In this document: in pieces, positions 1-64,000 of the stretch | How positions within the stretch are numbered: position 1 is the stretch's first letter | Layout of the letters: each line of letters begins with the position of its first letter | From: an uncultured virus (IMG/VR IMGVR_UViG_3300003324_000404) | Lineage: Duplodnaviria; Heunggongvirae; Uroviricota; Caudoviricetes | DNA: 64,000 bases | Reading direction: 5' to 3' (one strand) | Virus record (IMG/VR): IMGVR_UViG_3300003324_000404 | Position numbers and translations under genes: made by a program | The notes under the pieces: model-generated | Databases searched by the model: none | What the model was told of the DNA's origin: nothing | The model's input: only the letters and a program-made list of their open reading frames with translations

Positions 1-1138
1 ACAGGTAGTCGATGTTCTCGATGCCGTAGGTCACGTCGTGACCGAGGTGGTCCGATGCCTTTTCGGTCAGGAACTTCCGAAGGCTCTGCACGCCGCTGCC
101 GTCACGACGGACATCGCCCATCGCATCGTGCAGGAGCTCCTTCATGGTGTTGTCGTCCCAGCGCTTCTCGAGGTCGAGACCGCTGTGCGCGAGCGAGACC
201 GTCTGCCCGGGGTTGCGGGTGAAGCCGTTCTGCTCGAAGACGTTTCGAGTCATTTCTTGTGATCCTTCCTGGGTGTGGGTGAGGTCGCCCTCGTTTGACT
301 CTTCGGACTGGGCCAGCGAGTCTTCGCTCTGAAGACCCAGCCCAACTGCAATCACTTCACGGACGAGGGCCTCCTGGTCCTCATTCAGGCTGTCCCAGAT
401 CTCCTGCTTGGTAGCATGCTCGATCTCTTCGGTCTCGCCTTCGCCTTCTTGCTCGCTCTCGGCCTCTGCGCCTTCCTCGACCGGCTCTGCAGCCGCTTCG
501 AGAGGCTGACCCTCTTCCGACTCACCCTCAGGCTCGGTAGCTGCCTCGAGAGGCTGCTCCTCCTCCTTGGACTCGTCGTCCTTCTCCTCGTCACTCACGT
601 GCTCGAGGTTGCCGCCGATCACGATGAATGCATCGTGCTGCAGCGTCTCGACGCCATCCGGGTCATCCGGGTCGTCGGGATTGTCGCTGTGGGCGATTCG
701 AACGTTGTCGATCTTCGCCCCAGAGTTGGCGCCAGCAAGAGCAAGCGACACCTCCTTGATGCCACCGTGCATGACGCGCTTGACGCCTGCGACGATCTTC
801 TCCTTGAGCTCGTTTGCCCAGATGGACATCGAGTCGAGGTCGCCGTGCTCGACGGTCTCCTTGGCGTGCTTCCCCTCGGGGGTTCCGTTGACGTAGATGT
901 ACCCGTAGGTACCTGCGCCGTCGGGGTGGGTTTCGTCTCGCTCCTCCAGAAGCACGTGACCGAGGACGTTCTTGACGTCCTTGTGGCCGTGCTGCCAGAC
1001 AAACGGCACCTTCGTACCGTTCTGATGTGCGAAAGCACCGGGCTCGATGACACGGCCGTCGGTGCACACGATCCCCGCCTTGGTCACGTAGCCACTGAAG
1101 TCGGGCTTACGCTCGGAAGTTGCGGTTCCACTTCCCAT
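1..1138 (-). CDS. Prohead protease / scaffold / major capsid fusion protein (3' part runs off the window)
   Basis: Translated by hand because it is absent from the ORF track: MGSGTATSERKPDFSGYVTKAG..DGRVIEPGAF..VPFVWQHGH..LGH..SMSI..IKEVSLALAGAN (HK97-type protease), then an acidic linker, then MTRNVFEQ..YGIENIDYL. RBS AAGGAG before ATG 1138. Located downstream of the portal gene. Confidence 0.9.
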   Translation of the reverse strand, partial: MGSGTATSERKPDFSGYVTKAGIVCTDGRVIEPGAFAHQNGTKVPFVWQHGHKDVKNVLGHVLLEERDETHPDGAGTYGYIYVNGTPEGKHAKETVEHGDLDSMSIWANELKEKIVAGVKRVMHGGIKEVSLALAGANSGAKIDNVRIAHSDNPDDPDDPDGVETLQHDAFIVIGGNLEHVSDEEKDDESKEEEQPLEAATEPEGESEEGQPLEAAAEPVEEGAEAESEQEGEGETEEIEHATKQEIWDSLNEDQEALVREVIAVGLGLQSEDSLAQSEESNEGDLTHTQEGSQEMTRNVFEQNGFTRNPGQTVSLAHSGLDLEKRWDDNTMKELLHDAMGDVRRDGSGVQSLRKFLTEKASDHLGHDVTYGIENIDYL

Positions 1139-1164
1139 TTTGACGGTTCTCCTTCCACTTCATC

Positions 1165-1743
1165 TCAACGGCCGTTCGATGCCGTTTGGGGTCGAGCTCT
1201 TTCGAGTACAGCTCTCAGTTTTGCTTCCACATCCTTGATCGTCGATCGAAGATGGGCAATTTGCTCTTCTTTCGAAGGCGCTTCCTTCTTGTCTGGCTCT
1301 TTCTTGGCTTCCTTAGCACGTTCTTCCTGTGCCTTCTTCAGAGCCTCCTTGGCAGCGGCCTTCTGTTTGGCGGTCTTGGGCTTGTCAGGAGTAGAGTCCT
1401 TCTTGTCCGATCCGCCTCCCTTGGTAGAAGAGCTGCTGGATGAGCTACTACTCGAGTCCGACTTGGCTTCGGCGAGTAGCTTTTCGAGCGCCGCCCTCAG
1501 AGTGGAAAGGCGGGCTCGTAGGGCTGCGGCCTGCCTAGAGGCAGAGGCAGCTTGATTTGCAGCCGAGTTGAGGCTAGGGGCGGGCTTGGGTGACCCGCCA
1601 CCCCCCGACTGGCCTCCTCCGGGATCTGGCTGCTGTCCAGGCTTCCGCCCTTTCAACTGCCTCGTCTGAAGGTATCTTTGACGACGAGCGACTGGGTCGT
1701 AGACGCCGGCGTGTGCCAGTATTTCGTCTACGCTAGAGAGCAT
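1165..1743 (-). CDS. Lys/Ser-rich virion-associated protein between portal and capsid
   Basis: ORF overlaps the portal stop. N-terminal ILAHAGVYDP..RYLQTRQLKGRK, followed by low-complexity sequence. Confidence 0.7.
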   Translation of the reverse strand: MLSSVDEILAHAGVYDPVARRQRYLQTRQLKGRKPGQQPDPGGGQSGGGGSPKPAPSLNSAANQAASASRQAAALRARLSTLRAALEKLLAEAKSDSSSSSSSSSSTKGGGSDKKDSTPDKPKTAKQKAAAKEALKKAQEERAKEAKKEPDKKEAPSKEEQIAHLRSTIKDVEAKLRAVLERARPQTASNGR

Positions 1744-3082
1744 TCTCGTCCACCCCCAAGTCCTTGAATGCGTCGTCGAGAATCTTGTTCATCTCCCCGA
1801 AGAGATCGTCCTGAGCCCCTGGCGCAGGTGTTTCTGGAGCCGAACCTCCAGCAGCCGCAGCGTCCAGAGAAGCTGCATCGTTGCCTGGAATGTTCGGGTT
1901 GCCAAGCTTGTTCGCGTTCGGATCCTTGGATGGCTTGAACCCAAGCTTCGGGCGAAGCTCGTTGGCCGTGATTGCCTCGTTGCGAATGAGCTTGTCGGCG
2001 ATGTCCGCGATCTGCGACAGAGGCAGGAATGCGAACGGATCCCAGAAAGTCATGACTGTCTGACCCTGAGTACGAGCCGTCTTCGTCAGGAACGAACGAA
2101 TCATGGATTGCTGGACCGCACGGTTGAGAGGCTTGATCGTCCTGTTCATGTAGTTCAGCATTGCTGCTTCGGTAGCTGAACCGTTCATGATCTCAGGAGT
2201 GAGACCCAACTGCGTGTACAGCAGATTCACGAGGTATTCGATCTGAGTCATCAGACCGTTCTCGGCAGGACGGTTGAGCTGAATCACCTTGTCTGTGGCA
2301 TCGATGTAGCCAATGCCAAGAGGGCTGTTCTTTAACTGATCCTGCAAGGACTGAGTTCGCTCTTCAGCCTCTCGCTTCTTCGTCGCATTTCGCACAGTGT
2401 ATGGCAACTGCACGAGAACATCGAGCTTGCCGTTGGCGGATGCCTCGTCGACAACATCCAGAATGCTGAGCTTGCGAACAAGTCGCTTGAGAACGGATGC
2501 CCCGTCGTTCATCACTGAATAGAACGGGTTGTAAACTACGCCTACAAACTTCTTCTCGAGAATGAGCTCTCGACGCTGCCCAGCGTTCTCATCCCAGACA
2601 TCAACACACACGTGCTGAGGGTAGAACTGCTTGATTGTCCCCACTCGCATCGTTGTGACATCCCAACCTCCCGAGATTTCTGGGTTGAGGGTGGTGTCGA
2701 CTGGAACAAGCGCGATGTAGCCCTCGTCGAAGAGGGACATGTAGACATCGATGAAGAAGGCAGCGGCTGCCTGATCGATGTTTGCCTCGACGGAGAGACA
2801 TTCGTTCAGACCTGACTTCAGCTCCTTCTCGTATTGCCCCTCCTCGTCAAGACGAACGTGTCGAAACTCAACACTCGCTGCGTCGACAGCCATTCGAACG
2901 TAGATCGCCGTCAACAGAGTCTTGTCGTTGATGTGTCGCATGCGGTTGCTGTCCGGTCGGCCGTAGCTAGGGCCATACCAGGGCGAAACTGACGATGAGT
3001 TGCGCAGAGAAGTCGCTTGCCTGTCCGCTACGAAAGCATTCCAGGCATGGCGAAGCTGCTTACCGAGTCGTTCTCGTGCCAT
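1733..3082 (-). CDS. Portal protein
   Basis: 449 aa directly after the large terminase. LRHAWNAF start, ADKLIRNEAITANELRPKLG portal-type C-terminal motif, GGAGG RBS. Confidence 0.9.
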   Translation of the reverse strand: MARERLGKQLRHAWNAFVADRQATSLRNSSSVSPWYGPSYGRPDSNRMRHINDKTLLTAIYVRMAVDAASVEFRHVRLDEEGQYEKELKSGLNECLSVEANIDQAAAAFFIDVYMSLFDEGYIALVPVDTTLNPEISGGWDVTTMRVGTIKQFYPQHVCVDVWDENAGQRRELILEKKFVGVVYNPFYSVMNDGASVLKRLVRKLSILDVVDEASANGKLDVLVQLPYTVRNATKKREAEERTQSLQDQLKNSPLGIGYIDATDKVIQLNRPAENGLMTQIEYLVNLLYTQLGLTPEIMNGSATEAAMLNYMNRTIKPLNRAVQQSMIRSFLTKTARTQGQTVMTFWDPFAFLPLSQIADIADKLIRNEAITANELRPKLGFKPSKDPNANKLGNPNIPGNDAASLDAAAAGGSAPETPAPGAQDDLFGEMNKILDDAFKDLGVDENAL

Positions 3083-3101
3083 GAGTCACCTCCTTCCTGT
3101 G

Positions 3102-4856
3102 TCATTCGAACATCTCCTTGTTGAGTTTCCAAGCAACGAAAGCGTCCAAGAGAGCGGACACGTTGTCAATCTTCTCTTCGCGCCGCTTCTTGTGTAGCTT
3201 TCTGTTGAAGTTGGTGTCCTCTTCCACAACGGCGTTGCCCATACAGAACTGCATGAGAAGCTCGTCGAACAAGAGAGAACGTTCTTCTGCCAGGATCTTG
3301 ATCTCGCCTAGAGGCACAGACTCGGTTCGAGAGCCCTGACGGACCTTCTCCATACCAAACGGGCTGTTCATCTGAGCCCATTTTGTGGCAAAGGCATCAG
3401 CACCGTATACGTCGTACCCGAAAGTCACAACCGAGTAGTCACATTCCTGAATGTGCTTGTCGAGGTCGTCAAATATCTCGCCGTCGACGTCAAGAATGCT
3501 GCCTGCCATGACGTGCAGGCTTCCCTCTTTCACAAACTCGTCGTACTTCTGTCGCAAGGCGCTGGGAAGGCGAGCCATAGTCCTTTCGGTAATATAGCTT
3601 CGAACCTTTATTCCGAACTTGCCGTTGCCAAGCGGAAACAGAAAGGTGAATGCACAGAAGTCATCACCCTGCGACAAGTCGGCACCAAGAGAACATGGGA
3701 GCCCCCAGAACTTACACTTACGATGGGGCAAAGTGTCTTCGTACGTAAAGAAGTATGTGTATCCCGCCATTGGAATACCAAATCTCTTTGCCAGGATGTC
3801 GTTTCGCGTTGAGGGGGCCTTCTCTGAGCGCTCAACCGCCTTATGGTACGTGGAGTATGAGACTGTTTTGCCGAGATTGGGCTGGGCTTTGAGCCACATG
3901 TCAGGGTTCTTAACTTCTTCAAGGCTATCCAGCTTGTAATGCCAGATAGAAACATCAGGAGCAACGTACTCCCCTCTCAGAATATCCTGAAGAGTCATCT
4001 TGATGGTGTCACCAGCCCCGTTACGAACAGTTCCCTCGGAACTCACCGCAACGATCAGCCAATCGTCCACCTTGGACGCACCCTGTTCGATAGCCTCGAT
4101 GACATCCTCTCGAATGTCGCCCGACAGCCACTCGTCCACAGTGTTGTACTTGGAGCGAAGTCCCTGGAGCTTGTCAATGCTCATCGGCCGCACTTCTAAG
4201 AGCGAACCCGTAAGGAAGTTCTCCACACCCTTCTTGGTCGGGACCAGCTTCTGTCGAAGAGCCCGGTTTCCCGTGGTGTTCTGGAGAGATCCCTCTGTCA
4301 AGAACTTGAAGAGAGGCCCACGCGCGCGCGTAATGGACGTGCGAATAGGCCCAATGATCTCTTCCGCCTGCTTCATAGTAGGAGCAGTCGTGATCTGGTG
4401 GGTGGTATGGGTATCGATGTTCAGCCCATAGCTCTGAATGCAAGACTCATACAGAGACTTTGCAGCTCCTCGAGCCACGATGAGGTACTGTTTGTTGACC
4501 AGACGACGCTTCACCCTTTTCGTAACCCAGCGGGTCCCTCGGCCGTCTGGGTTTGGCACGTTGTCGTCGATCTCTTCAAAGAAGTACCAACCGAAAATGG
4601 ACTCCGCCCAGAGTTTGAACGTGTCCAAGAGCTCCAGGGGCTCACCGTTCGTAAGCGTGAGCTCCCCTTCGCAGTATCGAACGAATCCTTCGACTGCTTC
4701 GTCGTCGTAATAGACGCGAGGGCTGGCGATGAGTGCTTCGATGCGATCCATCTCCATGAGAATCTCCCGACAAACCGGAATATGCCCACTCAAGACGTTC
4801 TCTCGAAACTCGCCGTAGTAAATCGGAGTTGCCCGATTAGACAACGTCATCGCCAA
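3102..4856 (-). CDS. terL: Terminase large subunit
   Basis: Walker A-like VARGAAKS, Walker B TVDEW, nuclease motifs GADLSQGDD and KIDNVSALLD. Confidence 0.95.
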   Translation of the reverse strand: MAMTLSNRATPIYYGEFRENVLSGHIPVCREILMEMDRIEALIASPRVYYDDEAVEGFVRYCEGELTLTNGEPLELLDTFKLWAESIFGWYFFEEIDDNVPNPDGRGTRWVTKRVKRRLVNKQYLIVARGAAKSLYESCIQSYGLNIDTHTTHQITTAPTMKQAEEIIGPIRTSITRARGPLFKFLTEGSLQNTTGNRALRQKLVPTKKGVENFLTGSLLEVRPMSIDKLQGLRSKYNTVDEWLSGDIREDVIEAIEQGASKVDDWLIVAVSSEGTVRNGAGDTIKMTLQDILRGEYVAPDVSIWHYKLDSLEEVKNPDMWLKAQPNLGKTVSYSTYHKAVERSEKAPSTRNDILAKRFGIPMAGYTYFFTYEDTLPHRKCKFWGLPCSLGADLSQGDDFCAFTFLFPLGNGKFGIKVRSYITERTMARLPSALRQKYDEFVKEGSLHVMAGSILDVDGEIFDDLDKHIQECDYSVVTFGYDVYGADAFATKWAQMNSPFGMEKVRQGSRTESVPLGEIKILAEERSLLFDELLMQFCMGNAVVEEDTNFNRKLHKKRREEKIDNVSALLDAFVAWKLNKEMFE

Positions 4857-4871
4857 CCCTCCTTTCGTCTA

Positions 4872-5897
4872 TCAGTGGCCCTTCTTCTTGGGCTTGAGCC
4901 TGACTCCCGTCTCTGTCAGCAGGGAGCCGAGGTCCTTGTTCTTCTTGCTGACCTTGATTCCGGCCTGTTCGAGCGCCTTCTCGACGGCGATATCGATCGC
5001 CTTGTCAGCAACGCGGTTGAACTGCCGCTTTCCTTGGGAAGCGAAGAATTTCCGGATGAATCCCTGGGACTTCTGACCCTCAGCGCTTGAGAGAGCTCTA
5101 TTGAACTCTTGCTCCCTCTGAATTCGAGTCGAGAAGTCCTGAAGATCCTTGTTCGATAGAGCGCCAACACCACCTGAATGGAGTTTCTTGGCGATTCTGT
5201 CAACATGGATCTGATCAGCCGAGCTTGTGCGTGCTACAAGACCCGTCTTGGGGTCTACACGACGGCGGACGCCCCACTTCATGCCCTTGATCCCGTGCTG
5301 TTCAGCATCTTCATCTTCATTGATCTCGATGAGGTGCTTGACACCTGAACTTTCGGCATGCTCGAGGAAGTTCTCGAGAATATCCGACATCGCAAGCGTG
5401 TCGTCTTCGAGAACCCTCAAAAGAGGGCACTCGATTCGCTCGTCGTTCCACCACACGGCCAGACGATCGAACTTGACACGATGAAGAGAGCGACCCAAAG
5501 TGCGAAGAATCGCTTCTCCTGCGAAATCTGGATGATCCAGAGTCACATGAGGAGTGAACTGCGGGAATTGTGGAGTGTTGTCCAAATATCCCGCAATTGC
5601 CGGATTCATCATGAAGAGGTTTCTGACCTGAGTCAGACTCTCACCGGTGAGCATTGCGACCAAAGCCGGGGGATTCTCATCCCCCAGCCTTGTGATGTCG
5701 CGCACGACCTCACGGAAAGGCCATAGCATGCTGCAAGCCGTCTTAACTGCCTCGACAAGAACGCCCTGAGCGTCATCTGGAAGAGAGCTGGTCTCGCCGA
5801 AGAACAGAAGCGTTGCGTGCTTCTCCTCTTCTCCCACAAGCCGGATCTGATCCAAAGGCTCAGGAATTGCCATGATTGCAGCAGTCGTGTTTGCCAT
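4872..5897 (-). CDS. 2H phosphoesterase-domain protein fused to an HGIKGMKWGVRR virion-protein module
   Basis: Two HxT motifs (KHATLL, PHVTLD). C-terminal half begins QHGIKGMKWGVRR. Start taken at MANTT (5897) behind AAGGAGG. Confidence 0.75.
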   Translation of the reverse strand: MANTTAAIMAIPEPLDQIRLVGEEEKHATLLFFGETSSLPDDAQGVLVEAVKTACSMLWPFREVVRDITRLGDENPPALVAMLTGESLTQVRNLFMMNPAIAGYLDNTPQFPQFTPHVTLDHPDFAGEAILRTLGRSLHRVKFDRLAVWWNDERIECPLLRVLEDDTLAMSDILENFLEHAESSGVKHLIEINEDEDAEQHGIKGMKWGVRRRVDPKTGLVARTSSADQIHVDRIAKKLHSGGVGALSNKDLQDFSTRIQREQEFNRALSSAEGQKSQGFIRKFFASQGKRQFNRVADKAIDIAVEKALEQAGIKVSKKNKDLGSLLTETGVRLKPKKKGH

Positions 5898-5911
5898 ATG
5901 CGTACCTCCTT

Positions 5912-7348
5912 TCAGGCCGCGTGAAGTCCCCAGTAGGACTTTTGTGCTTGGATCAAAGTTTGTCTCAACGAGACGACGGCCATGATGCCGTTTTCGCCAG
6001 TCCAACCTGTGACATCGGCACCAAAGGTAAAGCCAGAACTAACAGGCCCTGTGAAGCCCTCCTGCACAGCCTGTCCTAGCATCATGTCATCTCCCGTTTG
6101 ACTATCTGTATAGCCTAACGTTCTTTGACCATTCGCCAAACCAGTTGCTGTTGGGCTAATGCTAGCCATAGCTGTACCAGCGTCAGATGGTCCTGTCACG
6201 TAATATGACAGCCCATCCTTATCTGTAGGCTGATTCGTCAAAGCACCTGTCGTGCCTGTGAATGTGCTTGAGCCAACCGTAGTATCAGTAGCCGACACAA
6301 CATAATCGGCATTAGCCGCAACTGAATCGGCCCAGGTATAGCCTTCTTGGGGCTTCCAGATCTGTTGACTCCATCCCCAAGAACTTGTTCCGGCACCCGG
6401 AGTTATTGTTGGATTTGTTTCAGAATCCGACGTCGCGACTTTCTCAAAGATGCAGAGCTTCATCGGTCCTGTATCCGCCCCAACAGCTCCAGTTCCCCCA
6501 GTTAGCGACTTGATCTTTGTCCAGCCGTTGTCCATCGTGGGATCAGAGGCTGTATCTGGCTTGACGCCGACCGCAATTCTCATGCGATCGCCGGTCTTGT
6601 GGGTAAGGAGTGTGGCTGTTTGTGCAGAGACCGCCAGATCTACTGGACCATCTCCAATGCTTCGACACGCAGCTCTGTCTCGAACAAGCGCCAGAAACGC
6701 AGATCGCGGGAAAGTACTTCCGGTCGTACCGCTTGTTGCAAATGTTGGATTCTGAGTTCCAGGCGCTACGCCTTCTGAATAGAAAACGCCCATGTTGGCC
6801 ACACCAGAAGCAGAGTTGTCCCAAGCTTTGCTGTAGCCAGTTTCAGCAGACCAAGCACCGGCATTTGTAGCATGATTACTGACAGAACCGACTATATCCA
6901 CCAAACGATCACTAGTGCTGAATGCTCCAGGACCAATGCCGGTAACGGCTGACGTGTTGGTGGAAACAAACGTCTTTGTCGTATGCGTTGGGTCAGTGGA
7001 GTTAGGAACTGCTCCAACCCGAACGATGTCCGAAAACGCTGTGGCTACAGCGTTGTACAACGCGCTTGTAGTCCACGAAATATCGTAATCGTTGTCGGGC
7101 TCGTCTGTCGCATCGTCATCGACTGTGATTCTCTTGACGGCCATGAGTTCGCGGCCACGTGTCGTTGCGTTGCTCGTTCCCGTATCGATCTTTTGAGTGA
7201 AACCGGTTGGCCAAGTGATTGTGGCATCTCCCGATTGCACATACAAAGAAAGAACTACGATGTCTCCGACCTTGAGATTTGCGGGTTTACCAGGAGCCGC
7301 AGCGGTTCCTGTTCCCGCGACGCCAGTTCCGACAGAACGAAACGTCAT
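5912..7348 (-). CDS. Minor tail / receptor-binding structural protein
   Basis: 478 aa, Thr/Gly/Ser-rich and beta-like, with two related sub-domains (GDIVVL..WPTGFT and GDRMRI..DNGWTKI). Translationally coupled to the collagen fibre gene. Confidence 0.65.
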   Translation of the reverse strand: MTFRSVGTGVAGTGTAAAPGKPANLKVGDIVVLSLYVQSGDATITWPTGFTQKIDTGTSNATTRGRELMAVKRITVDDDATDEPDNDYDISWTTSALYNAVATAFSDIVRVGAVPNSTDPTHTTKTFVSTNTSAVTGIGPGAFSTSDRLVDIVGSVSNHATNAGAWSAETGYSKAWDNSASGVANMGVFYSEGVAPGTQNPTFATSGTTGSTFPRSAFLALVRDRAACRSIGDGPVDLAVSAQTATLLTHKTGDRMRIAVGVKPDTASDPTMDNGWTKIKSLTGGTGAVGADTGPMKLCIFEKVATSDSETNPTITPGAGTSSWGWSQQIWKPQEGYTWADSVAANADYVVSATDTTVGSSTFTGTTGALTNQPTDKDGLSYYVTGPSDAGTAMASISPTATGLANGQRTLGYTDSQTGDDMMLGQAVQEGFTGPVSSGFTFGADVTGWTGENGIMAVVSLRQTLIQAQKSYWGLHAA

Positions 7349-8745
7349 GTCAGCTCCACGACAATCACGGCGTCGGTTCCCGGAGTGGTAGAACCGACAG
7401 AAACAACTTGGACCGTCAGTTCATCGCCAGCAGAGAGCGACGTGACATCGGGAGTCCCGCTGTCGTCCTTTGTTGTACCCGCAGCAACCGAAGCCCGGTT
7501 GCCTGTGGTAGTGAAGATCGTGGTGCCATTCTTGAGAATATCCACCACAACAGCAGATCCGGTTGGAGCTGTACCGATTCGAACCCAAACCTTCCCTATC
7601 GTGCACGCACGCGGAGCAACCCAAGCCTTGTTCGAATAGGTTGTTGCAGTAAGCGCGCCCTCGATAGTGAATGTCGCACTTCCGACACCCGCGGCTCCAG
7701 TCGACCCTGTAGACCCTGTTGAACCAGTAGGACCAACCAGAGAGGTCGGAGAACCCCAAGCTCCAGAAGTCTTTGGGCCGTAGATGGTGTTAGCAGAGGT
7801 GTTGATGTAGAAGTCGCCGTCGACCCCGAGCCCGCTGGATGGAGCGCCCGAGCCACTGCGTACTGTCTTTCCGTCTGCTCCCGCAGCTCCTGTAGATCCT
7901 GTTGCACCTGTCGAACCAGTCGCTCCCGTTGGGCCCACGAGCGATACCGGAGAACCCCACGAACCACTCGTCTTGGGTCCGTAGAGTTCGTTGGTGTCTG
8001 TCCGAATATAGAAGTCACCGTCAACCCCCAATCCCGAGGAAGGAACGGTCGTTCCATTCCGAACGGTTTTACCATCTGCGCCGGCCGGCCCAGTGGCTCC
8101 AGTAGCGCCATCGGCGCCATCGGCACCGTCAGCACCCGCAGGTCCCTGAGGACCAACCAAAGACACAGGAGAACCCCACGATCCGCTTGTTTTGGGACCA
8201 TAGAGCTCGTTTGTGGTCGTCCGAATATAGAAGTCCCCGTCTACGCCCAATCCTCCGGACGGAGCAGTTGTTCCGTTTCGGACAGTCTTTCCATCGGCTC
8301 CTGCTGCTCCAGCAGCGCCATCAGCTCCGGCAGCTCCTTGAGGACCGACAAGAGAGACGGGAGATCCCCAAGATCCTCCGGTTTTTGGTCCGTAGATCTC
8401 GTTGGTGTCGGTTCTGATGTAGAAATCGCCGTCGACACCGAGTCCCGATGAAGGGACACCAGTGCCATTACGTACAGTTTTCCCATCAGCTCCAGCCGGT
8501 CCAGTTGCTCCAGTCGCTCCCGTAGCTCCCGCGGGACCGGTAGCACCGGTAGGTCCCTGGGCACCGGTCGCCCCTGTTGGCCCCTGGGGGCCGGTAGCTC
8601 CTGTTGCACCTGTCGCTCCCTGAGGTCCAGTAGGACCTGCAGGTCCCCGAGCACCAACTGGTTGAAGATCGAGTTCGATCTGACCTTCGATGATGACGTC
8701 CAGCTCGATAGGAGGTTCGCCGGACTCAATGACGGTACTACTCAC
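7345..8745 (-). CDS. Collagen-like tail fibre protein
   Basis: Gly-X-Y runs interspersed with four repeats of GADGKTVR.G..PS.GLGVDGDFYI.T..N..YGPKT.G.WGSP.SLVGP. Confidence 0.85.
   Translation of the reverse strand: MSSTVIESGEPPIELDVIIEGQIELDLQPVGARGPAGPTGPQGATGATGATGPQGPTGATGAQGPTGATGPAGATGATGATGPAGADGKTVRNGTGVPSSGLGVDGDFYIRTDTNEIYGPKTGGSWGSPVSLVGPQGAAGADGAAGAAGADGKTVRNGTTAPSGGLGVDGDFYIRTTTNELYGPKTSGSWGSPVSLVGPQGPAGADGADGADGATGATGPAGADGKTVRNGTTVPSSGLGVDGDFYIRTDTNELYGPKTSGSWGSPVSLVGPTGATGSTGATGSTGAAGADGKTVRSGSGAPSSGLGVDGDFYINTSANTIYGPKTSGAWGSPTSLVGPTGSTGSTGSTGAAGVGSATFTIEGALTATTYSNKAWVAPRACTIGKVWVRIGTAPTGSAVVVDILKNGTTIFTTTGNRASVAAGTTKDDSGTPDVTSLSAGDELTVQVVSVGSTTPGTDAVIVVELT
7730..8490 (-). 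repeat. Four tandem coding repeats (about 150 bp each plus collagen spacers) in the fibre gene
   Basis: Repeated peptide units at roughly 8340-8490, 8150-8300, 7930-8080 and 7730-7880, with synonymous divergence. Confidence 0.9.
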
Positions 8746-9136
8746 GAGTCACATCTCCCTTCGGCTTCATGGCGCCACCCATGATGGTTCGAGGATCTCC
8801 CAGATCGTCGGTGATCTGGAGATCCCAGCGTGCAGCGGAGACTCCACGAAGCAGCTCAGACTCGCTCGGAGGAAGATAGACCCAGATCAGGTCTGTCTCG
8901 ACATCGTCGATCTCTGTCTCGAAAGACGCCAGAAGAACAGTGTCCTTCTTGAGATCCTTTCGAACCTGAGCTGCCACCGTGTAGCCATCCAGAGGCAGCG
9001 GAATGATGTTCGGGGCCTCTTCGGTACCCGGGTCGTCGGGGTCCCTTTGTTTTGCCCGGACCTTGAAGCGGATCGCGTCGCCGGCGATGAAACGAATTTC
9101 GACCTCTTCGTAGGTGAGATCAAGAACCTCGGCCAT
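8738..9136 (-). CDS. Tail-fibre-associated Ig-like/BppU-like protein
   Basis: 132 aa with GD..F..LDGYTVAAQVR..WDLQITD..RTIMGG, a pattern typical of fibre N-terminal adaptors. Confidence 0.55.
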   Translation of the reverse strand: MAEVLDLTYEEVEIRFIAGDAIRFKVRAKQRDPDDPGTEEAPNIIPLPLDGYTVAAQVRKDLKKDTVLLASFETEIDDVETDLIWVYLPPSESELLRGVSAARWDLQITDDLGDPRTIMGGAMKPKGDVTRE

Positions 9137-9501
9137 CAGCCAGCCTCCTCTGCTTCGATGTCGCCCTGAGCGAGCTTGAGGCGATACAAGTGCTCCTCGA
9201 GCTGACCTTGCATCATCTCAATTGCGAACGAACTGGCCGGCGGATCGAACATCAATCGAACCTTGAGGCCGACGAAAGTTCTGGCCTGATTTCGACGGGG
9301 GTCGTCGCCCAGGAAATCCTCCCAGAGATCGTCTTCGTTGACGATAGCGTAGCCCTCATAGGGACCAATGCCCACCTGGTTGAGATCAGAGAGCGCGGTA
9401 TTGATGTACATGACGAAATCGTCGTCGAAAGCCGTGTAATCGGCAGCGACGTTGTTCAGCTTCTTGATGCTGAGCAGAATGCTCTCTGTCACATCGGACA
9501 T
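9136..9501 (-). CDS. Head-tail adaptor/connector
   Basis: SILLSIKKL..FD.D....IN.A...L.QVG.GP..KVRLMFDPP.SS pattern typical of this phage group. Confidence 0.75.
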   Translation of the reverse strand: MSDVTESILLSIKKLNNVAADYTAFDDDFVMYINTALSDLNQVGIGPYEGYAIVNEDDLWEDFLGDDPRRNQARTFVGLKVRLMFDPPASSFAIEMMQGQLEEHLYRLKLAQGDIEAEEAG

Positions 9502-9514
9502 TGGTCACACCTCC

Positions 9515-9745
9515 CTACGACTTCTTGGTCGTTTTCTTCGCGGTCTTCTTGGCCGTGGCCTTCTTCACGGTCTTCTTGGCGGAAGCCTTCTTCGCAGAGG
9601 CCTTCTTGGCCGGCGCCTTGGTGTCGACGTTGAGGTTGTGCTGCCTGGTCGGAACGCCCTGCGCTCGAAGCGCGGCCTCCTGGGCCTTGTAGCCCTTGGC
9701 ACGAGCCTCAGAGAGCTGACGGGTCTTGTCGAATGTGTACGGCAT
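9515..9745 (-). CDS. Small histone-like Lys/Ala-rich protein
   Basis: KAPAKKASAKKASAKKTVKKATAKK tail and GAGGAGG RBS. Confidence 0.7.
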   Translation of the reverse strand: MPYTFDKTRQLSEARAKGYKAQEAALRAQGVPTRQHNLNVDTKAPAKKASAKKASAKKTVKKATAKKTAKKTTKKS

Positions 9746-9785
9746 GGTTCACCTCCTCAGTTTCGCTTCTCATTTTGACGGCTGG

Positions 9786-10343
9786 TCACTTCCAAGGAAG
9801 GATCTCGAGAGCAGCGTTGATCCTCTTGACTCGACGAAGCTTGCCGTCGGTCTTAGCGATGCCTCGAGCTTCCTGAAGCAGATCTCGAGCTTCGGTGATC
9901 CGAGTCACCGGCTTGACTCGATGCGGAATCTTGATTCCACTGATGGTCTCAGACCAACCGGCGTATTCCAGTCCCCAGTGCTCCTCGATCCAGCTCAACG
10001 GAACTGTGGACGTAACTCCACGGCTCGGAGCATCGGTCGAACGAATCATGTAGATTCCAGACTGGGGATCCGGACCAAGCGAGATTGCTCGGTGACCGTG
10101 ATCGCTGGAGCCATGGAGCCACGAAACCGGGAACCCCTTGGGGGGCTTCCGGTCACCAGGGTGCTTGAAGTTGGCAGGCTCCCGCTTCCAACCGTCCTCG
10201 GCATCTGCCGATCCGTCACCATCGAAGTCACCTACTGACGGCGCACCGTAGTAGCCTCGAGTGACGATCTGGCAGGTGTCCGGAATGTTCCTTGTACGAG
10301 CTAGCGCGTTCTTCGCCGCTTCCTCGGCTGTTGCAATTGACAT
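9786..10343 (-). CDS. Endolysin, probable CHAP/NlpC-like Cys-His peptidase
   Basis: TCQ..GHRAISLG..IRSTD..WIEEHWGLEYAGW pattern, located next to the HNH gene. Confidence 0.65.
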   Translation of the reverse strand: MSIATAEEAAKNALARTRNIPDTCQIVTRGYYGAPSVGDFDGDGSADAEDGWKREPANFKHPGDRKPPKGFPVSWLHGSSDHGHRAISLGPDPQSGIYMIRSTDAPSRGVTSTVPLSWIEEHWGLEYAGWSETISGIKIPHRVKPVTRITEARDLLQEARGIAKTDGKLRRVKRINAALEILPWK

Positions 10344-10355
10344 GTCATCCTCCCT

Positions 10356-10763
10356 TTACCACAGCGTGGTGTCGCCAGGCCTACGTTCGATGAGTCCCCG
10401 GGGAAGTTGGGACTCATCGCCATAGTGAATGGCGTTGTGTGTTCTAAGTGAACACGAGATCAGGTATTCCATGTTGAGATTGTCAGGATCTGCCTGATCG
10501 AAGTTTGCAGCGACCATTGGATTCATGTGATGTACGATGATTCCACCATGTAGGTCGTACCCCTCGACCCCTAGATCGCATCCTTCGTCCCGAGCAATCA
10601 CGTCGCGCCGAACTCTTTGCCACTCGTAGCGCTTGTAGAACTGTTGATTGGCCCAGCGCTCCCAACCGAACGTTCTTTCGCCCACAACACCCTGAAGAGC
10701 GAGGTAATGGAATCGCTCTTCAAGGGTTGTGAGACGACTTAACTCTGTGTAAGTCCTGATCAT
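10356..10763 (-). CDS. HNH endonuclease, packaging-associated
   Basis: VRRDVIARDEGCDLG..IVHHMNP..LISCSLRTHNAIH. Confidence 0.85.
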   Translation of the reverse strand: MIRTYTELSRLTTLEERFHYLALQGVVGERTFGWERWANQQFYKRYEWQRVRRDVIARDEGCDLGVEGYDLHGGIIVHHMNPMVAANFDQADPDNLNMEYLISCSLRTHNAIHYGDESQLPRGLIERRPGDTTLW

Positions 10764-11119
10764 CCGATCAAATACCCATCCGTGATGAATCCGTGCCAGT
10801 AGGAACCTTCGCGAACGTGCTGTCCCTCGTTGTTTGTGACAAACCGAAGAATGTCAATCGAGGGAGTTACCGTAAGCTTGGGTGCTCTGCCTCTTACCGA
10901 CCACAACTTGTGCGGAGGATCTGAGGCGCGATCTGTCGTTCTCCAAGACAACTGTCCAGGATGACCTGGAGTTCCCTGATCTGGAGACGGCGGTAGAATG
11001 ATCCACCAGCATCTCCGACCAGGAATGTCGCCTGGAGGATAACGCCACATCATTCCGCCTTGGCGCTCTTCGTACGGAGGGAACGGATCGACTATGCGCA
11101 ATGGGATTCGCTCAGTCAT
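10760..11119 (-). CDS. Hypothetical protein (DUF6527-like C-terminus)
   Basis: Start MTERIP overlaps the terS stop. Contains LTVTPSI..WHGFITDG. Confidence 0.5.
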   Translation of the reverse strand: MTERIPLRIVDPFPPYEERQGGMMWRYPPGDIPGRRCWWIILPPSPDQGTPGHPGQLSWRTTDRASDPPHKLWSVRGRAPKLTVTPSIDILRFVTNNEGQHVREGSYWHGFITDGYLIG

Positions 11120-11459
11120 CAGGAATGTCCCCAGAGTTGGACTGGTAGGACCGAAATGCCTCGAGAGCAGCCTCGATGGATGCCTCCATACGAGTTGCTG
11201 CTTCCATCTGTTCGATCCTTGCCTGGAGAAGCCTGTTGTCGCTTTGCAAACGCTCCATCTCAAGCTGTTCTCTCATGCTGCCGCCCTTCAGAAAGTGCGT
11301 CAACACCTGAGAAGAAGCCTTACCGCTCCTGATGAGCCGCTCGGCTTCGTCGTATGCAAGATTCTGGAGTTGCTTCTCTCGCTCCTCGGGAGTGTGCGCT
11401 GGCCTGCCCCTAGGTCGTCCTCTTTGCTTCGGGGGGTCCGAGGGCTCTTGAGCAGCCAT
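11112..11459 (-). CDS. terS: Terminase small subunit (probable)
   Basis: PAHTPEEREKQL..LAYDEAE..IRSGKASSQVLTHFLK..ALEAFRSYQ. Located near the genome end. Confidence 0.7.
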   Translation of the reverse strand: MAAQEPSDPPKQRGRPRGRPAHTPEEREKQLQNLAYDEAERLIRSGKASSQVLTHFLKGGSMREQLEMERLQSDNRLLQARIEQMEAATRMEASIEAALEAFRSYQSNSGDIPDD

Positions 11460-11488
11460 AACACCTCCTTAGATTGTGTTGAAGTGAA

Positions 11489-11734
11489 TCAGGTGTCGAT
11501 GAGACCAGCATCCCGGAGCTTGCCGAGAATGGCGACGATGGCCGTCCTCAGCGCAACGACCTCCGACTGGACATACGACGAGCCCGGGCTGGCCGGGTCG
11601 GCAATGGTCCCACCGACCTTCTCGACGAAGTCCGACGCAGCCGTGACTTCGAAGCCTGCGATGCGTTGATCGACGACCTGCTCGACATCCTGCTGATGCA
11701 GGATGGTCTGGTCCTCGGGCGGGGTGTAGCTCAT
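11489..11734 (-). CDS. Small head-fibre/decoration-like protein
   Basis: C-terminal AILGKLRDAGLI motif and AAGGAGG RBS. Confidence 0.55.
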   Translation of the reverse strand: MSYTPPEDQTILHQQDVEQVVDQRIAGFEVTAASDFVEKVGGTIADPASPGSSYVQSEVVALRTAIVAILGKLRDAGLIDT

Positions 11735-11763
11735 AGCTATTCACCTCCTTCTGATTTTGTCAA

Positions 11764-12423
11764 CTAAGCAATTACCTTGTAGAGCATCGCAGGATGATCT
11801 GAACCGTTGAGGCCCAGATTCTGGGCGCTGAACAGCTTGGCGTTCTTCACTGCGATCAGATCGATACCAACACCTCCGGCCTGTGCACCGGCCGGGCCAG
11901 AGATGGTGGTACGAAATTCTTCAAGGTGCATGTTGGCGTCAAGCACCAACACGGTGGGTGTGCCAGGAAGAGATCGCTTCAGCCAAGCAACGAGGCGAAT
12001 GCGAGACTCATTCCGAGCAGCTACGCCGAACGGAGTGTGTGCTCCGCCGATCTTCCAGGTCTTGTTGCGCTTCTTGACCTTGACCGAGCGGTACACACGA
12101 GGATCTTGTGGCCAGCCATGCTTGGGGCCGATCCAGAAAGTCTTCATGCGGAGGGCTCGCTTCTTCTTGATCTCCAAGTCCTTGCGAACCAGGATCGCGA
12201 TGTTCGCTTGGCCAGGCTGATTGCCAGGCTTGAGCGGACGAGGCTTCATCTGGATCACGTGGTAACCGAGACCATAGAGATGGCCCTGAACCCGAGTCGC
12301 TTCCATGAGGACGGCAACCTCTGGGTCCTTCTCACGCAGGATTCCTTCAAGGTGTTGAACGACCGTCTCGGGACGGTTCCCGATGTAGACATTCCACGCC
12401 AAGATGTCGAGTACTTCTGTCAA
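11764..12423 (-). CDS. Endonuclease/exonuclease/phosphatase (EEP) family protein
   Basis: LAWNVY, VLMEA, GAH, VLDAN, IDLI and SDH motifs in the canonical order. Confidence 0.8.
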   Translation of the reverse strand: MTEVLDILAWNVYIGNRPETVVQHLEGILREKDPEVAVLMEATRVQGHLYGLGYHVIQMKPRPLKPGNQPGQANIAILVRKDLEIKKKRALRMKTFWIGPKHGWPQDPRVYRSVKVKKRNKTWKIGGAHTPFGVAARNESRIRLVAWLKRSLPGTPTVLVLDANMHLEEFRTTISGPAGAQAGGVGIDLIAVKNAKLFSAQNLGLNGSDHPAMLYKVIA

Positions 12424-12470
12424 CTTTCCCTCCTATGGACAAAACTTCATACACTGTGTACCAGGCTTCG

Positions 12471-12637
12471 TAATACGTAATTGGAACTTTCGGCCTACTT
12501 TCCAATACGTAATTGGATTGGCCGATAGATCCCAATACGTAATTAGGCCGGACCGTTTTCCCGTAGTCCCCCCGGGGAATTTTTTAGGAGGGCCGCGATG
12601 AAGAGGGGGGGTACGTTTAGCGAGACCCCCCCTCCCC
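12471..12637. other. Probable cos/packaging end region
   Basis: Intergenic, between the RNAP operon and the first late gene. Minus-strand CGCGGCCCT at 12589-12597, a G7/C7 inverted repeat at about 12603-12634, and three AATACGTAATT direct repeats. Confidence 0.7.
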
Positions 12638-12646
12638 ATACTGCTG

Positions 12647-12880
12647 TCACTCTCGTATCACGAGAATGTACTTGCCGTTGACGTTCTCTTCGACAATGTC
12701 ACGCATTGCCTGTTCCCGGTCCGCCTCCTGGTCAGCTTCACTCAATGAATCAGAAGTAATGATGATCCGATCGAGGTAGCCGGGGGTGTTGTAACCATGA
12801 GACATGTCCCAGATGAACCATTGATCCCACTCATCGAACGGATCGAAAGGATTATCTGATGTACTAAGCATCATAGCCAT
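12647..12880 (-). CDS. Conserved acidic small protein coupled to the RNAP-like gene
   Basis: TGATG overlap with the upstream gene. LSTSDNPFDPFDEWDQW..GYNT.GYL.RI. Confidence 0.75.
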   Translation of the reverse strand: MAMMLSTSDNPFDPFDEWDQWFIWDMSHGYNTPGYLDRIIITSDSLSEADQEADREQAMRDIVEENVNGKYILVIRE

Positions 12881-15690
12881 CAGGTATCTCCTCTCAGAGA
12901 GTTCTTCAGTGTGGTCAGTGATACTCCTAGAGCTTGAGCTACCTCAGCCTGTGTATGGCCAGCGGCCAGCATGGACTGTGCCCTCTGAAGATTCTCTCCA
13001 CCCATCAGCGTTGTTTGCTTGGGGGTGGCCAACTTCTTCACAGTTTCTAGGTCTGCATTGTCTAGGATCGTCTTCAGTTTGCTTGGGCTAATAGCCCGGG
13101 CTTGAATGGCCTGCCATTCTTGAGGGGTGATGACAATCTGATCTTTGCCAGCATTTGTCCTCAGCCTTGCTTGCTGAAGGGCCTGGAACTTGACTCTCTT
13201 GAGCTGCGATGCATCCATGTCAGGATTGTCTGCCCGCTTCTGCGACAATGTAGTATTGGCGTAGATCTGAGCTTGACGTTCCAAAGGTCTGTTCCGGATG
13301 GCCTGGTTGAGCTTGGCCGTAAGGGACTTAACCTCTGCGTCATATGCACGGGCAGCAGAAGGCAAAGCTTTGTCCTGCTTGGTGTTGACAAGTTCCTTCC
13401 TTGCCATGTTTGCCAATGCCTTCATCCGATTGCTGTGTTCGGCATAGACAGCCTCAATGGTTGTACCTGGTTTGTCCTTAGACCCACCAGATGTCAACAC
13501 AAAGGCGTCATCTTCCATTTCCAGCTTCTTGCGCGGCTGAGTGGGGAATCGTATCTTGCCCGTTCTGGGATCGACAAACTCCTCACCCTTAGGCACAAGG
13601 ATCTTCTTTCCTGTGACAGGATCGATGCCTCGTTGCTTCACAGCTCTAGCGTTACGATCAACAGACCCTGCTCGAGAGATTAGCGTCGATGCGCCACCTG
13701 CTGGGCCTGTTTCCTTGGGCTGGTACTTCTGTTGCAAAGCCCTAATGCCGTTCTGAATCTCTGATTCCTTGTAATCCAAGTGATGCTTCTCGGCATCGAT
13801 GACAACCATGGAGTGCTTGACTGCACGAGCAAGCTCGTCGTTGCTAGCACCACGAATCGTCATATCAGTGATCAGGTTTGACACCTTGCCCATGTGCTGC
13901 TGTTTGCCCGAAGGAGAAGGCTTCTTTGGCGTACCATCTGGCTTAACGCCATAATCAACCTTCTGAGCCTTGGCATCCCATCTTCCACCATCGATGGTTT
14001 TCATACCATCGTAAGGCGGGTATTCCCTTTGCGGCTCAAAGTGCTTCAACTCTTCCAGAGAGGGAGAGTTCTTGATAGTTGTGCCAGGACGCTGAGGAAT
14101 GACAATGACAGAGTCACCGTCGAAGTCAGCACCAGACAACTTTGCTGCCACTTTGGGATTGATACCAATAGCGTCAGGCGGATGATCGCCAAATGCCTCT
14201 CTTGCGGGGCGATGCCTGTTGTTGACAGTCAGCTCTGGAATCTCGAAGGTACCACCGTGGGGGTATCGGATGAGGACCACACGGTCGCCGTTTTTGTACG
14301 TCGGCGCGTAGACCTCCGTCTCTTTCATCGTTGGGATGGGGAGGATGACTCGAGACGCCTGGCCCGGAAGAGCTGCTGCTTTGAGATGAACAGCCGAGGA
14401 ATCCGCGCCATCCGCAAAGGACTCGAGAAGCTTCACTCGGACTGCCGGATTGGTCAGACTCATGATCTCATCGAGACCTTCTCTTGCTTCGTCATATGTA
14501 GCTTGAAGTTGACGACGAGCAAGTGTAGGAGCCTGCTTTGAGAGGAACTGAGACGACAAAGTCCTAGACCAAGTCTCCCAATCGCCCTCTTCATTGAGCT
14601 TGTTCATCACAGAAGTGACTTTGCCGGTTTTCTCGTCAAGAACCTGCCCATTCGGCTTGATCACCGCACCAAACGGGTTGTCCATATCGACGGTTCCGTC
14701 GTCCTTCTTCTTGAGCTCCTTCATGGCATCGAGTTTGCTACCACCAGGGCTCTTGTTGGTGTTGAACTGAAGATCTACGCCCTTCGGCATATCCGGTTTG
14801 TAGACCGCCATGCCTTTGAGGTAGTGGGTTCCGTCGACCATGATCCGGACTTGAGCATAGTGCGAGGCCCCGAGCGAAACATCCTTGACGCCGGGCCTGA
14901 CATAGATGACTCCATCCGCAAGGCTGCCTCCCTGATCGGCGTAAATGATGCCGATCCGTCTCGAAGAGATTGAGAGAGGCGGTTTAAGGCCAAGGATAGT
15001 TCTTCCATTGTCTTTGGAGAACTTTCCCAAAGCGTCAAGCTGCTGAATCTTGTCTTTGTTGGCATTGAGCTCCTTGTAGGTCGTTCCAGGAGGCGCAAGA
15101 ACTCGGATCGTGGTCTTGTTTCCGGGTGCGGTGCCCAATTGGTCGACCTGCACCTTGATGACCTCGTAGCCCTTCTCTCGAAGAACCGCTACAGCCGCCT
15201 TGAGGCGAGATTCAGCGATTCCGAGATGCTGTTCTACACCAGTGCCGATGTCAATGAAGCGCTTTGACGCAACACCCTCTTCCAACATCCTCGAGATGTT
15301 GTGGAGAGCATCAATCTTTGCGCGAGCATCGTCGGCAAGCAACGAGCGAACAGTTGACTCTTTCGTCTTCGTGCCGAACATCTTCTCGGCGATGGCCGTG
15401 TGAGACCACCCCTTGTCGCGAAGCTTCTGAGCCATGTGAATCTGTTGCTGCTTCTGCTGAGCCTTGGCGATAGTGCGAGCCGCCCGGTATTCAGTAGTGC
15501 TGATTCCGACCATTTTGCAGGCCTCTGTGATGGACATGTTGCCCTCGGCCTTGATCTTGTCGAAATACTCCAAGAAAGCTCGGTTGCGAGCGTTCTCAGT
15601 ACTACCAGAGCCCCAAGGGTAGCGACCTGACCTACGAAGGATGCCGTAGTGAGCCAGGTAGTTGTCCTTCTCCATGAGCTCGCTCACCAC
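12880..15690 (-). CDS. Single-chain two-barrel (DPBB) RNA polymerase-like protein with terminal HTH domains
   Basis: DGVIYV, QVR..YLKGM, RYP and LSGADFDGD motifs (DFDGD at 14113-14127). HTH-like segments at both ends. Confidence 0.8.
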   Translation of the reverse strand: MVSELMEKDNYLAHYGILRRSGRYPWGSGSTENARNRAFLEYFDKIKAEGNMSITEACKMVGISTTEYRAARTIAKAQQKQQQIHMAQKLRDKGWSHTAIAEKMFGTKTKESTVRSLLADDARAKIDALHNISRMLEEGVASKRFIDIGTGVEQHLGIAESRLKAAVAVLREKGYEVIKVQVDQLGTAPGNKTTIRVLAPPGTTYKELNANKDKIQQLDALGKFSKDNGRTILGLKPPLSISSRRIGIIYADQGGSLADGVIYVRPGVKDVSLGASHYAQVRIMVDGTHYLKGMAVYKPDMPKGVDLQFNTNKSPGGSKLDAMKELKKKDDGTVDMDNPFGAVIKPNGQVLDEKTGKVTSVMNKLNEEGDWETWSRTLSSQFLSKQAPTLARRQLQATYDEAREGLDEIMSLTNPAVRVKLLESFADGADSSAVHLKAAALPGQASRVILPIPTMKETEVYAPTYKNGDRVVLIRYPHGGTFEIPELTVNNRHRPAREAFGDHPPDAIGINPKVAAKLSGADFDGDSVIVIPQRPGTTIKNSPSLEELKHFEPQREYPPYDGMKTIDGGRWDAKAQKVDYGVKPDGTPKKPSPSGKQQHMGKVSNLITDMTIRGASNDELARAVKHSMVVIDAEKHHLDYKESEIQNGIRALQQKYQPKETGPAGGASTLISRAGSVDRNARAVKQRGIDPVTGKKILVPKGEEFVDPRTGKIRFPTQPRKKLEMEDDAFVLTSGGSKDKPGTTIEAVYAEHSNRMKALANMARKELVNTKQDKALPSAARAYDAEVKSLTAKLNQAIRNRPLERQAQIYANTTLSQKRADNPDMDASQLKRVKFQALQQARLRTNAGKDQIVITPQEWQAIQARAISPSKLKTILDNADLETVKKLATPKQTTLMGGENLQRAQSMLAAGHTQAEVAQALGVSLTTLKNSLRGDT

Positions 15691-16250
15691 ATCTCCTCCT
15701 CTTGCTCCCGAAGGTCGTCAATGCGCTTGCTGAGGTACTTGATTCGCTCCATGATGTGCATGATGTCATCAGGATCCGGAACGTGAATCCGGAAATCGTC
15801 ATTCTGGTAAATCCGAAGTTCGTGTTTGATCTTGAACGGGTTTACCAGATACTCCAAACAGAAGTAGGCATCGTACACCTCCAACTGCTTGAAAGACGTC
15901 AAAGCCTGACCATTCTTCAGATCATGAACGCGAAGAAAGTTTTTGCGGAAGCCAATTGCGTCGGCAGTGGCAAACGAATTAGCGTTGTACATCAACAACT
16001 GCTCTGGTCTCATTCGGAAACCGATAGCGTGGTTGACATACAGCGCAAGTGTCGTCTGCCCCTTCAACGGGATTTTCAGACGGATTGCTTCCGCAGCGAA
16101 AGTGTGAAGCTCAGTACCACGCTTGGCTTCCTGTTGCATGTGGTACACGCGGTCGAATTTGTCATCCTCGTAATTCAACCAGTGGTACTTGCTCGCACTC
16201 AGGTGAGTCGAGTGTTGGCCTACGAAGGCCGAATGCCTGTGCCAGATCAT
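15684..16250 (-). CDS. PD-(D/E)XK (Cas4/RecB-like) nuclease
   Basis: LSASK..RGTELH..EQ..TADAI..VHDLKNG..QL..Y. Confidence 0.75.
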   Translation of the reverse strand: MIWHRHSAFVGQHSTHLSASKYHWLNYEDDKFDRVYHMQQEAKRGTELHTFAAEAIRLKIPLKGQTTLALYVNHAIGFRMRPEQLLMYNANSFATADAIGFRKNFLRVHDLKNGQALTSFKQLEVYDAYFCLEYLVNPFKIKHELRIYQNDDFRIHVPDPDDIMHIMERIKYLSKRIDDLREQEEEMW

Positions 16251-16536
16251 TCAGAACCTCTGCTTCGTTTGCTGGGTAAATCACTGCGCCGAACCACCCG
16301 TTGGTGTTAGCCCAGTAGACATACCACTTCTGATTGGGTTCGAAGTCTGACTCGCGCATCGGTTTCTCGGGCTTGACTTCAAGCCAGGCCCAGCGTTTCC
16401 GCCAGAAAACCGAGAGATCGGGAATGCCTTGACGGTAGCCGGAGTTGTTCTTCAGGATGTCGCATTCGCCAGGGGGGAAGAGTCCTTTGATCCTGGGAAT
16501 CAACTCACGTTGGTAGTCTCGTTCTAGCATTCTCAC
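16162..16536 (-). CDS. VRR-NUC domain nuclease / resolvase
   Basis: ERDYQ..GIPDL..WLEVK..PNQ..IYPANE. Confidence 0.8.
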   Translation of the reverse strand: MRMLERDYQRELIPRIKGLFPPGECDILKNNSGYRQGIPDLSVFWRKRWAWLEVKPEKPMRESDFEPNQKWYVYWANTNGWFGAVIYPANEAEVLNDLAQAFGLRRPTLDSPECEQVPLVELRG

Positions 16537-16580
16537 CTCCCAAAACAGACAAATAGAGAGGAGACATGGTCCCTCCTTCT

Positions 16581-16605
16581 ATTATAGTCTGCGTTTGCGA
16601 CGCGA
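16581..16605 (-). promoter_or_regulatory. TCGC-N15-TATAAT promoter upstream of the nuclease-RNAP operon
   Basis: TCGC GTCGCAAACGCAGAC TATAAT, the same geometry as 23 other copies. Confidence 0.8.
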
Positions 16606-16613
16606 GCCAATAC

Positions 16614-17120
16614 TTACTGTGTCACACGTGCAAATCGTTGCCACGTGGGAAAGCAGGGGCTGCCGTTAACAACAGATTTCATCACATCTTCCTCTAAGAG
16701 ACCGTATTTACGCGCAACTTGACGCGTGTCGTCGAATTCCTCGCTCGTCTCCACGTCGTAGATCTTTGCAATCATCAGAGGCGTGGTAAATTCTTCGAAC
16801 TGATGAAAGAACTTGACTGCGAACCACCGAGGTCGCCAGGCTAGATTTTCTGCTCGGTTATCGTTGCGATCGCCGTTCAAATTGATCGGTGTGTTGAACT
16901 GTGCTGATTTTCCCTGCACAAACATGGTCGCCACGAGCCTTGGGACCGACAACGTAACCTGCCGACCCTCGTCCCGCTTCATCAAGCCTACCCGGACGAC
17001 GCCATATTGGTTTGGTGAGAGCTTAAGGTGTTGGTTCTTCTGCTCATTCATCACCTGGCCTTCGTCGCTCACCGCATATCCGGGAAAGCTCATTGAATCA
17101 AGTTTGGCCCAATTCTCCAT
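16614..17120 (-). CDS. NUMOD4/HNH-family protein, possibly catalytically degenerate
   Basis: W...PGYAVSDEGQV..VPRLVA..F..INLNGDRNDNRAENLAW. The usual His before the DG/NG motif is absent. Confidence 0.7.
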   Translation of the reverse strand: MENWAKLDSMSFPGYAVSDEGQVMNEQKNQHLKLSPNQYGVVRVGLMKRDEGRQVTLSVPRLVATMFVQGKSAQFNTPINLNGDRNDNRAENLAWRPRWFAVKFFHQFEEFTTPLMIAKIYDVETSEEFDDTRQVARKYGLLEEDVMKSVVNGSPCFPTWQRFARVTQ

Positions 17121-17254
17121 CTACCTAAGACCTCCACTCGGGAATCCTGCCCGTTCTTTTCTGCACCGACCGCAAACAAATCGCCAAAGCGGATGGTCTG
17201 GTGTTCCTCTGTTTACATGCTTCCACACGTGGCCGCTAAATAGACAACGAAGCA

Positions 17255-17883
17255 TCAATCATCCTTCAGCGCAGCAAGGACATGGTTAGACCAATCCTCG
17301 AGATCGTCGTACGTTGATGCCACAGCTCGAGTTAAAGCTACAACCATATAGCGCATGTGTATGGCCGTGTAGTGATTTGTGGTATCAGAAACGAGAGCCA
17401 TAAGATGACCATTGTCGTCGCTTCCCGCTTCTCTAGCCATGATGGCTCTTGTAATCAAACTTCTACAGTCCTCAAGAACCTTCTGTTGCAGACCGTCCAT
17501 CACGCCTCCTTCGGCATGTTCTGATGTCCACGCAGATTGATAGTGTGGCCCGTACGCTTGTGATGAGCCAGCCCCTTCTTAGCGAGCTTGTCGAAACTTG
17601 TTCCCGACTCAAGGAAGTTTCCGCACGTACATTGAATCACGTGTCGCTTGTTGATACCTGGCTTGAACCAGATGTAGTCGTTATCTACGACCTCTTGCTC
17701 TTCAGGCGTAGATCCCTCGAGATAGATCCTCAGATCCTCAGTGGACATGTAGAAGAAGATGTCCCTGGTGAAGATCTCAGCAGTTTTCTGCAGCTCTTCC
17801 TCGTCGAAGTTGAAGATGTACAGCTTCTCATCATCGGGACTGTACCCATACACTTGAACCGAGTCTTCTAACACTTTCGCCAC
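17255..17883 (-). CDS. Two hypothetical proteins (17500-17883 and 17255-17503)
   Basis: Coupled ORFs with protein-like composition. The first has a CTCG..H..H Zn-like tail. Confidence 0.6.
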
Positions 17884-17894
17884 CTTACTAGCTC

Positions 17895-18120
17895 CGATAC
17901 GTAGTTTTTACGTATTGCCAAGATTTCTTGAAGAAAACTTTTTAAAAAACTCATTCCTAATACTTAACCTAAATTCCGCGCGTAGGGATAGGGTTTACGT
18001 ACTGGAAATGACATTTTAGAAAAGTTTTTCTACTAAAATCTTGGCAATTACGTATTTTGCCTAGACAGGTGAGAAACGGGCTCTTTTACGCGGTATACGT
18101 AAGCTGTATACGTACGTACA
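17895..18120. other. AT-rich inverted-repeat region, candidate replication origin
   Basis: Imperfect arms of about 40 bp at 17909-17947 and 18014-18054, multiple TACGTA hexamers, directly downstream of the helicase gene. Confidence 0.6.
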
Positions 18121-18147
18121 AGGCCCGTCACTCACCCGTCAATTCTG

Positions 18148-20604
18148 TCAAAACCCCATTTTTGCCCCGAATCGGGCCTCGTTGAAGCTCTTCTTGAGTC
18201 CCAGGCTCTTGGCCACGGCAAGGTCGATCACAGACTTCGAAATCAGCCTGTAATAGTGCAAATCCGAAAATGACGTACTCAATCTGTCAATTCTGCCGTG
18301 TGCCTGGTGCCAATTCTTGTATGAATAGGGCATTGAGTAGAACACCATGGCGTCAGTCGAAGTACACTCCCAGGCTTCCGCCCCGGCCACATATTGAACA
18401 AGGTAGACCCACGATGTGGTAGTGGGAACCTCCTCGTGCTTGTGTCCATTCCACTCCGCGACCTGAAACTGCGGCGTAGATCCAGAACTTTTGCCATGCG
18501 AGGAGAGGCCCGACGACTTCTTCGACGCGGTTGACAATGGCTTCGTACTCTTCGGCGACAGTCTGCCCGTGAGTAAGTCGGTACTTGTCTCGGTTTGCGA
18601 TGTATCGATCGCTGGCCTTGAGCTGTGTGAGGGATTCCCAGGCCCCGGTAGGTAGCGGCTCTTCTGGTGCTCCTTCTGACATTCGTTATCCTCCAAAGAT
18701 CTTTCTGAAGTTGCGGAGCTGGTCGTCGGTGAGTGCTCGAATGCGCTGCTCAACGCGTTCATTTGCGACGACATTGACTCCATCGATGTTGATGTTGTAC
18801 TTGTCTTTTCGTTCGATGAACGGTCGTCGTCCGGACAGATCTCCCCGCTCTCCCGCAACTCCCCTGGCGTTGACGTCCCGTCCCTGCTCGTCTTCGACGT
18901 AGTCGTACTCGGGCTTGTCGAGCTTGATGGGTTCTCCCACCTCTCCTCTGGAGGTCCCGCAGTGTGCACAGACGTCTCCGCCGGTTGCGATGACTTCCTT
19001 GTAGAAAAGGCAGTAGTGTTCCCAGATCCGTGGTCGAGACTCTCTGGGTCGGTCGTTTTCCGACGCCCCGCACTCTGCGCACGGTTGCCCGACTTTGAGA
19101 GTGATGAACTTGTTTGCGAGGGTCGGAATTCCAGGGCAGATGTGACTCCAGGTGTCTGGCGATCGCACCATTCCGTCTGGTCCGGGGATGAGTCCGAGCA
19201 CCTGCAGCTCGAGCCGGATGTGCTCGCTGAGTCCTCGTCGACTCCACTGCTGTGGTGTATCGGACCCTGGGTACTGTCCCTCCATTGATTCTCCTTCTCC
19301 GTATAGTGCTGAGCGCATTTCTCCGTCGAGCTCTTTGAACAGTTCCCATCGCATTGGGTCGGTAGGTGGACTGTTCCGCACATCTCGCAGAACCCGTCCT
19401 CCCAGATTGTCCCGACGAGGCCTGCGCGAGCCGCAACGTGGACATCCGAAGAGGACTTTGTAGACGTAGGTGTCTGAGTTCTTGACGCATCGGTGAATCC
19501 AGTGTCCGCTGTCGTCAATGTAGTCGGGTCCTGACCATTCCATGTGCGATGGTCTTTGTCGTTTCGAGTATGTTGTGCCGATGTAGAAAACTTCTGGGTG
19601 TGGTCCAGGATCGGCTCTGAATCGATAGTCGTTGGGATCGATGTCGAATTCTCCATCTGTAGATTCTTCAGGCCCTTTGTCAGCTTCTCTGAGGACGTTG
19701 AGTGGGAAGACAAACTCAGATCCGTCTTTTGCGAATCGATCGGGATCTCTAGGTCCTTCAGACCCTCCCTCAGAATCTCCAGCTCGAAGTCGAAATTGTA
19801 GAACACAATCAGTCTGGGATGTGTTTTCAATAGTGATCTGATTGCCTCTAAGCGTGACTCGTCCGAATAGACAATCTGTCTCATCACACGGAAGAGTTCC
19901 GACGCGTCCGTCAGCGGCCGCTTCTCTAGCACATGCCATCTCTTCGTCACCAGTTCCTTTACTGCGTTCTTGTCATAGTCAACCCAGATGTCGTGACTAT
20001 GCCTTGTAGTGTGCTTTTCGTACGGCATGTCCACCAGCAGTTGGTTACGCCAGCGGACAAGCTTTCCTACCTGTCGGTATCCGACGACCTTGTAGTACTT
20101 GCCCGTCCACTTCTGAACGACGTGATCGTCCTTGAAAGCTGTAAGATTCTTGATGAATCCGTTAGCCCTAAAGACGGGCACATAATCGAGCCAAGTGTCA
20201 CCCGGAGTTGCTGAAAGCATGATCCAGTGATTGTTTTCGGCAATCTTGTAAAATGCCTTAACCCAGGCACCACTTCCGACAAGTCTCTGCTCGTCGAAGA
20301 TGAAGAATGCATTCTTGATGTCCTTGTACTTGTCAATGTTATTCCAGGAGTCTACGGTTAGAAGAGCTCCCATGGTCGTCTTGGGATGTGGCGACATACC
20401 AATCTGGATGAAGATGTCTTGCCAGTCGTGCTTGTTGCGCTTTTTTGCGGTGGTGATGATCACTACATCCCGGGGTGCTTCGTTCTCGAGGTAGTAGCCA
20501 ACCGCAGTATGGCTTTTGCCGACGCCCACACCTCCTGCGAGGATGCAGCCGTTATGCATTTTCTTGACTGCTACCTCTTGGTGTGGCTTCAGCTCGAATG
20601 TCAA
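18148..20604 (-). CDS. SF2 (SNF2-like) DNA helicase with an approximately 425-aa Ser/Thr-rich insertion
   Basis: GGVGVGKS, IFDEQ, LSATPG and IVFYNF before the insert. AEWNGH, LVQY.AGAE and QAHGRIDR after it. Confidence 0.85.
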   Translation of the reverse strand: MTFELKPHQEVAVKKMHNGCILAGGVGVGKSHTAVGYYLENEAPRDVVIITTAKKRNKHDWQDIFIQIGMSPHPKTTMGALLTVDSWNNIDKYKDIKNAFFIFDEQRLVGSGAWVKAFYKIAENNHWIMLSATPGDTWLDYVPVFRANGFIKNLTAFKDDHVVQKWTGKYYKVVGYRQVGKLVRWRNQLLVDMPYEKHTTRHSHDIWVDYDKNAVKELVTKRWHVLEKRPLTDASELFRVMRQIVYSDESRLEAIRSLLKTHPRLIVFYNFDFELEILREGLKDLEIPIDSQKTDLSLSSHSTSSEKLTKGLKNLQMENSTSIPTTIDSEPILDHTQKFSTSAQHTRNDKDHRTWNGQDPTTLTTADTGFTDASRTQTPTSTKSSSDVHVAARAGLVGTIWEDGFCEMCGTVHLPTQCDGNCSKSSTEKCAQHYTEKENQWRDSTQGPIHHSSGVDEDSASTSGSSCRCSDSSPDQTEWCDRQTPGVTSALEFRPSQTSSSLSKSGNRAQSAGRRKTTDPESLDHGSGNTTAFSTRKSSQPAETSVHTAGPPEERWENPSSSTSPSTTTSKTSRDGTSTPGELRESGEICPDDDRSSNEKTSTTSTSMESMSSQMNALSSAFEHSPTTSSATSERSLEDNECQKEHQKSRYLPGPGNPSHSSRPAIDTSQTETSTDLLTGRLSPKSTKPLSTASKKSSGLSSHGKSSGSTPQFQVAEWNGHKHEEVPTTTSWVYLVQYVAGAEAWECTSTDAMVFYSMPYSYKNWHQAHGRIDRLSTSFSDLHYYRLISKSVIDLAVAKSLGLKKSFNEARFGAKMGF
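18353..18682 (-). CDS. Nested hypothetical protein inside the helicase gene (-1 frame)
   Basis: GGAGG-N7-ATG start and protein-like sequence MSEGAPEEPLPTGAWESL.. Confidence 0.65.
   Translation of the reverse strand: MSEGAPEEPLPTGAWESLTQLKASDRYIANRDKYRLTHGQTVAEEYEAIVNRVEEVVGPLLAWQKFWIYAAVSGRGVEWTQARGGSHYHIVGLPCSICGRGGSLGVYFD
18686..19939 (-). CDS. Nested Zn-finger (CxxC)-containing ORF inside the helicase gene, with a strong internal start at 19285
   Basis: Open -1 frame with CPRC, CAEC and CAHC. AAGGAGAATCAATG at 19285 gives a 199-aa product. The true 5' start is uncertain. Confidence 0.65.
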   Translation of the reverse strand: MACAREAAADGRVGTLPCDETDCLFGRVTLRGNQITIENTSQTDCVLQFRLRAGDSEGGSEGPRDPDRFAKDGSEFVFPLNVLREADKGPEESTDGEFDIDPNDYRFRADPGPHPEVFYIGTTYSKRQRPSHMEWSGPDYIDDSGHWIHRCVKNSDTYVYKVLFGCPRCGSRRPRRDNLGGRVLRDVRNSPPTDPMRWELFKELDGEMRSALYGEGESMEGQYPGSDTPQQWSRRGLSEHIRLELQVLGLIPGPDGMVRSPDTWSHICPGIPTLANKFITLKVGQPCAECGASENDRPRESRPRIWEHYCLFYKEVIATGGDVCAHCGTSRGEVGEPIKLDKPEYDYVEDEQGRDVNARGVAGERGDLSGRRPFIERKDKYNINIDGVNVVANERVEQRIRALTDDQLRNFRKIFGG

Positions 20605-20607
20605 GCG

Positions 20608-22377
20608 TTACTCCTTCTTAAGCTTTTCTGCTTCTCGTTCGTACTCTCGGTGCTCTCTACAACAATGCCCGTTACCGTCAGTCATGATCTTCAGACAGCT
20701 TGTGTCGGGGTTGAAAGTGCACTTGGTTCGTTCGAGCTTCAGTCGCTTGCACGCGTCGCAGTTGACCTGCTGTTCGAACCAAGCAAACCAATGGTCTTCT
20801 TGAGCGCGAGTATACTGACCACAGAGCGCATAGTCAGTGAAACTGGTTCCTTCGGGAGCTCTCTCCCAGTCCGGATAGTGGTAGGTTTTCTCCATCGCTA
20901 CTCGACACCCCTCATTTCCCTGTCAACAAGCCCAATCATCTCTTCCCAGAACCATTTATCTACCTCGGGGAAAGCTAGGTCTTTCAAATCGTCTTCGTCT
21001 ACGAGCTGCCACCACAAGTAATGGCCTTCCTTGTAGTAGACGTCGATTCGATAGACAACACACCGACACAAGTAGCAATCTTCTGTTTTCAGATTCTGAT
21101 CTAGCTCTTGGTCGTGTCCGTGGTTGTATGGTTTCTTTGATGCGTAGACATCCTCCCAGCGATGGTCGCGCTCCATCATAAGAAGTCATCTCTGTGATGG
21201 GGCATACCACACCAGCACGCATTTAGACTGTGGGCTAGTTTTCGCTTGTCCTCGTTTGGGTTGCCGAGTAGCCTGAGGCGAATGAACTCTTGGATGGAGG
21301 CTTCTGGTCCTAGCTCCATTTCAGCCATAGCTTGAAGGCGGTCTCGCTCACGAACGCTCAGTCGAAGACCGATCTGAACTTTCCGATGCCTGTTCTCCGT
21401 TCCTGGGTTCGCCATCAGGCTTCCGGCCCTTCAAGACTCATGTCCGGAGCAACGAAACCGTAATGACAGGCTTTACAGGCTCGCAAGACGTCTCGATCCC
21501 CATGAGGAACCCACCCAAGTTCGTGCTCGGATTTGGCGGTCAGTTGAAGAATCTCCTGATGTGGCGACGGAGATTCGTTGATCTCGAAAATGTTTCGCGG
21601 TTGAGGCTTGGGATGCGTCCATAAGAACAACCAAATGCCTATCCCACCGAAAACAAATAGAAGAACCGTTATCATGCTCTCTGATCTCTCATCTTAATAC
21701 CCTTTCTGTAGAGCTCTTCGCGTGTTGGTGGGCGAACTTCTCTTTTGAAAGGCGCCAACACTTTCCCATCGAATAACAAGACACCGTTTCGCTTCAGCTT
21801 GAATCGTTTCATGTTGACGTTGAAATGGCGGTGGTGCATAGAACCTGGATGTGGGGCGCACATACAAATCCATCCGTCGGACTGACTCGCCGCATGAACG
21901 CCGCAGTATCCAAGCTCTTTCATCTTCTTGCAGATGTTTATGTGTCGACGCTTTCTACGATCAGGCACGATCCATCTCGATCGCTAGAAGCACATTCGAA
22001 CGGGCTAGCAAGAGCGGGATGAGCACGTAGTTCCCTTCACGGTCTTGGAGCTGGTAGACGTTTGTTCCTTCTACCCATTCATCCTTTACTCTTTCGAAGT
22101 CTTTCTTGACCGCCTCGATCTGCCGGTCGATCTCGACCAGAGTTTTCCGCAGAATAGAGTCCAGCCCTGCTACCTTTCCCATGATGCTAAACATCTCCTT
22201 CTGAAATCCTACGGTGTAATCAATCGGTTTTCCGGGCTTTAAGATCGTGCCTTTCCAGTAGAGAAACGAAGCACTTGGAGAGTTCCACAATCCTCTACGC
22301 CAAAGCAAGATTTTAAGACGTCTCCTCATGCTTCTCCTTGTGGTGCTCTTTGGTCCAGCGATAGGCATTCCGGACAA
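20608..22377 (-). CDS. Run of six small hypothetical proteins, including an RHH-like protein at 21176-21415
   Basis: Tightly coupled ORFs 20608-20895, 20898-21179, 21176-21415, 21415-21675, 21672-21968 and 21961-approx. 22330. Confidence 0.55.
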
Positions 22378-22564
22378 ACACTACGGTATAAACTGCCGTA
22401 CCTATCAAGAAGGCGTAGTAGCCAGTGATTAGCGAGAAGATCACCCACATGATCTGGTTTGCTATGTTAACGTACCAAGCCCACCAAATCTTTCTACCCG
22501 CTAGCCAGAAGCCCGACACACCTACTAGAGTCACGACCCATGACCAAACTTGATCGTTATTCAC
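22313..22564 (-). CDS. Small membrane protein, PnuC-like half transporter
   Basis: Three hydrophobic helices, WSWV..G.WLAGRK.WWAW..IANQ..W. Confidence 0.55.
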   Translation of the reverse strand: MNNDQVWSWVVTLVGVSGFWLAGRKIWWAWYVNIANQIMWVIFSLITGYYAFLIGTAVYTVVFVRNAYRWTKEHHKEKHEETS

Positions 22565-22934
22565 TTTCCTCCTTGCTGAGTCTCCACGGAATTCCCATTG
22601 ATAGAGCTCCTGAACGAATCTTTGCGCTTGTCACAACGGGATCGATTCCCTGGGTTTTGTCTTTGACTACTTCTGTCGCCCAGAAAGTTGCGCCCACAAC
22701 GTCTGCAATAGCCAAAGCCTTGTCTCGGGCTTCGTCATTGAATGTGATTTCGGCGGTAATGCTGCCGTCTTCTTCGCGGCGAAAGTCTGACGCCTTGCCC
22801 CACACTGCTTCTGGATCGTTGTGGTTGAAATTCCAAGTGACCGGCACGTCTCCTTCAGGGAACTTCAGAGATCCCGGTGCGAGGATGTAGCCGAATCCGT
22901 GGTCCACACCCTCGTATGCGACGACGTGCCTCAT
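22557..22934 (-). CDS. Prohead-protease-fold-like protein (degenerate)
   Basis: D..G..LAPGSL..VPVTWNFNH..WGK..EEDG.I.AEITF. Confidence 0.4.
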   Translation of the reverse strand: MRHVVAYEGVDHGFGYILAPGSLKFPEGDVPVTWNFNHNDPEAVWGKASDFRREEDGSITAEITFNDEARDKALAIADVVGATFWATEVVKDKTQGIDPVVTSAKIRSGALSMGIPWRLSKEESE

Positions 22935-23148
22935 CCGAATCGCCTCGCCCGCAGTCCGTGACGCTTGTCGATCTTTCGCATTTTCCACCAGAGACCCAGT
23001 CTGGTGTGTGAGGTGACTCGAGCGATGCGCTCAGCCCAGTGGTACAGATCCGCTCGCTTGGGCTTCTCGTCCGAGTAGATCTCCCAGTCGAAACCGGGTG
23101 CCCAGTCAAGCGGGCCTTGACGAGATCGGATAGGTCGCTTGTTTTCCA

Positions 23149-23691
23149 TCACTTCTCCTTGTTGAGTTTGTACCGATCGTCGTGCCTCGGATGCGTGTCT
23201 TTGAATTCCAGAAGCACGAACGAATGCCATGCCACACAGACCATGTGATGCGATCCAGTGTGGTTGTAGCAGGTAGATCCTTGTGGGACTGTTCCGATTT
23301 GAGCAGCTAAGGCGTACATAACATCGTTAACACGAATGATCCAGGTTTGATCTCCGCTTACCACTCTTTGTACTTCTCTCGAATCAAAAGCTATAACGCT
23401 AGGCTTCTCTCCAGCTTTCCCTTCTACAAGGAACGCACATGCCTCAGGCTCGTTTTCACACACGTCGTAGTCGTAGCCAGCCAACCAAGCAACTGAGTGT
23501 CGCTGGATGGCATCGTATGACTTGGTCCATTCGTATCCCGCACGCCACTGATGCTCGTCGTACTTCTGAGCTCCTCGTCCGAAGTGAGTTGCTAGTTCTG
23601 TGAGAGGTCCGGCTGGGATCAGAGAGTGACGCTCGATCTTGACGCCCTTCTGGCCTCCTGTGGAGGAAACGGTACGTTCTTCACGACTCAT
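23149..23691 (-). CDS. dATP/dGTP diphosphohydrolase-domain (DUF5664-like) protein
   Basis: TGGQKGVK.ER.SLIP..GAQKY...W..G..W...DA..RH...W..HH...AWH. Confidence 0.75.
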   Translation of the reverse strand: MSREERTVSSTGGQKGVKIERHSLIPAGPLTELATHFGRGAQKYDEHQWRAGYEWTKSYDAIQRHSVAWLAGYDYDVCENEPEACAFLVEGKAGEKPSVIAFDSREVQRVVSGDQTWIIRVNDVMYALAAQIGTVPQGSTCYNHTGSHHMVCVAWHSFVLLEFKDTHPRHDDRYKLNKEK

Positions 23692-23844
23692 CCGACACTC
23701 CCGCGTTATGTGCAGTCACAAGTGCTTCGACGATGTTTCTCTGAGTGGGTCCCTCCCAGTGCGCTATCGGCTGTCCATCTCCGTTCAGAACTCGACCCCA
23801 AGGAACAAGTTCGCCGTCTCTTGTGTCGTCTGTAACAGTCCAAT

Positions 23845-26324
23845 TCATTTGTTCTCCTTCTTACAAATGTGAGCTACCGCTTGGTTGTCGAACTGAACGA
23901 TCATGCTCTCTTCGTTCTTGATGATTTTGGAGACTTGAACGGCCACGCGAAGCCATTCTCCACACCCAGGGCATCTGAGTGGTGTAGTGCTCATACAAGT
24001 TCCTTTCGGTGACGATCGTTCAAACCGCGCGCTCGCATCTCCACACCAGCTCGGTGGAGAACTTTGAGAATCGTCGACTTGGCCAATCCAAATTCCTTGG
24101 CCAAACCCACACACCCGACTCCTTCGAGATAGCTCGAAACGATTTTCTGGTCTCGTGAGCGATTCTCGTCTCGCTCGGCAGCACGTCTAGCTGCCTGCGC
24201 TATTTGAATACCCATCCGCCCACTATCCGACATCGGACCGGTGTGAGTAGGCCCCCGTCGAACAGGTTCACGGGGCGGCTTGGATGAGAAGGTTCCGCAG
24301 ATGTGAAAGCCTGAGTACTTCCAACCACAGATAGGGCACGGCATTATCGCTTTACCTCCTTCCACTCTCCGTCTACGAATTTGACAAGCACGCCAAGATC
24401 GGATGCCTGCTTTCCAGGAGCCCAGGGACTCATGCCTCGCAACACATCCGCCTCGCTGAACCACGTAGGATCGGTGATGATGGTTCCGTTAGGCGCCATA
24501 ATTCCGTGAGGAATTGGATCGTCGCTCTTGAGATGCTCTAAACCTTCGATGCCCATTACTTCCTCCCATCCCACGCGTTGTGAATGACGAACCACGCATA
24601 AGTACCGTCTTCTCGTTCGATTGCTTCAGTGGTCGGCAGGCACGGACAGTCCTCGACCAGATGCTCCAGCGCATCGTCTTCAGGGACGCAGTGGACTTCG
24701 TTGATCGAGTCGAAAGCGTAGTTTTTCCACTTCTTCATCTACGCCCTTCTATCATCACCGCTGCTTGCGCCATCCCGTTCAGATAGTCCCAGCAACGTCC
24801 GAAATTCATAGCAGAGTGTCCCCAGCCTCCGTAGGGTGTAGCACCATGAAGACTGAACATCCCAGGACTCATCTCAGAGACACATACCTTGATGTTGTGG
24901 TCCGCAAGCAATACCCCAGCATGCCACCGCAACTTGTCGATGTCCTCCCAGTCTTGGCCAAGCTCTGGTTCGATGTGCGAAGACACTCGATGAGGACCAA
25001 GTTCTTCAAATACCCTACGCACGGACAGAGGCTCTCCGCTAGACTCTTCTCCTAAGATGAGTTTTTCTTCTCGCCTCATTCTCTTCCTCCGTTGGATCGC
25101 TTGGTGTTGCACCGCCCACAAACTTTCCGCATGGGCGGCACCTTCTTACCGCACTCGAGACAGAATCCTGTGGGCTTGGCGTGGCTAATGAAGTGCCCCT
25201 GGAGGCTCTCAGCGAGGATCTGATCGGCTTCTGAGAGGACTTCGGGACTTACCCGCTTCGGCTTCCTGATCGGGTCTCTAGTGCGCTTGTAGAGGCGCCC
25301 TACTATCTCCGTCCGATGCTTCTTCCTGCCCGCCATGTTTCGCCTCCTCTGCAGGCATATACGAAAGGTCTAGAGTGAAACCGATAGTCCGGTTCTTGAT
25401 AGCTTCTTCGGCAATAGCGGCAGCCACATCTCCATCTCGGAACTCGAGCTTGACAGATCCGTCATTGTCGATCACAAAAGAACAGTACAGATTCTTTCGC
25501 GATGGCGTATTGATCGTTGTGTAGCCTTCGATACTTGTGTAGTCAGTACCCATGGGCACTACAATCCTTCCGGTTCCGTCGTATATGAGATCGTTCATGC
25601 TTTTCCTAATCTAGTGGTGCGCTGCCCGATCAGCGCACCACACGGATTGATGTCAGGCGTTGTGGTACGACATGTAGCAGGGGTCGTAACAGTAGGCGAG
25701 GATCCTGCGCCAGTAGGGCGACGCTGGGACGACCTGAAGCAGGACGAACCCGCTGCCGTTGTACACGTACGTCTTGACCTTCTTGCCCTCGGGAACGAAG
25801 AAGTTCTGGGCGTCGTGCATCCCGCGATCGACGGAGCACTGGCCACGCTGGAGCAGGATGATTGCAGACCCCTCGTCCACAGCCGCCTGAATGGTGATCG
25901 GCTTGTCGATGCCGAACCCCACAACGTGACAGACGTTGGTCGCACTAGCGAATGCCGCGGGAGGTGCCGCGATGGTCAAGCCCAGCAACAGACACAGACT
26001 CGCAAACACGGCCGTGACGTGCTTCATGATGATGTTCATGCTGATTCTCCTTGATTTGCGATTCATCTAGGTTTGTTGAATTGTGAACCCAATTGGATGA
26101 GTCCTTTCGTGCCCCCTTCCAAGATGATTGACGTACGTACCCTTCGTGATGGCGTCTAGCTGCTTCCAGAGAACTGGATTGTTGAGGCGCTTCTTGGTGA
26201 TCTTCTCCCAAGGGTCCATCTTTGGAGCAGGGCGTTTGTGGTAGGTTCTGACGTATCGCAGGAAGTACGTCTCGCCAAGAGCTCCCCCCAAATCAAGGCG
26301 AGCCGCCATGTAGTACTCAGCCAT
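23845..26324 (-). CDS. Run of small hypothetical proteins, including an HTH protein at 23991-24344 and a signal-peptide protein at 25653-approx. 26040
   Basis: Coupled minus-strand ORFs with GGAG-type RBSs. LAKEFGLAKSTILKVL HTH. AxA signal-like N-terminus. Confidence 0.5.
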
Positions 26325-26634
26325 CTACCGACTTACTGAGCTCTTGGGGCGCTCGACTCATGATGTCGTATGAGTTCTCCCGGAATCCGAATCGCTTGTA
26401 GAACTGCTTGAGCTGTGGATAGCTCAACTTCGGCTCGTCTCCGAACGGAGCGACACGAAGGATCAAGTTGATCTGCACACCGTCGGCCCAATTAGCGACA
26501 CGCTGCATCAATCCGGTGCCGTGTCCACGACGCTTGTAATCGGCCGACAAAGTGTCTATCGTGGCCGTATTCTCATCTTCCCAAACGATGATCGTGCAGC
26601 TAGCCGACCGGTACGTCATTCTGATTTCGTACAT
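26317..26634 (-). CDS. GNAT acetyltransferase (copy 2)
   Basis: KRRGHGTGLM acetyl-CoA motif A and LKQFYKRFGF. Confidence 0.8.
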   Translation of the reverse strand: MYEIRMTYRSASCTIIVWEDENTATIDTLSADYKRRGHGTGLMQRVANWADGVQINLILRVAPFGDEPKLSYPQLKQFYKRFGFRENSYDIMSRAPQELSKSVDG

Positions 26635-26935
26635 CCTTCTTTCTCCGTTCTCTGAGCATGTTGTCGCCGACTGTGACTCGGAACCCGAAGTTGCTGTAGA
26701 ACTTCTTGAGCATCTCTTTGTCGAGAGGACCGTCTCGGTGAGGCCGTGCCCACAGAATCATGTCCATTCCCATCTCGTCGGCAATCTCGCAGACTTTGAG
26801 CATCAGACCGGTTCCGTGTCCGATGCTCTTGTATTCCGCACGCACATCCATCACCCGAATGATCTTCCTCTGTTCGGAGATCCGGAGATTGCAGTGTGCA
26901 GACTTGTATCTGACGTGCTTCATGTAATCAGGCAT
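26600..26935 (-). CDS. GNAT acetyltransferase (copy 1)
   Basis: YKSIGHGTGLM and LKKFYSNFGF. Confidence 0.8.
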   Translation of the reverse strand: MPDYMKHVRYKSAHCNLRISEQRKIIRVMDVRAEYKSIGHGTGLMLKVCEIADEMGMDMILWARPHRDGPLDKEMLKKFYSNFGFRVTVGDNMLRERRKKDVRNQNDVPVG

Positions 26936-26939
26936 TGGA

Positions 26940-29384
26940 CCTCCTTCAAGAGAAAAGGAGAAACCGTGTAGGTTTCTCCTAAAGACTTAGATGCGGTTGT
27001 GGAATGCGTAATCGGCTTTGCTGATCATGATCTCGATGGCGATCAACCATCGGTCAAAGTCTTCGGGTACCAGGACTTCAGCCAGCCACTCGTCTCGCAG
27101 TTCATGTAGAACCGTGAGTCGGTTTTTGGGCGTGTCGTCCTGGTTCCGGGTCCTAAGACGGACGGTGACGACGTTTTCGATGTCAGCAATGCGGTCTTTC
27201 GTAAGCATAGCCTTCTCCTTGTTGGGGTCTTCTATAATAGGCTATGTAAAGAAAGCGAGAGCCCTTGCGGGCTCTGCTTGATTACTCCGGTTCCTTCTTG
27301 GTGTGCTTCTCGATGATGTTCACGATGATTTCGGTGTGATCCATGCTTGCGAACCAGTACTCGGTAAGCTGAGTGATCTCCCGGTCTTGCGTCTCGATCA
27401 TCGTAGCCAGCGTCTGGATGAGATTGTTGATCATCTCGTAACCGCCCTCTTGATGGGCGACCACTTCGATGCCTTCGGCTCCTCCAGCCGTGATTACGGC
27501 GATCAAGTTGACAATCTGGGTGATCTTTTGCTTTGCGATCTGACGCTTTTCAAGCAGTTGGATCTTTTCTTCGCTCATGTCGGGAATGGGCATGAGAAAT
27601 CTCCTGTTGGTTGGGGTCTTCTATAATAGGCTATGTATTCGACGCGAAAGAAGAGAGGCCTTGCGGCCTCTGCTTCTCAAGTCTCAATCTTCCTTGGGGT
27701 ACAGTGATACGAGGCAACTGGTGTTGCTGATGCGCTCGACCGTGTAGACGTACGTGCCTTCGGGGACGCTCTCGTTGATGCCTCCTTGACTCACGAGGAT
27801 GTTGTATGCCTCGACTGAGCTTTCGGAACCATCTCCATAAGCGTTCCATCGGCCGTTTTCTACGACGACTTCGAGCATTGCGATGTTTGCGTCGATCATG
27901 GTTTCTCCTAGAGTTGGGGTCTCATTATAGGGCTGGAAAACCATGCGAAAGAAGAGAGCCCTTGCGGGCTCTCTTGGATCACACCGTTCGGGTGGCTCGT
28001 GCGATCCTGTCGTTTTCTGCGGCGTTCGCCAAGTCACGTGCCGCCGTCCGGGCAAGGCTTTCGAGTACCTTGTGGCCGAAGACGATCGTGTTGGCAATTC
28101 CGATCCACATGAAAACGCGCTGGGTGCGAGTCATGAGCTTTCTCCTTTGATGGGTGTTTCCTTCATAATAGGCTATGTATTATGTGCGCAAAACGGAGAG
28201 CCCGTGTAGGGCCCTCCGAGTGAAGTGTTACTTGATGGACGTGACCGTGGCACCACGGTCGTCATTCGCCATCTGTACAGCCTCGTCGATCTCAGCATCC
28301 GTCTTGGCCGAGAAGCTCTCACTGGACTTGGCGGCTCGCTGCGCAGCGTTCAAGCTGCGTCCGAGGGCGCGTCCGTCCAGATAGGCTTCCCAGCACTGTG
28401 AGATGGTGAAACCGATGATGGTGAACAGTACGGCGGTGATGACGATGCTGTAGGTGATCATGGTTCTCCTTAAGTTGGGATTTCATTATAGGAGAAGTAA
28501 ACCCTGCGAGGGTCTGGTGGGGAAGGCGACTTATAGAGATGGTTACTTACACAGCGGGGTCCCTTGTGATTGCCAGACCGCAGGGGACGGCTTTCGGTAA
28601 CGAGAGCTCAGGCACGTTGCTCCCCACCAGACGTTTATGGAAACTCGATGTATACTGGATGTCCCGGTCTGTGTTGACAGAAACCGTCTTCGTCTCTCTC
28701 AATACCACAGCATGTGTCGGCTTCGTTCGGATCTGTTGTAATGACATTGCGCCGCTCTAAAGCTGCTAGCGCTTGAAGCAGGGACTTAGCCATGCTTGCC
28801 TTCTTTCTCAAGAGAAAAGGAGAGACCGGGTCGGTCTCTCCCAAGTTCCTCAGAGCATAGCTGCTACTGTGAAGAACAGCGCGGTAAACGTGATGCACAT
28901 GCCGATGCAGAACGTCAGTCCGAACCAGTAGAAGAAGCGGCCGATGGTACGGTTCTCCTTCTTGATTCGGCTAACGAATGCAACGAACAGCGCAACAACG
29001 AATGTGGCGATGAAAATCATGGCGGTCTCCTATGTTGGGGTTCTATTATAGGAGATGAATTTCGCGCGCAGAAGCCAAGAGGCCAGGAGTCTCTATTGAG
29101 TCTCAAACTGGCCTCTCGGCGTGTTGCCCCCCGGCAACAGCTTAGCGGGTCTTGTGGGGTTGAACTGACGTACTGCTCAGCGTGTCCATGAAGTTCTGAA
29201 CGGCGGGGATGATCTCCGTGAGCGTGAAGTACGTACCAACCGCTATAACGGCCAGCACGACTGCAAGCATGACGTAGAACGTCCCTACCGAGTCAAGCTT
29301 CTGGGCCCGAGTGCGGTTGGTGTTCATTTTTCCTACTTTCTGTGTGATTGGTGGGGTTCGTTATAGACGCTGTAAATCCTGCGA
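26940..29384 (-). other. Left array of promoter-gene-terminator cassettes
   Basis: Promoters at 27234, 27623, 27924, 28165, 28485, 29045 and 29360. Genes at 26987-27208, 27282-27593, 27684-27899, 27979-28134, 28228-28461, 28850-29020 and 29142-29327. Hairpins such as AGAGCCC-GCAA-GGGCTCT lie between them. Confidence 0.85.
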
Positions 29385-30297
29385 GGGGACGCCCAATTTG
29401 TACGCCTAGTCAGGGCTTGGACGCCCCCTCTGGAGTAGGAAGTACTGGGGGTTGAAACCCCTAGCGCTTGAACACCACCAACAGGATTGCGATGGCAGAA
29501 ACAACCAGCGAGATAACACTCATCGTGTAGGCGGACATCGGACTCACCTCCTTTTTCTCTCTGTTCGAACTCTATCTGGGCGCAAGGAACCATCACCGGG
29601 GGCGGTGTGTGTAGGTTCGGCTGTCGTTTAAGACTGAGCGCTGCGCGGGGGTGCGCCGCAAGTCCCCATCAGATTTGGGGAAGTAAGCTGCTATCTCGTC
29701 CTTACAGCTTACTTCGTTTCTACGGGGGATGGGAGGGAGGTTCCACCCTCCAGGCTGAGTCCCATCCGATGATCAAATCAGTTCGCCGCGTCGTCTCTGG
29801 TGGGGGCGGCAGCCACCGGCGTGAAGTCCTCGGTCCGCTCGCGTAGGCAGGGTCCGACCGTAGGGTTCTCCATCGTCGCGCCCCGACAAACGCACCCCAG
29901 ATTCGGGTACTTCCGACACTTCGGCCATTCAGCCATCACTCCTCCTCTCGCCCGGGGTCTGCTCGGAGGCGCACTTGCTCGGGTCGGTCAACTTCGCACC
30001 TTCGCCGTAGTGCCATTCCCAATAGGCGGCTTCCTCGACGCGCTCGTGGTCGGCGCGAATCTCCCGGAGCCGCTGAATTAGTGGATGCTCAGTGGCGGTC
30101 ATCGCGAACCAGTTCACGAGTCCTCCTTGCTTTTGGGAATAAGATTAGTGGAGGGGAGCCGGGCAGACCTACACGACCCCCCTCCTGCGTAGTTTAGCAG
30201 CCAGTCCACGCCTAGACTGATGGGATTCGGGCCCAACACCCTCACCCATGGACGCCGCTCGGCGGAACGGAGAAACGCCGTCACGGAACCCGCGTCT

Positions 30298-30654
30298 TTA
30301 CAGCCTGTGGCCCGAGATTTCACACTCGCACTTAGCAGGCTCGTCTTTTTCATCGTCCCATGCAATGCCGTTGCAGTTCTGATGCTTGTCTTGTGCGCAT
30401 TCAGGACAGATTACTTCATCCACGGGAAAGCTCCTTAACATCTTGGATCGCTTGACATAGATGGCATCAACGGTGCGATTGAGCTTCTTCGACAGAGCAA
30501 CCACATCAAAGTCCTTGTCCAGAATGAGTAGAAGATCTTCAGCGGTCCATCTCTGTCTCGAGCCGGGTCCCCTCTTGGGTGCTGTGCCTTTCGCTACAAG
30601 TCTTTGCTTAGCATCGTTACTATGCTTGCGTCTTTTTGCGCCGGTACTCGGCAT
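30298..30654 (-). CDS. Myb/HTH-like DNA-binding protein with a Cys-rich tail
   Basis: WTAEDL..LSKKLNRTVDAIYVKRS and CPEC..C..CEC. Confidence 0.55.
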   Translation of the reverse strand: MPSTGAKRRKHSNDAKQRLVAKGTAPKRGPGSRQRWTAEDLLLILDKDFDVVALSKKLNRTVDAIYVKRSKMLRSFPVDEVICPECAQDKHQNCNGIAWDDEKDEPAKCECEISGHRL

Positions 30655-30679
30655 CTTCTTTCTCCTTCTAGTTGGGCTT

Positions 30680-31400
30680 GAGGTGGCCCCTACCCAGCGA
30701 TGACCGAACAGCTATCGCCATACGCATAGCTACTAGGTAGGGGCCACTAAATTTAAGAACAGCAAGTGGGCACGAGTCAAACCCCAAACCTTATCTGAAG
30801 GTGCCTTGCTGTTCGACTAAAGATGGACGCCATGTTGTTGAGAATGTGGACATGAAAAGACACCCGGTATGAGCGAGCGCTAGCAAGCATTCTCGGTAGC
30901 TAGGTCGTAAGCCCTGATCCCCCCGGATCAGTTTGGTATGGCCATTCTCACAGCCAGCTCTCGCTGCGAGTCCATCAAGTTTTTAGGTGCCAGGATCGGT
31001 AGTCTCTTGAGGATCACCTGGCATGTTCAGCACTCCACTAATCTACTCTGTGCTTGCCCCATGTATTAGAGGTTGACAACTCGATCAAACCAGATTACCC
31101 GTGTAGAGGTCTTAAGGGTCACCGATTTGTCGTAGCGATGTGCCCCGAATTGTTAACCCGGTACGGGGGCCCCGGAGAGCTTAGCTGCCGGATTCCCGGA
31201 AGCCTAACGAGGTTGCTCTTACCCCGCGTGGGTTGCCTATCCGCCCCAGAACTAATGCCTGGGCGCAAATAGAGGACTGCCATCCGACTGCCTTCGCCAC
31301 CCTGGCAGGGGTGCTTATCGGGAGTAGTTAAGGTTACGTTAGCCTCACTGTTTTCCCCTTTTATTACCCACTATCTTTATCGCCTATTAGCGATAAAGAA
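30680..31400 (-). ncRNA. Putative large structured non-coding RNA or sRNA cluster
   Basis: No credible minus-strand ORF and several long closed stems (see findings). The strand is inferred from genome polarity. Confidence 0.55.
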
Positions 31401-31402
31401 TT

Positions 31403-34400
31403 CTAGCTGAGGTCCGCGTTCTTGTAGTACTCCTTCTCCTCGGGCGTGAGGTTCTTCCAGAACTCGGTGACCTCGTTCAAGTTGACGGGCCTGGAGCCCC
31501 TCGCGAAGAACTCCTTCAGGTCAGCGATCTTGTTCTCGGGCATTTCTGTAATCCCTTTCTTTTCTGGACGAGGCGGATACCTCAAGGAAGAAGGCCAACC
31601 CCGTGTTGACCTTCAACCTTCAGACATCAGCTCCTGGGGAACCAGTCACGCACCGGGGGGATCTTGGTCCCGACCCAGAACCCGAGAACGATCACGACCA
31701 GCGTGAGAAAGATGTTTCCGATCGATCGCTTGCTCTTCTTGCTCATGTCACACTTCCTGTCTTCTATCTGTTCGTTCTTCCAACCTTGAGAGCTTCACCA
31801 TTCGGGTGCTTCCTCGTCATGTGGTTGTTCATGATCTGGAGGGCAACACCCATGTCCATGTGCTCCACAACTTGACCGCACTCGTCACACACGAGCCGGC
31901 GACCTTCTGAGATCTGATCGATTTGGTCTCCCATCAGAGCCCCCTCAAATCCTCGACACGAACCTGCGTGTCTCCGTCGAAGTCGGAGGTGCCCTCGAGC
32001 TTCACCTTCTCCTTCACAGGGATCTGCACCGTCTCTGTGACTGTGACGTCTGGGTGCTTCTCGGCTTCGTCCTTGCTGACAAACTGTCCCGTCTGGGCAG
32101 ACCTTGACACCTGTCGGGGCTCTGCATGCTCCACGACCTGGTCGAAAGAAGTCTCGGACGGGTCCGTGTTCATCGGCTCGAACGACTTCAGGAAAGCCTT
32201 CTTGGTGAAGGCCTTGAACGAGTTCCCCGTGGCAGACATCTTGAGCATGTAGTCATCGATGAATGCCTTGGCCTGACGAGTACTGATCGCATTCTTGTCG
32301 ATGATCTTGACGCAGCGCTCGTTACCCTCGCCTTCGATCTTGCCGTTACACCAAGCAGCAACCTCCTCGATGTTCTCATCGGTCACGACGACATATTCGA
32401 CGTCGAAACTCTTCCTCTTTGCGGTCTTCGTCTCCATTTCCTTGCTTTCTCATCTAGGGGTGGGGGGCCGGGATTAGCCGCTTACCACACTGTTGTTGAT
32501 GATCGTGACTGAGAGAACTCCTGGACGGAGCCGCTGAGCCTGCATAATCCAGTTCACAACGTCGTGCATTGTTGCACAGTCGTGATGACCTACAGACCCA
32601 TTGGCTCCGTCCACGAGGATTACTGTGTAGTCCATCAGTCCGTTCGTACTTCGCGGGGAATCTTGACGAACTTGGGCTGGAGGATGAACTTCCTCTTGAA
32701 CAGGTAAACGGTGCTGCTAACACCGCTTGCTGCCCCGAGGATGCCCATCGTGGCCAGGATCGCGTATCCCTGGCTTCGCGTGGTTCCGTTCAGATGGCCC
32801 TTGATGATGCGACGGCCAATGCTGACCGCAGCCTCTTCAACCGAATCGGTGTTCATTTATCTCCTTCACTCTCCTTTGTGACCATGACTACGATCACCTT
32901 GCTTTGTAACCCGAATTCTTGGTCGTAGGCCAGCCAGTCCTCGAGCACCTTTCGCTCGATTTCTGTCTGAGCTGCGATCGTGTCCATCGTCGATTCATCA
33001 AGAATGTAGGCCGTAGCCTCTTTCTTTGTGGTCATGTCTGACCAACCGGATCTTCCGGCTGCTTCGACGATTTCTTCTTGATTTTGAGTATCAGATCGCC
33101 ATCCGCGTCTGATCTCCCCGTGAACTCGGCGTCATACATCACGCCATGATCGACCACACCCCAAACATGCCCTTTGAGTTCCTCAGCAAGCTTCTCTGGG
33201 GTGACGATTACTTCGTCGCCGGGTTTAATCACATTGGGATCTTCTTTTCTACTAGTGCCCGAACCGATCGTTTCTTAATCGGATTGTTCAAACGTGGGGG
33301 GCGCCTTCTAGCTCTGAGCTATTCAGTTGTGTCTTCGGGTGGGGGCGGCATCAATGAGAAGCCGACCTTGGTCTTGTTGGTCTCTGGATCGTACGAAGCT
33401 GTGACCGGCCACATGAGTTCTCCCATGTAGTTCGGTCCCATTGCACGCTTCATGTCGAGACCTGGACGGACATCGCCGTTGTAGTTGGCGTAGCCCGTTG
33501 CCTGACGTGTGTCCGTCACGATGTTGCCTCCTCGATCTCGTCCGGATCGCCCTTGATGATTCCTGCGTCATCGACCATCTCCATCAGGACGTCCCAACCC
33601 TCGAGCTCGATGACCTCGATGTGGATGGTGTCTCCCTCTGACTGGGCCTTCTGAAGATGTGTCTTCAGGGCAGCCCAGTCCGGATACGGCTTGTGACATG
33701 CCGGGCAGTACCGGCTCTCGCCGATCTCACTTGACGGCTGACTCATCTTTCTTAGTCCTTTCTTTTTGTTGGACGTCAGACAAGACAATCATTTTGGCTT
33801 TGCAACTATCGCAATGCCAGCCGCCTGACCATGGACCGGAACTCATATTTTCATGAGCGCAGTTGGAACTTTGGGTTTGAGTTTCCGGAACAAACAGAAG
33901 GGGCCGACCACATTCGCCACAAGAAATGCCTCCGTCCCCATGCCCGTCGAACACCCACTCTTTGTGCTCGCAGAGCATTTCTCTGACCCACTGCCAGTAT
34001 TCAGCTACTTTGCGAATTTCCTCCTGCGTCGGCTGTTCCACCTTCTTGCTCCTTTTTGTAAGCCTCGGATATCAAGAGCTTGTGGATGTTGTAGTCGATG
34101 TCGTAGTGACTTGCATGGATTTCGTGAACACTCGTTTCGAAGTGCTCAAGCTCAGTCGACGAAATCTCTTGAGCTTCCTCCAAGGTGTCGACAACTGTCA
34201 ACACCATGAACTTGTCTGCAAGGTCGCCTCTATCCATCTTGCCATACGTCACTTCGCCTCATCTCCTGTGTCTCGCTGGAAATACTCATCCAGATCCTCA
34301 GTGGCATGAGAGATGTGCTCGACGTTGATTCGAACCTGGAATGCGTCGCGATCGAGAACCGGCTTCTCTCTGAGCCACTTGGCAGCGGCTTCAAGAACTG

Positions 34401-36222
34401 CTGTCTTGAATCCTCGAGCTTCTACTTCGTTCGGCAGTCGCTTTTCGGAATAATTACCCACTACTACCCCCAAGGGCCGGCGCAAGGTACAGAACGTGAA
34501 GATTCCTGTCGATATCGAAATCTTCCTCGACAAGGTTGTGGATCGTGTAGCGCGTTCCGGCAGGAGCCGACTTGAGGAACTTTTCGAGATCGGGTCCGCT
34601 GTTGTCTTCGTCGTTGATGACGTAGACCGCAACGATTCGCTTATCTGCCATCAGACACTCATCCCTGCCTTGCGCTCGACCCGAGTCATTCGGTCGCTGA
34701 CGTAGTTGATCCACTCGGGAAGCTTCATCCCTAGTGTTCCCGGAACTTCCCACTCTTCGACGCTCGGGCCAGGAGGTCCAGGAAGTCCGGGCTCACCCTT
34801 CGGGCCCATTGGTCCTACAGGCCCTGGGGGTCCTTGAACTGTCTGGTTGAAGACATTTGAAACCTTGCCTTCAAATTCCTTCTGAGCTTCCTCCTTCCCG
34901 GCGTACATCCCGGCAAAGTAGGCAATGATCAGAATCACAACGGTCCAAAGAATCCCGATAGTGATCCACAAGAACAACATCAAAGACGAAACCTCCCTAC
35001 TGAATCCTCGTGCTCTGCGTTGAGATGGTTCCACTGCTTGATGCAGAAACTGGTCTGGCCAGTCTCATGATCGTAGTGGACCGGCTCGTTGCAGAGTTTT
35101 CCGAACACAACGCCCTTGTGCGTGATGTGTCTTGGCTCGCCATCCTCCCCCAGTTCGAGGAAGATCTCGCTGTCTTCTACCGTGACAAACGTCTCCTCCT
35201 CGACCTGGATGGCATCGACCTTGGCCTGCGCGTCGATCTCGTCTTGCACTCGGTTCTCGAGCTGATCAGAGATCTCTTGGATCGTGATTTGCTGCTCGGG
35301 AGTAGGTGCCTTGATTCCGAATTCGTTGCACAACGCCAGGAGCGACCGAATGGTCGCGTCCCGGACGTTGTACTTGACCAAGTTGAGGTCCCTCACTTGG
35401 TCACCTTCTCCTTGGTGACCCACAGGTATACCCAAGATGCCGCCGCTACCGCGAGGGCGATCGGGTATGCTCGGTAGGCCACGTCTCGCGTCTTCATCAG
35501 AACTTGTCTCGCTTCCTTGTGTATCGAGCGGTGGTCTTCGAGGTGGGTTGCTTCTTCTCGAGCGACTGACCAACTACGGTTACCAAGATGTAGATCGCCG
35601 CATAGATCAGGATCAGCCCGAGAAGAAGCCACCACATCATCAGAGCTCGACCCTCCGAATCAGATCGCGAATGCGCTCCTGCAACGACAAGACCGAGACG
35701 TCAACGTCGTGCAGGTAGTGATAGACGCTGCTGCTCGCCCGGACAGAGTCGGTAGGGTTGGCGGCGGGAGTCGTGTCGTCTCCCTCACGAGCCAGAACCC
35801 CTCCGATTCGCATCTCCAGCTCGTTGAGAAGCTGGTGCGTGTCGTCCACGTTCATGCGGAGATCGCGCGTCTTGGCCTCGATCGGTCCGGCATCCTGCTG
35901 GATCTTGCTGGTGAATCGCATGTCGACCTGAGCGTCATCCATCTGAGGCATTTGTTTCTCCGTTCACTTCGCGCCGAATCTCGGCTTCCTTTTCCGCGAC
36001 CTTGTGCCTTGCGGACTCGATTTGCGGCTCCAACCTTCGGAGACTCACTTGGTAGAACGTTTCGGTGAGCTCGTACGCGAATTTGATCGTCGCGATACTC
36101 GCACCGATTCCGACGAGCGTCCCGAAGGTGGGTCGCACCTTGATAACCCCCTTGTAGGGGTTGTACGAGACCTTGATCTTCATCAGGCTTCGCCTCTGGC
36201 CTCGCGCTGGATCTGATCCCAC
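31403..36222 (-). CDS. Run of about 18 small hypothetical proteins
   Basis: Overlapping start/stop ORFs with RBSs, e.g. 31403-31543, 31934-32437, 33319-33519, 34651-34980 (TM plus short collagen) and 35640-35951. Confidence 0.55.
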
Positions 36223-36746
36223 TTCATGTCGAGCTCGTCCTCAGCGATCACGACGTACATCGTCTTGAGGTAGGCCGAAACACCGTCCGTCTCCTGCGGA
36301 GTACCCTCGAACATCGTGTAGAAGTACGGCACGAAGGACAGATCCGCCGTGATGATCTCTGCGTCGTCCAGCAGCCCGACGTTCTCCTCCGTCAAGAGAG
36401 TCTCGTTGCGAGACTTCTCGCCGATCATCTTGATCCGCGGAGGACGGACGTTGAAATTGACCTTGCACTTCAGCACGCAGCGCTCGACCTGGTCCTCGTC
36501 GTCTGGGCGAGGCGCCTTGCACTTGACGTTCCAGCCGTCCGCTGCGAGATCGTCAGCCTCCCTCTTGGTGAGGTGGATGTTGAAGTTCCGGTCCCCCTCC
36601 GAGTTGAACGTGGTCTTGGCTCCGCTGAAGTTGGGCCACAAGATGCGCTGCGGTAGCGCATCCGTGTCTGGCACGGTGACGACCTCTCCTCGTGCGATCT
36701 TGATCCCCAGATGCTCGAGGGGGTACTTGCCTTGGCTCAGTGCCAT
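36183..36746 (-). CDS. Single-stranded DNA-binding protein (phage type)
   Basis: NFSG....FN.EG.RNF..GWNVK..L...V.F..LD...I...DL..GVSAYLKTMYV..EDEL, located near the DNA polymerase gene. Confidence 0.7.
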   Translation of the reverse strand: MALSQGKYPLEHLGIKIARGEVVTVPDTDALPQRILWPNFSGAKTTFNSEGDRNFNIHLTKREADDLAADGWNVKCKAPRPDDEDQVERCVLKCKVNFNVRPPRIKMIGEKSRNETLLTEENVGLLDDAEIITADLSFVPYFYTMFEGTPQETDGVSAYLKTMYVVIAEDELDMKWDQIQREARGEA

Positions 36747-36893
36747 GTGTCACTTCTCCTTTTTGGTGTCGGATGCGAATGAACCGACGAACTTGTGCTT
36801 TCGGTTCCGCTTGCTACCAGCGTCCTTCTTGCGAGAGACGCTGGCGTTCTTGAGGGTTCGCAAACGGAAGGGCTTGCGAGGTCGCTCGGTCAT

Positions 36894-37375
36894 TCAGCGC
36901 TCCTTCTGCTTGACGATCACGATCGCGGTCCTCAGGTCGGAAACCGAGAGGTCGTACCGCCTGGCGATCTCGCGCTCGCTGACTCCTCGAGCCTTCATGG
37001 CCGCAACGTCCCTGAGGAACCTCAGGTCCATTTCGGTCTGCTTCTTGGTAGCCGCTGCCTTCTTCATGATGCCTTCTCCTTCTTGCCTTTGAAGGCGCCC
37101 TTCGCAGGTCGCTTGGACACCTTCTTCTTGGGTGTTACACCGTTCGCAGCAGCGAGTCGCTTTGACTTCTCGATCTTCTGCTGCTTGAGCTCTTCTTGCA
37201 GTCGCTTCTGCTCTTCGGCTCGCTGATCGCGGACCTTGTTGAGGACAGCGAGATTGCCTTCTTTCACGGTCGTCATGAACTTCTCCCTCTTTTCGAGGGC
37301 GCGAGCGTGCTTGATTTTGCGGGCAGTCATCTCGTTTCTCCTTACTTGTTGTTTGTGACGACGTAGGTTCGCCAT
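36894..37375 (-). CDS. Small HTH protein (36894-37067) and basic Lys-rich protein (37064-approx. 37330)
   Basis: MKARGVSEREIARRY HTH. ATGA coupling between the two ORFs. Confidence 0.55.
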
Positions 37376-37661
37376 GTTTGACCTTTAACCGTTCCGGATC
37401 GAGTGATCTGAACCCAGTCATAAGGTCTTGAAACTAGGAACTCGCCCTCTGCCAACACCTCTCCGTCTCTATACGGTCTGAGAACTATCAAGGTATTCCT
37501 CCAGCAAGGTTGTCGTGTCAGTTTCGAACACGATGTCGTCCGGATAGGTTTCAGCCCATCCAACAGCGCTGGCTTCCCACTTGAAAAATCCCCACCGGCC
37601 GTCCGGTCGAAGAATTGCGAAAACAGGCATCTGCTTGTCCATCTTCTTGCTCGCCTTCTTG

Positions 37662-40600
37662 CTAGTTGAGTAGATCCTCCACCGAAACGAATTGTTCGAT
37701 GGTCTTCTTAGCTGCGTCCATCAACTTGTCGAAATATCTGTAGTCGATGTACTCGTCCGAGAACTCGCCAAGGTTCTTAGCGATCTCGGCCTCAATCCAC
37801 AAATATCCCTTCGTGCCTGTGACGCTGAAGAGCTTGTCCTCGTCACTTCTCCTGTAGAGGACGCCTGCTCCACGAGTTCCTTCCTTCACCGGATAGAACA
37901 GACCGCTCTTACCGATGTACTGCATTCCCTCCACAACAGGCGGAGGCTTGTCGTACTCGAGATCCAGATACATCGTGCCCTTGGTGACCTGCTTAGCCTG
38001 AGCCAGATCATTGAGATTCACAATCTCTCCGGAGAAGAGATTCTTGAAGATCCAAGGCTCCTGGAATTGAGCACCCGTAGCGTGCCACTGACCATCCTCT
38101 GCATCGCGAGCCACGTAAACGGCGTCGTTTGCAAGAAGGAGCTTGTCATAGTTGGCCTCGTACTCGAATGTGTATCCGTACTTGTCTCCGAACTTCATCA
38201 CCTGTTCGATGATGAAATCGTCAGCGTTCGGGATCTTCACCGAGTCCGTCTTGATGTGCGCCACGGTGTAGCCAAGATCTTGAATGTGGTGCTTCAGGTC
38301 GATCATGAACAGAGCACCGCGCTTGGCCACGATGTTGTCACGGTTGCGATCGTCCTTGAACTTGTTCGGAAATCGCGCAGCAGTCAGACCGTATACGATG
38401 TTGATCACGATCTTCAGAGCATCCGAAAGATTCTTCAGATCGCTCGGTTCGCCAGTTATGAACGGCTTGAGCCGCCCATCCAGAAGTTTTCCGGCCTTGA
38501 CGAGGTCCTTATTCTTGATAGCGAGTCGAGCATCCACGAGATCGTTGAACTGCTTGGTGTACGGCCCGAAGAGGTTGAGAACCCGGATGCTCGTCGGATG
38601 CATCGAAGCAACATCCAGTAGAGCAACATTTTCGTGATAACCGGGCTCGGCGTATACGTAACCACCCTCTCCGGGTTCTTCGTCTCGATAGTAAGACTTA
38701 CCCGCATCGTACACATAACCAGGAAACTCCTCTTTCAAGTTCGTGTACACGAAACTTGCTTGTGGGTTACGGTCATCTCCGAAGATGATCTTTCCGGTGT
38801 GAGCCTGGGTCGTGTGATTGACGCTTAGCCCACTCAGCTCGGCCAAGATCTGCCGAGCCTTGAAGTCTCCCTCACGATCGTCCGCTACCTCGTCGGTCGT
38901 CTGGACATCATTGCGGCAGTACTTCACTACCAGTGGAATTTGCTCGTCTGGAACAGGCTTGTTCCAAGGAATGCTGCTTTCCATGTGGTGCAGTCCCAAA
39001 TCGATCTGGAACTTCTTGAGCGATTTCTTGATGCTGCTGTAGTCCCAAATATCTGCGTAAGACAGGTTGTACGCCTCTCCGAAGAGTGCGTCGTTCCTGT
39101 TACCTACGATGATCTTCTGAGACAGGTCGAACAATTGCTGGTTTGTGTAGCCCAGCATCCTTGCGTAGAGCATGTGGTTGTCGAACCGACGGTTGTAGAA
39201 ACCGATCAGTCGATACCTCGAAACCAACTCCTCAATCTGCTGAGGTGTCGGGTTGATCATGTCGACGATTGTGTCCGCCGGCGCTCCTCTGAACTTCCAG
39301 CACACGACAAAGAGGTTCGGGTACACCTCAACGTCGTAAACGACGATTGGCTTCTCCGGCTGATCCTCCATAATCGCGTCTTCGTCGACCAGCTCCGACT
39401 TCCAGTGGATCCCCATCACCACGTTCAGTGCCGCCGAAGACTGGTTCGACGAACTGTTCGCAAACGAGATAACCTTGGGCTTGAGATCCGTGACGTCGTA
39501 AGACAGCCCAGACTCGTAAGCCTCGTCGGTCACCTTCTTGATGAAGTCAACATTCGACTTCGTGTGAGGATGAACTCTCTTCTGCAATGCTCCCATGATG
39601 AGATTACGCAGATGACGCTCGTCCTGGATTGTCTTCTCGCTCAGCACGCGCTTCTCTTTGAGTGGGAGGGCTCCCTCGCGCAGCGTACTGATTGGGTAGT
39701 TGTTACACTTAGTAACCCTACGTCTGAGGGACGAGTGTCCATCAAAGACTTTGACCTCGATTCCGCGAGAATAAGTAGAGGACAGTTGTGACACATCTCC
39801 ATCGTAGAGATAGTGAAGGTGCACCCCATTTCCGCCTTGAGAAAGCTCGCCATATGTCGCAGGCCAATTGGACGCCGCTTCGATATTTCTCTCAAACGAC
39901 TTGTTTCCGGACTCATCGGTGAGATCGAAATCGACGACGATGTGCTCTTGTGGGACCCTGACGTAGTGAAGCTCGTGAGTATCGACGTCAACCAGCGTGG
40001 TCTTGCTATTCTCCCACTTATACTTCGGCCTCCAGAGATCCTTTTCAGGATCATAGACGGCCTGCTGAGCCGGACAATCAGCCAAGACTTCATCGAGGAG
40101 GCTTTCCTCGAGATCGAGGACCAGGCTGTAGGCATGAGCTCCCTTAACAGGAGCTTTGAAAGGATGAGCGTTGAAGCCAATATACAGGCTCCTAACGTCA
40201 GCGTTGTTAAACCGTCCACGGTCTTTGTACTCCTTGAAGTAGCTCTTCAACTCTTCTCGTACTTCGTACATTGGACGCACCTTTTCGATGTTCGCATCAG
40301 AACAGTACTGCTTGTAGAGATGGTACGCCTGAGAAAGCGTAGTACCATCCTGCTGCTTGAAGATGTCCCAGTTGTATTCGATGAAGTTGAAGAACACGTT
40401 GGTCTGAAGCATCATCTCGTTCGGACGATATCCAGAGTAGTACTGCTTGCCCATTTCGCGATAAACCTTGAGACAGTGCGCAGCGATCGCACCCAACTCA
40501 AAGTCTACCTTCGCCATGAGAGCGTGGTAGTGGTCTTCACGGATGTTCACGCCTGTCGGACTGATATCGATCAGTCGTCTGAGCAGTCCTGATTTGGACG

Positions 40601-41453
40601 TCGTGATTTTGACCGGTTCGTTGGTGCCGACGAGCAAGAAAGCATTAACCCTACTCGAGTGAGTGGGCTTGTACTTCTCGTTCATCACCATCTTTTCGTG
40701 CGAGACGATGGAGTTGATTTTTGTGTTGTCGTTCAGCCTACTGAGATCAGCGTCCTGCTGAATCGCGACAAGCGGATTCTTCCCGAAAGCCTCTGTCGCA
40801 AACTGAGCATTCGCATTACCAAGAGCCTTGGCGTCGAAGGATGTGGTGTATCCTTGAAACAGTCGCTCGATGATATCGAGGATAGTCCCCTTGCCCGATC
40901 CTGGAGGACCGTACAGCACACCAAACTTTTGAACGTACTTGCTGTCGCCAGCTACAATACATCCAATGATCCACTCGATTTTGGCACGCTCTTCAACAGA
41001 GTAAAGAGTGCCTATCAGCTCTTCGTAGGCAGGACAATCCCCAGGAGCCAGAGCATAAGGAAGTCTATGTGAGACATAGTCCTCCTTCTTTACCGGTGTG
41101 TTGAGGAAGGTGAGATTGCTGTTGAGCTCATGTGCGTTGTCACTAAGAAGGTTGACGAAGTTCTTGAATGCTCTCCAGCTTCCATTGCTAGAAGAACGAA
41201 GATACTTCACGGAGAACGGTGCCGAAATATCTAGCTTCTCGGCATACTTCCGCAACTCCTCATCCACGAGCCGCTGCACGTCATACTCGTCTGTACTCCA
41301 CAGACCTGCTTCCTCATCCCAGATTGCGTAGAACTGTTTCCCCTTCACCATCAGGTCTGTGAACCTGCTGACTTGGAAGTCTGGGATGATGTCGTACTCC
41401 CCCTTTCGCGGACCGCTCTTTACTTCGCTGAGAACAATCTTGAAGAAATCCAT
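37662..41453 (-). CDS. SF3 helicase - primase/polymerase - exonuclease - family B-like DNA polymerase fusion
   Basis: GPPGSGKGT, then IVVDFD..GVHLHY, VYDVEVY, LDVASMHP, K...N..YG and HIKTDS. Confidence 0.9.
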   Translation of the reverse strand: MDFFKIVLSEVKSGPRKGEYDIIPDFQVSRFTDLMVKGKQFYAIWDEEAGLWSTDEYDVQRLVDEELRKYAEKLDISAPFSVKYLRSSSNGSWRAFKNFVNLLSDNAHELNSNLTFLNTPVKKEDYVSHRLPYALAPGDCPAYEELIGTLYSVEERAKIEWIIGCIVAGDSKYVQKFGVLYGPPGSGKGTILDIIERLFQGYTTSFDAKALGNANAQFATEAFGKNPLVAIQQDADLSRLNDNTKINSIVSHEKMVMNEKYKPTHSSRVNAFLLVGTNEPVKITTSKSGLLRRLIDISPTGVNIREDHYHALMAKVDFELGAIAAHCLKVYREMGKQYYSGYRPNEMMLQTNVFFNFIEYNWDIFKQQDGTTLSQAYHLYKQYCSDANIEKVRPMYEVREELKSYFKEYKDRGRFNNADVRSLYIGFNAHPFKAPVKGAHAYSLVLDLEESLLDEVLADCPAQQAVYDPEKDLWRPKYKWENSKTTLVDVDTHELHYVRVPQEHIVVDFDLTDESGNKSFERNIEAASNWPATYGELSQGGNGVHLHYLYDGDVSQLSSTYSRGIEVKVFDGHSSLRRRVTKCNNYPISTLREGALPLKEKRVLSEKTIQDERHLRNLIMGALQKRVHPHTKSNVDFIKKVTDEAYESGLSYDVTDLKPKVISFANSSSNQSSAALNVVMGIHWKSELVDEDAIMEDQPEKPIVVYDVEVYPNLFVVCWKFRGAPADTIVDMINPTPQQIEELVSRYRLIGFYNRRFDNHMLYARMLGYTNQQLFDLSQKIIVGNRNDALFGEAYNLSYADIWDYSSIKKSLKKFQIDLGLHHMESSIPWNKPVPDEQIPLVVKYCRNDVQTTDEVADDREGDFKARQILAELSGLSVNHTTQAHTGKIIFGDDRNPQASFVYTNLKEEFPGYVYDAGKSYYRDEEPGEGGYVYAEPGYHENVALLDVASMHPTSIRVLNLFGPYTKQFNDLVDARLAIKNKDLVKAGKLLDGRLKPFITGEPSDLKNLSDALKIVINIVYGLTAARFPNKFKDDRNRDNIVAKRGALFMIDLKHHIQDLGYTVAHIKTDSVKIPNADDFIIEQVMKFGDKYGYTFEYEANYDKLLLANDAVYVARDAEDGQWHATGAQFQEPWIFKNLFSGEIVNLNDLAQAKQVTKGTMYLDLEYDKPPPVVEGMQYIGKSGLFYPVKEGTRGAGVLYRRSDEDKLFSVTGTKGYLWIEAEIAKNLGEFSDEYIDYRYFDKLMDAAKKTIEQFVSVEDLLN

Positions 41454-41465
41454 CTCACCTCCCTT

Positions 41466-42801
41466 CTAGCTCATCTCAAGAATGTACGACTCCATCTGGA
41501 ACCACAGCTCCACTTCTCGCTGATCTTCTTGAGGATGCTGAAGCGGGAACAACCCGCCGTTTCCGTCGTAGCTGTACTGCCTCCAGACCAACCTCTCAAT
41601 GATCTCTTCCACGCGGCCTGCGTGGTATCGTCTGTCGTTAAATCGTGTAAGGCCCAAGTTCCCGATCAGATGCCAGAACCACTCGCCCACCTCTCCTTCA
41701 GCCGTGAAAGAGAGATGGCGAGCGACTCCAATTAGCATCTCGAGTACCGAACACCCCAACTCCAACCAATGTTGGGTCGGATGGAGCATCGGTCCTGAAT
41801 GTAGAAACTCTTTTCGGAGAGCAATGCCGTCCGCACAACGATTGTCATCGTTTGGAACTAGCATCACGAACTCTCTCTCGAAGAGATGCTTCAACAAGCG
41901 GTTGTGTTCGACTCCCTGTTCTTGAGGCCCTACCTGTTCTTTCAGCCACTCCAGGTAGAGGGCGTCAAGTTGTTCAGTCATCGTTCAGGCGGAACTTCCT
42001 TGGTTGTGAGTGCTTGATGTGCGGCTCAGTGTCGTCGAACCCCATGACTTCATCGGCGTACTTACCGGTTGATCGCGTTACGCAGAGATCGAACGGCGGA
42101 TCGACCGTCTCGTTCCGGATGTAAATCACATGCTCATCTTCTGATCCGTAGCCGAAACGAAGAAGGTTGTCCTCGCCGACCACTCGGTTGACGTCTTGGA
42201 TGGGGTTGTACTCCTCCTGGTCGTCGACCAGAACGGAATCACCCTCGTACCAAGTGAACGCTCTCTGCTCGTGATCCGGCTCGTTCTCGTAGTACTCGAC
42301 CTTGGTGATGATGTAGGGCTCCGAAGGATCTCGATCTGCCAAGAGCGCAGACAGGACCTCTTCGCCAGGAGGCTGGTACTCCGCGAAGGTGTTTCGAACC
42401 GTCACTTCACGCTTCTCAGTGACTTCCATCTCCTCCACAGGAGCAACGTAGGTGCCCATGGCCTGCATAGCCTTGGTCATGATGCGCTCCTGGGCTACCT
42501 CAGACAATTCATCCCAGGTGCCAGGAGGTGCCTCCTGACTTTCGTCGACCAAAGGCACCATTTCGGTACCATCATTCTCAGTCTTCTCCTCAGAGATAAC
42601 CAATGGCGACCTGTGATAGAGCTTCTGGTAGTAGATCCGAGCTTCGGCGATCTCCTCGTCCGCGATTGCTCGGAACTTCTTCTCTAGTACCTTGAGGGCC
42701 ACCAAATATCCGGCTCCTGCTCCTAGCGCCGCGGCAACCGTCAGCGCAGAAGGAACAAGAAGCTTGACATTGATGGTCTCCATCTTCACGAGGGACTTCA
42801 T
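41466..42801 (-). CDS. Two conserved hypothetical proteins (41974-42801 and 41466-41981)
   Basis: DDNRCADG..SVLEML..GGLFPL..ELWFQM. EPYIITK.EY..RFG..YIRN. Coupled to the polymerase gene. Confidence 0.7.
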
Positions 42802-43676
42802 CGGTTCATCAAGCCATCGTCGAGCATGTGGTAAACGAGCCCGGCGACGTTGAAGTCGAGCATGAGCGCCCGCTGCGAGTTGTAGACTTCGGTGAACTTG
42901 ATTTCCACGAAGTCGTCACTATTGTCGGAGGGGATGATCCATCCCACGAGCTGCCCGTGCTGCGTCACCGGAAGATCGAACTGCCGATAGACATCATTCA
43001 AGAACAAATATCCATCGGCGCGAAGCTTGTCCGTGAGATGCTGCTCGGTGATCTTGATGAGACTGACGTTGTACTCGTGACTGGGCTGGAAGACACTACT
43101 GCGCTCGTCCCAGATCACGGCGTATGGACCCATCTCGGTGGGTCTCGACGCCTGGACCTTCTTGTGTCCCTTGTCGGTCTCCTCGATCAGCTCAATGGGA
43201 GTCGAAGCATGGTAAAGATCCTTCTCCCTGGCCTCCCCGACCTCCTTGCGAACTCGAGCACGATATCCATCCAGAAACTGCTGGAGTGAGACGTATGCTC
43301 CGGTCAGGGCAGCGTTTCGCTGAGTGAGCTGACGATGGGACTTGGTGAGGCAGTAGATCGAAACTGCACCAACAGCGATCGCCGGCGCATAGAGCTTGGT
43401 CACCTCCAGCGCGCCGTTCACCATGATGTGGGCCCTCTGCTGACGAGCTTCCTCGTGAGCCATGCCCCTACGAGATTCGACCACGTCGACGTCGATGAGG
43501 TCCTTCTTCATGTGATCCACAACGGGCTGCGACTTGATCGTGGCACGGCAAGCCAGCACGGTAGCCGTGACGGCACCAGTGACGCCGGCGACGAAGAGAA
43601 TCGTCGGCGAGTTCTTCTGAGTCTTGAGGACGGCCCGGCCTACTGCTCGACTAACCGTCTTCGGAACGTACTTCAT
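42798..43676 (-). CDS. DUF6353-like membrane-anchored protein
   Basis: NSPTIL..G..A.RAT..KLYAPA..RNAAL..YR.RV..GYLFLNDVY..GW..LDFNV.G. Confidence 0.7.
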   Translation of the reverse strand: MKYVPKTVSRAVGRAVLKTQKNSPTILFVAGVTGAVTATVLACRATIKSQPVVDHMKKDLIDVDVVESRRGMAHEEARQQRAHIMVNGALEVTKLYAPAIAVGAVSIYCLTKSHRQLTQRNAALTGAYVSLQQFLDGYRARVRKEVGEAREKDLYHASTPIELIEETDKGHKKVQASRPTEMGPYAVIWDERSSVFQPSHEYNVSLIKITEQHLTDKLRADGYLFLNDVYRQFDLPVTQHGQLVGWIIPSDNSDDFVEIKFTEVYNSQRALMLDFNVAGLVYHMLDDGLMNR

Positions 43677-43941
43677 CGATTCTCCTTCTTGGAATCACGG
43701 TTCGGGTTTCTCCTGAACGGAAGCCTGCTCTCCGCAGGAGCCCCGTTGTAGATCTTGGTTGCTCGGGTGTTGCAGATCGCGGCGTAGTACCCCTCATGCG
43801 AGTCCATACGTAAATGGAAGCAGGGAATTCCCTCCGGGACCTTGTGACGCTTGCAGTCCGTTTTTTCGAGGATCTCTCGGATCTTTCGAGTGAAATCCAT
43901 CACCGGACCAGGAATTGATCGAGGACGAGACACAACATCTC

Positions 43942-44559
43942 CTACTTGTTGCTGAGCCTGATCGGCTCAGGAAGGGCCAGGTAAAAAGATCCTCGTGCCG
44001 GCACGACGTGCGCGTCGCCAAGCTCTTCCCACCCGATTCCGTAGTGTGTGTGCTCAGGAGTAATGTCTACTAGGCGAAGGAAATCTGCCATAGAACACAC
44101 GTCGAACTGATCAATCAGGAGATTCATCTGATTGAGGACTTCCTGAGCTTCGACACGAGAATCAAGCTCGATAACGCTTGTGTCCCCGTCAAACCGAGGC
44201 TTCTGCTCGATCTGTCGACTCTCAGAAGTTCGGCCAAGAGCTCTGTCGGGGTTGTGTCTACTGATCGCGCTCGATCGGTAATTTCCTCTGTAGCGATTGT
44301 GAATTCTTGAGTCGGTATATCCACCAAACAATACGTCAACACCCTTGTGGATCGTGTCTTGGATGTTATCGCGAATGTTTGGGAAGAACGTGTCCCAGAT
44401 CATGCTCGTCCACACACTCCGAGCGCTTCCTTGGAATATCGTGTCCCGGATTCGTCGACCAGTCGGGGCTTCACGAATGCGGCCCGGGTTCGTGACTACC
44501 GGCTCGACCACTCTCGACTCACGACTCTTGTGGCTCTGAGATGGGAACTGCTCGGTCAT
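43942..44559 (-). CDS. Conserved hypothetical protein
   Basis: FPSQSHKS..EA..VL..M...I..F...S.AD..GW..LP.P. Confidence 0.7.
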   Translation of the reverse strand: MTEQFPSQSHKSRESRVVEPVVTNPGRIREAPTGRRIRDTIFQGSARSVWTSMIWDTFFPNIRDNIQDTIHKGVDVLFGGYTDSRIHNRYRGNYRSSAISRHNPDRALGRTSESRQIEQKPRFDGDTSVIELDSRVEAQEVLNQMNLLIDQFDVCSMADFLRLVDITPEHTHYGIGWEELGDAHVVPARGSFYLALPEPIRLSNK

Positions 44560-45178
44560 GCTTTCTCCTTGGGCAGAAACTGAGAGCCCAGGTCTTGGGC
44601 TCCCAGCAAATGGTCAGAACAGAGTCTTCGGAACTCCGTGTTCCTTCTCGTACTTCTCGTCGATGTCAGCGTCGAGCTGCTGTCCGAACTTGTAGGTCAA
44701 GCCTAGCAAGAACGTGATGCAGCCTCCGATCGCTCCCTTGACGAGAAGCTTTTCGAGCTTCTTGTTTTGCACGGGGCGTCCTTTCTGTCGGCGTTCTATT
44801 AAACACCAGGAATTTCGCGCGAAAGAAGAGAGCCCTATTTCTAGAGCTCTCTCTGGTTCACCGCTTGAGTGCCTTGCGATCGGCCTTGATGCGACGGTCA
44901 ACTTCCTTCTTGTGGATCTTGGCGTACTTCCGCTGCGTGTTCGCGTTCATGAGCTTCGCGACTCCTGAGAGTGCGGTGGCTCCTGCGAGCAAACACAGAG
45001 CGGTGTTCTCTTCCCAAGCCTTCCTCAAGTCGGACTTGATCTTGTCGGCATTGATGTTGATCTGCATTGCGGTTCCTTTCGGTGGGTTCATTAGAGGCCG
45101 TGTTTCGTTTGCGAGGCGGGAAGTACGGCGAGACCCCAATCCAGCCTGTTAACTTCCCGCCCCGCAAATATAGACCGA

Positions 45179-45943
45179 TTACTCGGTCGTACCCCCCGGG
45201 CTATCTTCTGCCCCCTCCGCAAGCTTGCGCTTCTGACGGATGTTCAGAAGCATCTTCGGAACGTTGTTGCCCTGCCGGCCCTCAGCAAAGAGCGTCTCGA
45301 ACTGGTTCCGATCCATCTGAAGAAGCTCGTCTTCGCTGTAATCATCCCACTGCTTCTTCTCAGGCTTCTCCGGAAGCGTGGTAACGGTTGCGACGGGTCC
45401 TTCGATCGACGGGATGCCGTCATCGCCCGGATAGACCGGAGGCTCTGAGAGAATCTTTCCAGGAGGGAATCCCTCGGTTTCAACGTCAGGTACTGGATGA
45501 ATATCCGGGCGCTCTGCCCGGATCTTCGCAGCAGCCTCCTGCATCTCCTTCGGCCAGATGCCCTCCATGAACTTGTTTGCGCGATTCGGATCCTCGAAGA
45601 GGTACCAGATGAACGCATCGAACGCGCCTGTGGCAACGAAACGATCCCAGATCTCGTTGCTCTTGCGGAACTCGAGACCGTCCGGACCGTGCTCCTGGAT
45701 TCCGTAGGCGTGCTTGACAAGGATCTTGACGATGTCGAGCATCTCCCGAATCTCCGGAGGAGTCATCTTGCGCTCAGGATCCGGGTTCTCCCCGATGACA
45801 TTTTCCTGGAAAGCCTTGAACCTCGCCTCCAGTGCCTCCAGCTCCATGTCGTGGGCGACTTCGAACCGCGTCAGGTTGAAGAACAGCGTACGGTTCATGG
45901 GCTTGCCGTCGAAACCCTCCCACTGGATGTGCTGCTTAAGCAT
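45179..45943 (-). CDS. Conserved hypothetical protein (chaperone-like)
   Basis: MLKQHI....FDG....FFNLT..AYG..F.KS..F..T.A. AAGGAAG RBS. Confidence 0.6.
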   Translation of the reverse strand: MLKQHIQWEGFDGKPMNRTLFFNLTRFEVAHDMELEALEARFKAFQENVIGENPDPERKMTPPEIREMLDIVKILVKHAYGIQEHGPDGLEFRKSNEIWDRFVATGAFDAFIWYLFEDPNRANKFMEGIWPKEMQEAAAKIRAERPDIHPVPDVETEGFPPGKILSEPPVYPGDDGIPSIEGPVATVTTLPEKPEKKQWDDYSEDELLQMDRNQFETLFAEGRQGNNVPKMLLNIRQKRKLAEGAEDSPGGTTE

Positions 45944-46553
45944 GTGCTTCCTTTCCGAAGAGCATTTCCTGCTCTTGTGATTCGAGATTCTTGGTTTGCA
46001 GGACTTCACCGCTTGTGTCTGTGATCATGGCGGAGTGCCAGCGACCATAAACGGCTTCAGCGTCCTCGAGGTAGGTGGTCTGCGCGATCTCAACGAACTC
46101 TTCGTTCGCGGCTTGTCGAAAGACCTTGTATCTGAGCATGGTTCTCCTAGAGAGAAAGAGAGACCCAATGCATGGGGTCATTGGGCCTCTCGGTCTGGGG
46201 ATCTGTTCAGTTGTCGTTGGTGTTCGTGTCGTCGGTCTCGACGTGGAGGTCGACGGACGCCGAACCGCTCGCGTTGAGGCGCTTCTTCACGTAGAGGAGC
46301 GCTGCGACGGCACCGCCGGCGATGGCGGCGCGCTTGGCGTTCTTCTTGGTGACGAGGCGCTCCCTGAGCGAGGGCTTCGGGGTCTCGACGACCACTGGGT
46401 CGTGGATCGTGGACATGTTTGCCTTCTTTCTTGGGAACAGGTTTCCGTTCATTATGTACCGTGTAATTCTCGCGACTTACCCGCAGTCAAAGAAGCAGTC
46501 AAGCATTCCTCGAGGCTCGAGAAACCACAATGATGACTCTCTTTGACTGCTCT

Positions 46554-47315
46554 TCAGAAATCCGGCACCGGGTCCTTCGTGAAGTCGATCAACGTCACCG
46601 CAGTTCCGTTATCGAGCAGCACCGGCGTGAGCACCAGATCACACTGAGTTCCCGATCGCCACCCGAGGATGTTCCCGATGCTCGTGTTCTCGAGTCCGAG
46701 CTCGTCGTAAAACGTGTTGAGGGACGTTCCACGTTGATTGTTGGCCTCGAAATTGACGAAATTCATGGCCCTCTTGACCTCCTCCTGTGTTGACAGGAAG
46801 ACCTTGTTGGTCGTGGCGTCCTTGAACCATGACTTCCCCTCCGGAGTGATGTATCCGGCGGGCAGATCGCTCTCCTTGATCTTCTTCTTGGCGATGTCGT
46901 GGTTGATCTCGTCCATCTTCTTGAGCCCAAGCTGCTCGGCAGCCTTGTCGCGGAACTCATCGAAGTCTCCGGAGAGAACTCCGTATGCTGCGGCCAGTGC
47001 GGCGAGCCGCCGAGCCTGAACTCGGTTCGCAGCCACGATGCAGACGACCGTCATTACCCCGGTCGTTGCAGCAGGCACGTAGTACTTCCACGTCTTCTCG
47101 ATCACGGCCTTGCGGGTGAACTCGAATGTCTGGTTTCCGCTCTCGACCTTGGCGACGATCTCTTCGTGCTGGATCTGTCGTGCGGCCTTCCATGTTGCCT
47201 TGACGGTGAGGTAGGTGGTGACGCCGATCCCGGCAACACCCAGAACCGTGAGAATCTGTGGCGATTCCTTGGCTACGAACTTCCCCACGTCCTTGGTGAT
47301 GTGCTTGAGATTCAC
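46554..47315 (-). CDS. DUF6353-like protein (paralog of 42798-43676)
   Basis: ESPQILT..G..KAT..KYYVPA..RLAALAAAY..SLN.FY..LGL..LGW. GTG start behind GAGG. Confidence 0.7.
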   Translation of the reverse strand: MNLKHITKDVGKFVAKESPQILTVLGVAGIGVTTYLTVKATWKAARQIQHEEIVAKVESGNQTFEFTRKAVIEKTWKYYVPAATTGVMTVVCIVAANRVQARRLAALAAAYGVLSGDFDEFRDKAAEQLGLKKMDEINHDIAKKKIKESDLPAGYITPEGKSWFKDATTNKVFLSTQEEVKRAMNFVNFEANNQRGTSLNTFYDELGLENTSIGNILGWRSGTQCDLVLTPVLLDNGTAVTLIDFTKDPVPDF

Positions 47316-48169
47316 TGGTAATCCTCTTCTTCTCTGAAGTCCTGCACAAACTGGCGAACCTTGGGGTAGGCCAGCGTTCCGATCGCGATCCACTGAAGGA
47401 TCTCATTGATGAGTTCAATCACCTTCTTGCCTTTCGCATCTCCCTGACAAATATCCAGATGAGCCAAACCGGGAAGCCGCCAAAGATGGCGGCTGTGATC
47501 AAGCACATGAAGACGTCGAACAGAAACGCGAGACACCCATACTGCTTGGGTGCTTGCTCGATGAAGATGTACTTGGTCATCAGAGATCAGCCACCGCTTG
47601 CTTGAACGAGTTGATTCGGCCTTCGACCGTCTGGACAGTGTCGGCAACCATCGTCTGGGCTCGCTTGGCTCCGACAAGGATGACCACAAGCGTGGTCGTG
47701 GAAACTACCAAGCTGGTAGTTGCGATGATGAGAGTTGCGAGTTGCATCATGACTCCTGTGGAATTGAGAACTTCTTGACATACCAGGCATACGAAGCGTC
47801 GTACGTGCGCTTCGCCAGAGTTCCGTCCGGGTAACGGGCGAGGAACTTTACAAGAGGCGAGCTCGGAATTGTTCGCCCGGCTTCGTCTTCCTGGAATCGA
47901 GGCTCGATTTCCACTCGAACTACCTCGCACCACCGGTTGCACTCCAAGATGCGCTTCCGGTCGTACTTGTTGTCGAACCCGTCAATGTCGGCCTTCATGA
48001 GGGACGACTCAACTAGCACAATCATTCCCGGCCTGAGCTCCGTTCCGTCGAACAACAGGTCGTCGTCCTCGGGGTTCATGACGTAATCGCGATCAACAAA
48101 GAGGGACTGCATGTCTTGCTCGTTCATGTTGGGATCTCCTTAGCTCTTCTAGCATGGACAGAAATATAA

Positions 48170-48523
48170 AGGAGCTGCGCGGCCCCTTATAGGGTGGCAG
48201 GGTAGACTACTACCTTCTCCTATTATAGGCCAAGATTTTTTTGCGAGGTCTCAGCCAAAAGTTAAGAGAAGCTGATTTTCTCATTTCAATTAGCTGGGTC
48301 AGCGCTCCAGTGTCACCTGGTTGCATACCATTCAATCCCACAATCGAGTGGGAACTAATACTTCTCATTAGAGGCGTTGCAAATTCTGCGAAAATTGGAG
48401 AGAAGAGGTACAACGCCCAACTAAAACGTTGTCGTTAAGTGGCTGTTTGGTCCGTGCCACCACGCCGCCCAGGATTCGAACCTGGACATTAGTGTGTCGG
48501 CATCCCTTACGGGATCTCTTCTC
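48170..48523 (-). ncRNA. Three tandem promoter-driven structured small RNAs
   Basis: Units 48400-48523, 48266-48366 and 48170-48221. Each begins right after a promoter hexamer and is closed by a 5'/3' stem. Confidence 0.65.
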
Positions 48524-48559
48524 ATAAGACGCCGTGTTTTTCTCGCGATTGCGCAGAAA

Positions 48560-51512
48560 ACTACACCCCAGGTTTCAGGGTGTAGTTGTCGGCCTCAGCG
48601 AAGTGTGGCGTAGGTCTTCTTCGTCGACTTGACGGCTCCTCGGATGACGAACATGACGATCTTGTACGGGATGTACATGACAGCCATGAAAGCCAGGAAG
48701 AGGAAGGTGTTTCTCATCAGTTCGAAGATGTCCACGTGTTTTCCTTTCGTTTGGGGTCATTATAGGCCTAGAAATTCCCGCGAAGCCATACACAAAAGGA
48801 GAGCCTAGGTAGGCTCTCCCGGTCTCAGCTATTGAGTTCTTCCCAGTATTCGGGGCTGTAGAACTCGATCGGGTCGATGCCCTTCTCCTCCAAGAACGCG
48901 TAAAACGCTTTCACGTTGCTCTGTTGAAGAGCGATGGCGCCGGCGGCGACCATTGTCATCAGGTAAGCAACCTTGTTTCGCTTGACGTGGTTCTTGAATG
49001 AGACGGCAGTCTGTACGATGCGGTCCATTTCTTCTCCTTTGTTGGGGTCATTATAGGGCCAGAATATCCCGCGACAAAAGACCTAGAGCCCGTGTATGGG
49101 CCCTAGGGTCTTGATCAGCTTTCCGCAGGTTGTTCCTTCTTCCACTGTTCGCGCTTCTTGCGCTCTCGGTAAAGCTCGTATGACTCCTTTGCCCAGAACA
49201 CGACGAGCAGCATGGCTGTCAGCTTGAGCTGCCAGATGAAATTCGCCTTGGTTCGAGGGTGGAGGTAGTCGGGGGTACGAGCGTTCCAAGCGGTTTCGAG
49301 CTTCTTGAACGGGTGGTACATTGGGGTCTCCTTTGTTGGGTCTGTCATCATAGGCCTTGAAATATCTGCGAAAAGCAAGAGCCCTTGCGGGCTCTGCCTT
49401 TAGGCCTCGTCGAAACGAAGTCCGGGGATAAGTGATCGATGCCACTTCAGCTTGACAATCCACAGTGTTTCCGGCATTTCTGCTGGTACCGGATCTCTCA
49501 GAAGCATCCACTCAATGAGTTGGTGCCTCAGGTTCCATCGACGGTAGTAAACCGTGCCGAATTCTGTGGTGGTGTCAAGGAAGAACGGCTTTCGCTTAAA
49601 CATGCGGTCTCCTTTGTTTGGGGTCATTATAGGCATGGAATATCCGGCGAAAAGGAGAAGCATTGCTGCTTCTCCTAGGGATTATGACTTGTACTTCCGG
49701 TTGTAGATGTTGTCGGCGGTCAGCCACGGGTGCTTCAAAGACACGTCCGGCTCGTTCCACCCAAACTTGGCACACTCGACGAAGTAGTCGATGTAGTTCA
49801 GGCAGTAGCCGAGGTAGACGAGTCCGGCACCGATGGCGAGCTTCTTCAGCATTGTTTCTCCTTCTGTTGGGGTCTTTCACTATAGACCCAGTAAATATCG
49901 CGAAAGAAGAGAGGCCTTGCGGCCTCTCTAGTCTACTCCTTGATTTCGTAGACGTTGTATTTCAGAACATTTCCGTAAGGCATCGGCTGGCGATAGAGCT
50001 CGATTCCGTACTTTCCGGGTTCGCGAATCTGGCCCGATTCGATGGCGGCGTTCATGGCTTCTGCATAAAGCGTCAGCGATGGATCGCCTCCGTCATGGAT
50101 GGGCAGAGGCGGAGGGAAAGTGGCGAGCTCCACCACATAGCAATGATGTCCTTCGATGTCTTGAAACATAGGGTCTCCTAGTGTTGGGGTCATTATAGGC
50201 CTGGAATATCCGGCGAAAAGGAGAGCCTTTGCAGGCTCTCCAGGGTCAGGCCTCTCGGAACACGAGACCGGGGAGCACTACGCGACGGCGTCGTTCGAGT
50301 GTGACGATCCAGAAGCCATCGGGAAGGTCGTCAGGAATTCCCACATGCTTGAGATTCCACTGAATGTAGCGGTTTCTCAACGTGCGAACTTTGACGCTGT
50401 GATGGATTTCCGAACCGTCTTTGTCGACGTAATAGCCACGTCTTTGCATTTCGGTTTCCTTTCTTTGGGGTCATTATAGGCCATGAATATCCAGCGAAAA
50501 GCAGACCCAATGAAGGGTCTGCTTGGGGTCAACTCGTATATCCAAAGGAATGAGTGTCGATCATTTCCAGAGTTCTGTCTGTACGATCGGCGGGATGGAT
50601 GTAGGCATAAAGGCCGTATTGGGCATTGAGCTCGATAGCAGCTTTAACAGCGTCTTCGAGCGTCTCCCACTTGAGCCATGTGTCTGCAGGTCCACCGAGG
50701 CCGGTTGACGTAACAACCATGTTACTCAGTGTGATAATGAACATGCGGGTCTCCTTGGGTCTTATGAGTCATTATAGGCCTAGAATATCCCGCGAAAAGG
50801 AGAGCCTGTGTCGGCTCTCCTGGGTTCTAGACCCTCGCGTTTACGAGGTCCATGTACTTCTCGGTCAGCTCAGTGAGGTTGTCATCGAAGTAGTTGACCA
50901 TGGCGGCGTGATCGGAATCGTCATCAAGCGGGTCGTCAAGAGCTGCCTGCTTCATCGCGTAGTAGTACGCGATTCTGCGAGCAACGTCGTCGAGTTCGTC
51001 GTCGGTGCGAGCGATCACCATCTCCAGGTACTCTTCGGTGATGGTCACGAGGTTGTCGATAGACATGCTATCTCCTTTTGTTGGGGTCATTATAGGCCTG
51101 GTAAGTATTGCGAGCACAAAAATATAGAGCCCCTGTAGATTGTGCTACAGGGGTCCTATATCGTCCTTCTGACGGTCCTCAGCGGAGTTTTCCGGCGAAG
51201 TTTAGGGCTCTCGAGCCGATCACGTGTCCGTGTTCGTATGCGACGATGACGAGGATTCCGAGGAGGTTCGCTCCTGCGATGACCCAGGTGTCGGGATTGA
51301 CAGCTCTCTTGGAGTGCTTCTCCTTGAGCTTGTACAATCTCTCCAGCCGGTTCAGGCAGGTGGCGTACGCCTCAGAATCCCCATCCATCGAGCGCATGTC
51401 GTCTTCGAGCGTCTTGATCGTGAGATCGAGGCTCTGAGCTTCATCCGAGACTTTGCTCAGCAATGGGGTCTCCTTTCATTGGGATTCATTATAGGCCATG
51501 AATCCCTTGCGA
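48560..51512 (-). other. Right array of ten promoter-gene-terminator cassettes
   Basis: Promoters at 48759, 49050, 49347, 49626, 49879, 50192, 50473, 50771, 51089 and 51488. Genes at 48595-48735, 48825-49028, 49115-49321, 49400-49603, 49682-49852, 49933-50169, 50246-50449, 50529-50744, 50827-51066 and 51179-51463. Confidence 0.9.
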
Positions 51513-51523
51513 CCCAGTGGTGT

Positions 51524-51853
51524 CTAGGAGATGTCTTCGCGTCGGACGTTCAGAGTGATGTTCTGGCCATTCTTGAGCGTGTCTGGGTGTTCGTTCCAGT
51601 CGACGCTCTGATAGACCTGTCCGTCCTGCATGTCCTTGTGAAGGACTAAGTCACCAGCGCCGTCGTAATCGCTAGCCGCTTTCCGCAGAAAGAGCCCCAG
51701 GAACGTAGCGACGACAGCGATGGTACCGGCAACCTCGTTCTCCTTGGGGAGATCCCAAAGAGCGTCGAGTCCCAGATAGGCTGTGGCGAGCCCAGGGCAA
51801 ACGACCATGACGAATAGCTTGAGCCGGTCGTACCACTTGTTATTCACTTGCAT
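51524..51853 (-). CDS. Holin (Dp-1-like)
   Basis: NNKWYDRLK..PGLAT.Y.GL...W..V.GTI....TFLG, with two TM helices. Confidence 0.75.
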   Translation of the reverse strand: MQVNNKWYDRLKLFVMVVCPGLATAYLGLDALWDLPKENEVAGTIAVVATFLGLFLRKAASDYDGAGDLVLHKDMQDGQVYQSVDWNEHPDTLKNGQNITLNVRREDIS

Positions 51854-51866
51854 ATACCGCTCCCCT

Positions 51867-52677
51867 TCAGTTTGCTAAACAGGTGGTGAAGTCTTGAACA
51901 GTGGGCAAGGGGTTAGTTACCAACTTGCCTCTGTTCTTCTGTGCCACTTCCAAGAACCGCTGCAGAGCCTGGTAGTAGTCTCTACCGGCTTTCTGCCGTC
52001 TTTCCTCAGAGTAAGGTGGCTTGTGACGCAGAATATCGAACAAGTCCGACTGCGCCTGTTGCAGATCGATGTTGGCCGAAGCGACTTCTGTCGTGTATGT
52101 TCCCCGTTCATTCAGAGACTCCAGCACATCAGCCAGAGTTGTCTGAAGACATACAACAACCTCTTCGATTCGATCTTGAGATGCCTGGACGTCGTTGCTC
52201 GCCTTTTGGCTGACAATCGCTGCCCAAGCCGTGATTGCAACGATTACCAAAACTGCAAAGTTGGCAACCCAGGGATAGCGCATGAACCCGGATTCGTTGC
52301 CTTCGTGGTGGTTTCCGAGGTTTTCTTTCACGATCGTGTCCACCTCATCCAACTCCTCCTTTATCTCTTTCATGCCTTGCATGAGTCGAGTGAGGTAGCC
52401 TAAGACGAAACCGATTGACAGCCCAACGAAGAGGGCGAGCAATCGGTCGTCAAACGCCATCGTCCTCCTCCTTCTTTGGCAGGTCCTTCTTCTCGTTGGG
52501 GGGTTGTTTGACTAGCTTCTCCTTTTGGGTCAGAACGTAGCCCAAGATTGCGCCTACCCCAGTAACCGCAGTGGCATTTTTGCCGACATCCAGCCCAATC
52601 TCTGGGCCAATCAGCATGACAACAGCGCCTAACACGCCAACGACGAAGAGGACATTGAAATGCCACTGCTTCATCAT
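51867..52677 (-). CDS. Two membrane proteins of the lysis module (52450-52677 and 51867-52460)
   Basis: Hydrophobic helices, adjacent to the holin gene. Confidence 0.6.
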
Positions 52678-52695
52678 GCTGGTTCGTTGACCTTT

Positions 52696-53856
52696 CTAGG
52701 AAAGTTTCGAAGACAACGTCGGGTATCCAACCTCGCCGTTTTCGTCTTTGCTGCGAATGAATTCGGTCACGAACTGGTTCGCTGAACCATATCTTCCTTG
52801 TACCTTGACTTTATCACCGAGTCGGTAATCTTTGCCGTACTTGAAGTTGATGAACGGGGAGATTTGAGCGTCCACCGTGTGTTCGCGAGCGCCTTCTTTG
52901 CGCACGGCCCGAAGGCCAAGATCTTCAAGACTCTCTTCGAAGTCGTCGGCATCTTCACCGTCTTCCTTCGATCCTCCGTCTACGAAAGTGTCTCGACGAT
53001 TCCAGCCCGTGTTTGTGCCTGGAAGTTCGTCTGGATCGGTGTAGTAGTGGTTGCGAGGGTCCCCCACAACATACGCACCGGTCTTGAGCTTTGCACTCGA
53101 AAAGACATACTTCGGGTGATCAAGATGGCCAGCTTTGTAGCTGAATACCACTTCATCAGTCAGATCGCGGCCCTTGTAGATGTCAAACCTACAGTTGAGA
53201 ATATCTTCCACAAGCTCTGTGCTGAAAGCACCGCCGCTTCCGAAATTCACTTTGCGACCTGTCGTTCCATTTGGACGGATGATGCGAATTCCCAACTTCC
53301 CTGAAACCAGGAAAGTCAGAAGCTGCTCGTATATGTTGCCGTTCTGGATCTTACGAGCTTTGACGGGGCCATCGTCGGTTCCTGCCGGCATTGAGACCGT
53401 CACAACGACGTGAGGCAACTCGTTTCCAGCAGGATAGGTAGAGCTCGCACGGAGAATATCATCCCCCGTACCATTCGCTACCGCAGTCCAGACCAATGCA
53501 GCACAAGCTTCCTTGAGAGTGTACTTGTGTTGCATCTTGACCGTCTTGCCATATGGAGCGTTCTTCCAAACCCTGTTCTCCAGGAAGGCATCGATAGTCC
53601 TCCCCTTGATGACGAGTTCATCCACCCCGTCATCGTTCTCCTCGATCTCGTGCGAATCCACCATCATGACTTCGTTGCTGTCCAGCAGGGTGCAGAGACT
53701 ACGTTCGGGTAAAAGGTCCCGTGTATAGTCAATATCCTGCGTGTGGAGCTCGAAATCACCACATGGTTGGTAACGCTCGGTCCAGATGAGAGTGGAATAT
53801 CCCTCCACGAGCTCCTTGACTGAGAAGTCGTTTCGGTTCATCGTGAGAAGATCCAT
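52696..53856 (-). CDS. Minor tail / baseplate hub protein (Gp37-like)
   Basis: YSTLIWTERY...GDFEL..YGKDYRLGDKV..VTEFIRS. Start at MDLLT. Confidence 0.8.
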   Translation of the reverse strand: MDLLTMNRNDFSVKELVEGYSTLIWTERYQPCGDFELHTQDIDYTRDLLPERSLCTLLDSNEVMMVDSHEIEENDDGVDELVIKGRTIDAFLENRVWKNAPYGKTVKMQHKYTLKEACAALVWTAVANGTGDDILRASSTYPAGNELPHVVVTVSMPAGTDDGPVKARKIQNGNIYEQLLTFLVSGKLGIRIIRPNGTTGRKVNFGSGGAFSTELVEDILNCRFDIYKGRDLTDEVVFSYKAGHLDHPKYVFSSAKLKTGAYVVGDPRNHYYTDPDELPGTNTGWNRRDTFVDGGSKEDGEDADDFEESLEDLGLRAVRKEGAREHTVDAQISPFINFKYGKDYRLGDKVKVQGRYGSANQFVTEFIRSKDENGEVGYPTLSSKLS

Positions 53857-54689
53857 CAGACCCCCCAGTACTGAGCAGTGAACGACAAAGGGCCCTTCCA
53901 CTGCCACTTCGTGGTCCCCGGAGGAACCTTGAAGATGTTGTAGCCGGGGTGAAGCGTGATCCACTCAGAGTCTTCTCGAAGAATGCCCATTTTGTTCTGG
54001 ACAGTTCCTCCTTGCTTGTTCCAGTGGATATAGCGCTGACCAGGAATCGTAGAGACCGAAAGAACGTCTCCGATATTGAAGCCCTTGTCGAAAGTCATCC
54101 CAATTGAGTCGTCTTCAGCGACACGCAAATACCAGTGGTTCATTGTGTCGGTGAACTTAACAGCGAACTGGAATCCCGCTTCTGCTGTTCCCGGGTTGTA
54201 AACGTTGGGATTTGTCTCACTCAGCGCCGATGCGGGGTATGACGTAGCCGCAGGAGCCCTGAACTTGTCCTGTAGGCAACGAAGCGTGATCTGGACAGCA
54301 GGATCCTTGGCGAACAAAGCCGCCTCAAATCGAGTGCAGTACGCCTCGACAGTGGAGTGAAGAACTCCACCAGCCATAAGGTCGATCCAGACCTTTGGGT
54401 CGTAACCCGTCCTGAGCATGGTGTAGAGATTGTTTCGGAGATTCTTAACGTCTCCGTGCAGCATGATGAGCGCAACGATGTCGCGATCATCAGACTCGAT
54501 TCCCTGAAACCTTCCCCCCGAGCCAGTCTTGGCGATTGCCACAGTCTGGTCCGGGGGGTCAAGCCCGTCGATGTTCTTCACCACATACGGATCTGCATCC
54601 GTAGAGTAGGGGGTGAAGGGCAAGTTCACCAGGTCAAGCCCACGAAGCCGGATCGATGTGATCACAGGCGTTCTCAGCAATACTGTCAC
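53856..54689 (-). CDS. Distal tail protein (Dit-like)
   Basis: Directly after the tape measure gene. V.NIDGL.P..W..L.PG.N.F. Confidence 0.75.
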   Translation of the reverse strand: MTVLLRTPVITSIRLRGLDLVNLPFTPYSTDADPYVVKNIDGLDPPDQTVAIAKTGSGGRFQGIESDDRDIVALIMLHGDVKNLRNNLYTMLRTGYDPKVWIDLMAGGVLHSTVEAYCTRFEAALFAKDPAVQITLRCLQDKFRAPAATSYPASALSETNPNVYNPGTAEAGFQFAVKFTDTMNHWYLRVAEDDSIGMTFDKGFNIGDVLSVSTIPGQRYIHWNKQGGTVQNKMGILREDSEWITLHPGYNIFKVPPGTTKWQWKGPLSFTAQYWGV

Positions 54690-57600
54690 TGGCCCTTCAC
54701 CTCCTTAAAGAGAGCAATTTGAGACTTGGTTGAACGGTAGATTTCCACCCTGTTCGCTGGCTTGGGCGACAGAATGGTTTGGTTGAAGTTGTACGTCTCG
54801 TTGATCGACGCTGCTTCAATCCCACGCCGGCGGCTCTCGTTTGCCGAAATATCTTGAGCCCTGCGGCCCGATACTCCAGCATTGATGGTGTGTCGTCCGG
54901 ACAGGGCTCCACTGATCTCGGAGGCGTCCCTAGCTAGCTGACTGAGATCCAGAACCGGGGTGATCTTGGGCTTGATCCCTTCCAGAGAATCGCCCATCGC
55001 CCGACTCTTGTTGAACGCGAAACGCATCGCGTCCAGGCTCTTGTTTGCCAGATCCTCAGATGCCCTTTCTGCTGAATTGGCATGCTTAGAGATTCCGTCA
55101 GCCAGACCCTTAGCGATCCACTGACCAACATCATCTCGCATAACCTTGGAGGGACTTTCGATTCCGAGCCGATCTCTGATCCAGCCCGGGATATGATCCG
55201 CAACCCACTCGAGCTTCTCCTGGACCCAATGCCAGGCATCTTCGATGCCGTTGACAACACCGTCGAGAAGGTTTCCGCCGATGTCCTTACCCCAGTTCAG
55301 CATGTCGTCCATCCAGCCAAAGAGCTTGTCTTTGACTCCTTGGATGATCCCCGAGATTGCCGCCTTGACGGTAGTGAGACCGTTGTTAAACTTTTCCTTC
55401 AGTCCAGCGAACCAGTCACCAACAGCATTCTTGATGTTGGTCAGAGTTTCCTTGACGTTCGTCAGTCGCTTGAACGCACCGATAATGTCGTCGATTGCTC
55501 CCGAACTCTGACCCCGCAGAAGCGCGATAGAGCCCGCAAGCAACGCAAGCGCGGCCGCACCGATGACGATTGCAGCAGCAAGGACGATAATCGCGGCGCT
55601 GAAGATGACAACAGCCGCTGCCAGAATGACAAGACCTGCGCCACCGATAATTGCGCCGGCCCCGAGTGCAACAAACGCAGCCGCGGCAAGCGCAAACGTC
55701 CCAAGCGAGTTTCCAAGAACATCCACCAGCAAGGTTACCCCATCGCCGATGGCCTGGAACGCTGCCGGACCCACAACCGCAATGATGCCCAAAGCAAAGG
55801 CAAAGGCAAGGATGCCCAAGCCCGCTAGAGCAATTCCCTGACCCACGAGCAATGCCGCAGCACCGAACGCCAGCATCACTGGTGTAAGAGGAGCCAGTGC
55901 TCCTGCAGCAATCACGAGAGCGGTGAAACCCAGCGTGATGAACACGAATGCCTTTGTCAGCTTGTCTGCCGGGATGGCCGACAACAGCTTGAGTGCTGCT
56001 GCAATGACGAAGATGGCTGCAGCACCAGCCAGAAGGCCGAGAGCTCCACCGCTCGCTAGAACCTTACCGGCAAGACCAACCGCGCCCAACGTCACGACAA
56101 TAGCAACAAGGCTATTACTGAGAGCCTCCGCATTGATGCCCGAAATCTTCTCGAGAGCGTTTGCCAAGACCAGGAGGCCCGCCGAAGCAATCAGCAAGCC
56201 AACTGATCCCCTGAGTGCAAATTTGCCGAACGCACGCATGGCCAGACCGATGCCGATAATCACCGCGGCAGCCTTACCGCCACCGTCGATGATCATGCCC
56301 CAATCGAGATTGGCGTAGAACTTCAGAGTTCCAGCAAAGGCCACAAGAGCCGCCGACAGAATGAGCAAAGCCGCAGCAGTTGCAAGGATCGTAGCGCCGC
56401 CACCGGTCTTGCTCAGAATTGCAGTGGCTGCAACAATACCGCCAACAACAAGCCCAACAGCCTTTAGACCCTGAACGAGCTCTTCGGGCTTAAGCTTACC
56501 CAGAATAGCAACTGCTCCGGCAAGGATCACAATAGCCGTAGCGAACGCCACCATTGCAACGCCGAGGCCTGACATAGCAAGACTCTTCTTGCTGACGTCC
56601 TTGATGCTCATTCCGGAATCGCCCTTGAGAAGTACTCTCATAGAGACAGTCAACGCAGACATCAAACCCGCAATTGCGGCCATAGAGTAACCCAACTGCT
56701 TTGCGTCGAGCTTCGACAGCAAATATGCAGCGCCAGCCAGAAGCGCCACTGAGATTGCGATCTTTCGGATGATGTCTGCCTTGATGTCCGACTGCATGGT
56801 CTTGAGGTTGTCGGTGATCTGATTAAGAACACCACCCGCACTACTTGCAATCCCCTTGAACGCGTTCGCAACCTTGATTGCTGCAAGCAAGAACCCACCG
56901 GTCAACAGTGTGTTGATGATGTTCAAGAAGCTGTCGAGGTCCATGTTCTCCATGGCGTCGGCAAACGCACGGCCCAAGCCCTCAACGAAGAGACCCAGAC
57001 CCGTGGCCATCACTTCGAACACATTCCTGAGGCCTTCAAGAAGCTTCGGACCTGCAGACTCGATTCCGTCCACAATGCCCAGAACGACGTTCACACCTAT
57101 CGGCACCAAGGCCTCAGCCGGCGAGTGAATACCGAGCGCATCCTTGATCCACTGGACCATGTTGTTAGCCAGGTCCACGATGGCATTCTGGAGCTGGTAA
57201 CCTACCGAGCCACTGAAGCCTTCAAGAATACCGCCGATGAAGTTGTCTGCGACGGCCTTACCCTGAGAAGCCAAATTCTTAGCAGTGTCGGCAATGTGGC
57301 TGAACACGTCGCCAAGAGGCCTAAGCGCTTTGACCAGCGCAATGACCATGCTTTGCAGACGGCGGAAGATCAAGTAGAGAGTTGTACTCTTCTCGGCCTT
57401 CTTGAAGAAGTCGCTTACTGCCTTAGCACCCTTGGTAAAGAAGTCAACAAACGAGCTTCCTGCTCCGCTAGAGAACAAACCGAAGAAGAGCTTGATCAGT
57501 CCGATTCCCTTGCCGATCAAGGTAAAGACGAACTTGATGGCACTGAATATCGCGACAAACACCTCTCGAATGGCGTGCATCGTCTTGACGTTGAGTCGGA

Positions 57601-58918
57601 ACAGCTCGAAGAAATCGTGGAATCCGCGGCTGAAGGCTGTCAGCGCTTTGCCAGTGGCCGGCGGGAACACTTCCTTGAACGCGTTCTTGATCGGAACGAA
57701 GAGTCGAAGAAGATCCTTGAAGGCCTGCTTGATGCCCTGCAGGAGCTGGAATCTTCCGCCGAGCTTGTTCCAGTCGTTCAGAACATGGTTGATCTTTCCG
57801 AAGAAACTACCGATCCCGTCGGTGATGAAGGTGGTGACTCCGGTCCAAAGTTTCTTGGACTTCTCGAAGTTACCGAAGATGTTCTGGAACACCTTGGCCC
57901 AACCAGAACCGATAGATTCCTTGATGACGTCATAGGCCTGACCAATGGTCTTGACCTGAGTCGCAGAATCGATCGATGCCTGCGAAAGCCTGTTCAGCTC
58001 CTTCGCGGCCTCTTCCGAATATCCCATGCCCTTGAGCTGCTCGACAGTGAAAGCCGTGTACTTTCCGGTTGTCTTGTCGAGCTGACCAGCCATCACCTTC
58101 ATAGTCTTGGTGAAGATGTCGCCAGTCAACCAGCCCTCAGTCAGGGAATCGCGGAAGCTTCCCGTCTTCTCAATGGCGGCTTGCATGGCAGCGCCCTGGT
58201 CTTCGCCAGCCTTGGCAGTTTCCTGCAATGCCTTCTGGATGTTAGTACCACCCATATTGGCGTTGGCTAGCGAGTTCCAGTCCATCAGTCGGATGACGCC
58301 AGTGCTCAGCGCCTGCGACATCTGGTACATAGCGCTGTTGAGCTGCTCAGAAGTGGCACCAGACAAGGCTGCCGTGTTGGCCATACCCTTGATGGCTGCT
58401 GTGGCCGGCCCCATCGCGACACCAGCAGCCGTAAATCGACCAATGCTCTGTGCCATCTGCGAGAAGTTGTAGATGGTCAGGTCGGAGTACTTGTTCAACT
58501 GCTGCAACGTAGCGTTGACAGCAGGAAGTTTGGCCCCGGTGTTGGCGATAATCGTCTGAATGGAACTCAGGTTGGTTCCATACTCCTGGAAACCCTGAGT
58601 GAACGGATCGACGATCAGACTCTTACCCATTCTGAGGGCAGAGTCCACCACCTTGTTGGTAATGTTGGAGATGGCTGTCACCGCAATGGTCGTCAGTGCG
58701 ATCCACTTCTTGCTGATGCCGTCAACGGCATCGGCCATGGGCTGCATGCTGAAACGGCCGACAGACCGGTTGATGTCCTCAAGACCGCGACCCGCGTTCT
58801 GGAACTGCAACGACGACTTCAGCTTGTCGAGGGATCCGAGGGACTGTGCAACACCGGACTCGAACTGCTTGTTGTCAAAGTGCATTGCTACAATTTGATC
58901 TTCAACGGTGTTGCTCAT
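54686..58918 (-). CDS. Tape measure protein
   Basis: 1410 aa, Ala/Gly-rich helical. M.FDNKQFE start, TIYNF..M and GSGWA tape-measure domain, ITPVLDLS. Confidence 0.95.
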   Translation of the reverse strand: MSNTVEDQIVAMHFDNKQFESGVAQSLGSLDKLKSSLQFQNAGRGLEDINRSVGRFSMQPMADAVDGISKKWIALTTIAVTAISNITNKVVDSALRMGKSLIVDPFTQGFQEYGTNLSSIQTIIANTGAKLPAVNATLQQLNKYSDLTIYNFSQMAQSIGRFTAAGVAMGPATAAIKGMANTAALSGATSEQLNSAMYQMSQALSTGVIRLMDWNSLANANMGGTNIQKALQETAKAGEDQGAAMQAAIEKTGSFRDSLTEGWLTGDIFTKTMKVMAGQLDKTTGKYTAFTVEQLKGMGYSEEAAKELNRLSQASIDSATQVKTIGQAYDVIKESIGSGWAKVFQNIFGNFEKSKKLWTGVTTFITDGIGSFFGKINHVLNDWNKLGGRFQLLQGIKQAFKDLLRLFVPIKNAFKEVFPPATGKALTAFSRGFHDFFELFRLNVKTMHAIREVFVAIFSAIKFVFTLIGKGIGLIKLFFGLFSSGAGSSFVDFFTKGAKAVSDFFKKAEKSTTLYLIFRRLQSMVIALVKALRPLGDVFSHIADTAKNLASQGKAVADNFIGGILEGFSGSVGYQLQNAIVDLANNMVQWIKDALGIHSPAEALVPIGVNVVLGIVDGIESAGPKLLEGLRNVFEVMATGLGLFVEGLGRAFADAMENMDLDSFLNIINTLLTGGFLLAAIKVANAFKGIASSAGGVLNQITDNLKTMQSDIKADIIRKIAISVALLAGAAYLLSKLDAKQLGYSMAAIAGLMSALTVSMRVLLKGDSGMSIKDVSKKSLAMSGLGVAMVAFATAIVILAGAVAILGKLKPEELVQGLKAVGLVVGGIVAATAILSKTGGGATILATAAALLILSAALVAFAGTLKFYANLDWGMIIDGGGKAAAVIIGIGLAMRAFGKFALRGSVGLLIASAGLLVLANALEKISGINAEALSNSLVAIVVTLGAVGLAGKVLASGGALGLLAGAAAIFVIAAALKLLSAIPADKLTKAFVFITLGFTALVIAAGALAPLTPVMLAFGAAALLVGQGIALAGLGILAFAFALGIIAVVGPAAFQAIGDGVTLLVDVLGNSLGTFALAAAAFVALGAGAIIGGAGLVILAAAVVIFSAAIIVLAAAIVIGAAALALLAGSIALLRGQSSGAIDDIIGAFKRLTNVKETLTNIKNAVGDWFAGLKEKFNNGLTTVKAAISGIIQGVKDKLFGWMDDMLNWGKDIGGNLLDGVVNGIEDAWHWVQEKLEWVADHIPGWIRDRLGIESPSKVMRDDVGQWIAKGLADGISKHANSAERASEDLANKSLDAMRFAFNKSRAMGDSLEGIKPKITPVLDLSQLARDASEISGALSGRHTINAGVSGRRAQDISANESRRRGIEAASINETYNFNQTILSPKPANRVEIYRSTKSQIALFKEVKGQ

Positions 58919-59304
58919 ACCTTCTTCACCTCCTCAAAGACAGCCTTCGCGATTTCGTCGAAGAGCGGTTGGATGACCGGATTGATGTAATCCCGGCCGA
59001 TCACGTAGCCGCCTGTGCGAGTACCGTGACCGTACTGGATGAGAATTGCAATGATCTGTCCATCCTCTACGTGACTGTTGTGAAAGTCGAGGTAGTACTG
59101 ACCGTTTTGCTGACCAGTTGTGTAGTACCATCCGGCCGCAGTTTCACCACTCTCAACCGGTGTGGCCGACCTAAGGGCCTCAACCCCGCGGGGGCCATAG
59201 CGGTTGAGAATAGTCAGAATGCGATTCTGCTTCAGCCTGTTGAGGTAGGCAGTGGTTTTGCGAAAGTTTCCAGATGCCGAAAGCGTGATCATTCCGCGTG
59301 CCAC
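58915..59304 (-). CDS. HK97 gp10-like tail completion/neck protein
   Basis: TPVESGETA..W..IAILIQYGHGT..GGYV..DYINP. Confidence 0.75.
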   Translation of the reverse strand: MARGMITLSASGNFRKTTAYLNRLKQNRILTILNRYGPRGVEALRSATPVESGETAAGWYYTTGQQNGQYYLDFHNSHVEDGQIIAILIQYGHGTRTGGYVIGRDYINPVIQPLFDEIAKAVFEEVKKV

Positions 59305-59317
59305 TGCCTACCCCCCT

Positions 59318-59665
59318 TCAGGGCTGATCGATGGTGTACTTGTCTCCGTTGAACACTCCCTTGATGGTCAGCATCAGAATACCGCCTACCAAGAGAACTG
59401 CAACGGATGGTTGCGCGTGACGATAGAAGAGCTCGATGTTGCCTTCTGCCGCCGCTAAGCACCAAAGAAACTGACACATCCAAATATCCCGCATTTTGGG
59501 TGTCCAGAGGTGCTTTCTTTCCCTTCGTGCAACGTAAAGACTCCACATTGCCGCAAAGGCCAGAAGGACAATCGTCAAACGAAGCCCTTGCTGCCATACG
59601 ACATATAGAACCCAGAGCGGAACGTTACAAAGGAGAAAGAGAGCCACTGTTTTTCTCCGTGGCAT
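59318..59665 (-). CDS. Four-helix membrane protein inserted in the tail operon
   Basis: Hydrophobic ORF with GGAGG RBS. Confidence 0.55.
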   Translation of the reverse strand: MPRRKTVALFLLCNVPLWVLYVVWQQGLRLTIVLLAFAAMWSLYVARRERKHLWTPKMRDIWMCQFLWCLAAAEGNIELFYRHAQPSVAVLLVGGILMLTIKGVFNGDKYTIDQP

Positions 59666-59673
59666 AATCCCTC

Positions 59674-62097
59674 CTATGCAGGGTCGTAGTACAGGCGAAT
59701 TGCGAAATACGCGATGTCGATGTGTGCTGTTCCCACACCCAAGCCGGGCCTGAAATCATCACACCAGATTCGGTTTGCAGGAATTTGAGTTCCTGGAATT
59801 CCTGTTAGTCTCGACAAGACCTCGTCAGCAGAACATTCGACTTCTCCGAAAGATCCCACAGGAATATCGTTGAAGACGAACTCGCTTGGGGCCGAAGAGT
59901 TTCCAGAACTGTTTGTCACACCAGATGACTCGCAGTAAAGGAATGGTACAGTCGTTGGCGCCGGGAAATATCCGGCATACGGACTGAAAGCCGAACCATC
60001 GTTCGAAGATCTCCGCGCAATCACAACATAGTGCGCCTTAGTCAACACATAGCCTGGCGGAGTAGCCGGCATGTAGATGTTGACGTTGGATGGAGCTGTT
60101 CCCGTGTCTGTTTCTCCGAAATACTCAGGTGCATACCGCTCGTCGTGAGTGACAGTTACATAAGTAGACGTGTCTGGAGTGCCCATTTCGTCGAATGCTC
60201 CTCCACCACCAGGACCTGTAGCATCCCAAGCAGGTAGGTCGAGAGTGAACGACTCCAACGGTGCCTCCTCGAAGCAGTTTGCCAGGAATCTTGAGTTATC
60301 CAGAACTACCTCTGCCGTGACTTCGGAATCCCCCACATAGCCCGCATCGTTCTCGATGAAGGCTTGCGGGTCGATGCTTGGCGTCAAATTTCGATCGAGC
60401 AAGTAGGTAACCGAACCGGCATCGCGCTCCCAGACTTTTACATTGGCTGCGCCCCAGGTCCAATACACCCTGGCCCTGTACCAAGTCTCGTATTCGATGC
60501 TGAACGTCACATCGGCGGGGGTGGTGGTTCCTTCGTCTCGCCAAGCAACTACCGGGAGATGTCCTGCGTCGATCTCGACTTGAAGACTTCCCGGAATATC
60601 CCCATCAAACGCCATAACTTTCTTTGTGTCGCCAATCGCTGTTGACTTGAGCGCCACGCTCTTGACTTTGAAGTCGATGAAGGAGGTAAACGCCTGCTCG
60701 AGATAGTCGGTGTGTCCCGCATTCCAGATCATCTTCTTGATCCAACCCTGATCCGTATCGGGATACGCTCGCAGGTAGAAGTCGCCATCCGTCAAGTTGA
60801 GGATGACGATCTTCGCCTCGTAGACACGGACTTCCACAGGAAGTTCCGCCGGATCCGAATTGAAGTTGGAAGCCCCACGGAAGTTCATGAAAGCTCCGGC
60901 CTCGAGAGCGGCCACAACATCAGCCTCTGTCGAGTTAACCCACGCGTCCATGCGAAGAGGAACGACGTAGTCTGTGGGGGTACCACTCACGTCGGTCAAC
61001 TTGAATGCCATTCCCTCTTGAGCACCGTCAGAGAAACCGCCAACAGCTTCCAAACCCTCGACGTCGGTCGAGATGTGCACTTGAGCCTCGGCATCGACAT
61101 TGTCGGGATCGTCTGGGTTCACAAGCCCATCGATGGACATGCGAATATGCAGCTCGATCTTGCTACCGACTGCATATCCTCCAGTTAAGGGCGGGATCGG
61201 GAACGTGTACCCAAGATCGCCCTCACCAGACGTGACGTACGTAGTATCATCATCGTCCGCCAGCACATCTCCTGTGCCGACGATAGTAGGAGTCGCAGCC
61301 GAGCCATTGTCCTCCATGTCGACCCCGAGAATGGGGATTTCCGTGATGTCAAGGCCGTTGTTCACGATTCCAAAGACAGTGACCTCTGTGTCGTTCTCAA
61401 CGTCTTCATCCGTTTCGTCAATCGGAAGGCCGGGGTTGTAGCTGTTGAAGTCGTCCACAAGGTTGATGCAAGACTCCTCCTCGGTCGGAGGGGGCGGCGG
61501 ACCCACCGACAGTGCATTACACGGCGGAAGTGTTCCTCCGAGAATGGTGTTCAGGAGCGCGTCAACGTCAGCTTCTCTCGAGTCGAACGTGTAGTACGAC
61601 CAAATACCACATGCTGGGGTTGTCTTGATCGTAATCGATCGAGACTCCGGAGTCGAGACGTCAGTCTTGGTCTGATACGAACGACCAGAAGGCTGTGCCT
61701 GAGCGTTGTAGACAATGTGCAGCCGGTAGCCCAGATTCTCGGTCTCATCGTTGCCGATTTGCGTGACCCAAGCCAGATTGAACTTGATGCGAGGGTTCTG
61801 GTGAGTGTACATGCCCGGATAGTCGGTCGACTCGTAGACACCTTCGCACTGAAGAAAGGCCTTTGGCGTATTTACGCACTGAATTTCGGCAGAGAACTCG
61901 TCTGCCTCAATCTTCTCGTAGTAGATTACGCCGTCAAAGTACCATTTCTCCGAGTCGTTCTCCGTCGTCGGATTGATGTTGACTCCGGTGAAGCCGTTCC
62001 AGACATAAGCCCCGCCTGTATGAGGGAACAGAACAGCCTTGGAGGAACCGTACTCGTAGGTACGTTCGCCGGTAGCGTCGTGAACGAGCTCTGTCAT
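59674..62097 (-). CDS. Major-tail-protein paralog with long C-terminal appendage domains
   Basis: N-terminal approx. 200 aa mirrors the major tail protein (TGER.YE.G....LFP..WNG.T.V..F..C.G..H..YN....PS...Y.T), followed by a poly-Pro linker and acidic beta domains. Confidence 0.75.
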   Translation of the reverse strand: MTELVHDATGERTYEYGSSKAVLFPHTGGAYVWNGFTGVNINPTTENDSEKWYFDGVIYYEKIEADEFSAEIQCVNTPKAFLQCEGVYESTDYPGMYTHQNPRIKFNLAWVTQIGNDETENLGYRLHIVYNAQAQPSGRSYQTKTDVSTPESRSITIKTTPACGIWSYYTFDSREADVDALLNTILGGTLPPCNALSVGPPPPPTEEESCINLVDDFNSYNPGLPIDETDEDVENDTEVTVFGIVNNGLDITEIPILGVDMEDNGSAATPTIVGTGDVLADDDDTTYVTSGEGDLGYTFPIPPLTGGYAVGSKIELHIRMSIDGLVNPDDPDNVDAEAQVHISTDVEGLEAVGGFSDGAQEGMAFKLTDVSGTPTDYVVPLRMDAWVNSTEADVVAALEAGAFMNFRGASNFNSDPAELPVEVRVYEAKIVILNLTDGDFYLRAYPDTDQGWIKKMIWNAGHTDYLEQAFTSFIDFKVKSVALKSTAIGDTKKVMAFDGDIPGSLQVEIDAGHLPVVAWRDEGTTTPADVTFSIEYETWYRARVYWTWGAANVKVWERDAGSVTYLLDRNLTPSIDPQAFIENDAGYVGDSEVTAEVVLDNSRFLANCFEEAPLESFTLDLPAWDATGPGGGGAFDEMGTPDTSTYVTVTHDERYAPEYFGETDTGTAPSNVNIYMPATPPGYVLTKAHYVVIARRSSNDGSAFSPYAGYFPAPTTVPFLYCESSGVTNSSGNSSAPSEFVFNDIPVGSFGEVECSADEVLSRLTGIPGTQIPANRIWCDDFRPGLGVGTAHIDIAYFAIRLYYDPA

Positions 62098-62105
62098 GGT
62101 GCCTC

Positions 62106-62645
62106 CTAACCTTTCGATCCGAGCGCTGCACGGCGCTGAGCGTTGAGCCTCATCATCTCAGCTCGGCGATCACGAGCACTCTGCTTGACGGGCTTGTTGT
62201 CGGCTTTGACGCTGTGAACCTTGATCAGCGTCAGAAGTTTGTTGAGGTGCCAGTACTGGGCCTGCCAGTCGATCTGGAACCCACTCATCCAATAGTAGAC
62301 GAGTTCAGCAGTGATTGCCTCACCGCTTTTGGCTTCGGGTCGTTGGGAGAACCACGTAGCCGATGCTTTCTTCTCCAGATACTCAGAAACCTGTATTTGT
62401 TGTTCTTCCGTGAGCTTCCAGAAAACCTCCGGAGGCACATTGGGAGTCAAACACATGCATTCCAAGTACGAAACGCTTTGTTCGTCCGTTTTGTCAGGAG
62501 TTGACAGAAGAGGAAGTTCCCATTTCTCTTCCCATTTTGACAGAGAGGCCAGAGAATGCTCTAGCTCGATGTCGATTGTCTCGACGAGAAACTTGTTGTT
62601 CTCTTCGTCGTACTCTTGAGACAGTTCGATTGTGAGTTTGAGCAT
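62106..62645 (-). CDS. Tail assembly chaperone-like protein
   Basis: LEHSL.SLSKWE.KW..T.EL.YYWM..WHLN.LLTLI..LN..RRA.LGSKG. Start at MLKLT. Confidence 0.7.
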   Translation of the reverse strand: MLKLTIELSQEYDEENNKFLVETIDIELEHSLASLSKWEEKWELPLLSTPDKTDEQSVSYLECMCLTPNVPPEVFWKLTEEQQIQVSEYLEKKASATWFSQRPEAKSGEAITAELVYYWMSGFQIDWQAQYWHLNKLLTLIKVHSVKADNKPVKQSARDRRAEMMRLNAQRRAALGSKG

Positions 62646-62664
62646 TCTCTGGCTCCCTTCTCGA

Positions 62665-63555
62665 TCAGTAGTCGAACGACCAGTCGTCGTTGCCCACCAG
62701 GTTGTAGCCAGCCTGAGCGTGAGCAGTGACGTGAGCCGTCTCGCCCGTGCTGAGTGCCGGCTGCGCACCCGGAGTCTTGTTGACGCCGTTGATCTTCCAC
62801 TGCACACCGGTCACCGTCGGCAGGGTCACCACGTGGGTGCCGCTGTTGTAGGTGGGCTGGTTGGCAGCAACGCCCAGGTTGACATCGGTGAGACCGGCGC
62901 CGCCCATGGCGTTCAGGACCTCATCCGGGGTGGGCATACGAGGGTCGTCTGCCACCGTTCCCTGAACGATGTCCAGGAGATCTGCCAGCAGGTCCTGATC
63001 GACCGTCGGGTCGGTGCTGTCGATCGTGAGCAGGCTGGTCGGCCTCAGACCAAGGGCAATGAAGTCCTCGTCCGTGAAGGCCACCGGAGTGGACTCGAAC
63101 TCCCACGAGAAGTTGGTCATCTCGGGGCTGTCGTTGACCGTCGCGTACGCCTTCTCCGACGGAGAGGTGGTGTTGTTGTACGCGAAGTGGTGCTTGAACC
63201 CCGCGTCGGGGTCAACATCGTCGCCCACCTTCGTCCTGTAGTACAGGTCGAAGGGCTTGCGGGCCTGCTGGCCCACAGCGACACCGTTGACGACCTTGAA
63301 GCCGTCGCACTCGAGGAACTCGTCGGGGCACATGTATGCCTCGATCGTTCCGCCGAACGTCTCGGCTGCGCGAATCGCGCCGTACACGATGTTGTCCGCG
63401 TACGTCTTGGTGTTGTCGGCGCCCGCAGGCGTCTCGGTGACAGTGGTGAGACCGTTCCAGGCTACACCGTCGCCACCACTCGGGAAGAGGATGCCGTGAT
63501 CGCAGCCCGTTTCGAACTTGCGCTCACCGGTACCATCCCAGGTGACCTTCGTCAT
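62665..63555 (-). CDS. Major tail protein
   Basis: WDGTGERKFETG.D.G..AWNGLT.V.E..YADNI.Y..PSEKAYATVNDSPE..FSWE. Confidence 0.9.
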   Translation of the reverse strand: MTKVTWDGTGERKFETGCDHGILFPSGGDGVAWNGLTTVTETPAGADNTKTYADNIVYGAIRAAETFGGTIEAYMCPDEFLECDGFKVVNGVAVGQQARKPFDLYYRTKVGDDVDPDAGFKHHFAYNNTTSPSEKAYATVNDSPEMTNFSWEFESTPVAFTDEDFIALGLRPTSLLTIDSTDPTVDQDLLADLLDIVQGTVADDPRMPTPDEVLNAMGGAGLTDVNLGVAANQPTYNSGTHVVTLPTVTGVQWKINGVNKTPGAQPALSTGETAHVTAHAQAGYNLVGNDDWSFDY

Positions 63556-63564
63556 TCTTCCTCC

Positions 63565-63891
63565 TTAGAAGAACAAGGTGAAAACATCGTGGTTGAGGTT
63601 GTCTGCCGGGAACGACCTGTCGTGTCGAGCTCTGGGCAGCGATGCCAACAGGTCATACCAAGGACCCTCGGGATCCTCGTCAATTGCTGTCAGCGTGTAC
63701 CGCTTTTGATGGCGGAATGGTGCATTGTCGGCGAACGAGGTGTCCCCTGTGTTTCGCCCGATCGTGATACAGGGGTACGTCATCTTCAACCCCGCAGGAG
63801 GCTGGATGTATAGCGCAGGCTTCGCTGGCAAAATATCTTGATCGACGAGAGCTCCAAAGATCTCGTCAAGATACGCTCGCAACTGGTCCAT
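63565..63891 (-). CDS. Tail terminator
   Basis: YIQPP...MTYPCI..FADN.P..Y..T.ID.DP..DNLNHDVF. Confidence 0.75.
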   Translation of the reverse strand: MDQLRAYLDEIFGALVDQDILPAKPALYIQPPAGLKMTYPCITIGRNTGDTSFADNAPFRHQKRYTLTAIDEDPEGPWYDLLASLPRARHDRSFPADNLNHDVFTLFF

Positions 63892-64000
63892 TGTATACAC
63901 CTCCTAGCCTGAGGAGTAGGCGGGGATGTTGGACTTCCACAGAGGGAACTTTCCACTTTTTCCCCGCCCACTCAACGTAGACGATGGCGAAGAAATTCTC
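63866..64000 (-). CDS. Head closure (stopper) protein, C-terminal fragment
   Basis: Hand translation: ENFFAIVYVEWAGKKWKV.SVEVQHPRLLLRLGGVYNG..stop. Confidence 0.7.
   Translation of the reverse strand, partial: ENFFAIVYVEWAGKKWKVPSVEVQHPRLLLRLGGVYNGPVASVS

Follow-up and report, generated by a model that had tools for sequence, protein, structure and literature searches.

The window, a 64,000-nucleotide stretch from an uncultured virus of the Caudoviricetes (IMG/VR record IMGVR_UViG_3300003324_000404), contains an SF2 DNA helicase gene that stays open across a 427-codon insert, and the same bases carry small genes in the −1 frame. Sequence comparison and structure prediction make it probable that the helicase is read straight through as one polypeptide, and that the insert is an exchangeable landing site for −1-frame genes. 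A wider reading, which we favor with more reserve, is that this loop of the RecA2 domain serves a large lineage of phages as an exchangeable operon within a gene, with up to six −1-frame genes, loops of up to about 650 residues, a hidden start, turnover at junction repeats, and a full-length helicase that gains motifs. Our literature search found no description of a polycistronic variable array nested in the frame of another gene.

The helicase ORF occupies positions 18148..20604 on the minus strand (818 codons, TTG start) and matches phrog_62 with an E-value of 1.7e-55. Its core was predicted by AlphaFold with high confidence, and a Foldseek search returned XPB and SWI2/SNF2 as the best matches to this fold. 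Walker A (GKS), Walker B (FDEQR), motif III (SATP) and motif VI (QAHGRIDR) are all intact, and are kept across 82 aligned helicase sequences. The N-half (19750..20604, minus strand; residues 1–285, comprising RecA1 and the start of RecA2) can be aligned with helicases of ~385–400 aa from cultured phages, and the C-half (18148..18468, minus strand) supplies the rest of RecA2, including the QAHGRIDR motif. The gene lies in a block with an HNH gene, an exonuclease gene and an RNA-polymerase-like gene. Having both features of the class, it is the SF2 helicase of an AU/BI/DJ-like phage (phrog_62), and its conservation suggests that it is essential. The accessible part of a study of the AM/AU/AW/BI/CC/DJ/EL actinophage supercluster describes the replication-block neighbors of this helicase (10.1101/842583). 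As far as that text and the phrog_62 family go, the supercluster and the Lactococcus 1706-like phages share the same helicase and the same HNH, exonuclease and RNA-polymerase-like neighbors (10.1101/842583; phrog_62). The inspected helicases from cultured members of the supercluster have a short linker, whereas that of the window has a long insert; the accessible part of the study contains no mention of a helicase insert (10.1101/842583).

The original prediction, made from the DNA letters alone, had the helicase frame kept open over an insert of about 1.28 kb, with a break near 19745, resumption at 18468 and some 425 stop-free codons between. We found a single open frame from 20604 to 18148, in which helicase sequence stops at about 19750 and picks up again with FQVAEW at 18468, leaving 427 codons between. 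This insert (18469..19749, minus strand) lies between the helix at residues 272–283 and the strand at residues 713–718, in a surface loop of RecA2 that is a short linker in cultured relatives. The FY-to-W span is 450 codons in the window, compared with 22 in typical relatives. AlphaFold pLDDT is below 50 over residues 292–400 and 423–707, and the insert is predicted to be a disordered loop of the helicase.

The insert is rich in Ser and Thr, as had been noted, but it does not read as junk throughout in the helicase frame. A GLVGTIWEDGFCxxCG..H motif (19351..19422, minus strand) is common to the window and to the proteins P0002 and P0003; the corresponding residues 401–420 have pLDDT values of 54–57, and the motif could form a small zinc-binding element. 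Taken by themselves, the P0002 and P0003 proteins suggest that it is selected in the helicase frame. A different helicase-frame motif, PWxYLLSPEG, occurs in 17/118 proteins and makes up almost all of the minimal insert in P0144. In five loci, six of its eight variable columns fall at helicase third positions. The insert is probably translated, because a short motif within it is conserved in the helicase frame.

In the −1 frame, no stop occurs from 19972 up to a TAA at 18688–18686; an ATG at 18682 then restarts it, and it ends with a stop at 18355–18353. The AAGGAG-ATG at 19285, the TAA at 18686 and the GGAGG-ATG at 18682 were all located as predicted, and each ATG is preceded by a strongly pairing SD (−9.3 kcal/mol in both cases). 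The earlier picture gains two elements: another −1 start, at 19939, and an overlap of the last nested gene with the helicase C-half. The further start (19939..19951, minus strand) consists of a GGTGA SD at 19951–19947 (pairing −7.2) and an ATG embedded in helicase Arg-Trp codons, 55 codons ahead of the insert. Such an ATG, followed by an open frame into the insert, is present in 12/13 insert loci compared with 12/63 short-linker loci of comparable identity, a comparison uncorrected for kinship. The nested operon is likely fed from this start within the N-half. A −1 frameshift that would fuse the N-half with the first nested ORF is a conceivable alternative, but the upstream SD-ATG accounts for the frame without one.

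The first −1 ORF (18686..19939, minus strand; 417 codons, no Pfam or PHROG family) comprises a leader over the helicase N-half followed by a patchwork of modules. The leader was rejected as a conserved protein, its −1 amino acids not being conserved. Within this ORF, a probable nested gene of 199 codons begins at 19285 (18686..19285, minus strand). Its modules turn up reshuffled in the inserts of relatives, and loci L200 and L224 have its last module as a free gene. The last nested gene (18353..18682, minus strand) would encode 109 aa, with a helical N-terminal part and a C-terminal HYH..CxxC, and extends ~38 codons into the helicase C-half. Members of the clade keep it at the same position, and its Cys and His are invariant across 10 aligned copies. 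Its homologs formed three clusters at E <1e-10 among 1.84 billion representatives, and no fold match was found for the 109-aa protein. Searches of the nested proteins against Pfam, PHROG, the Atlas and viral folds gave no match, nor did tblastn searches of cultured phages with the first nested region of the window or with a free zinc-finger-like gene from L023. No sigma-70 promoter or terminator was found on the coding strand of the insert.

The substitutions suggest that the nested genes are selected in their own frame. Between L003 and L083 (768 nt), substitutions number 16/38/19 at −1 positions 2/3/1, and the last gene of the window differs from that of L003 at 13/28/14. Across the loci, 21/22 internal −1 stops are followed by an ATG within 2 codons, and nested modules occur also as free-standing genes. 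Evolution under −1-frame selection is supported by the substitution pattern, and we infer that both the helicase insert and the −1 ORFs are expressed. By comparative sequence analysis and structure prediction, the segment has the properties of internally overlapping genes, with both frames apparently selected and the host part predicted to be disordered.

The absence of helicase-frame stops from the insert exceeds chance, in agreement with the original prediction, which had called for a comparison with shuffled codons. Synonymous codon resampling of the nested frame gave 9.3 expected stops against 0 observed (exact P 8.3e-6), and the same shadow frame in reference genes of the window contains 233 stops in 6084 codons. 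Shuffles of the insert's own codons were stop-free in 6/500 cases when the order was permuted, and in 2/500 when synonymous codons were exchanged. NTA and NTG codons make up 17/432 codons of the window insert, compared with 9.2% in reference genes, and the second codon begins with A in 0/21 nested genes versus 33/88 flanking genes. These biases indicate at the sequence level that nested genes avoid codons that create helicase-frame stops. Shadow frames elsewhere are mostly shorter, as had been claimed; the longest comparable one in another long ORF was 201 codons in the scanned part of the window region. A general scan for other host genes with a long Ser/Thr-rich open shadow yielded chance-sized shadows only. 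Chance stop-free shadows of 150–275 codons do exist in these genomes, inserts below ~130 codons do not reach significance by themselves (P 0.04–0.29), and the P values of inserts do not multiply because inserts are partly homologous.

To assess recurrence, 230 loci were collected from DNA, using patterns that aim at the C-half and would also catch split genes. In all 214 measurable loci the span is in phase (a multiple of 3) and free of helicase-frame stops. At 18 distinct loci the span is 40–556 codons, with mostly different content, and the largest spans among relatives reach 661. Long helicases (449–1432 aa) form 1258 protein clusters, of which 121 were examined; 108 of the 118 measurable proteins have 57–646 residues between the anchors, where 7 are normal. 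Judged from these sequences, the nested-insert design is real and widespread. No insert was seen among cultured phages in the 120 entries inspected of 265 records. Scans with the last module of the window or with P0017 returned no new insert loci. Loci L210, L218 and L227 were discarded as chance pattern matches, and 49-aa members clustering with P0015 proved unrelated. A comparison of stops in nested modules inside and outside inserts was dominated by weak RNA-polymerase matches and was left out of the counts.

The inserts are scattered on the tree (16 parsimony changes), which fits repeated gain and loss and does not indicate homing. P0008 differs from P0010 by 72 residues and from P0270/P0271 by 34, matching the spacings of 216 and 102 nt between direct repeats in L198; nested genes appear to be gained or lost between in-frame repeats. 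One clade member, P0143 (one sequence from one contig, seen as protein only), departs from the helicase frame within the insert and is missing the C-half. It shows two frame shifts within ~25 codons, a pattern as from indel errors. P0185 likewise lacks the C-half, on a contig of 1375 nt. The helicase locus of the window is not chimeric, as far as testable: a Logan contig, possibly the source data, spans 17800–20585 with 0 differences, and short contigs from two sister samples cross the insert junctions.

We propose that translation of the helicase runs through the insert and yields a single chain, from whose RecA2 surface a long disordered loop emerges. The same mRNA would also be read in the −1 frame by ribosomes starting at the SD-ATG at 19939, which would pass to the small genes via stop-(0–2 codons)-ATG junctions or use the internal SD-ATG starts at 19285 and 18682. 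Small phage genes or gene pieces would enter the loop and then shed helicase-frame stops. Recombination between short in-frame junction repeats would add or remove genes with both frames preserved, and some loop segments may have gained function in the helicase frame, such as the PWxYLLSPEG motif in its clade. The loop would be suited as a landing site because any length is tolerated and the −1 geometry only demands the avoidance of NTA-R and NTG-A. The predicted accumulation of small genes with the helicase frame kept open is supported by the 18 loci, the codon avoidance, the −1-frame selection and the free-standing copies.

The original prediction had left the fate of the insert between a disordered loop and removal by bypassing, splicing or proteolysis. 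The disordered loop is favored, and bypassing and splicing are disfavored, since a skipped insert has no need to stay open and in phase, and since a motif within it is conserved in the helicase frame. Gene 60-type bypassing involves a stop immediately behind the take-off site, take-off and landing codons that match, and a conserved stem-loop; here there is no helicase-frame stop, and the insert ends share neither sequences nor long inverted repeats. Rfam gave no match in nine loci at the gathering score or in window positions 18000–20700 at E 1, and no group I/II intron ribozyme was found among its curated families. If the insert were skipped, the open frame would be a by-product of codon usage. 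The C-ending codons of the nested genes do make this shadow frame the easiest to hold open, and own-codon shuffles bring the expected stops in the window down to 4. Nevertheless, codon avoidance is specific to the insert, helicase-frame selection is seen within it, and every measurable span is in phase, so that skipping appears extremely unlikely. A protease that excises or nicks the loop after translation of the whole frame, giving a two-chain helicase, would explain the open frame just as well. Proteases readily attack long disordered loops, and conserved helicase-frame motifs such as PWxYLLSPEG could be docking or cleavage signals. This option is improbable, since PWxYLLSPEG is absent from the window and 101/118 proteins, the insert ends are not conserved outside the helicase itself, and Pfam scans of P0001, P0003 and P0013 found no intein family, consistent with the predicted lack of intein ends.

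The −1 ORFs might instead be captured relics that have lost expression, the insert merely expanding a disordered loop. The nested proteins matched no Pfam or PHROG family, and fragments make up the patchwork of the first −1 ORF, in L202 including a piece that resembles the N-terminus of RNA polymerase. Against this very unlikely reading stand the clustering of substitutions at −1 third positions, the SD-ATG after 21/22 internal stops, and the retention of the last nested gene. A selfish homing element would fit the scattered distribution and has the geometry of the out-of-frame HNH element of phage ShiLan (PMC11855218). None of the 35 nested ORFs matched a nuclease family (Pfam and PHROGs, E 0.05), and content varies between relatives; an assembly artefact is contradicted by concordant independent assemblies and relatives. 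Homing and artefact are largely refuted, and we give them hardly any credence.

The straight-through reading has partial precedents. The ShiLan insert is a single 195-aa out-of-frame HNH homing endonuclease in a dispensable gene, without an RBS (PMC11855218). Like the window insert, it adds no host-frame stop, encodes its protein in the third frame, has a low-confidence predicted loop, lacks intein and intron features, and occurs in an actinophage-type genome. The helicase inserts differ in having up to six consecutive ORFs, SD sites, internal stops, content and length that vary, gain and loss between repeats, and an upstream −1 start in the host gene; we found neither an endonuclease nor one conserved homing element, and the host belongs to a conserved replication block. 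In the HBV polymerase spacer over pre-S and the apple stem grooving virus linker over the movement protein, a variable replication-protein linker is likewise the shadow of another gene, with asymmetric selection (PMC8227390, in its accessible part). As described there, these overlaps are single and fixed, and lie between or link protein domains in small eukaryotic viruses (PMC8227390), whereas here a polycistronic, exchangeable array would be housed in a single RecA domain of a helicase from a dsDNA phage. The closest known cases, the ShiLan HNH insert and the HBV polymerase spacer, are single-gene overlaps. Inteins with out-of-frame endonucleases also hide an alternative-frame gene in an in-frame insert, to judge from the accessible portions of two reports (10.1101/2025.01.02.630785; 10.64898/2026.09.14.751524). 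Unlike them, the window insert has no splicing domain or conserved splice residues; its ends are variable and it is predicted to be unstructured. A replication gene broken up by foreign sequence, as here, is also known from the bypass inserts of T4 gene 60 (10.1101/2022.08.31.505936) and from fractured genes that carry split inteins (PMC2677866); within what is accessible of these sources, the host frame is broken or skipped, whereas the helicase frame is open and in phase.

A gene overlap would in this case be a dynamic site of gene acquisition and not a fixed curiosity. The loci form a natural series, from linker only, through leader only and one guest gene, to six guest genes, with which the speed of guest-gene recoding that spares the host frame could be measured. 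The series is likewise open to study of helicase-frame motifs born from shadow sequence, and of an enzyme that tolerates a loop longer than itself. An origin of overlapping genes by insertion, as argued for the HBV spacer, becomes directly testable, since cultured relatives with an empty loop exist. In many metagenomic phages of the group, gene callers would miss either the helicase or its nested genes, and the loop suggests a site for nesting cargo in laboratory phage genomes.

Translation of the window confirmed that the helicase frame stays open across the insert, as the original prediction had claimed: a single frame of 818 codons without a stop occupies 20604-18148 (-). An SF2 helicase (phrog_62) makes up both ends of the product, 285 residues at the start and 106 at the end, and the 427 codons between them are Ser/Thr-rich. 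The claimed ORFs in the -1 frame of the same strand were also borne out. The first -1 open stretch runs from 19972 to a TAA at 18688-18686, and the last nested gene runs from ATG 18682 to a stop at 18355-18353, about 38 codons into the helicase C-half. Shine-Dalgarno (SD) pairing is strong for both ATG 19285 and ATG 18682, and a third -1 start, at 19939 within the helicase N-half, is preceded by a GGTGA SD. The helicase neighbors are an HNH endonuclease, an exonuclease and an RNA-polymerase-like gene (phrog_4291); a primase-polymerase and a tape measure gene are also encoded in the window. According to the available text of 10.1101/842583, this gene block is that of the AM/AU/AW/BI/CC/DJ/EL actinophage supercluster.

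The same shadow frame contains 233 stops in 6084 codons across 21 reference genes of the window. Synonymous resampling of the insert, with the nested proteins held fixed, gave 9.3 expected helicase-frame stops against none observed (exact P = 8.3e-6). The model returned 207 stops for the reference genes instead of the actual 233, too few, and the expectation is therefore not inflated. Shuffling of the insert's own codons left the frame open in only 6/500 and 2/500 trials. Chance shadows of 150-275 codons do exist in genomes of this group, and short inserts individually fall below significance by stop resampling. NTA and NTG, exactly the codons that create helicase-frame stops, are rarer in the nested frame (17/432 in the window insert, compared with 9.2% in the reference genes). 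An A-initial codon follows the ATG in 0/21 nested genes versus 33/88 flanking genes (P = 3e-4, with homologues counted repeatedly).

Where the sequence codes for the helicase alone, 61% of differences between relatives fall at helicase third positions. In a 768-nt insert block of two related loci, L003 and L083, we counted 16, 38 and 19 differences at -1 codon positions 2, 3 and 1, and between the last nested gene of the window and L003 the counts were 13, 28 and 14. This peak at -1 third positions indicates that, over most of the insert, selection acts on the -1 frame. Two short insert segments, both absent from the window, show the opposite, helicase-frame pattern: PWxYLLSPEG (6/8 variable columns at helicase third positions, five loci), which occurs in 17/118 proteins and makes up the bulk of the minimal insert in P0144, and QDRWGNTH (three loci). 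Both frames are thus under selection, and selection on the helicase frame in mid-insert suggests that ribosomes read the insert in that frame. By protein comparison, a helicase-frame motif, GLVGTIWEDGFCxxCG..H, is common to the window, P0002 and P0003. In the overlap of the last nested gene with the C-half (18353-18468), the window's clade has TTTSWVYL..AEAWEC in place of DRWVYL..EGWNC, usual in the wider family; judging from sequence, the clade helicase is apparently co-adapted here to the nested HYH..CxxC motif.

To investigate the occurrence of the insert, relatives were collected as proteins and as DNA. The helicase matches 265 cultured-phage records, none with 80% query coverage; among the 120 listed, full-length matches span only about 1.1-1.2 kb, so these phages lack the insert. 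A protein search restricted to 449-1432 aa gave 1258 clusters, and of 121 proteins examined, 108 of the 118 measurable carry 57-646 residues at the insert site, against 7 in the usual linker. Since a protein search is blind to non-open frames, DNA was fetched with C-half patterns, which can catch split genes. Together with the other DNA searches this gave 230 loci, of which 11 were chance matches or had only one of the helicase halves and 5 were missing an anchor. In all 214 measurable loci the span is a multiple of three and the helicase frame has no stop; 18 distinct loci among them have spans of 40-556 codons. Eight of these 11 are helicase pieces cut at sequence ends and open to their limits. 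One counter-example is a protein, P0143, a single sequence without the C-half that exits the helicase frame within the insert through two closely spaced shifts; it may be either a sequence error or a real split gene. P0185 likewise lacks the C-half, on a contig of only 1375 nt.

The helicases of L003 and L083 are 80% identical to that of the window, and their inserts are longer and mostly different in content, with six and four -1 ORFs, respectively. A midpoint-rooted tree built from 249 helicase cores places the window in a clade of 28 (support 0.993), every member of which has an insert. Insert-bearing tips are interspersed with short-linker ones (16 parsimony changes, with sampling biased to long proteins). 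L188 carries an in-frame, ordinary-looking protein domain at the same loop, just upstream of the C-half motif, with no Ser/Thr shadow, and several relatives have Pfam PF10686 as an N-terminal extension.

A chimeric assembly is argued against by contigs from three metagenome runs. A contig from X1, which may be the source data, matches window 17800-20585 with 0 differences, short contigs from the sister samples X2 and X3 span the insert junctions, and no insert-skipping joint was found among the contigs listed from the three. The runs with window DNA are root metagenomes, all from one study.

Among 14 inserts, an in-frame ATG comes no more than two codons after 21/22 internal -1 stops, and the SD for most of these ATGs sits in the end of the preceding -1 ORF, a pattern of translational coupling. 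For the first -1 ORF, the insert itself usually offers no start. An ATG at helicase Arg-Trp codons, 55 codons upstream, precedes an open -1 frame in 12/13 insert loci, compared with 12/63 loci that have a short linker and 53% identity or more (Fisher P = 9e-7, kinship uncorrected) and 12/119 short-linker loci overall. Insert loci also have the stronger SD pairing at this ATG (P = 0.001, kinship uncorrected). No conservation as a -1 protein was found for this leader, which in the window starts at ATG 19939 and runs over the N-half; it therefore probably serves to deliver ribosomes to the nested genes. Some short-linker relatives have it too, which suggests that the leader preceded the insert.

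Several nested genes also exist as free copies. In L200 and L224, the module that ends the window's first -1 ORF stands as a gene of its own upstream of the helicase, and the L200 copy contains a shadow-frame stop; a piece of an L003 nested gene is also free in the same genome, with two shadow-frame stops in 28 codons. A zinc-finger-like gene with a TCxH..CxSC pattern stands free in L023, which has a short linker, and is nested in L168, L203, L206, L212, L213, L223 and L234. The last, a 2.9-kb contig with helicase and nested gene in an archaeal metagenome-assembled genome, is probably a mis-binned phage fragment and no host clue. Insertions and deletions are bounded by repeats: P0008 and P0010, with near-identical helicase cores, differ by a stretch of 72 residues that lies between two junction repeats, P0270 and P0271 are 34 residues shorter between two PWDYL repeats, and L198 has matching direct repeats 216 and 102 nt apart. 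Recombination between such same-frame repeats would add or remove a whole nested gene and leave both frames intact. The window insert has one stop-ATG junction and no repeat pair of the L198 type. A short -1 motif in the L202 insert, also in L198 and P0123, RxxGRYPWGSG, resembles the N-terminus of the group's RNA-polymerase-like protein, which suggests a captured piece of that gene or a shared targeting signal.

AlphaFold predicted the two-RecA helicase core confidently (316 residues at pLDDT >=90). The insert, which lies between helix 272-283 and strand 713-718, was predicted as unstructured, with pLDDT <50 over 292-400 and 423-707. The best fold matches were XPB and SWI2/SNF2 ATPases, and alignment to a solved SNF2-family protein placed the insert site at the turn after the helix following motif IV. 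Helix-to-strand loops in this fold point away from the ATP cleft. The 109-aa nested protein was modelled as three helices with modest confidence, and no fold match was found; among 1.84 billion representatives, just three clusters match it at E <1e-10.

The claim that small genes sit inside a helicase whose frame is kept open has thus held, with an open frame that recurs over different cargo and selection on both frames. We consider it quite probable that the insert is read through as part of the helicase and serves as a nested operon. Both frames would then be translated, and the helicase, presumably essential, would be active with its loop. Scans of the insert and nested ORFs gave no intein, intron or nuclease signal, in line with the predicted absence of intein ends. 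Among described cases, the ShiLan domain comes closest: in the available text of PMC11855218, one HNH endonuclease is encoded out of frame within an insert that leaves the frame of actinophage methylases open. In HBV, where the spacer overlaps pre-S, and in ASGV, where the linker overlaps the movement protein, the available text of PMC8227390 describes single fixed linker overlaps. The helicase insert works like the ShiLan or HBV-spacer overlap and is at the far edge of that kind; with no endonuclease and no single element, it falls outside the ShiLan family. It is unmentioned in the available text of 10.1101/2025.01.02.630785 and PMC13313380, and neither it nor a multi-gene nested array was described in the full texts searched (main texts, few subscription journals).

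Elsewhere in the window, an AT-rich non-coding stretch 3' of the helicase (17900-18140), similar in L003 and L083, has repeated TACGTA-type words and is a possible promoter or origin region. Two long Gly/Thr-rich ORFs at 5912-8745 (-), one collagen-like with repeated DGDFYIRT units, are probably tail fibers. A gene of unknown function, phrog_2152, occurs twice, at 42798-43676 and 46554-47393.

Follow-up and report, generated by a model that had tools for sequence, protein, structure and literature searches.

The stretch of 64,000 nucleotides analysed here, from an uncultured virus (IMG/VR IMGVR_UViG_3300003324_000404) and hereafter termed the window, holds on its minus strand three consecutive promoter-led RNAs, RNA1, RNA2 and RNA3, the first of which represents a structured RNA family outside Rfam. 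The evidence strongly supports RNA1, and moderately supports RNA3, as stand-alone structured small-RNA genes in a phage cassette format, and RNA2 is probably a further stand-alone structured small-RNA gene, judging by its single sequence. The conserved core of RNA1 is not tRNA-like, but consists of a 10-nt bulge that kisses a 9-nt hairpin loop. Sequence and gene context suggest that the three RNAs act early and in trans as protein-binding decoys, a reading to which we assign a probability of about one half.

The window phage is a siphophage of the group that includes ReqiPepy6 and ReqiPoco6, the Gordonia DJ, Streptomyces BI and Arthrobacter AU/AW phages and Lactococcus phage 1706. Its DUF6353 protein matched 246 phage records, the top one at about 39% identity. 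Two DUF6353 paralogues are encoded at 46554-47393 and 42798-43676 on the minus strand, and in several phages the operon with the first paralogue lies directly downstream of the small-RNA cluster. Two IMG/VR contigs share the small-RNA region with the window at 99.9-100% identity. The first (L001, 1924-1954) joins window positions 53024-51071 to 50204 onward and thereby skips three cassettes, or about 870 bases, at a promoter repeat, which reflects either cassette loss or an assembly difference; the second (L002) matches the window. The phage also encodes a two-barrel RNA polymerase of 936 amino acids (12880-15690, minus strand) with DFDGD at residue 522. The polymerase is a member of phrog_4291, a proposed RNA polymerase family, and has the DxDGD loop in common with it; the main text of the preprint on the family contains no occurrence of “promoter” or “non-coding” (10.1101/842583).

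A repeat of the form TCGC-N11-GGCCTATAAT, followed by a purine, occurs in 22 minus-strand copies and in no plus-strand copy in the window, compared to a mean of 0.3 in shuffled sequences, and all copies stand at non-structural genes. Nineteen of the 22 copies are followed by a ribosome-binding site (RBS) and an open reading frame of 46-122 amino acids, and the exceptions are the copies leading to 48523, 48366 and 48221, where RNA1, RNA2 and RNA3 begin directly after the repeat. The original prediction, according to which each RNA has its own promoter and follows the cassette format of the neighbouring protein genes without an RBS-led reading frame, is thus borne out; the short open reading frames that start inside RNA1 and RNA2 (2-41 codons) have no RBS. 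Promoter repeat 1 (48524-48548) carries three mismatches in its 10-base downstream element, repeat 2 is located at 48367-48391, and repeat 3 (48222-48246) is a perfect match and the last copy before the operon starting at 48127. Upstream, the terminator hairpin of a 46-amino acid cassette (48557-48587) insulates the RNA cluster, as far as its sequence indicates; this and all following window features are on the minus strand. Between 29384 and 27234, five more cassettes, each with promoter, RBS, small ORF and hairpin terminator, form a second array. Moreover, in the segment 16605-16545, downstream of the gene at 17120-16614 and ahead of the polymerase operon, a promoter copy precedes a short hairpin and a U-rich tract, both located before an RBS; the segment possibly represents a fourth tiny RNA or an attenuator.

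RNA1 comprises 124 nt (48400-48523) and scores 94.8 bits with the covariance model R1, the training set of which includes it. Its ends are closed by the 8-bp stem P1 (48523-48516/48407-48400), followed by P2 (48515-48511/48506-48502) and by P3 (48501-48498/48467-48464 plus the pair 48496-48468), which carries a bulged A at 48497. Between P3 and P4 (48485-48481/48473-48469) lies the 10-nt bulge (48486-48495), of which positions 48494-48489 form one strand of the kissing helix. The other strand is provided by the 9-nt loop (48417-48425) of P6 (48432-48426/48416-48410), where 48418-48419 and 48421-48424 pair with the bulge and 48420 is looped out; both assignments stem from covariation. P4 is capped by a canonical T-loop (48474-48480), an optional feature of the family, and the loop (48444-48455) of P5 (48460-48456/48443-48439) contains a GG at 48453-48452 that is the probable T-loop partner, similar to G18-G19 of tRNA, as judged from compensatory cases in L282, L148 and L024. 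The folding z-score of RNA1 is -4.0. The stems that had been named originally in the three RNAs are all present at their positions on the minus strand; helix P3 with its bulged A and the bulge-loop kissing helix had not been described.

RNA1-like sequences were found in L004/L005, Sporto and ReqiPoco6 among protein-anchored loci and annotated records, and a scan for the promoter and first bases only returned 103 viral stretches. In 100 loci (97 from the promoter scan and three records) model R1 gave 23 matches, 21 of them distinct, and two scans with a core pattern returned at least 118 and at least 120 stretches. Filtering the core matches for an upstream promoter yielded at least 113 distinct sequences or 84 representatives with less than 88% identity; of the latter, L285 and L306 were discarded as matches due to chance, leaving 82. 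Accordingly, the family has at least about 110 distinct promoter-led copies, distributed over actinophages and phages or prophages of gut Clostridia. Among 11 cultured phages five match R1 (ReqiPoco6, Sporto and Qui from the training set, ReqiPepy6 and Secretariat from outside it), two more (Gordon and Shiba) carry an RNA1 variant, and four are without RNA1: no R1 match occurs in the whole genomes of Rima and Kenosha, and Zeina and DizzyRudy revealed no RNA1 in 6-7 kb stretches with R1 or genome-wide with the pattern. The cultured phage records examined hold no annotation for RNA1-type RNAs; the RNA1 homologue of Qui (L011, 15998-16123) overlaps at its 3′ end with the start annotated for gene 80, a gene call that may be too long. 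Against cultured phages, BLASTN returned nothing beyond pieces of the promoter, T-arms of tRNAs and a weak match in Sporto, and gut-type RNA1 had no match there. A strict pattern had eight matches in 185,579 species genomes, seven of them of the gut type. The three matches tested lie on the same contig as a phrog_4291 gene at a distance of 41-63 kb, and therefore these matches are probably prophages. R1 matches were also obtained in two of 151 genomes of the family to which G002 belongs.

This distribution bears on the notion that RNA1 serves a phage protein as cofactor or regulator, e.g., the phage RNA polymerase or a primase-polymerase. A single-copy RNA restricted to one phage lineage and its prophages in two host phyla would fit such a role, but RNA1 was not found in the whole genomes of Rima and Kenosha within the same phage group and resides among variable accessory cassettes, and we regard this explanation as quite unlikely.

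The original prediction had proposed a search for compensatory changes, and RNA1 supplied them in abundance. The window, L007 and L087 were aligned with 70 of the 82 representatives among the matches listed (73 rows). From this alignment P3, P4 and P6 emerged in RNAalifold without guidance, and with P5 and the six-pair kissing helix included, 24 of the 26 proposed pairs show changes on both sides. Of the alignment cells 90.2% are paired; shuffles reach 70.6% and slid controls no more than 44%. In the set found without the core pattern and fitted to the nested structure with the kissing pairs left out of the fitting, again 24 of 26 pairs covary and 92.4% of the cells are paired. The covariation in P3, P4, P5, P6 and the kissing helix exceeds all 500 shuffles and all slid controls; within the kissing helix, five of six pairs covary in each alignment and each of the six in at least one. 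For the central kissing pair, 95 promoter-led sequences among the matches listed comprise 65 G-C, 26 U-A, four G-A and no U-C combinations, counted as sequences rather than independent events, and the link is weaker in 64 matches without a detected promoter, which are a mix of chance matches and true members. The divergent RNA1 version of Gordon and Shiba retains the kissing helix, in which an A-U pair of one phage corresponds to G-C in the other, and window RNA1 shares a G-C to C-G swap at 48496/48468 with L026 and L082. P2 and P5 are absent from many members and the P4 loops vary. Hardly any variation across host phyla is seen at the unpaired core bases (the bulged A and the final G of the loop), a constancy partly imposed by the search pattern. 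The pairing of P3 in 84 of 84 rows among the matches listed is likewise partly due to how the set was built, with one row (L004) mis-parsed, and the case for P3 rests on the covariation figures given above.

The terminal helix yields information on transcription. It starts between -3 and +1 nt around the first base after TATAAT in 68 of the 82 members among the matches listed, and four or more bases downstream in six of them. Furthermore, the 5′ and 3′ ends of the same RNA1 pair over 6.6 bp on average, compared to 5.4 ± 0.1 bp (maximum 5.7 in 500 swaps) for swapped ends. Since the helix starts there and an RNA's own ends pair better than swapped ones, the first bases after TATAAT are transcribed. 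If a housekeeping sigma factor recognised TATAAT as its -10 element, transcription would begin approximately 6-8 nt further downstream, which favours the phage two-barrel polymerase as the probable reader of the promoter repeats. No sigma-70 consensus sites were found at the locus, and the promoters of RNA1-3 are not such sites. At the other end, a U-tailed terminal stem of at least 5 bp is present in RNA2, RNA3 and one of the 19 mRNA cassettes; RNA1 fails the U-tail filter, and its weak U-tract extends into the next promoter. Early expression, as originally suggested, would be consistent with the position of the genes.

The T-loop had also led to the suggestion of a tRNA mimic, which holds for part of the molecule: the window copy has the canonical T-loop and a probable GG partner, but lacks an anticodon arm and a CCA end. 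Among the matches listed, a 5-bp stem with a 7-nt loop occurs in 54 of 84 members (45 of these 54 with U54 and A58) and is missing in 30, and the canonical T-loop is found in 12 of 84; gut versions possess a long AU-rich loop. Fourteen loops among the matches listed start with UU. Twelve of them have C56, accompanied by GG in the P5 loop of eight and not of the other four, and the two loops with A or G at position 56 carry GU or GC instead of GG. An elbow-type pair hence fits 10 of these 14 loops among the matches listed, including the two compensatory cases, which amount to few events; L024 repeats the A/U case. Owing to the GG/C56 matches and the compensatory changes, an elbow-like contact is likely in the T-loop sub-family including the window copy, and the T-loop with its GG elbow is an optional add-on rather than the core of RNA1. 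RNA1 might act as a mimic of the tRNA elbow that diverts tRNA-cleaving or tRNA-sensing proteins, and its canonical T-loop, whose 5-bp stem stacks on an acceptor-like helix of 5 bp, the co-occurring GG and the anticodon-less tRNAs encoded by sister cassettes speak in favour of this. Yet, the rarity of the canonical loop in the family, the AU-rich gut loops and the missing anticodon arm and CCA render the proposal unlikely, and the elbow may be only a stabilising clamp. RNA1 as a genuine tRNA was rejected: the covariation-derived fold has no anticodon arm or free acceptor end, and neither ARAGORN nor the Rfam tRNA model scores it.

The Rfam search that had been proposed originally matched RNA1-3 to no family. 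Rfam 15 at gathering score produced no match in the window and, in 20 homologue loci, only two tRNA matches, both on neighbouring genes; scans by E value gave sub-threshold matches only, and no riboswitch or ribozyme matched at E values up to 5-10. Riboswitch aptamers and small ribozymes are generally built as a junction locked by a kissing helix and furnished with invariant unpaired bases, and RNA1 shares this build. A role of RNA1 as a ribozyme, or as an aptamer for small molecules that would soak up an immune signal or alarmone, nevertheless appears decidedly unlikely, given that no Rfam riboswitch or ribozyme model recognises it. The literature searched, which left out most subscription journals, did not describe RNA1-3, and the searchable part of the PMC10690425 and PMC8040213 supplements, the largest files of which were outside the search, did not contain the RNA1 motif; the family may be an anonymous candidate in these supplements.

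A Y-RNA mimic had been considered as well, and this part of the original prediction failed. As far as the sections of PMC4201824 considered here describe YrlA (RF02553), it resembles RNA1 in its length of about 110-125 nt, its closed ends, a T-loop with a downstream GG loop and its presence in some actinophages, but RNA1 has no Ro60 neighbour, nests its T-arm inside P3, treats the T-loop as optional and contains a kissing core that is absent from YrlA as described. Model RF02553, at E values up to 1, did not match RNA1 in five phage records; its only match reached 13 bits (cut-off 69) on a tRNA-like gene of ReqiPoco6, and control genomes likewise stayed below the cut-off. No Ro60/TROVE gene occurs within about 4 kb in five genomes or records, one of them a complete relative (controls: two of 14), nor among the 33 window ORFs scanned. 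The T-arm upstream of a GG-bearing loop and a CGAA-N-G run in most members, which resembles part of the motif GNCGAAN0-1G in those sections of PMC4201824, would fit a Y RNA bound by Ro60/Rsr. The run starts with C rather than G, reads CUAA instead of CGAA in the window copy and covaries with the P6 loop, and together with the missing YrlA match and TROVE gene this makes a Y RNA extremely improbable.

RNA2 (101 nt, 48266-48366) has a 6-bp terminal stem and a U-rich tail, a z-score of -2.8 and a better fold than all 200 shuffles. Matches were confined to this phage in a 22-base exact scan of viral contigs, and nhmmer found no other match in 377 loci. RNA2 is missing from the closest relatives; L004 and L267 pass straight from RNA1 to RNA3, and L174, L082 and L024 harbour other small RNAs at the place of RNA2; the differing cassettes among close relatives indicate gain and loss of RNA cassettes at promoter boundaries. 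Some motifs of RNA2, we presume, resemble a CRISPR repeat; they matched no CRISPR array in plasmids and no listed RNA anti-CRISPR (Racr), and four single matches but no array were obtained in 301 genomes of the phylum of G002, actinobacterial chromosomes lying outside this search. Like a Racr, RNA2 is a solitary unit with its own promoter.

RNA3 (52 nt, 48170-48221) forms a three-way junction with a 5-bp terminal stem and a U-rich tail. With a z-score of -1.35, and 20 of 200 shuffles folding as well, its structure rests on covariation rather than on energy, and this support is modest: in three distinct versions (window, L004/L005 and L267) three of 17 pairs are compensatory, and 50 of 51 cells are paired, a value reached by 14 of 500 shuffles. 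Apart from the copy of RNA3, no promoter copy occurs between 48221 and 46450, and the operon from 48127 must therefore be read through RNA3, which may double as an operon leader. A cis-acting role on downstream genes, be it in processing, in attenuation or as a leader, is accordingly most plausible for RNA3, where a local terminator-like hairpin is possible, and the weak U-tract of RNA1 would agree with it. For the cluster as a whole it is very unlikely, since a fresh promoter follows both RNA1 and RNA2, the RNA3 homologue of L267 is succeeded by another promoter-led small RNA rather than an ORF, and the hairpin is not kept in RNA3 homologues.

About 100 further candidate small RNAs of the cassette format are present in related phages. 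When all loci were screened mechanically for promoter-led, stem-closed, U-tailed units, 210 were returned, including matches from the listed RNA1 loci: 82 are RNA1-type by pattern, seven have a tRNA-type T-arm (one being RNA1), and 103 others are without RBS-ATG, some of which are clearly due to chance. The 103 include tRNA shapes with a replaced anticodon loop and RNAs with two or three internal repeats. In 54 RNA1 loci a second small RNA lies nearby in 10, a count from a strict filter that is probably low. The promoter-led tRNA shapes of ReqiPoco6 (L007, 12694-12779), ReqiPepy6 (L376, from 2199) and Kenosha (L009, from 7352) have extended acceptor stems, no CCA and GCAA in place of the anticodon loop, and are annotated as tRNA-OTHER or not at all. 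Tandem-motif, stem-closed RNAs with two or three copies (L011 14592-14751, L015 826-968, L287 422-527, L106 470-549, L031 368-459, L182 426-508) are suggestive of multivalent protein decoys. Other tRNA shapes have an odd anticodon arm (L154 1134-1211, L157 1134-1229, L196 156-237, L017 569-646, L122 702-779, L076 826-912), and several of these adjoin an RNA1 homologue in gut phages. The RNA1 scaffold also occurs with a different bulge and loop (L026 843-984, L135 834-948, L054 826-916), in L026 next to a standard RNA1. Finally, Gordon (L372, 5529-5850) carries three unannotated small-RNA cassettes before its first DUF6353-sized gene, i.e., at the same genomic position as in the window; one holds a T-arm RNA, one an RNA1 variant and the last a further RNA.

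Since RNA1 is accessory, closed and compact, has conserved unpaired bases and lacks an antisense target, it is best read as a protein ligand. Antisense action on phage genes was rejected, as the longest matches of RNA1-3 in the phage (10-11 nt) are no longer than in shuffles. In the mechanism we favour, the three RNAs would be independent small-RNA genes in an accessory cassette array. The phage polymerase would initiate on the base that directly follows the TATAAT-like element or immediately ahead of it. The purine-rich first bases pair with the far end, as covariation shows, and the helix and U-tract would terminate transcription and shield both ends. In RNA1, covariation further shows that the two arms of the junction are locked by the 6-bp bulge-loop kissing helix, with the T-loop/GG elbow probably providing a second clamp in the window copy. 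The compact RNA would then act early and in trans, where, as a decoy or ligand, it would titrate a host protein conserved in both Actinomycetota and Bacillota. This protein would most likely be one of defence or surveillance, which is favoured by the variable-cassette setting and the decoy-like neighbours. RNA2 and RNA3 would be other exchangeable RNAs of the same format with partners of their own.

The decoy against defence proteins put forward originally remains plausible on these grounds: the RNAs have their own promoter without an RBS-led frame, RNA1 is single-copy and patchy, neighbouring cassettes differ between close relatives, and anticodon-less tRNAs and short tandem repeats are forms typical of decoys. 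A precedent exists in the Racrs, stand-alone promoter-led phage RNAs that act in trans as decoys by copying CRISPR repeats; in the material from PMC10651486 considered here they resemble RNA1-3 as stand-alone, promoter-led small RNAs among accessory genes, but differ from the multi-helix, pseudoknotted RNA1 in that they copy CRISPR repeats. The strict pattern, with its eight matches in the species genomes, revealed no host RNA mimicked by RNA1, and an anti-defence function was assigned to none of seven cassette proteins scanned. Moreover, a cross-phylum target could equally be a phage protein. More tentatively, the phage lineage might maintain an exchangeable arsenal of RNA-only effectors, with RNA1 as a conserved founder that neutralises a cross-phylum immune protein or binds an immune signal; the polymerase promoter and the self-closing terminal stem would then turn any insert into a stable small RNA.

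Adenovirus VA RNAs are likewise tandem, separately promoted, stem-closed and U-terminated, contain a pseudoknotted core and decoy a host sensor, but they are eukaryotic and transcribed by Pol III, and only an analogy is drawn here, without claiming homology. RNAC and RNAD of phage T4 are small phage RNAs, too, yet they are classed as late RNAs, are not described as exchangeable cassettes with a promoter per gene in the parts of PMC9697503 considered, and have no Rfam or sequence link to RNA1-3 that we saw. The abundant early non-coding RNA of cluster A mycobacteriophages, according to the relevant part of PMC5712189, is an actinophage non-coding RNA like RNA1-3 and comes from an early promoter, but it is about 500 nt long, has one promoter at the genome end and belongs to an unrelated phage group.

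Stand-alone phage small RNAs are thus already known as a kind, while the RNA1 fold and family are uncatalogued and, in the cultured records examined, unannotated, and yet are kept across phages of two bacterial phyla. RNA-only counter-defence by phages is known from few cases; with its roughly 100 candidate small RNAs of one format, this lineage would supply many new ones, each of which would point to a host target. By locating where the phage polymerase probably starts, the covarying terminal stems permit a direct biochemical promoter test, and the cultured carriers Sporto, Qui, Secretariat and ReqiPepy6 make the decoy reading testable.
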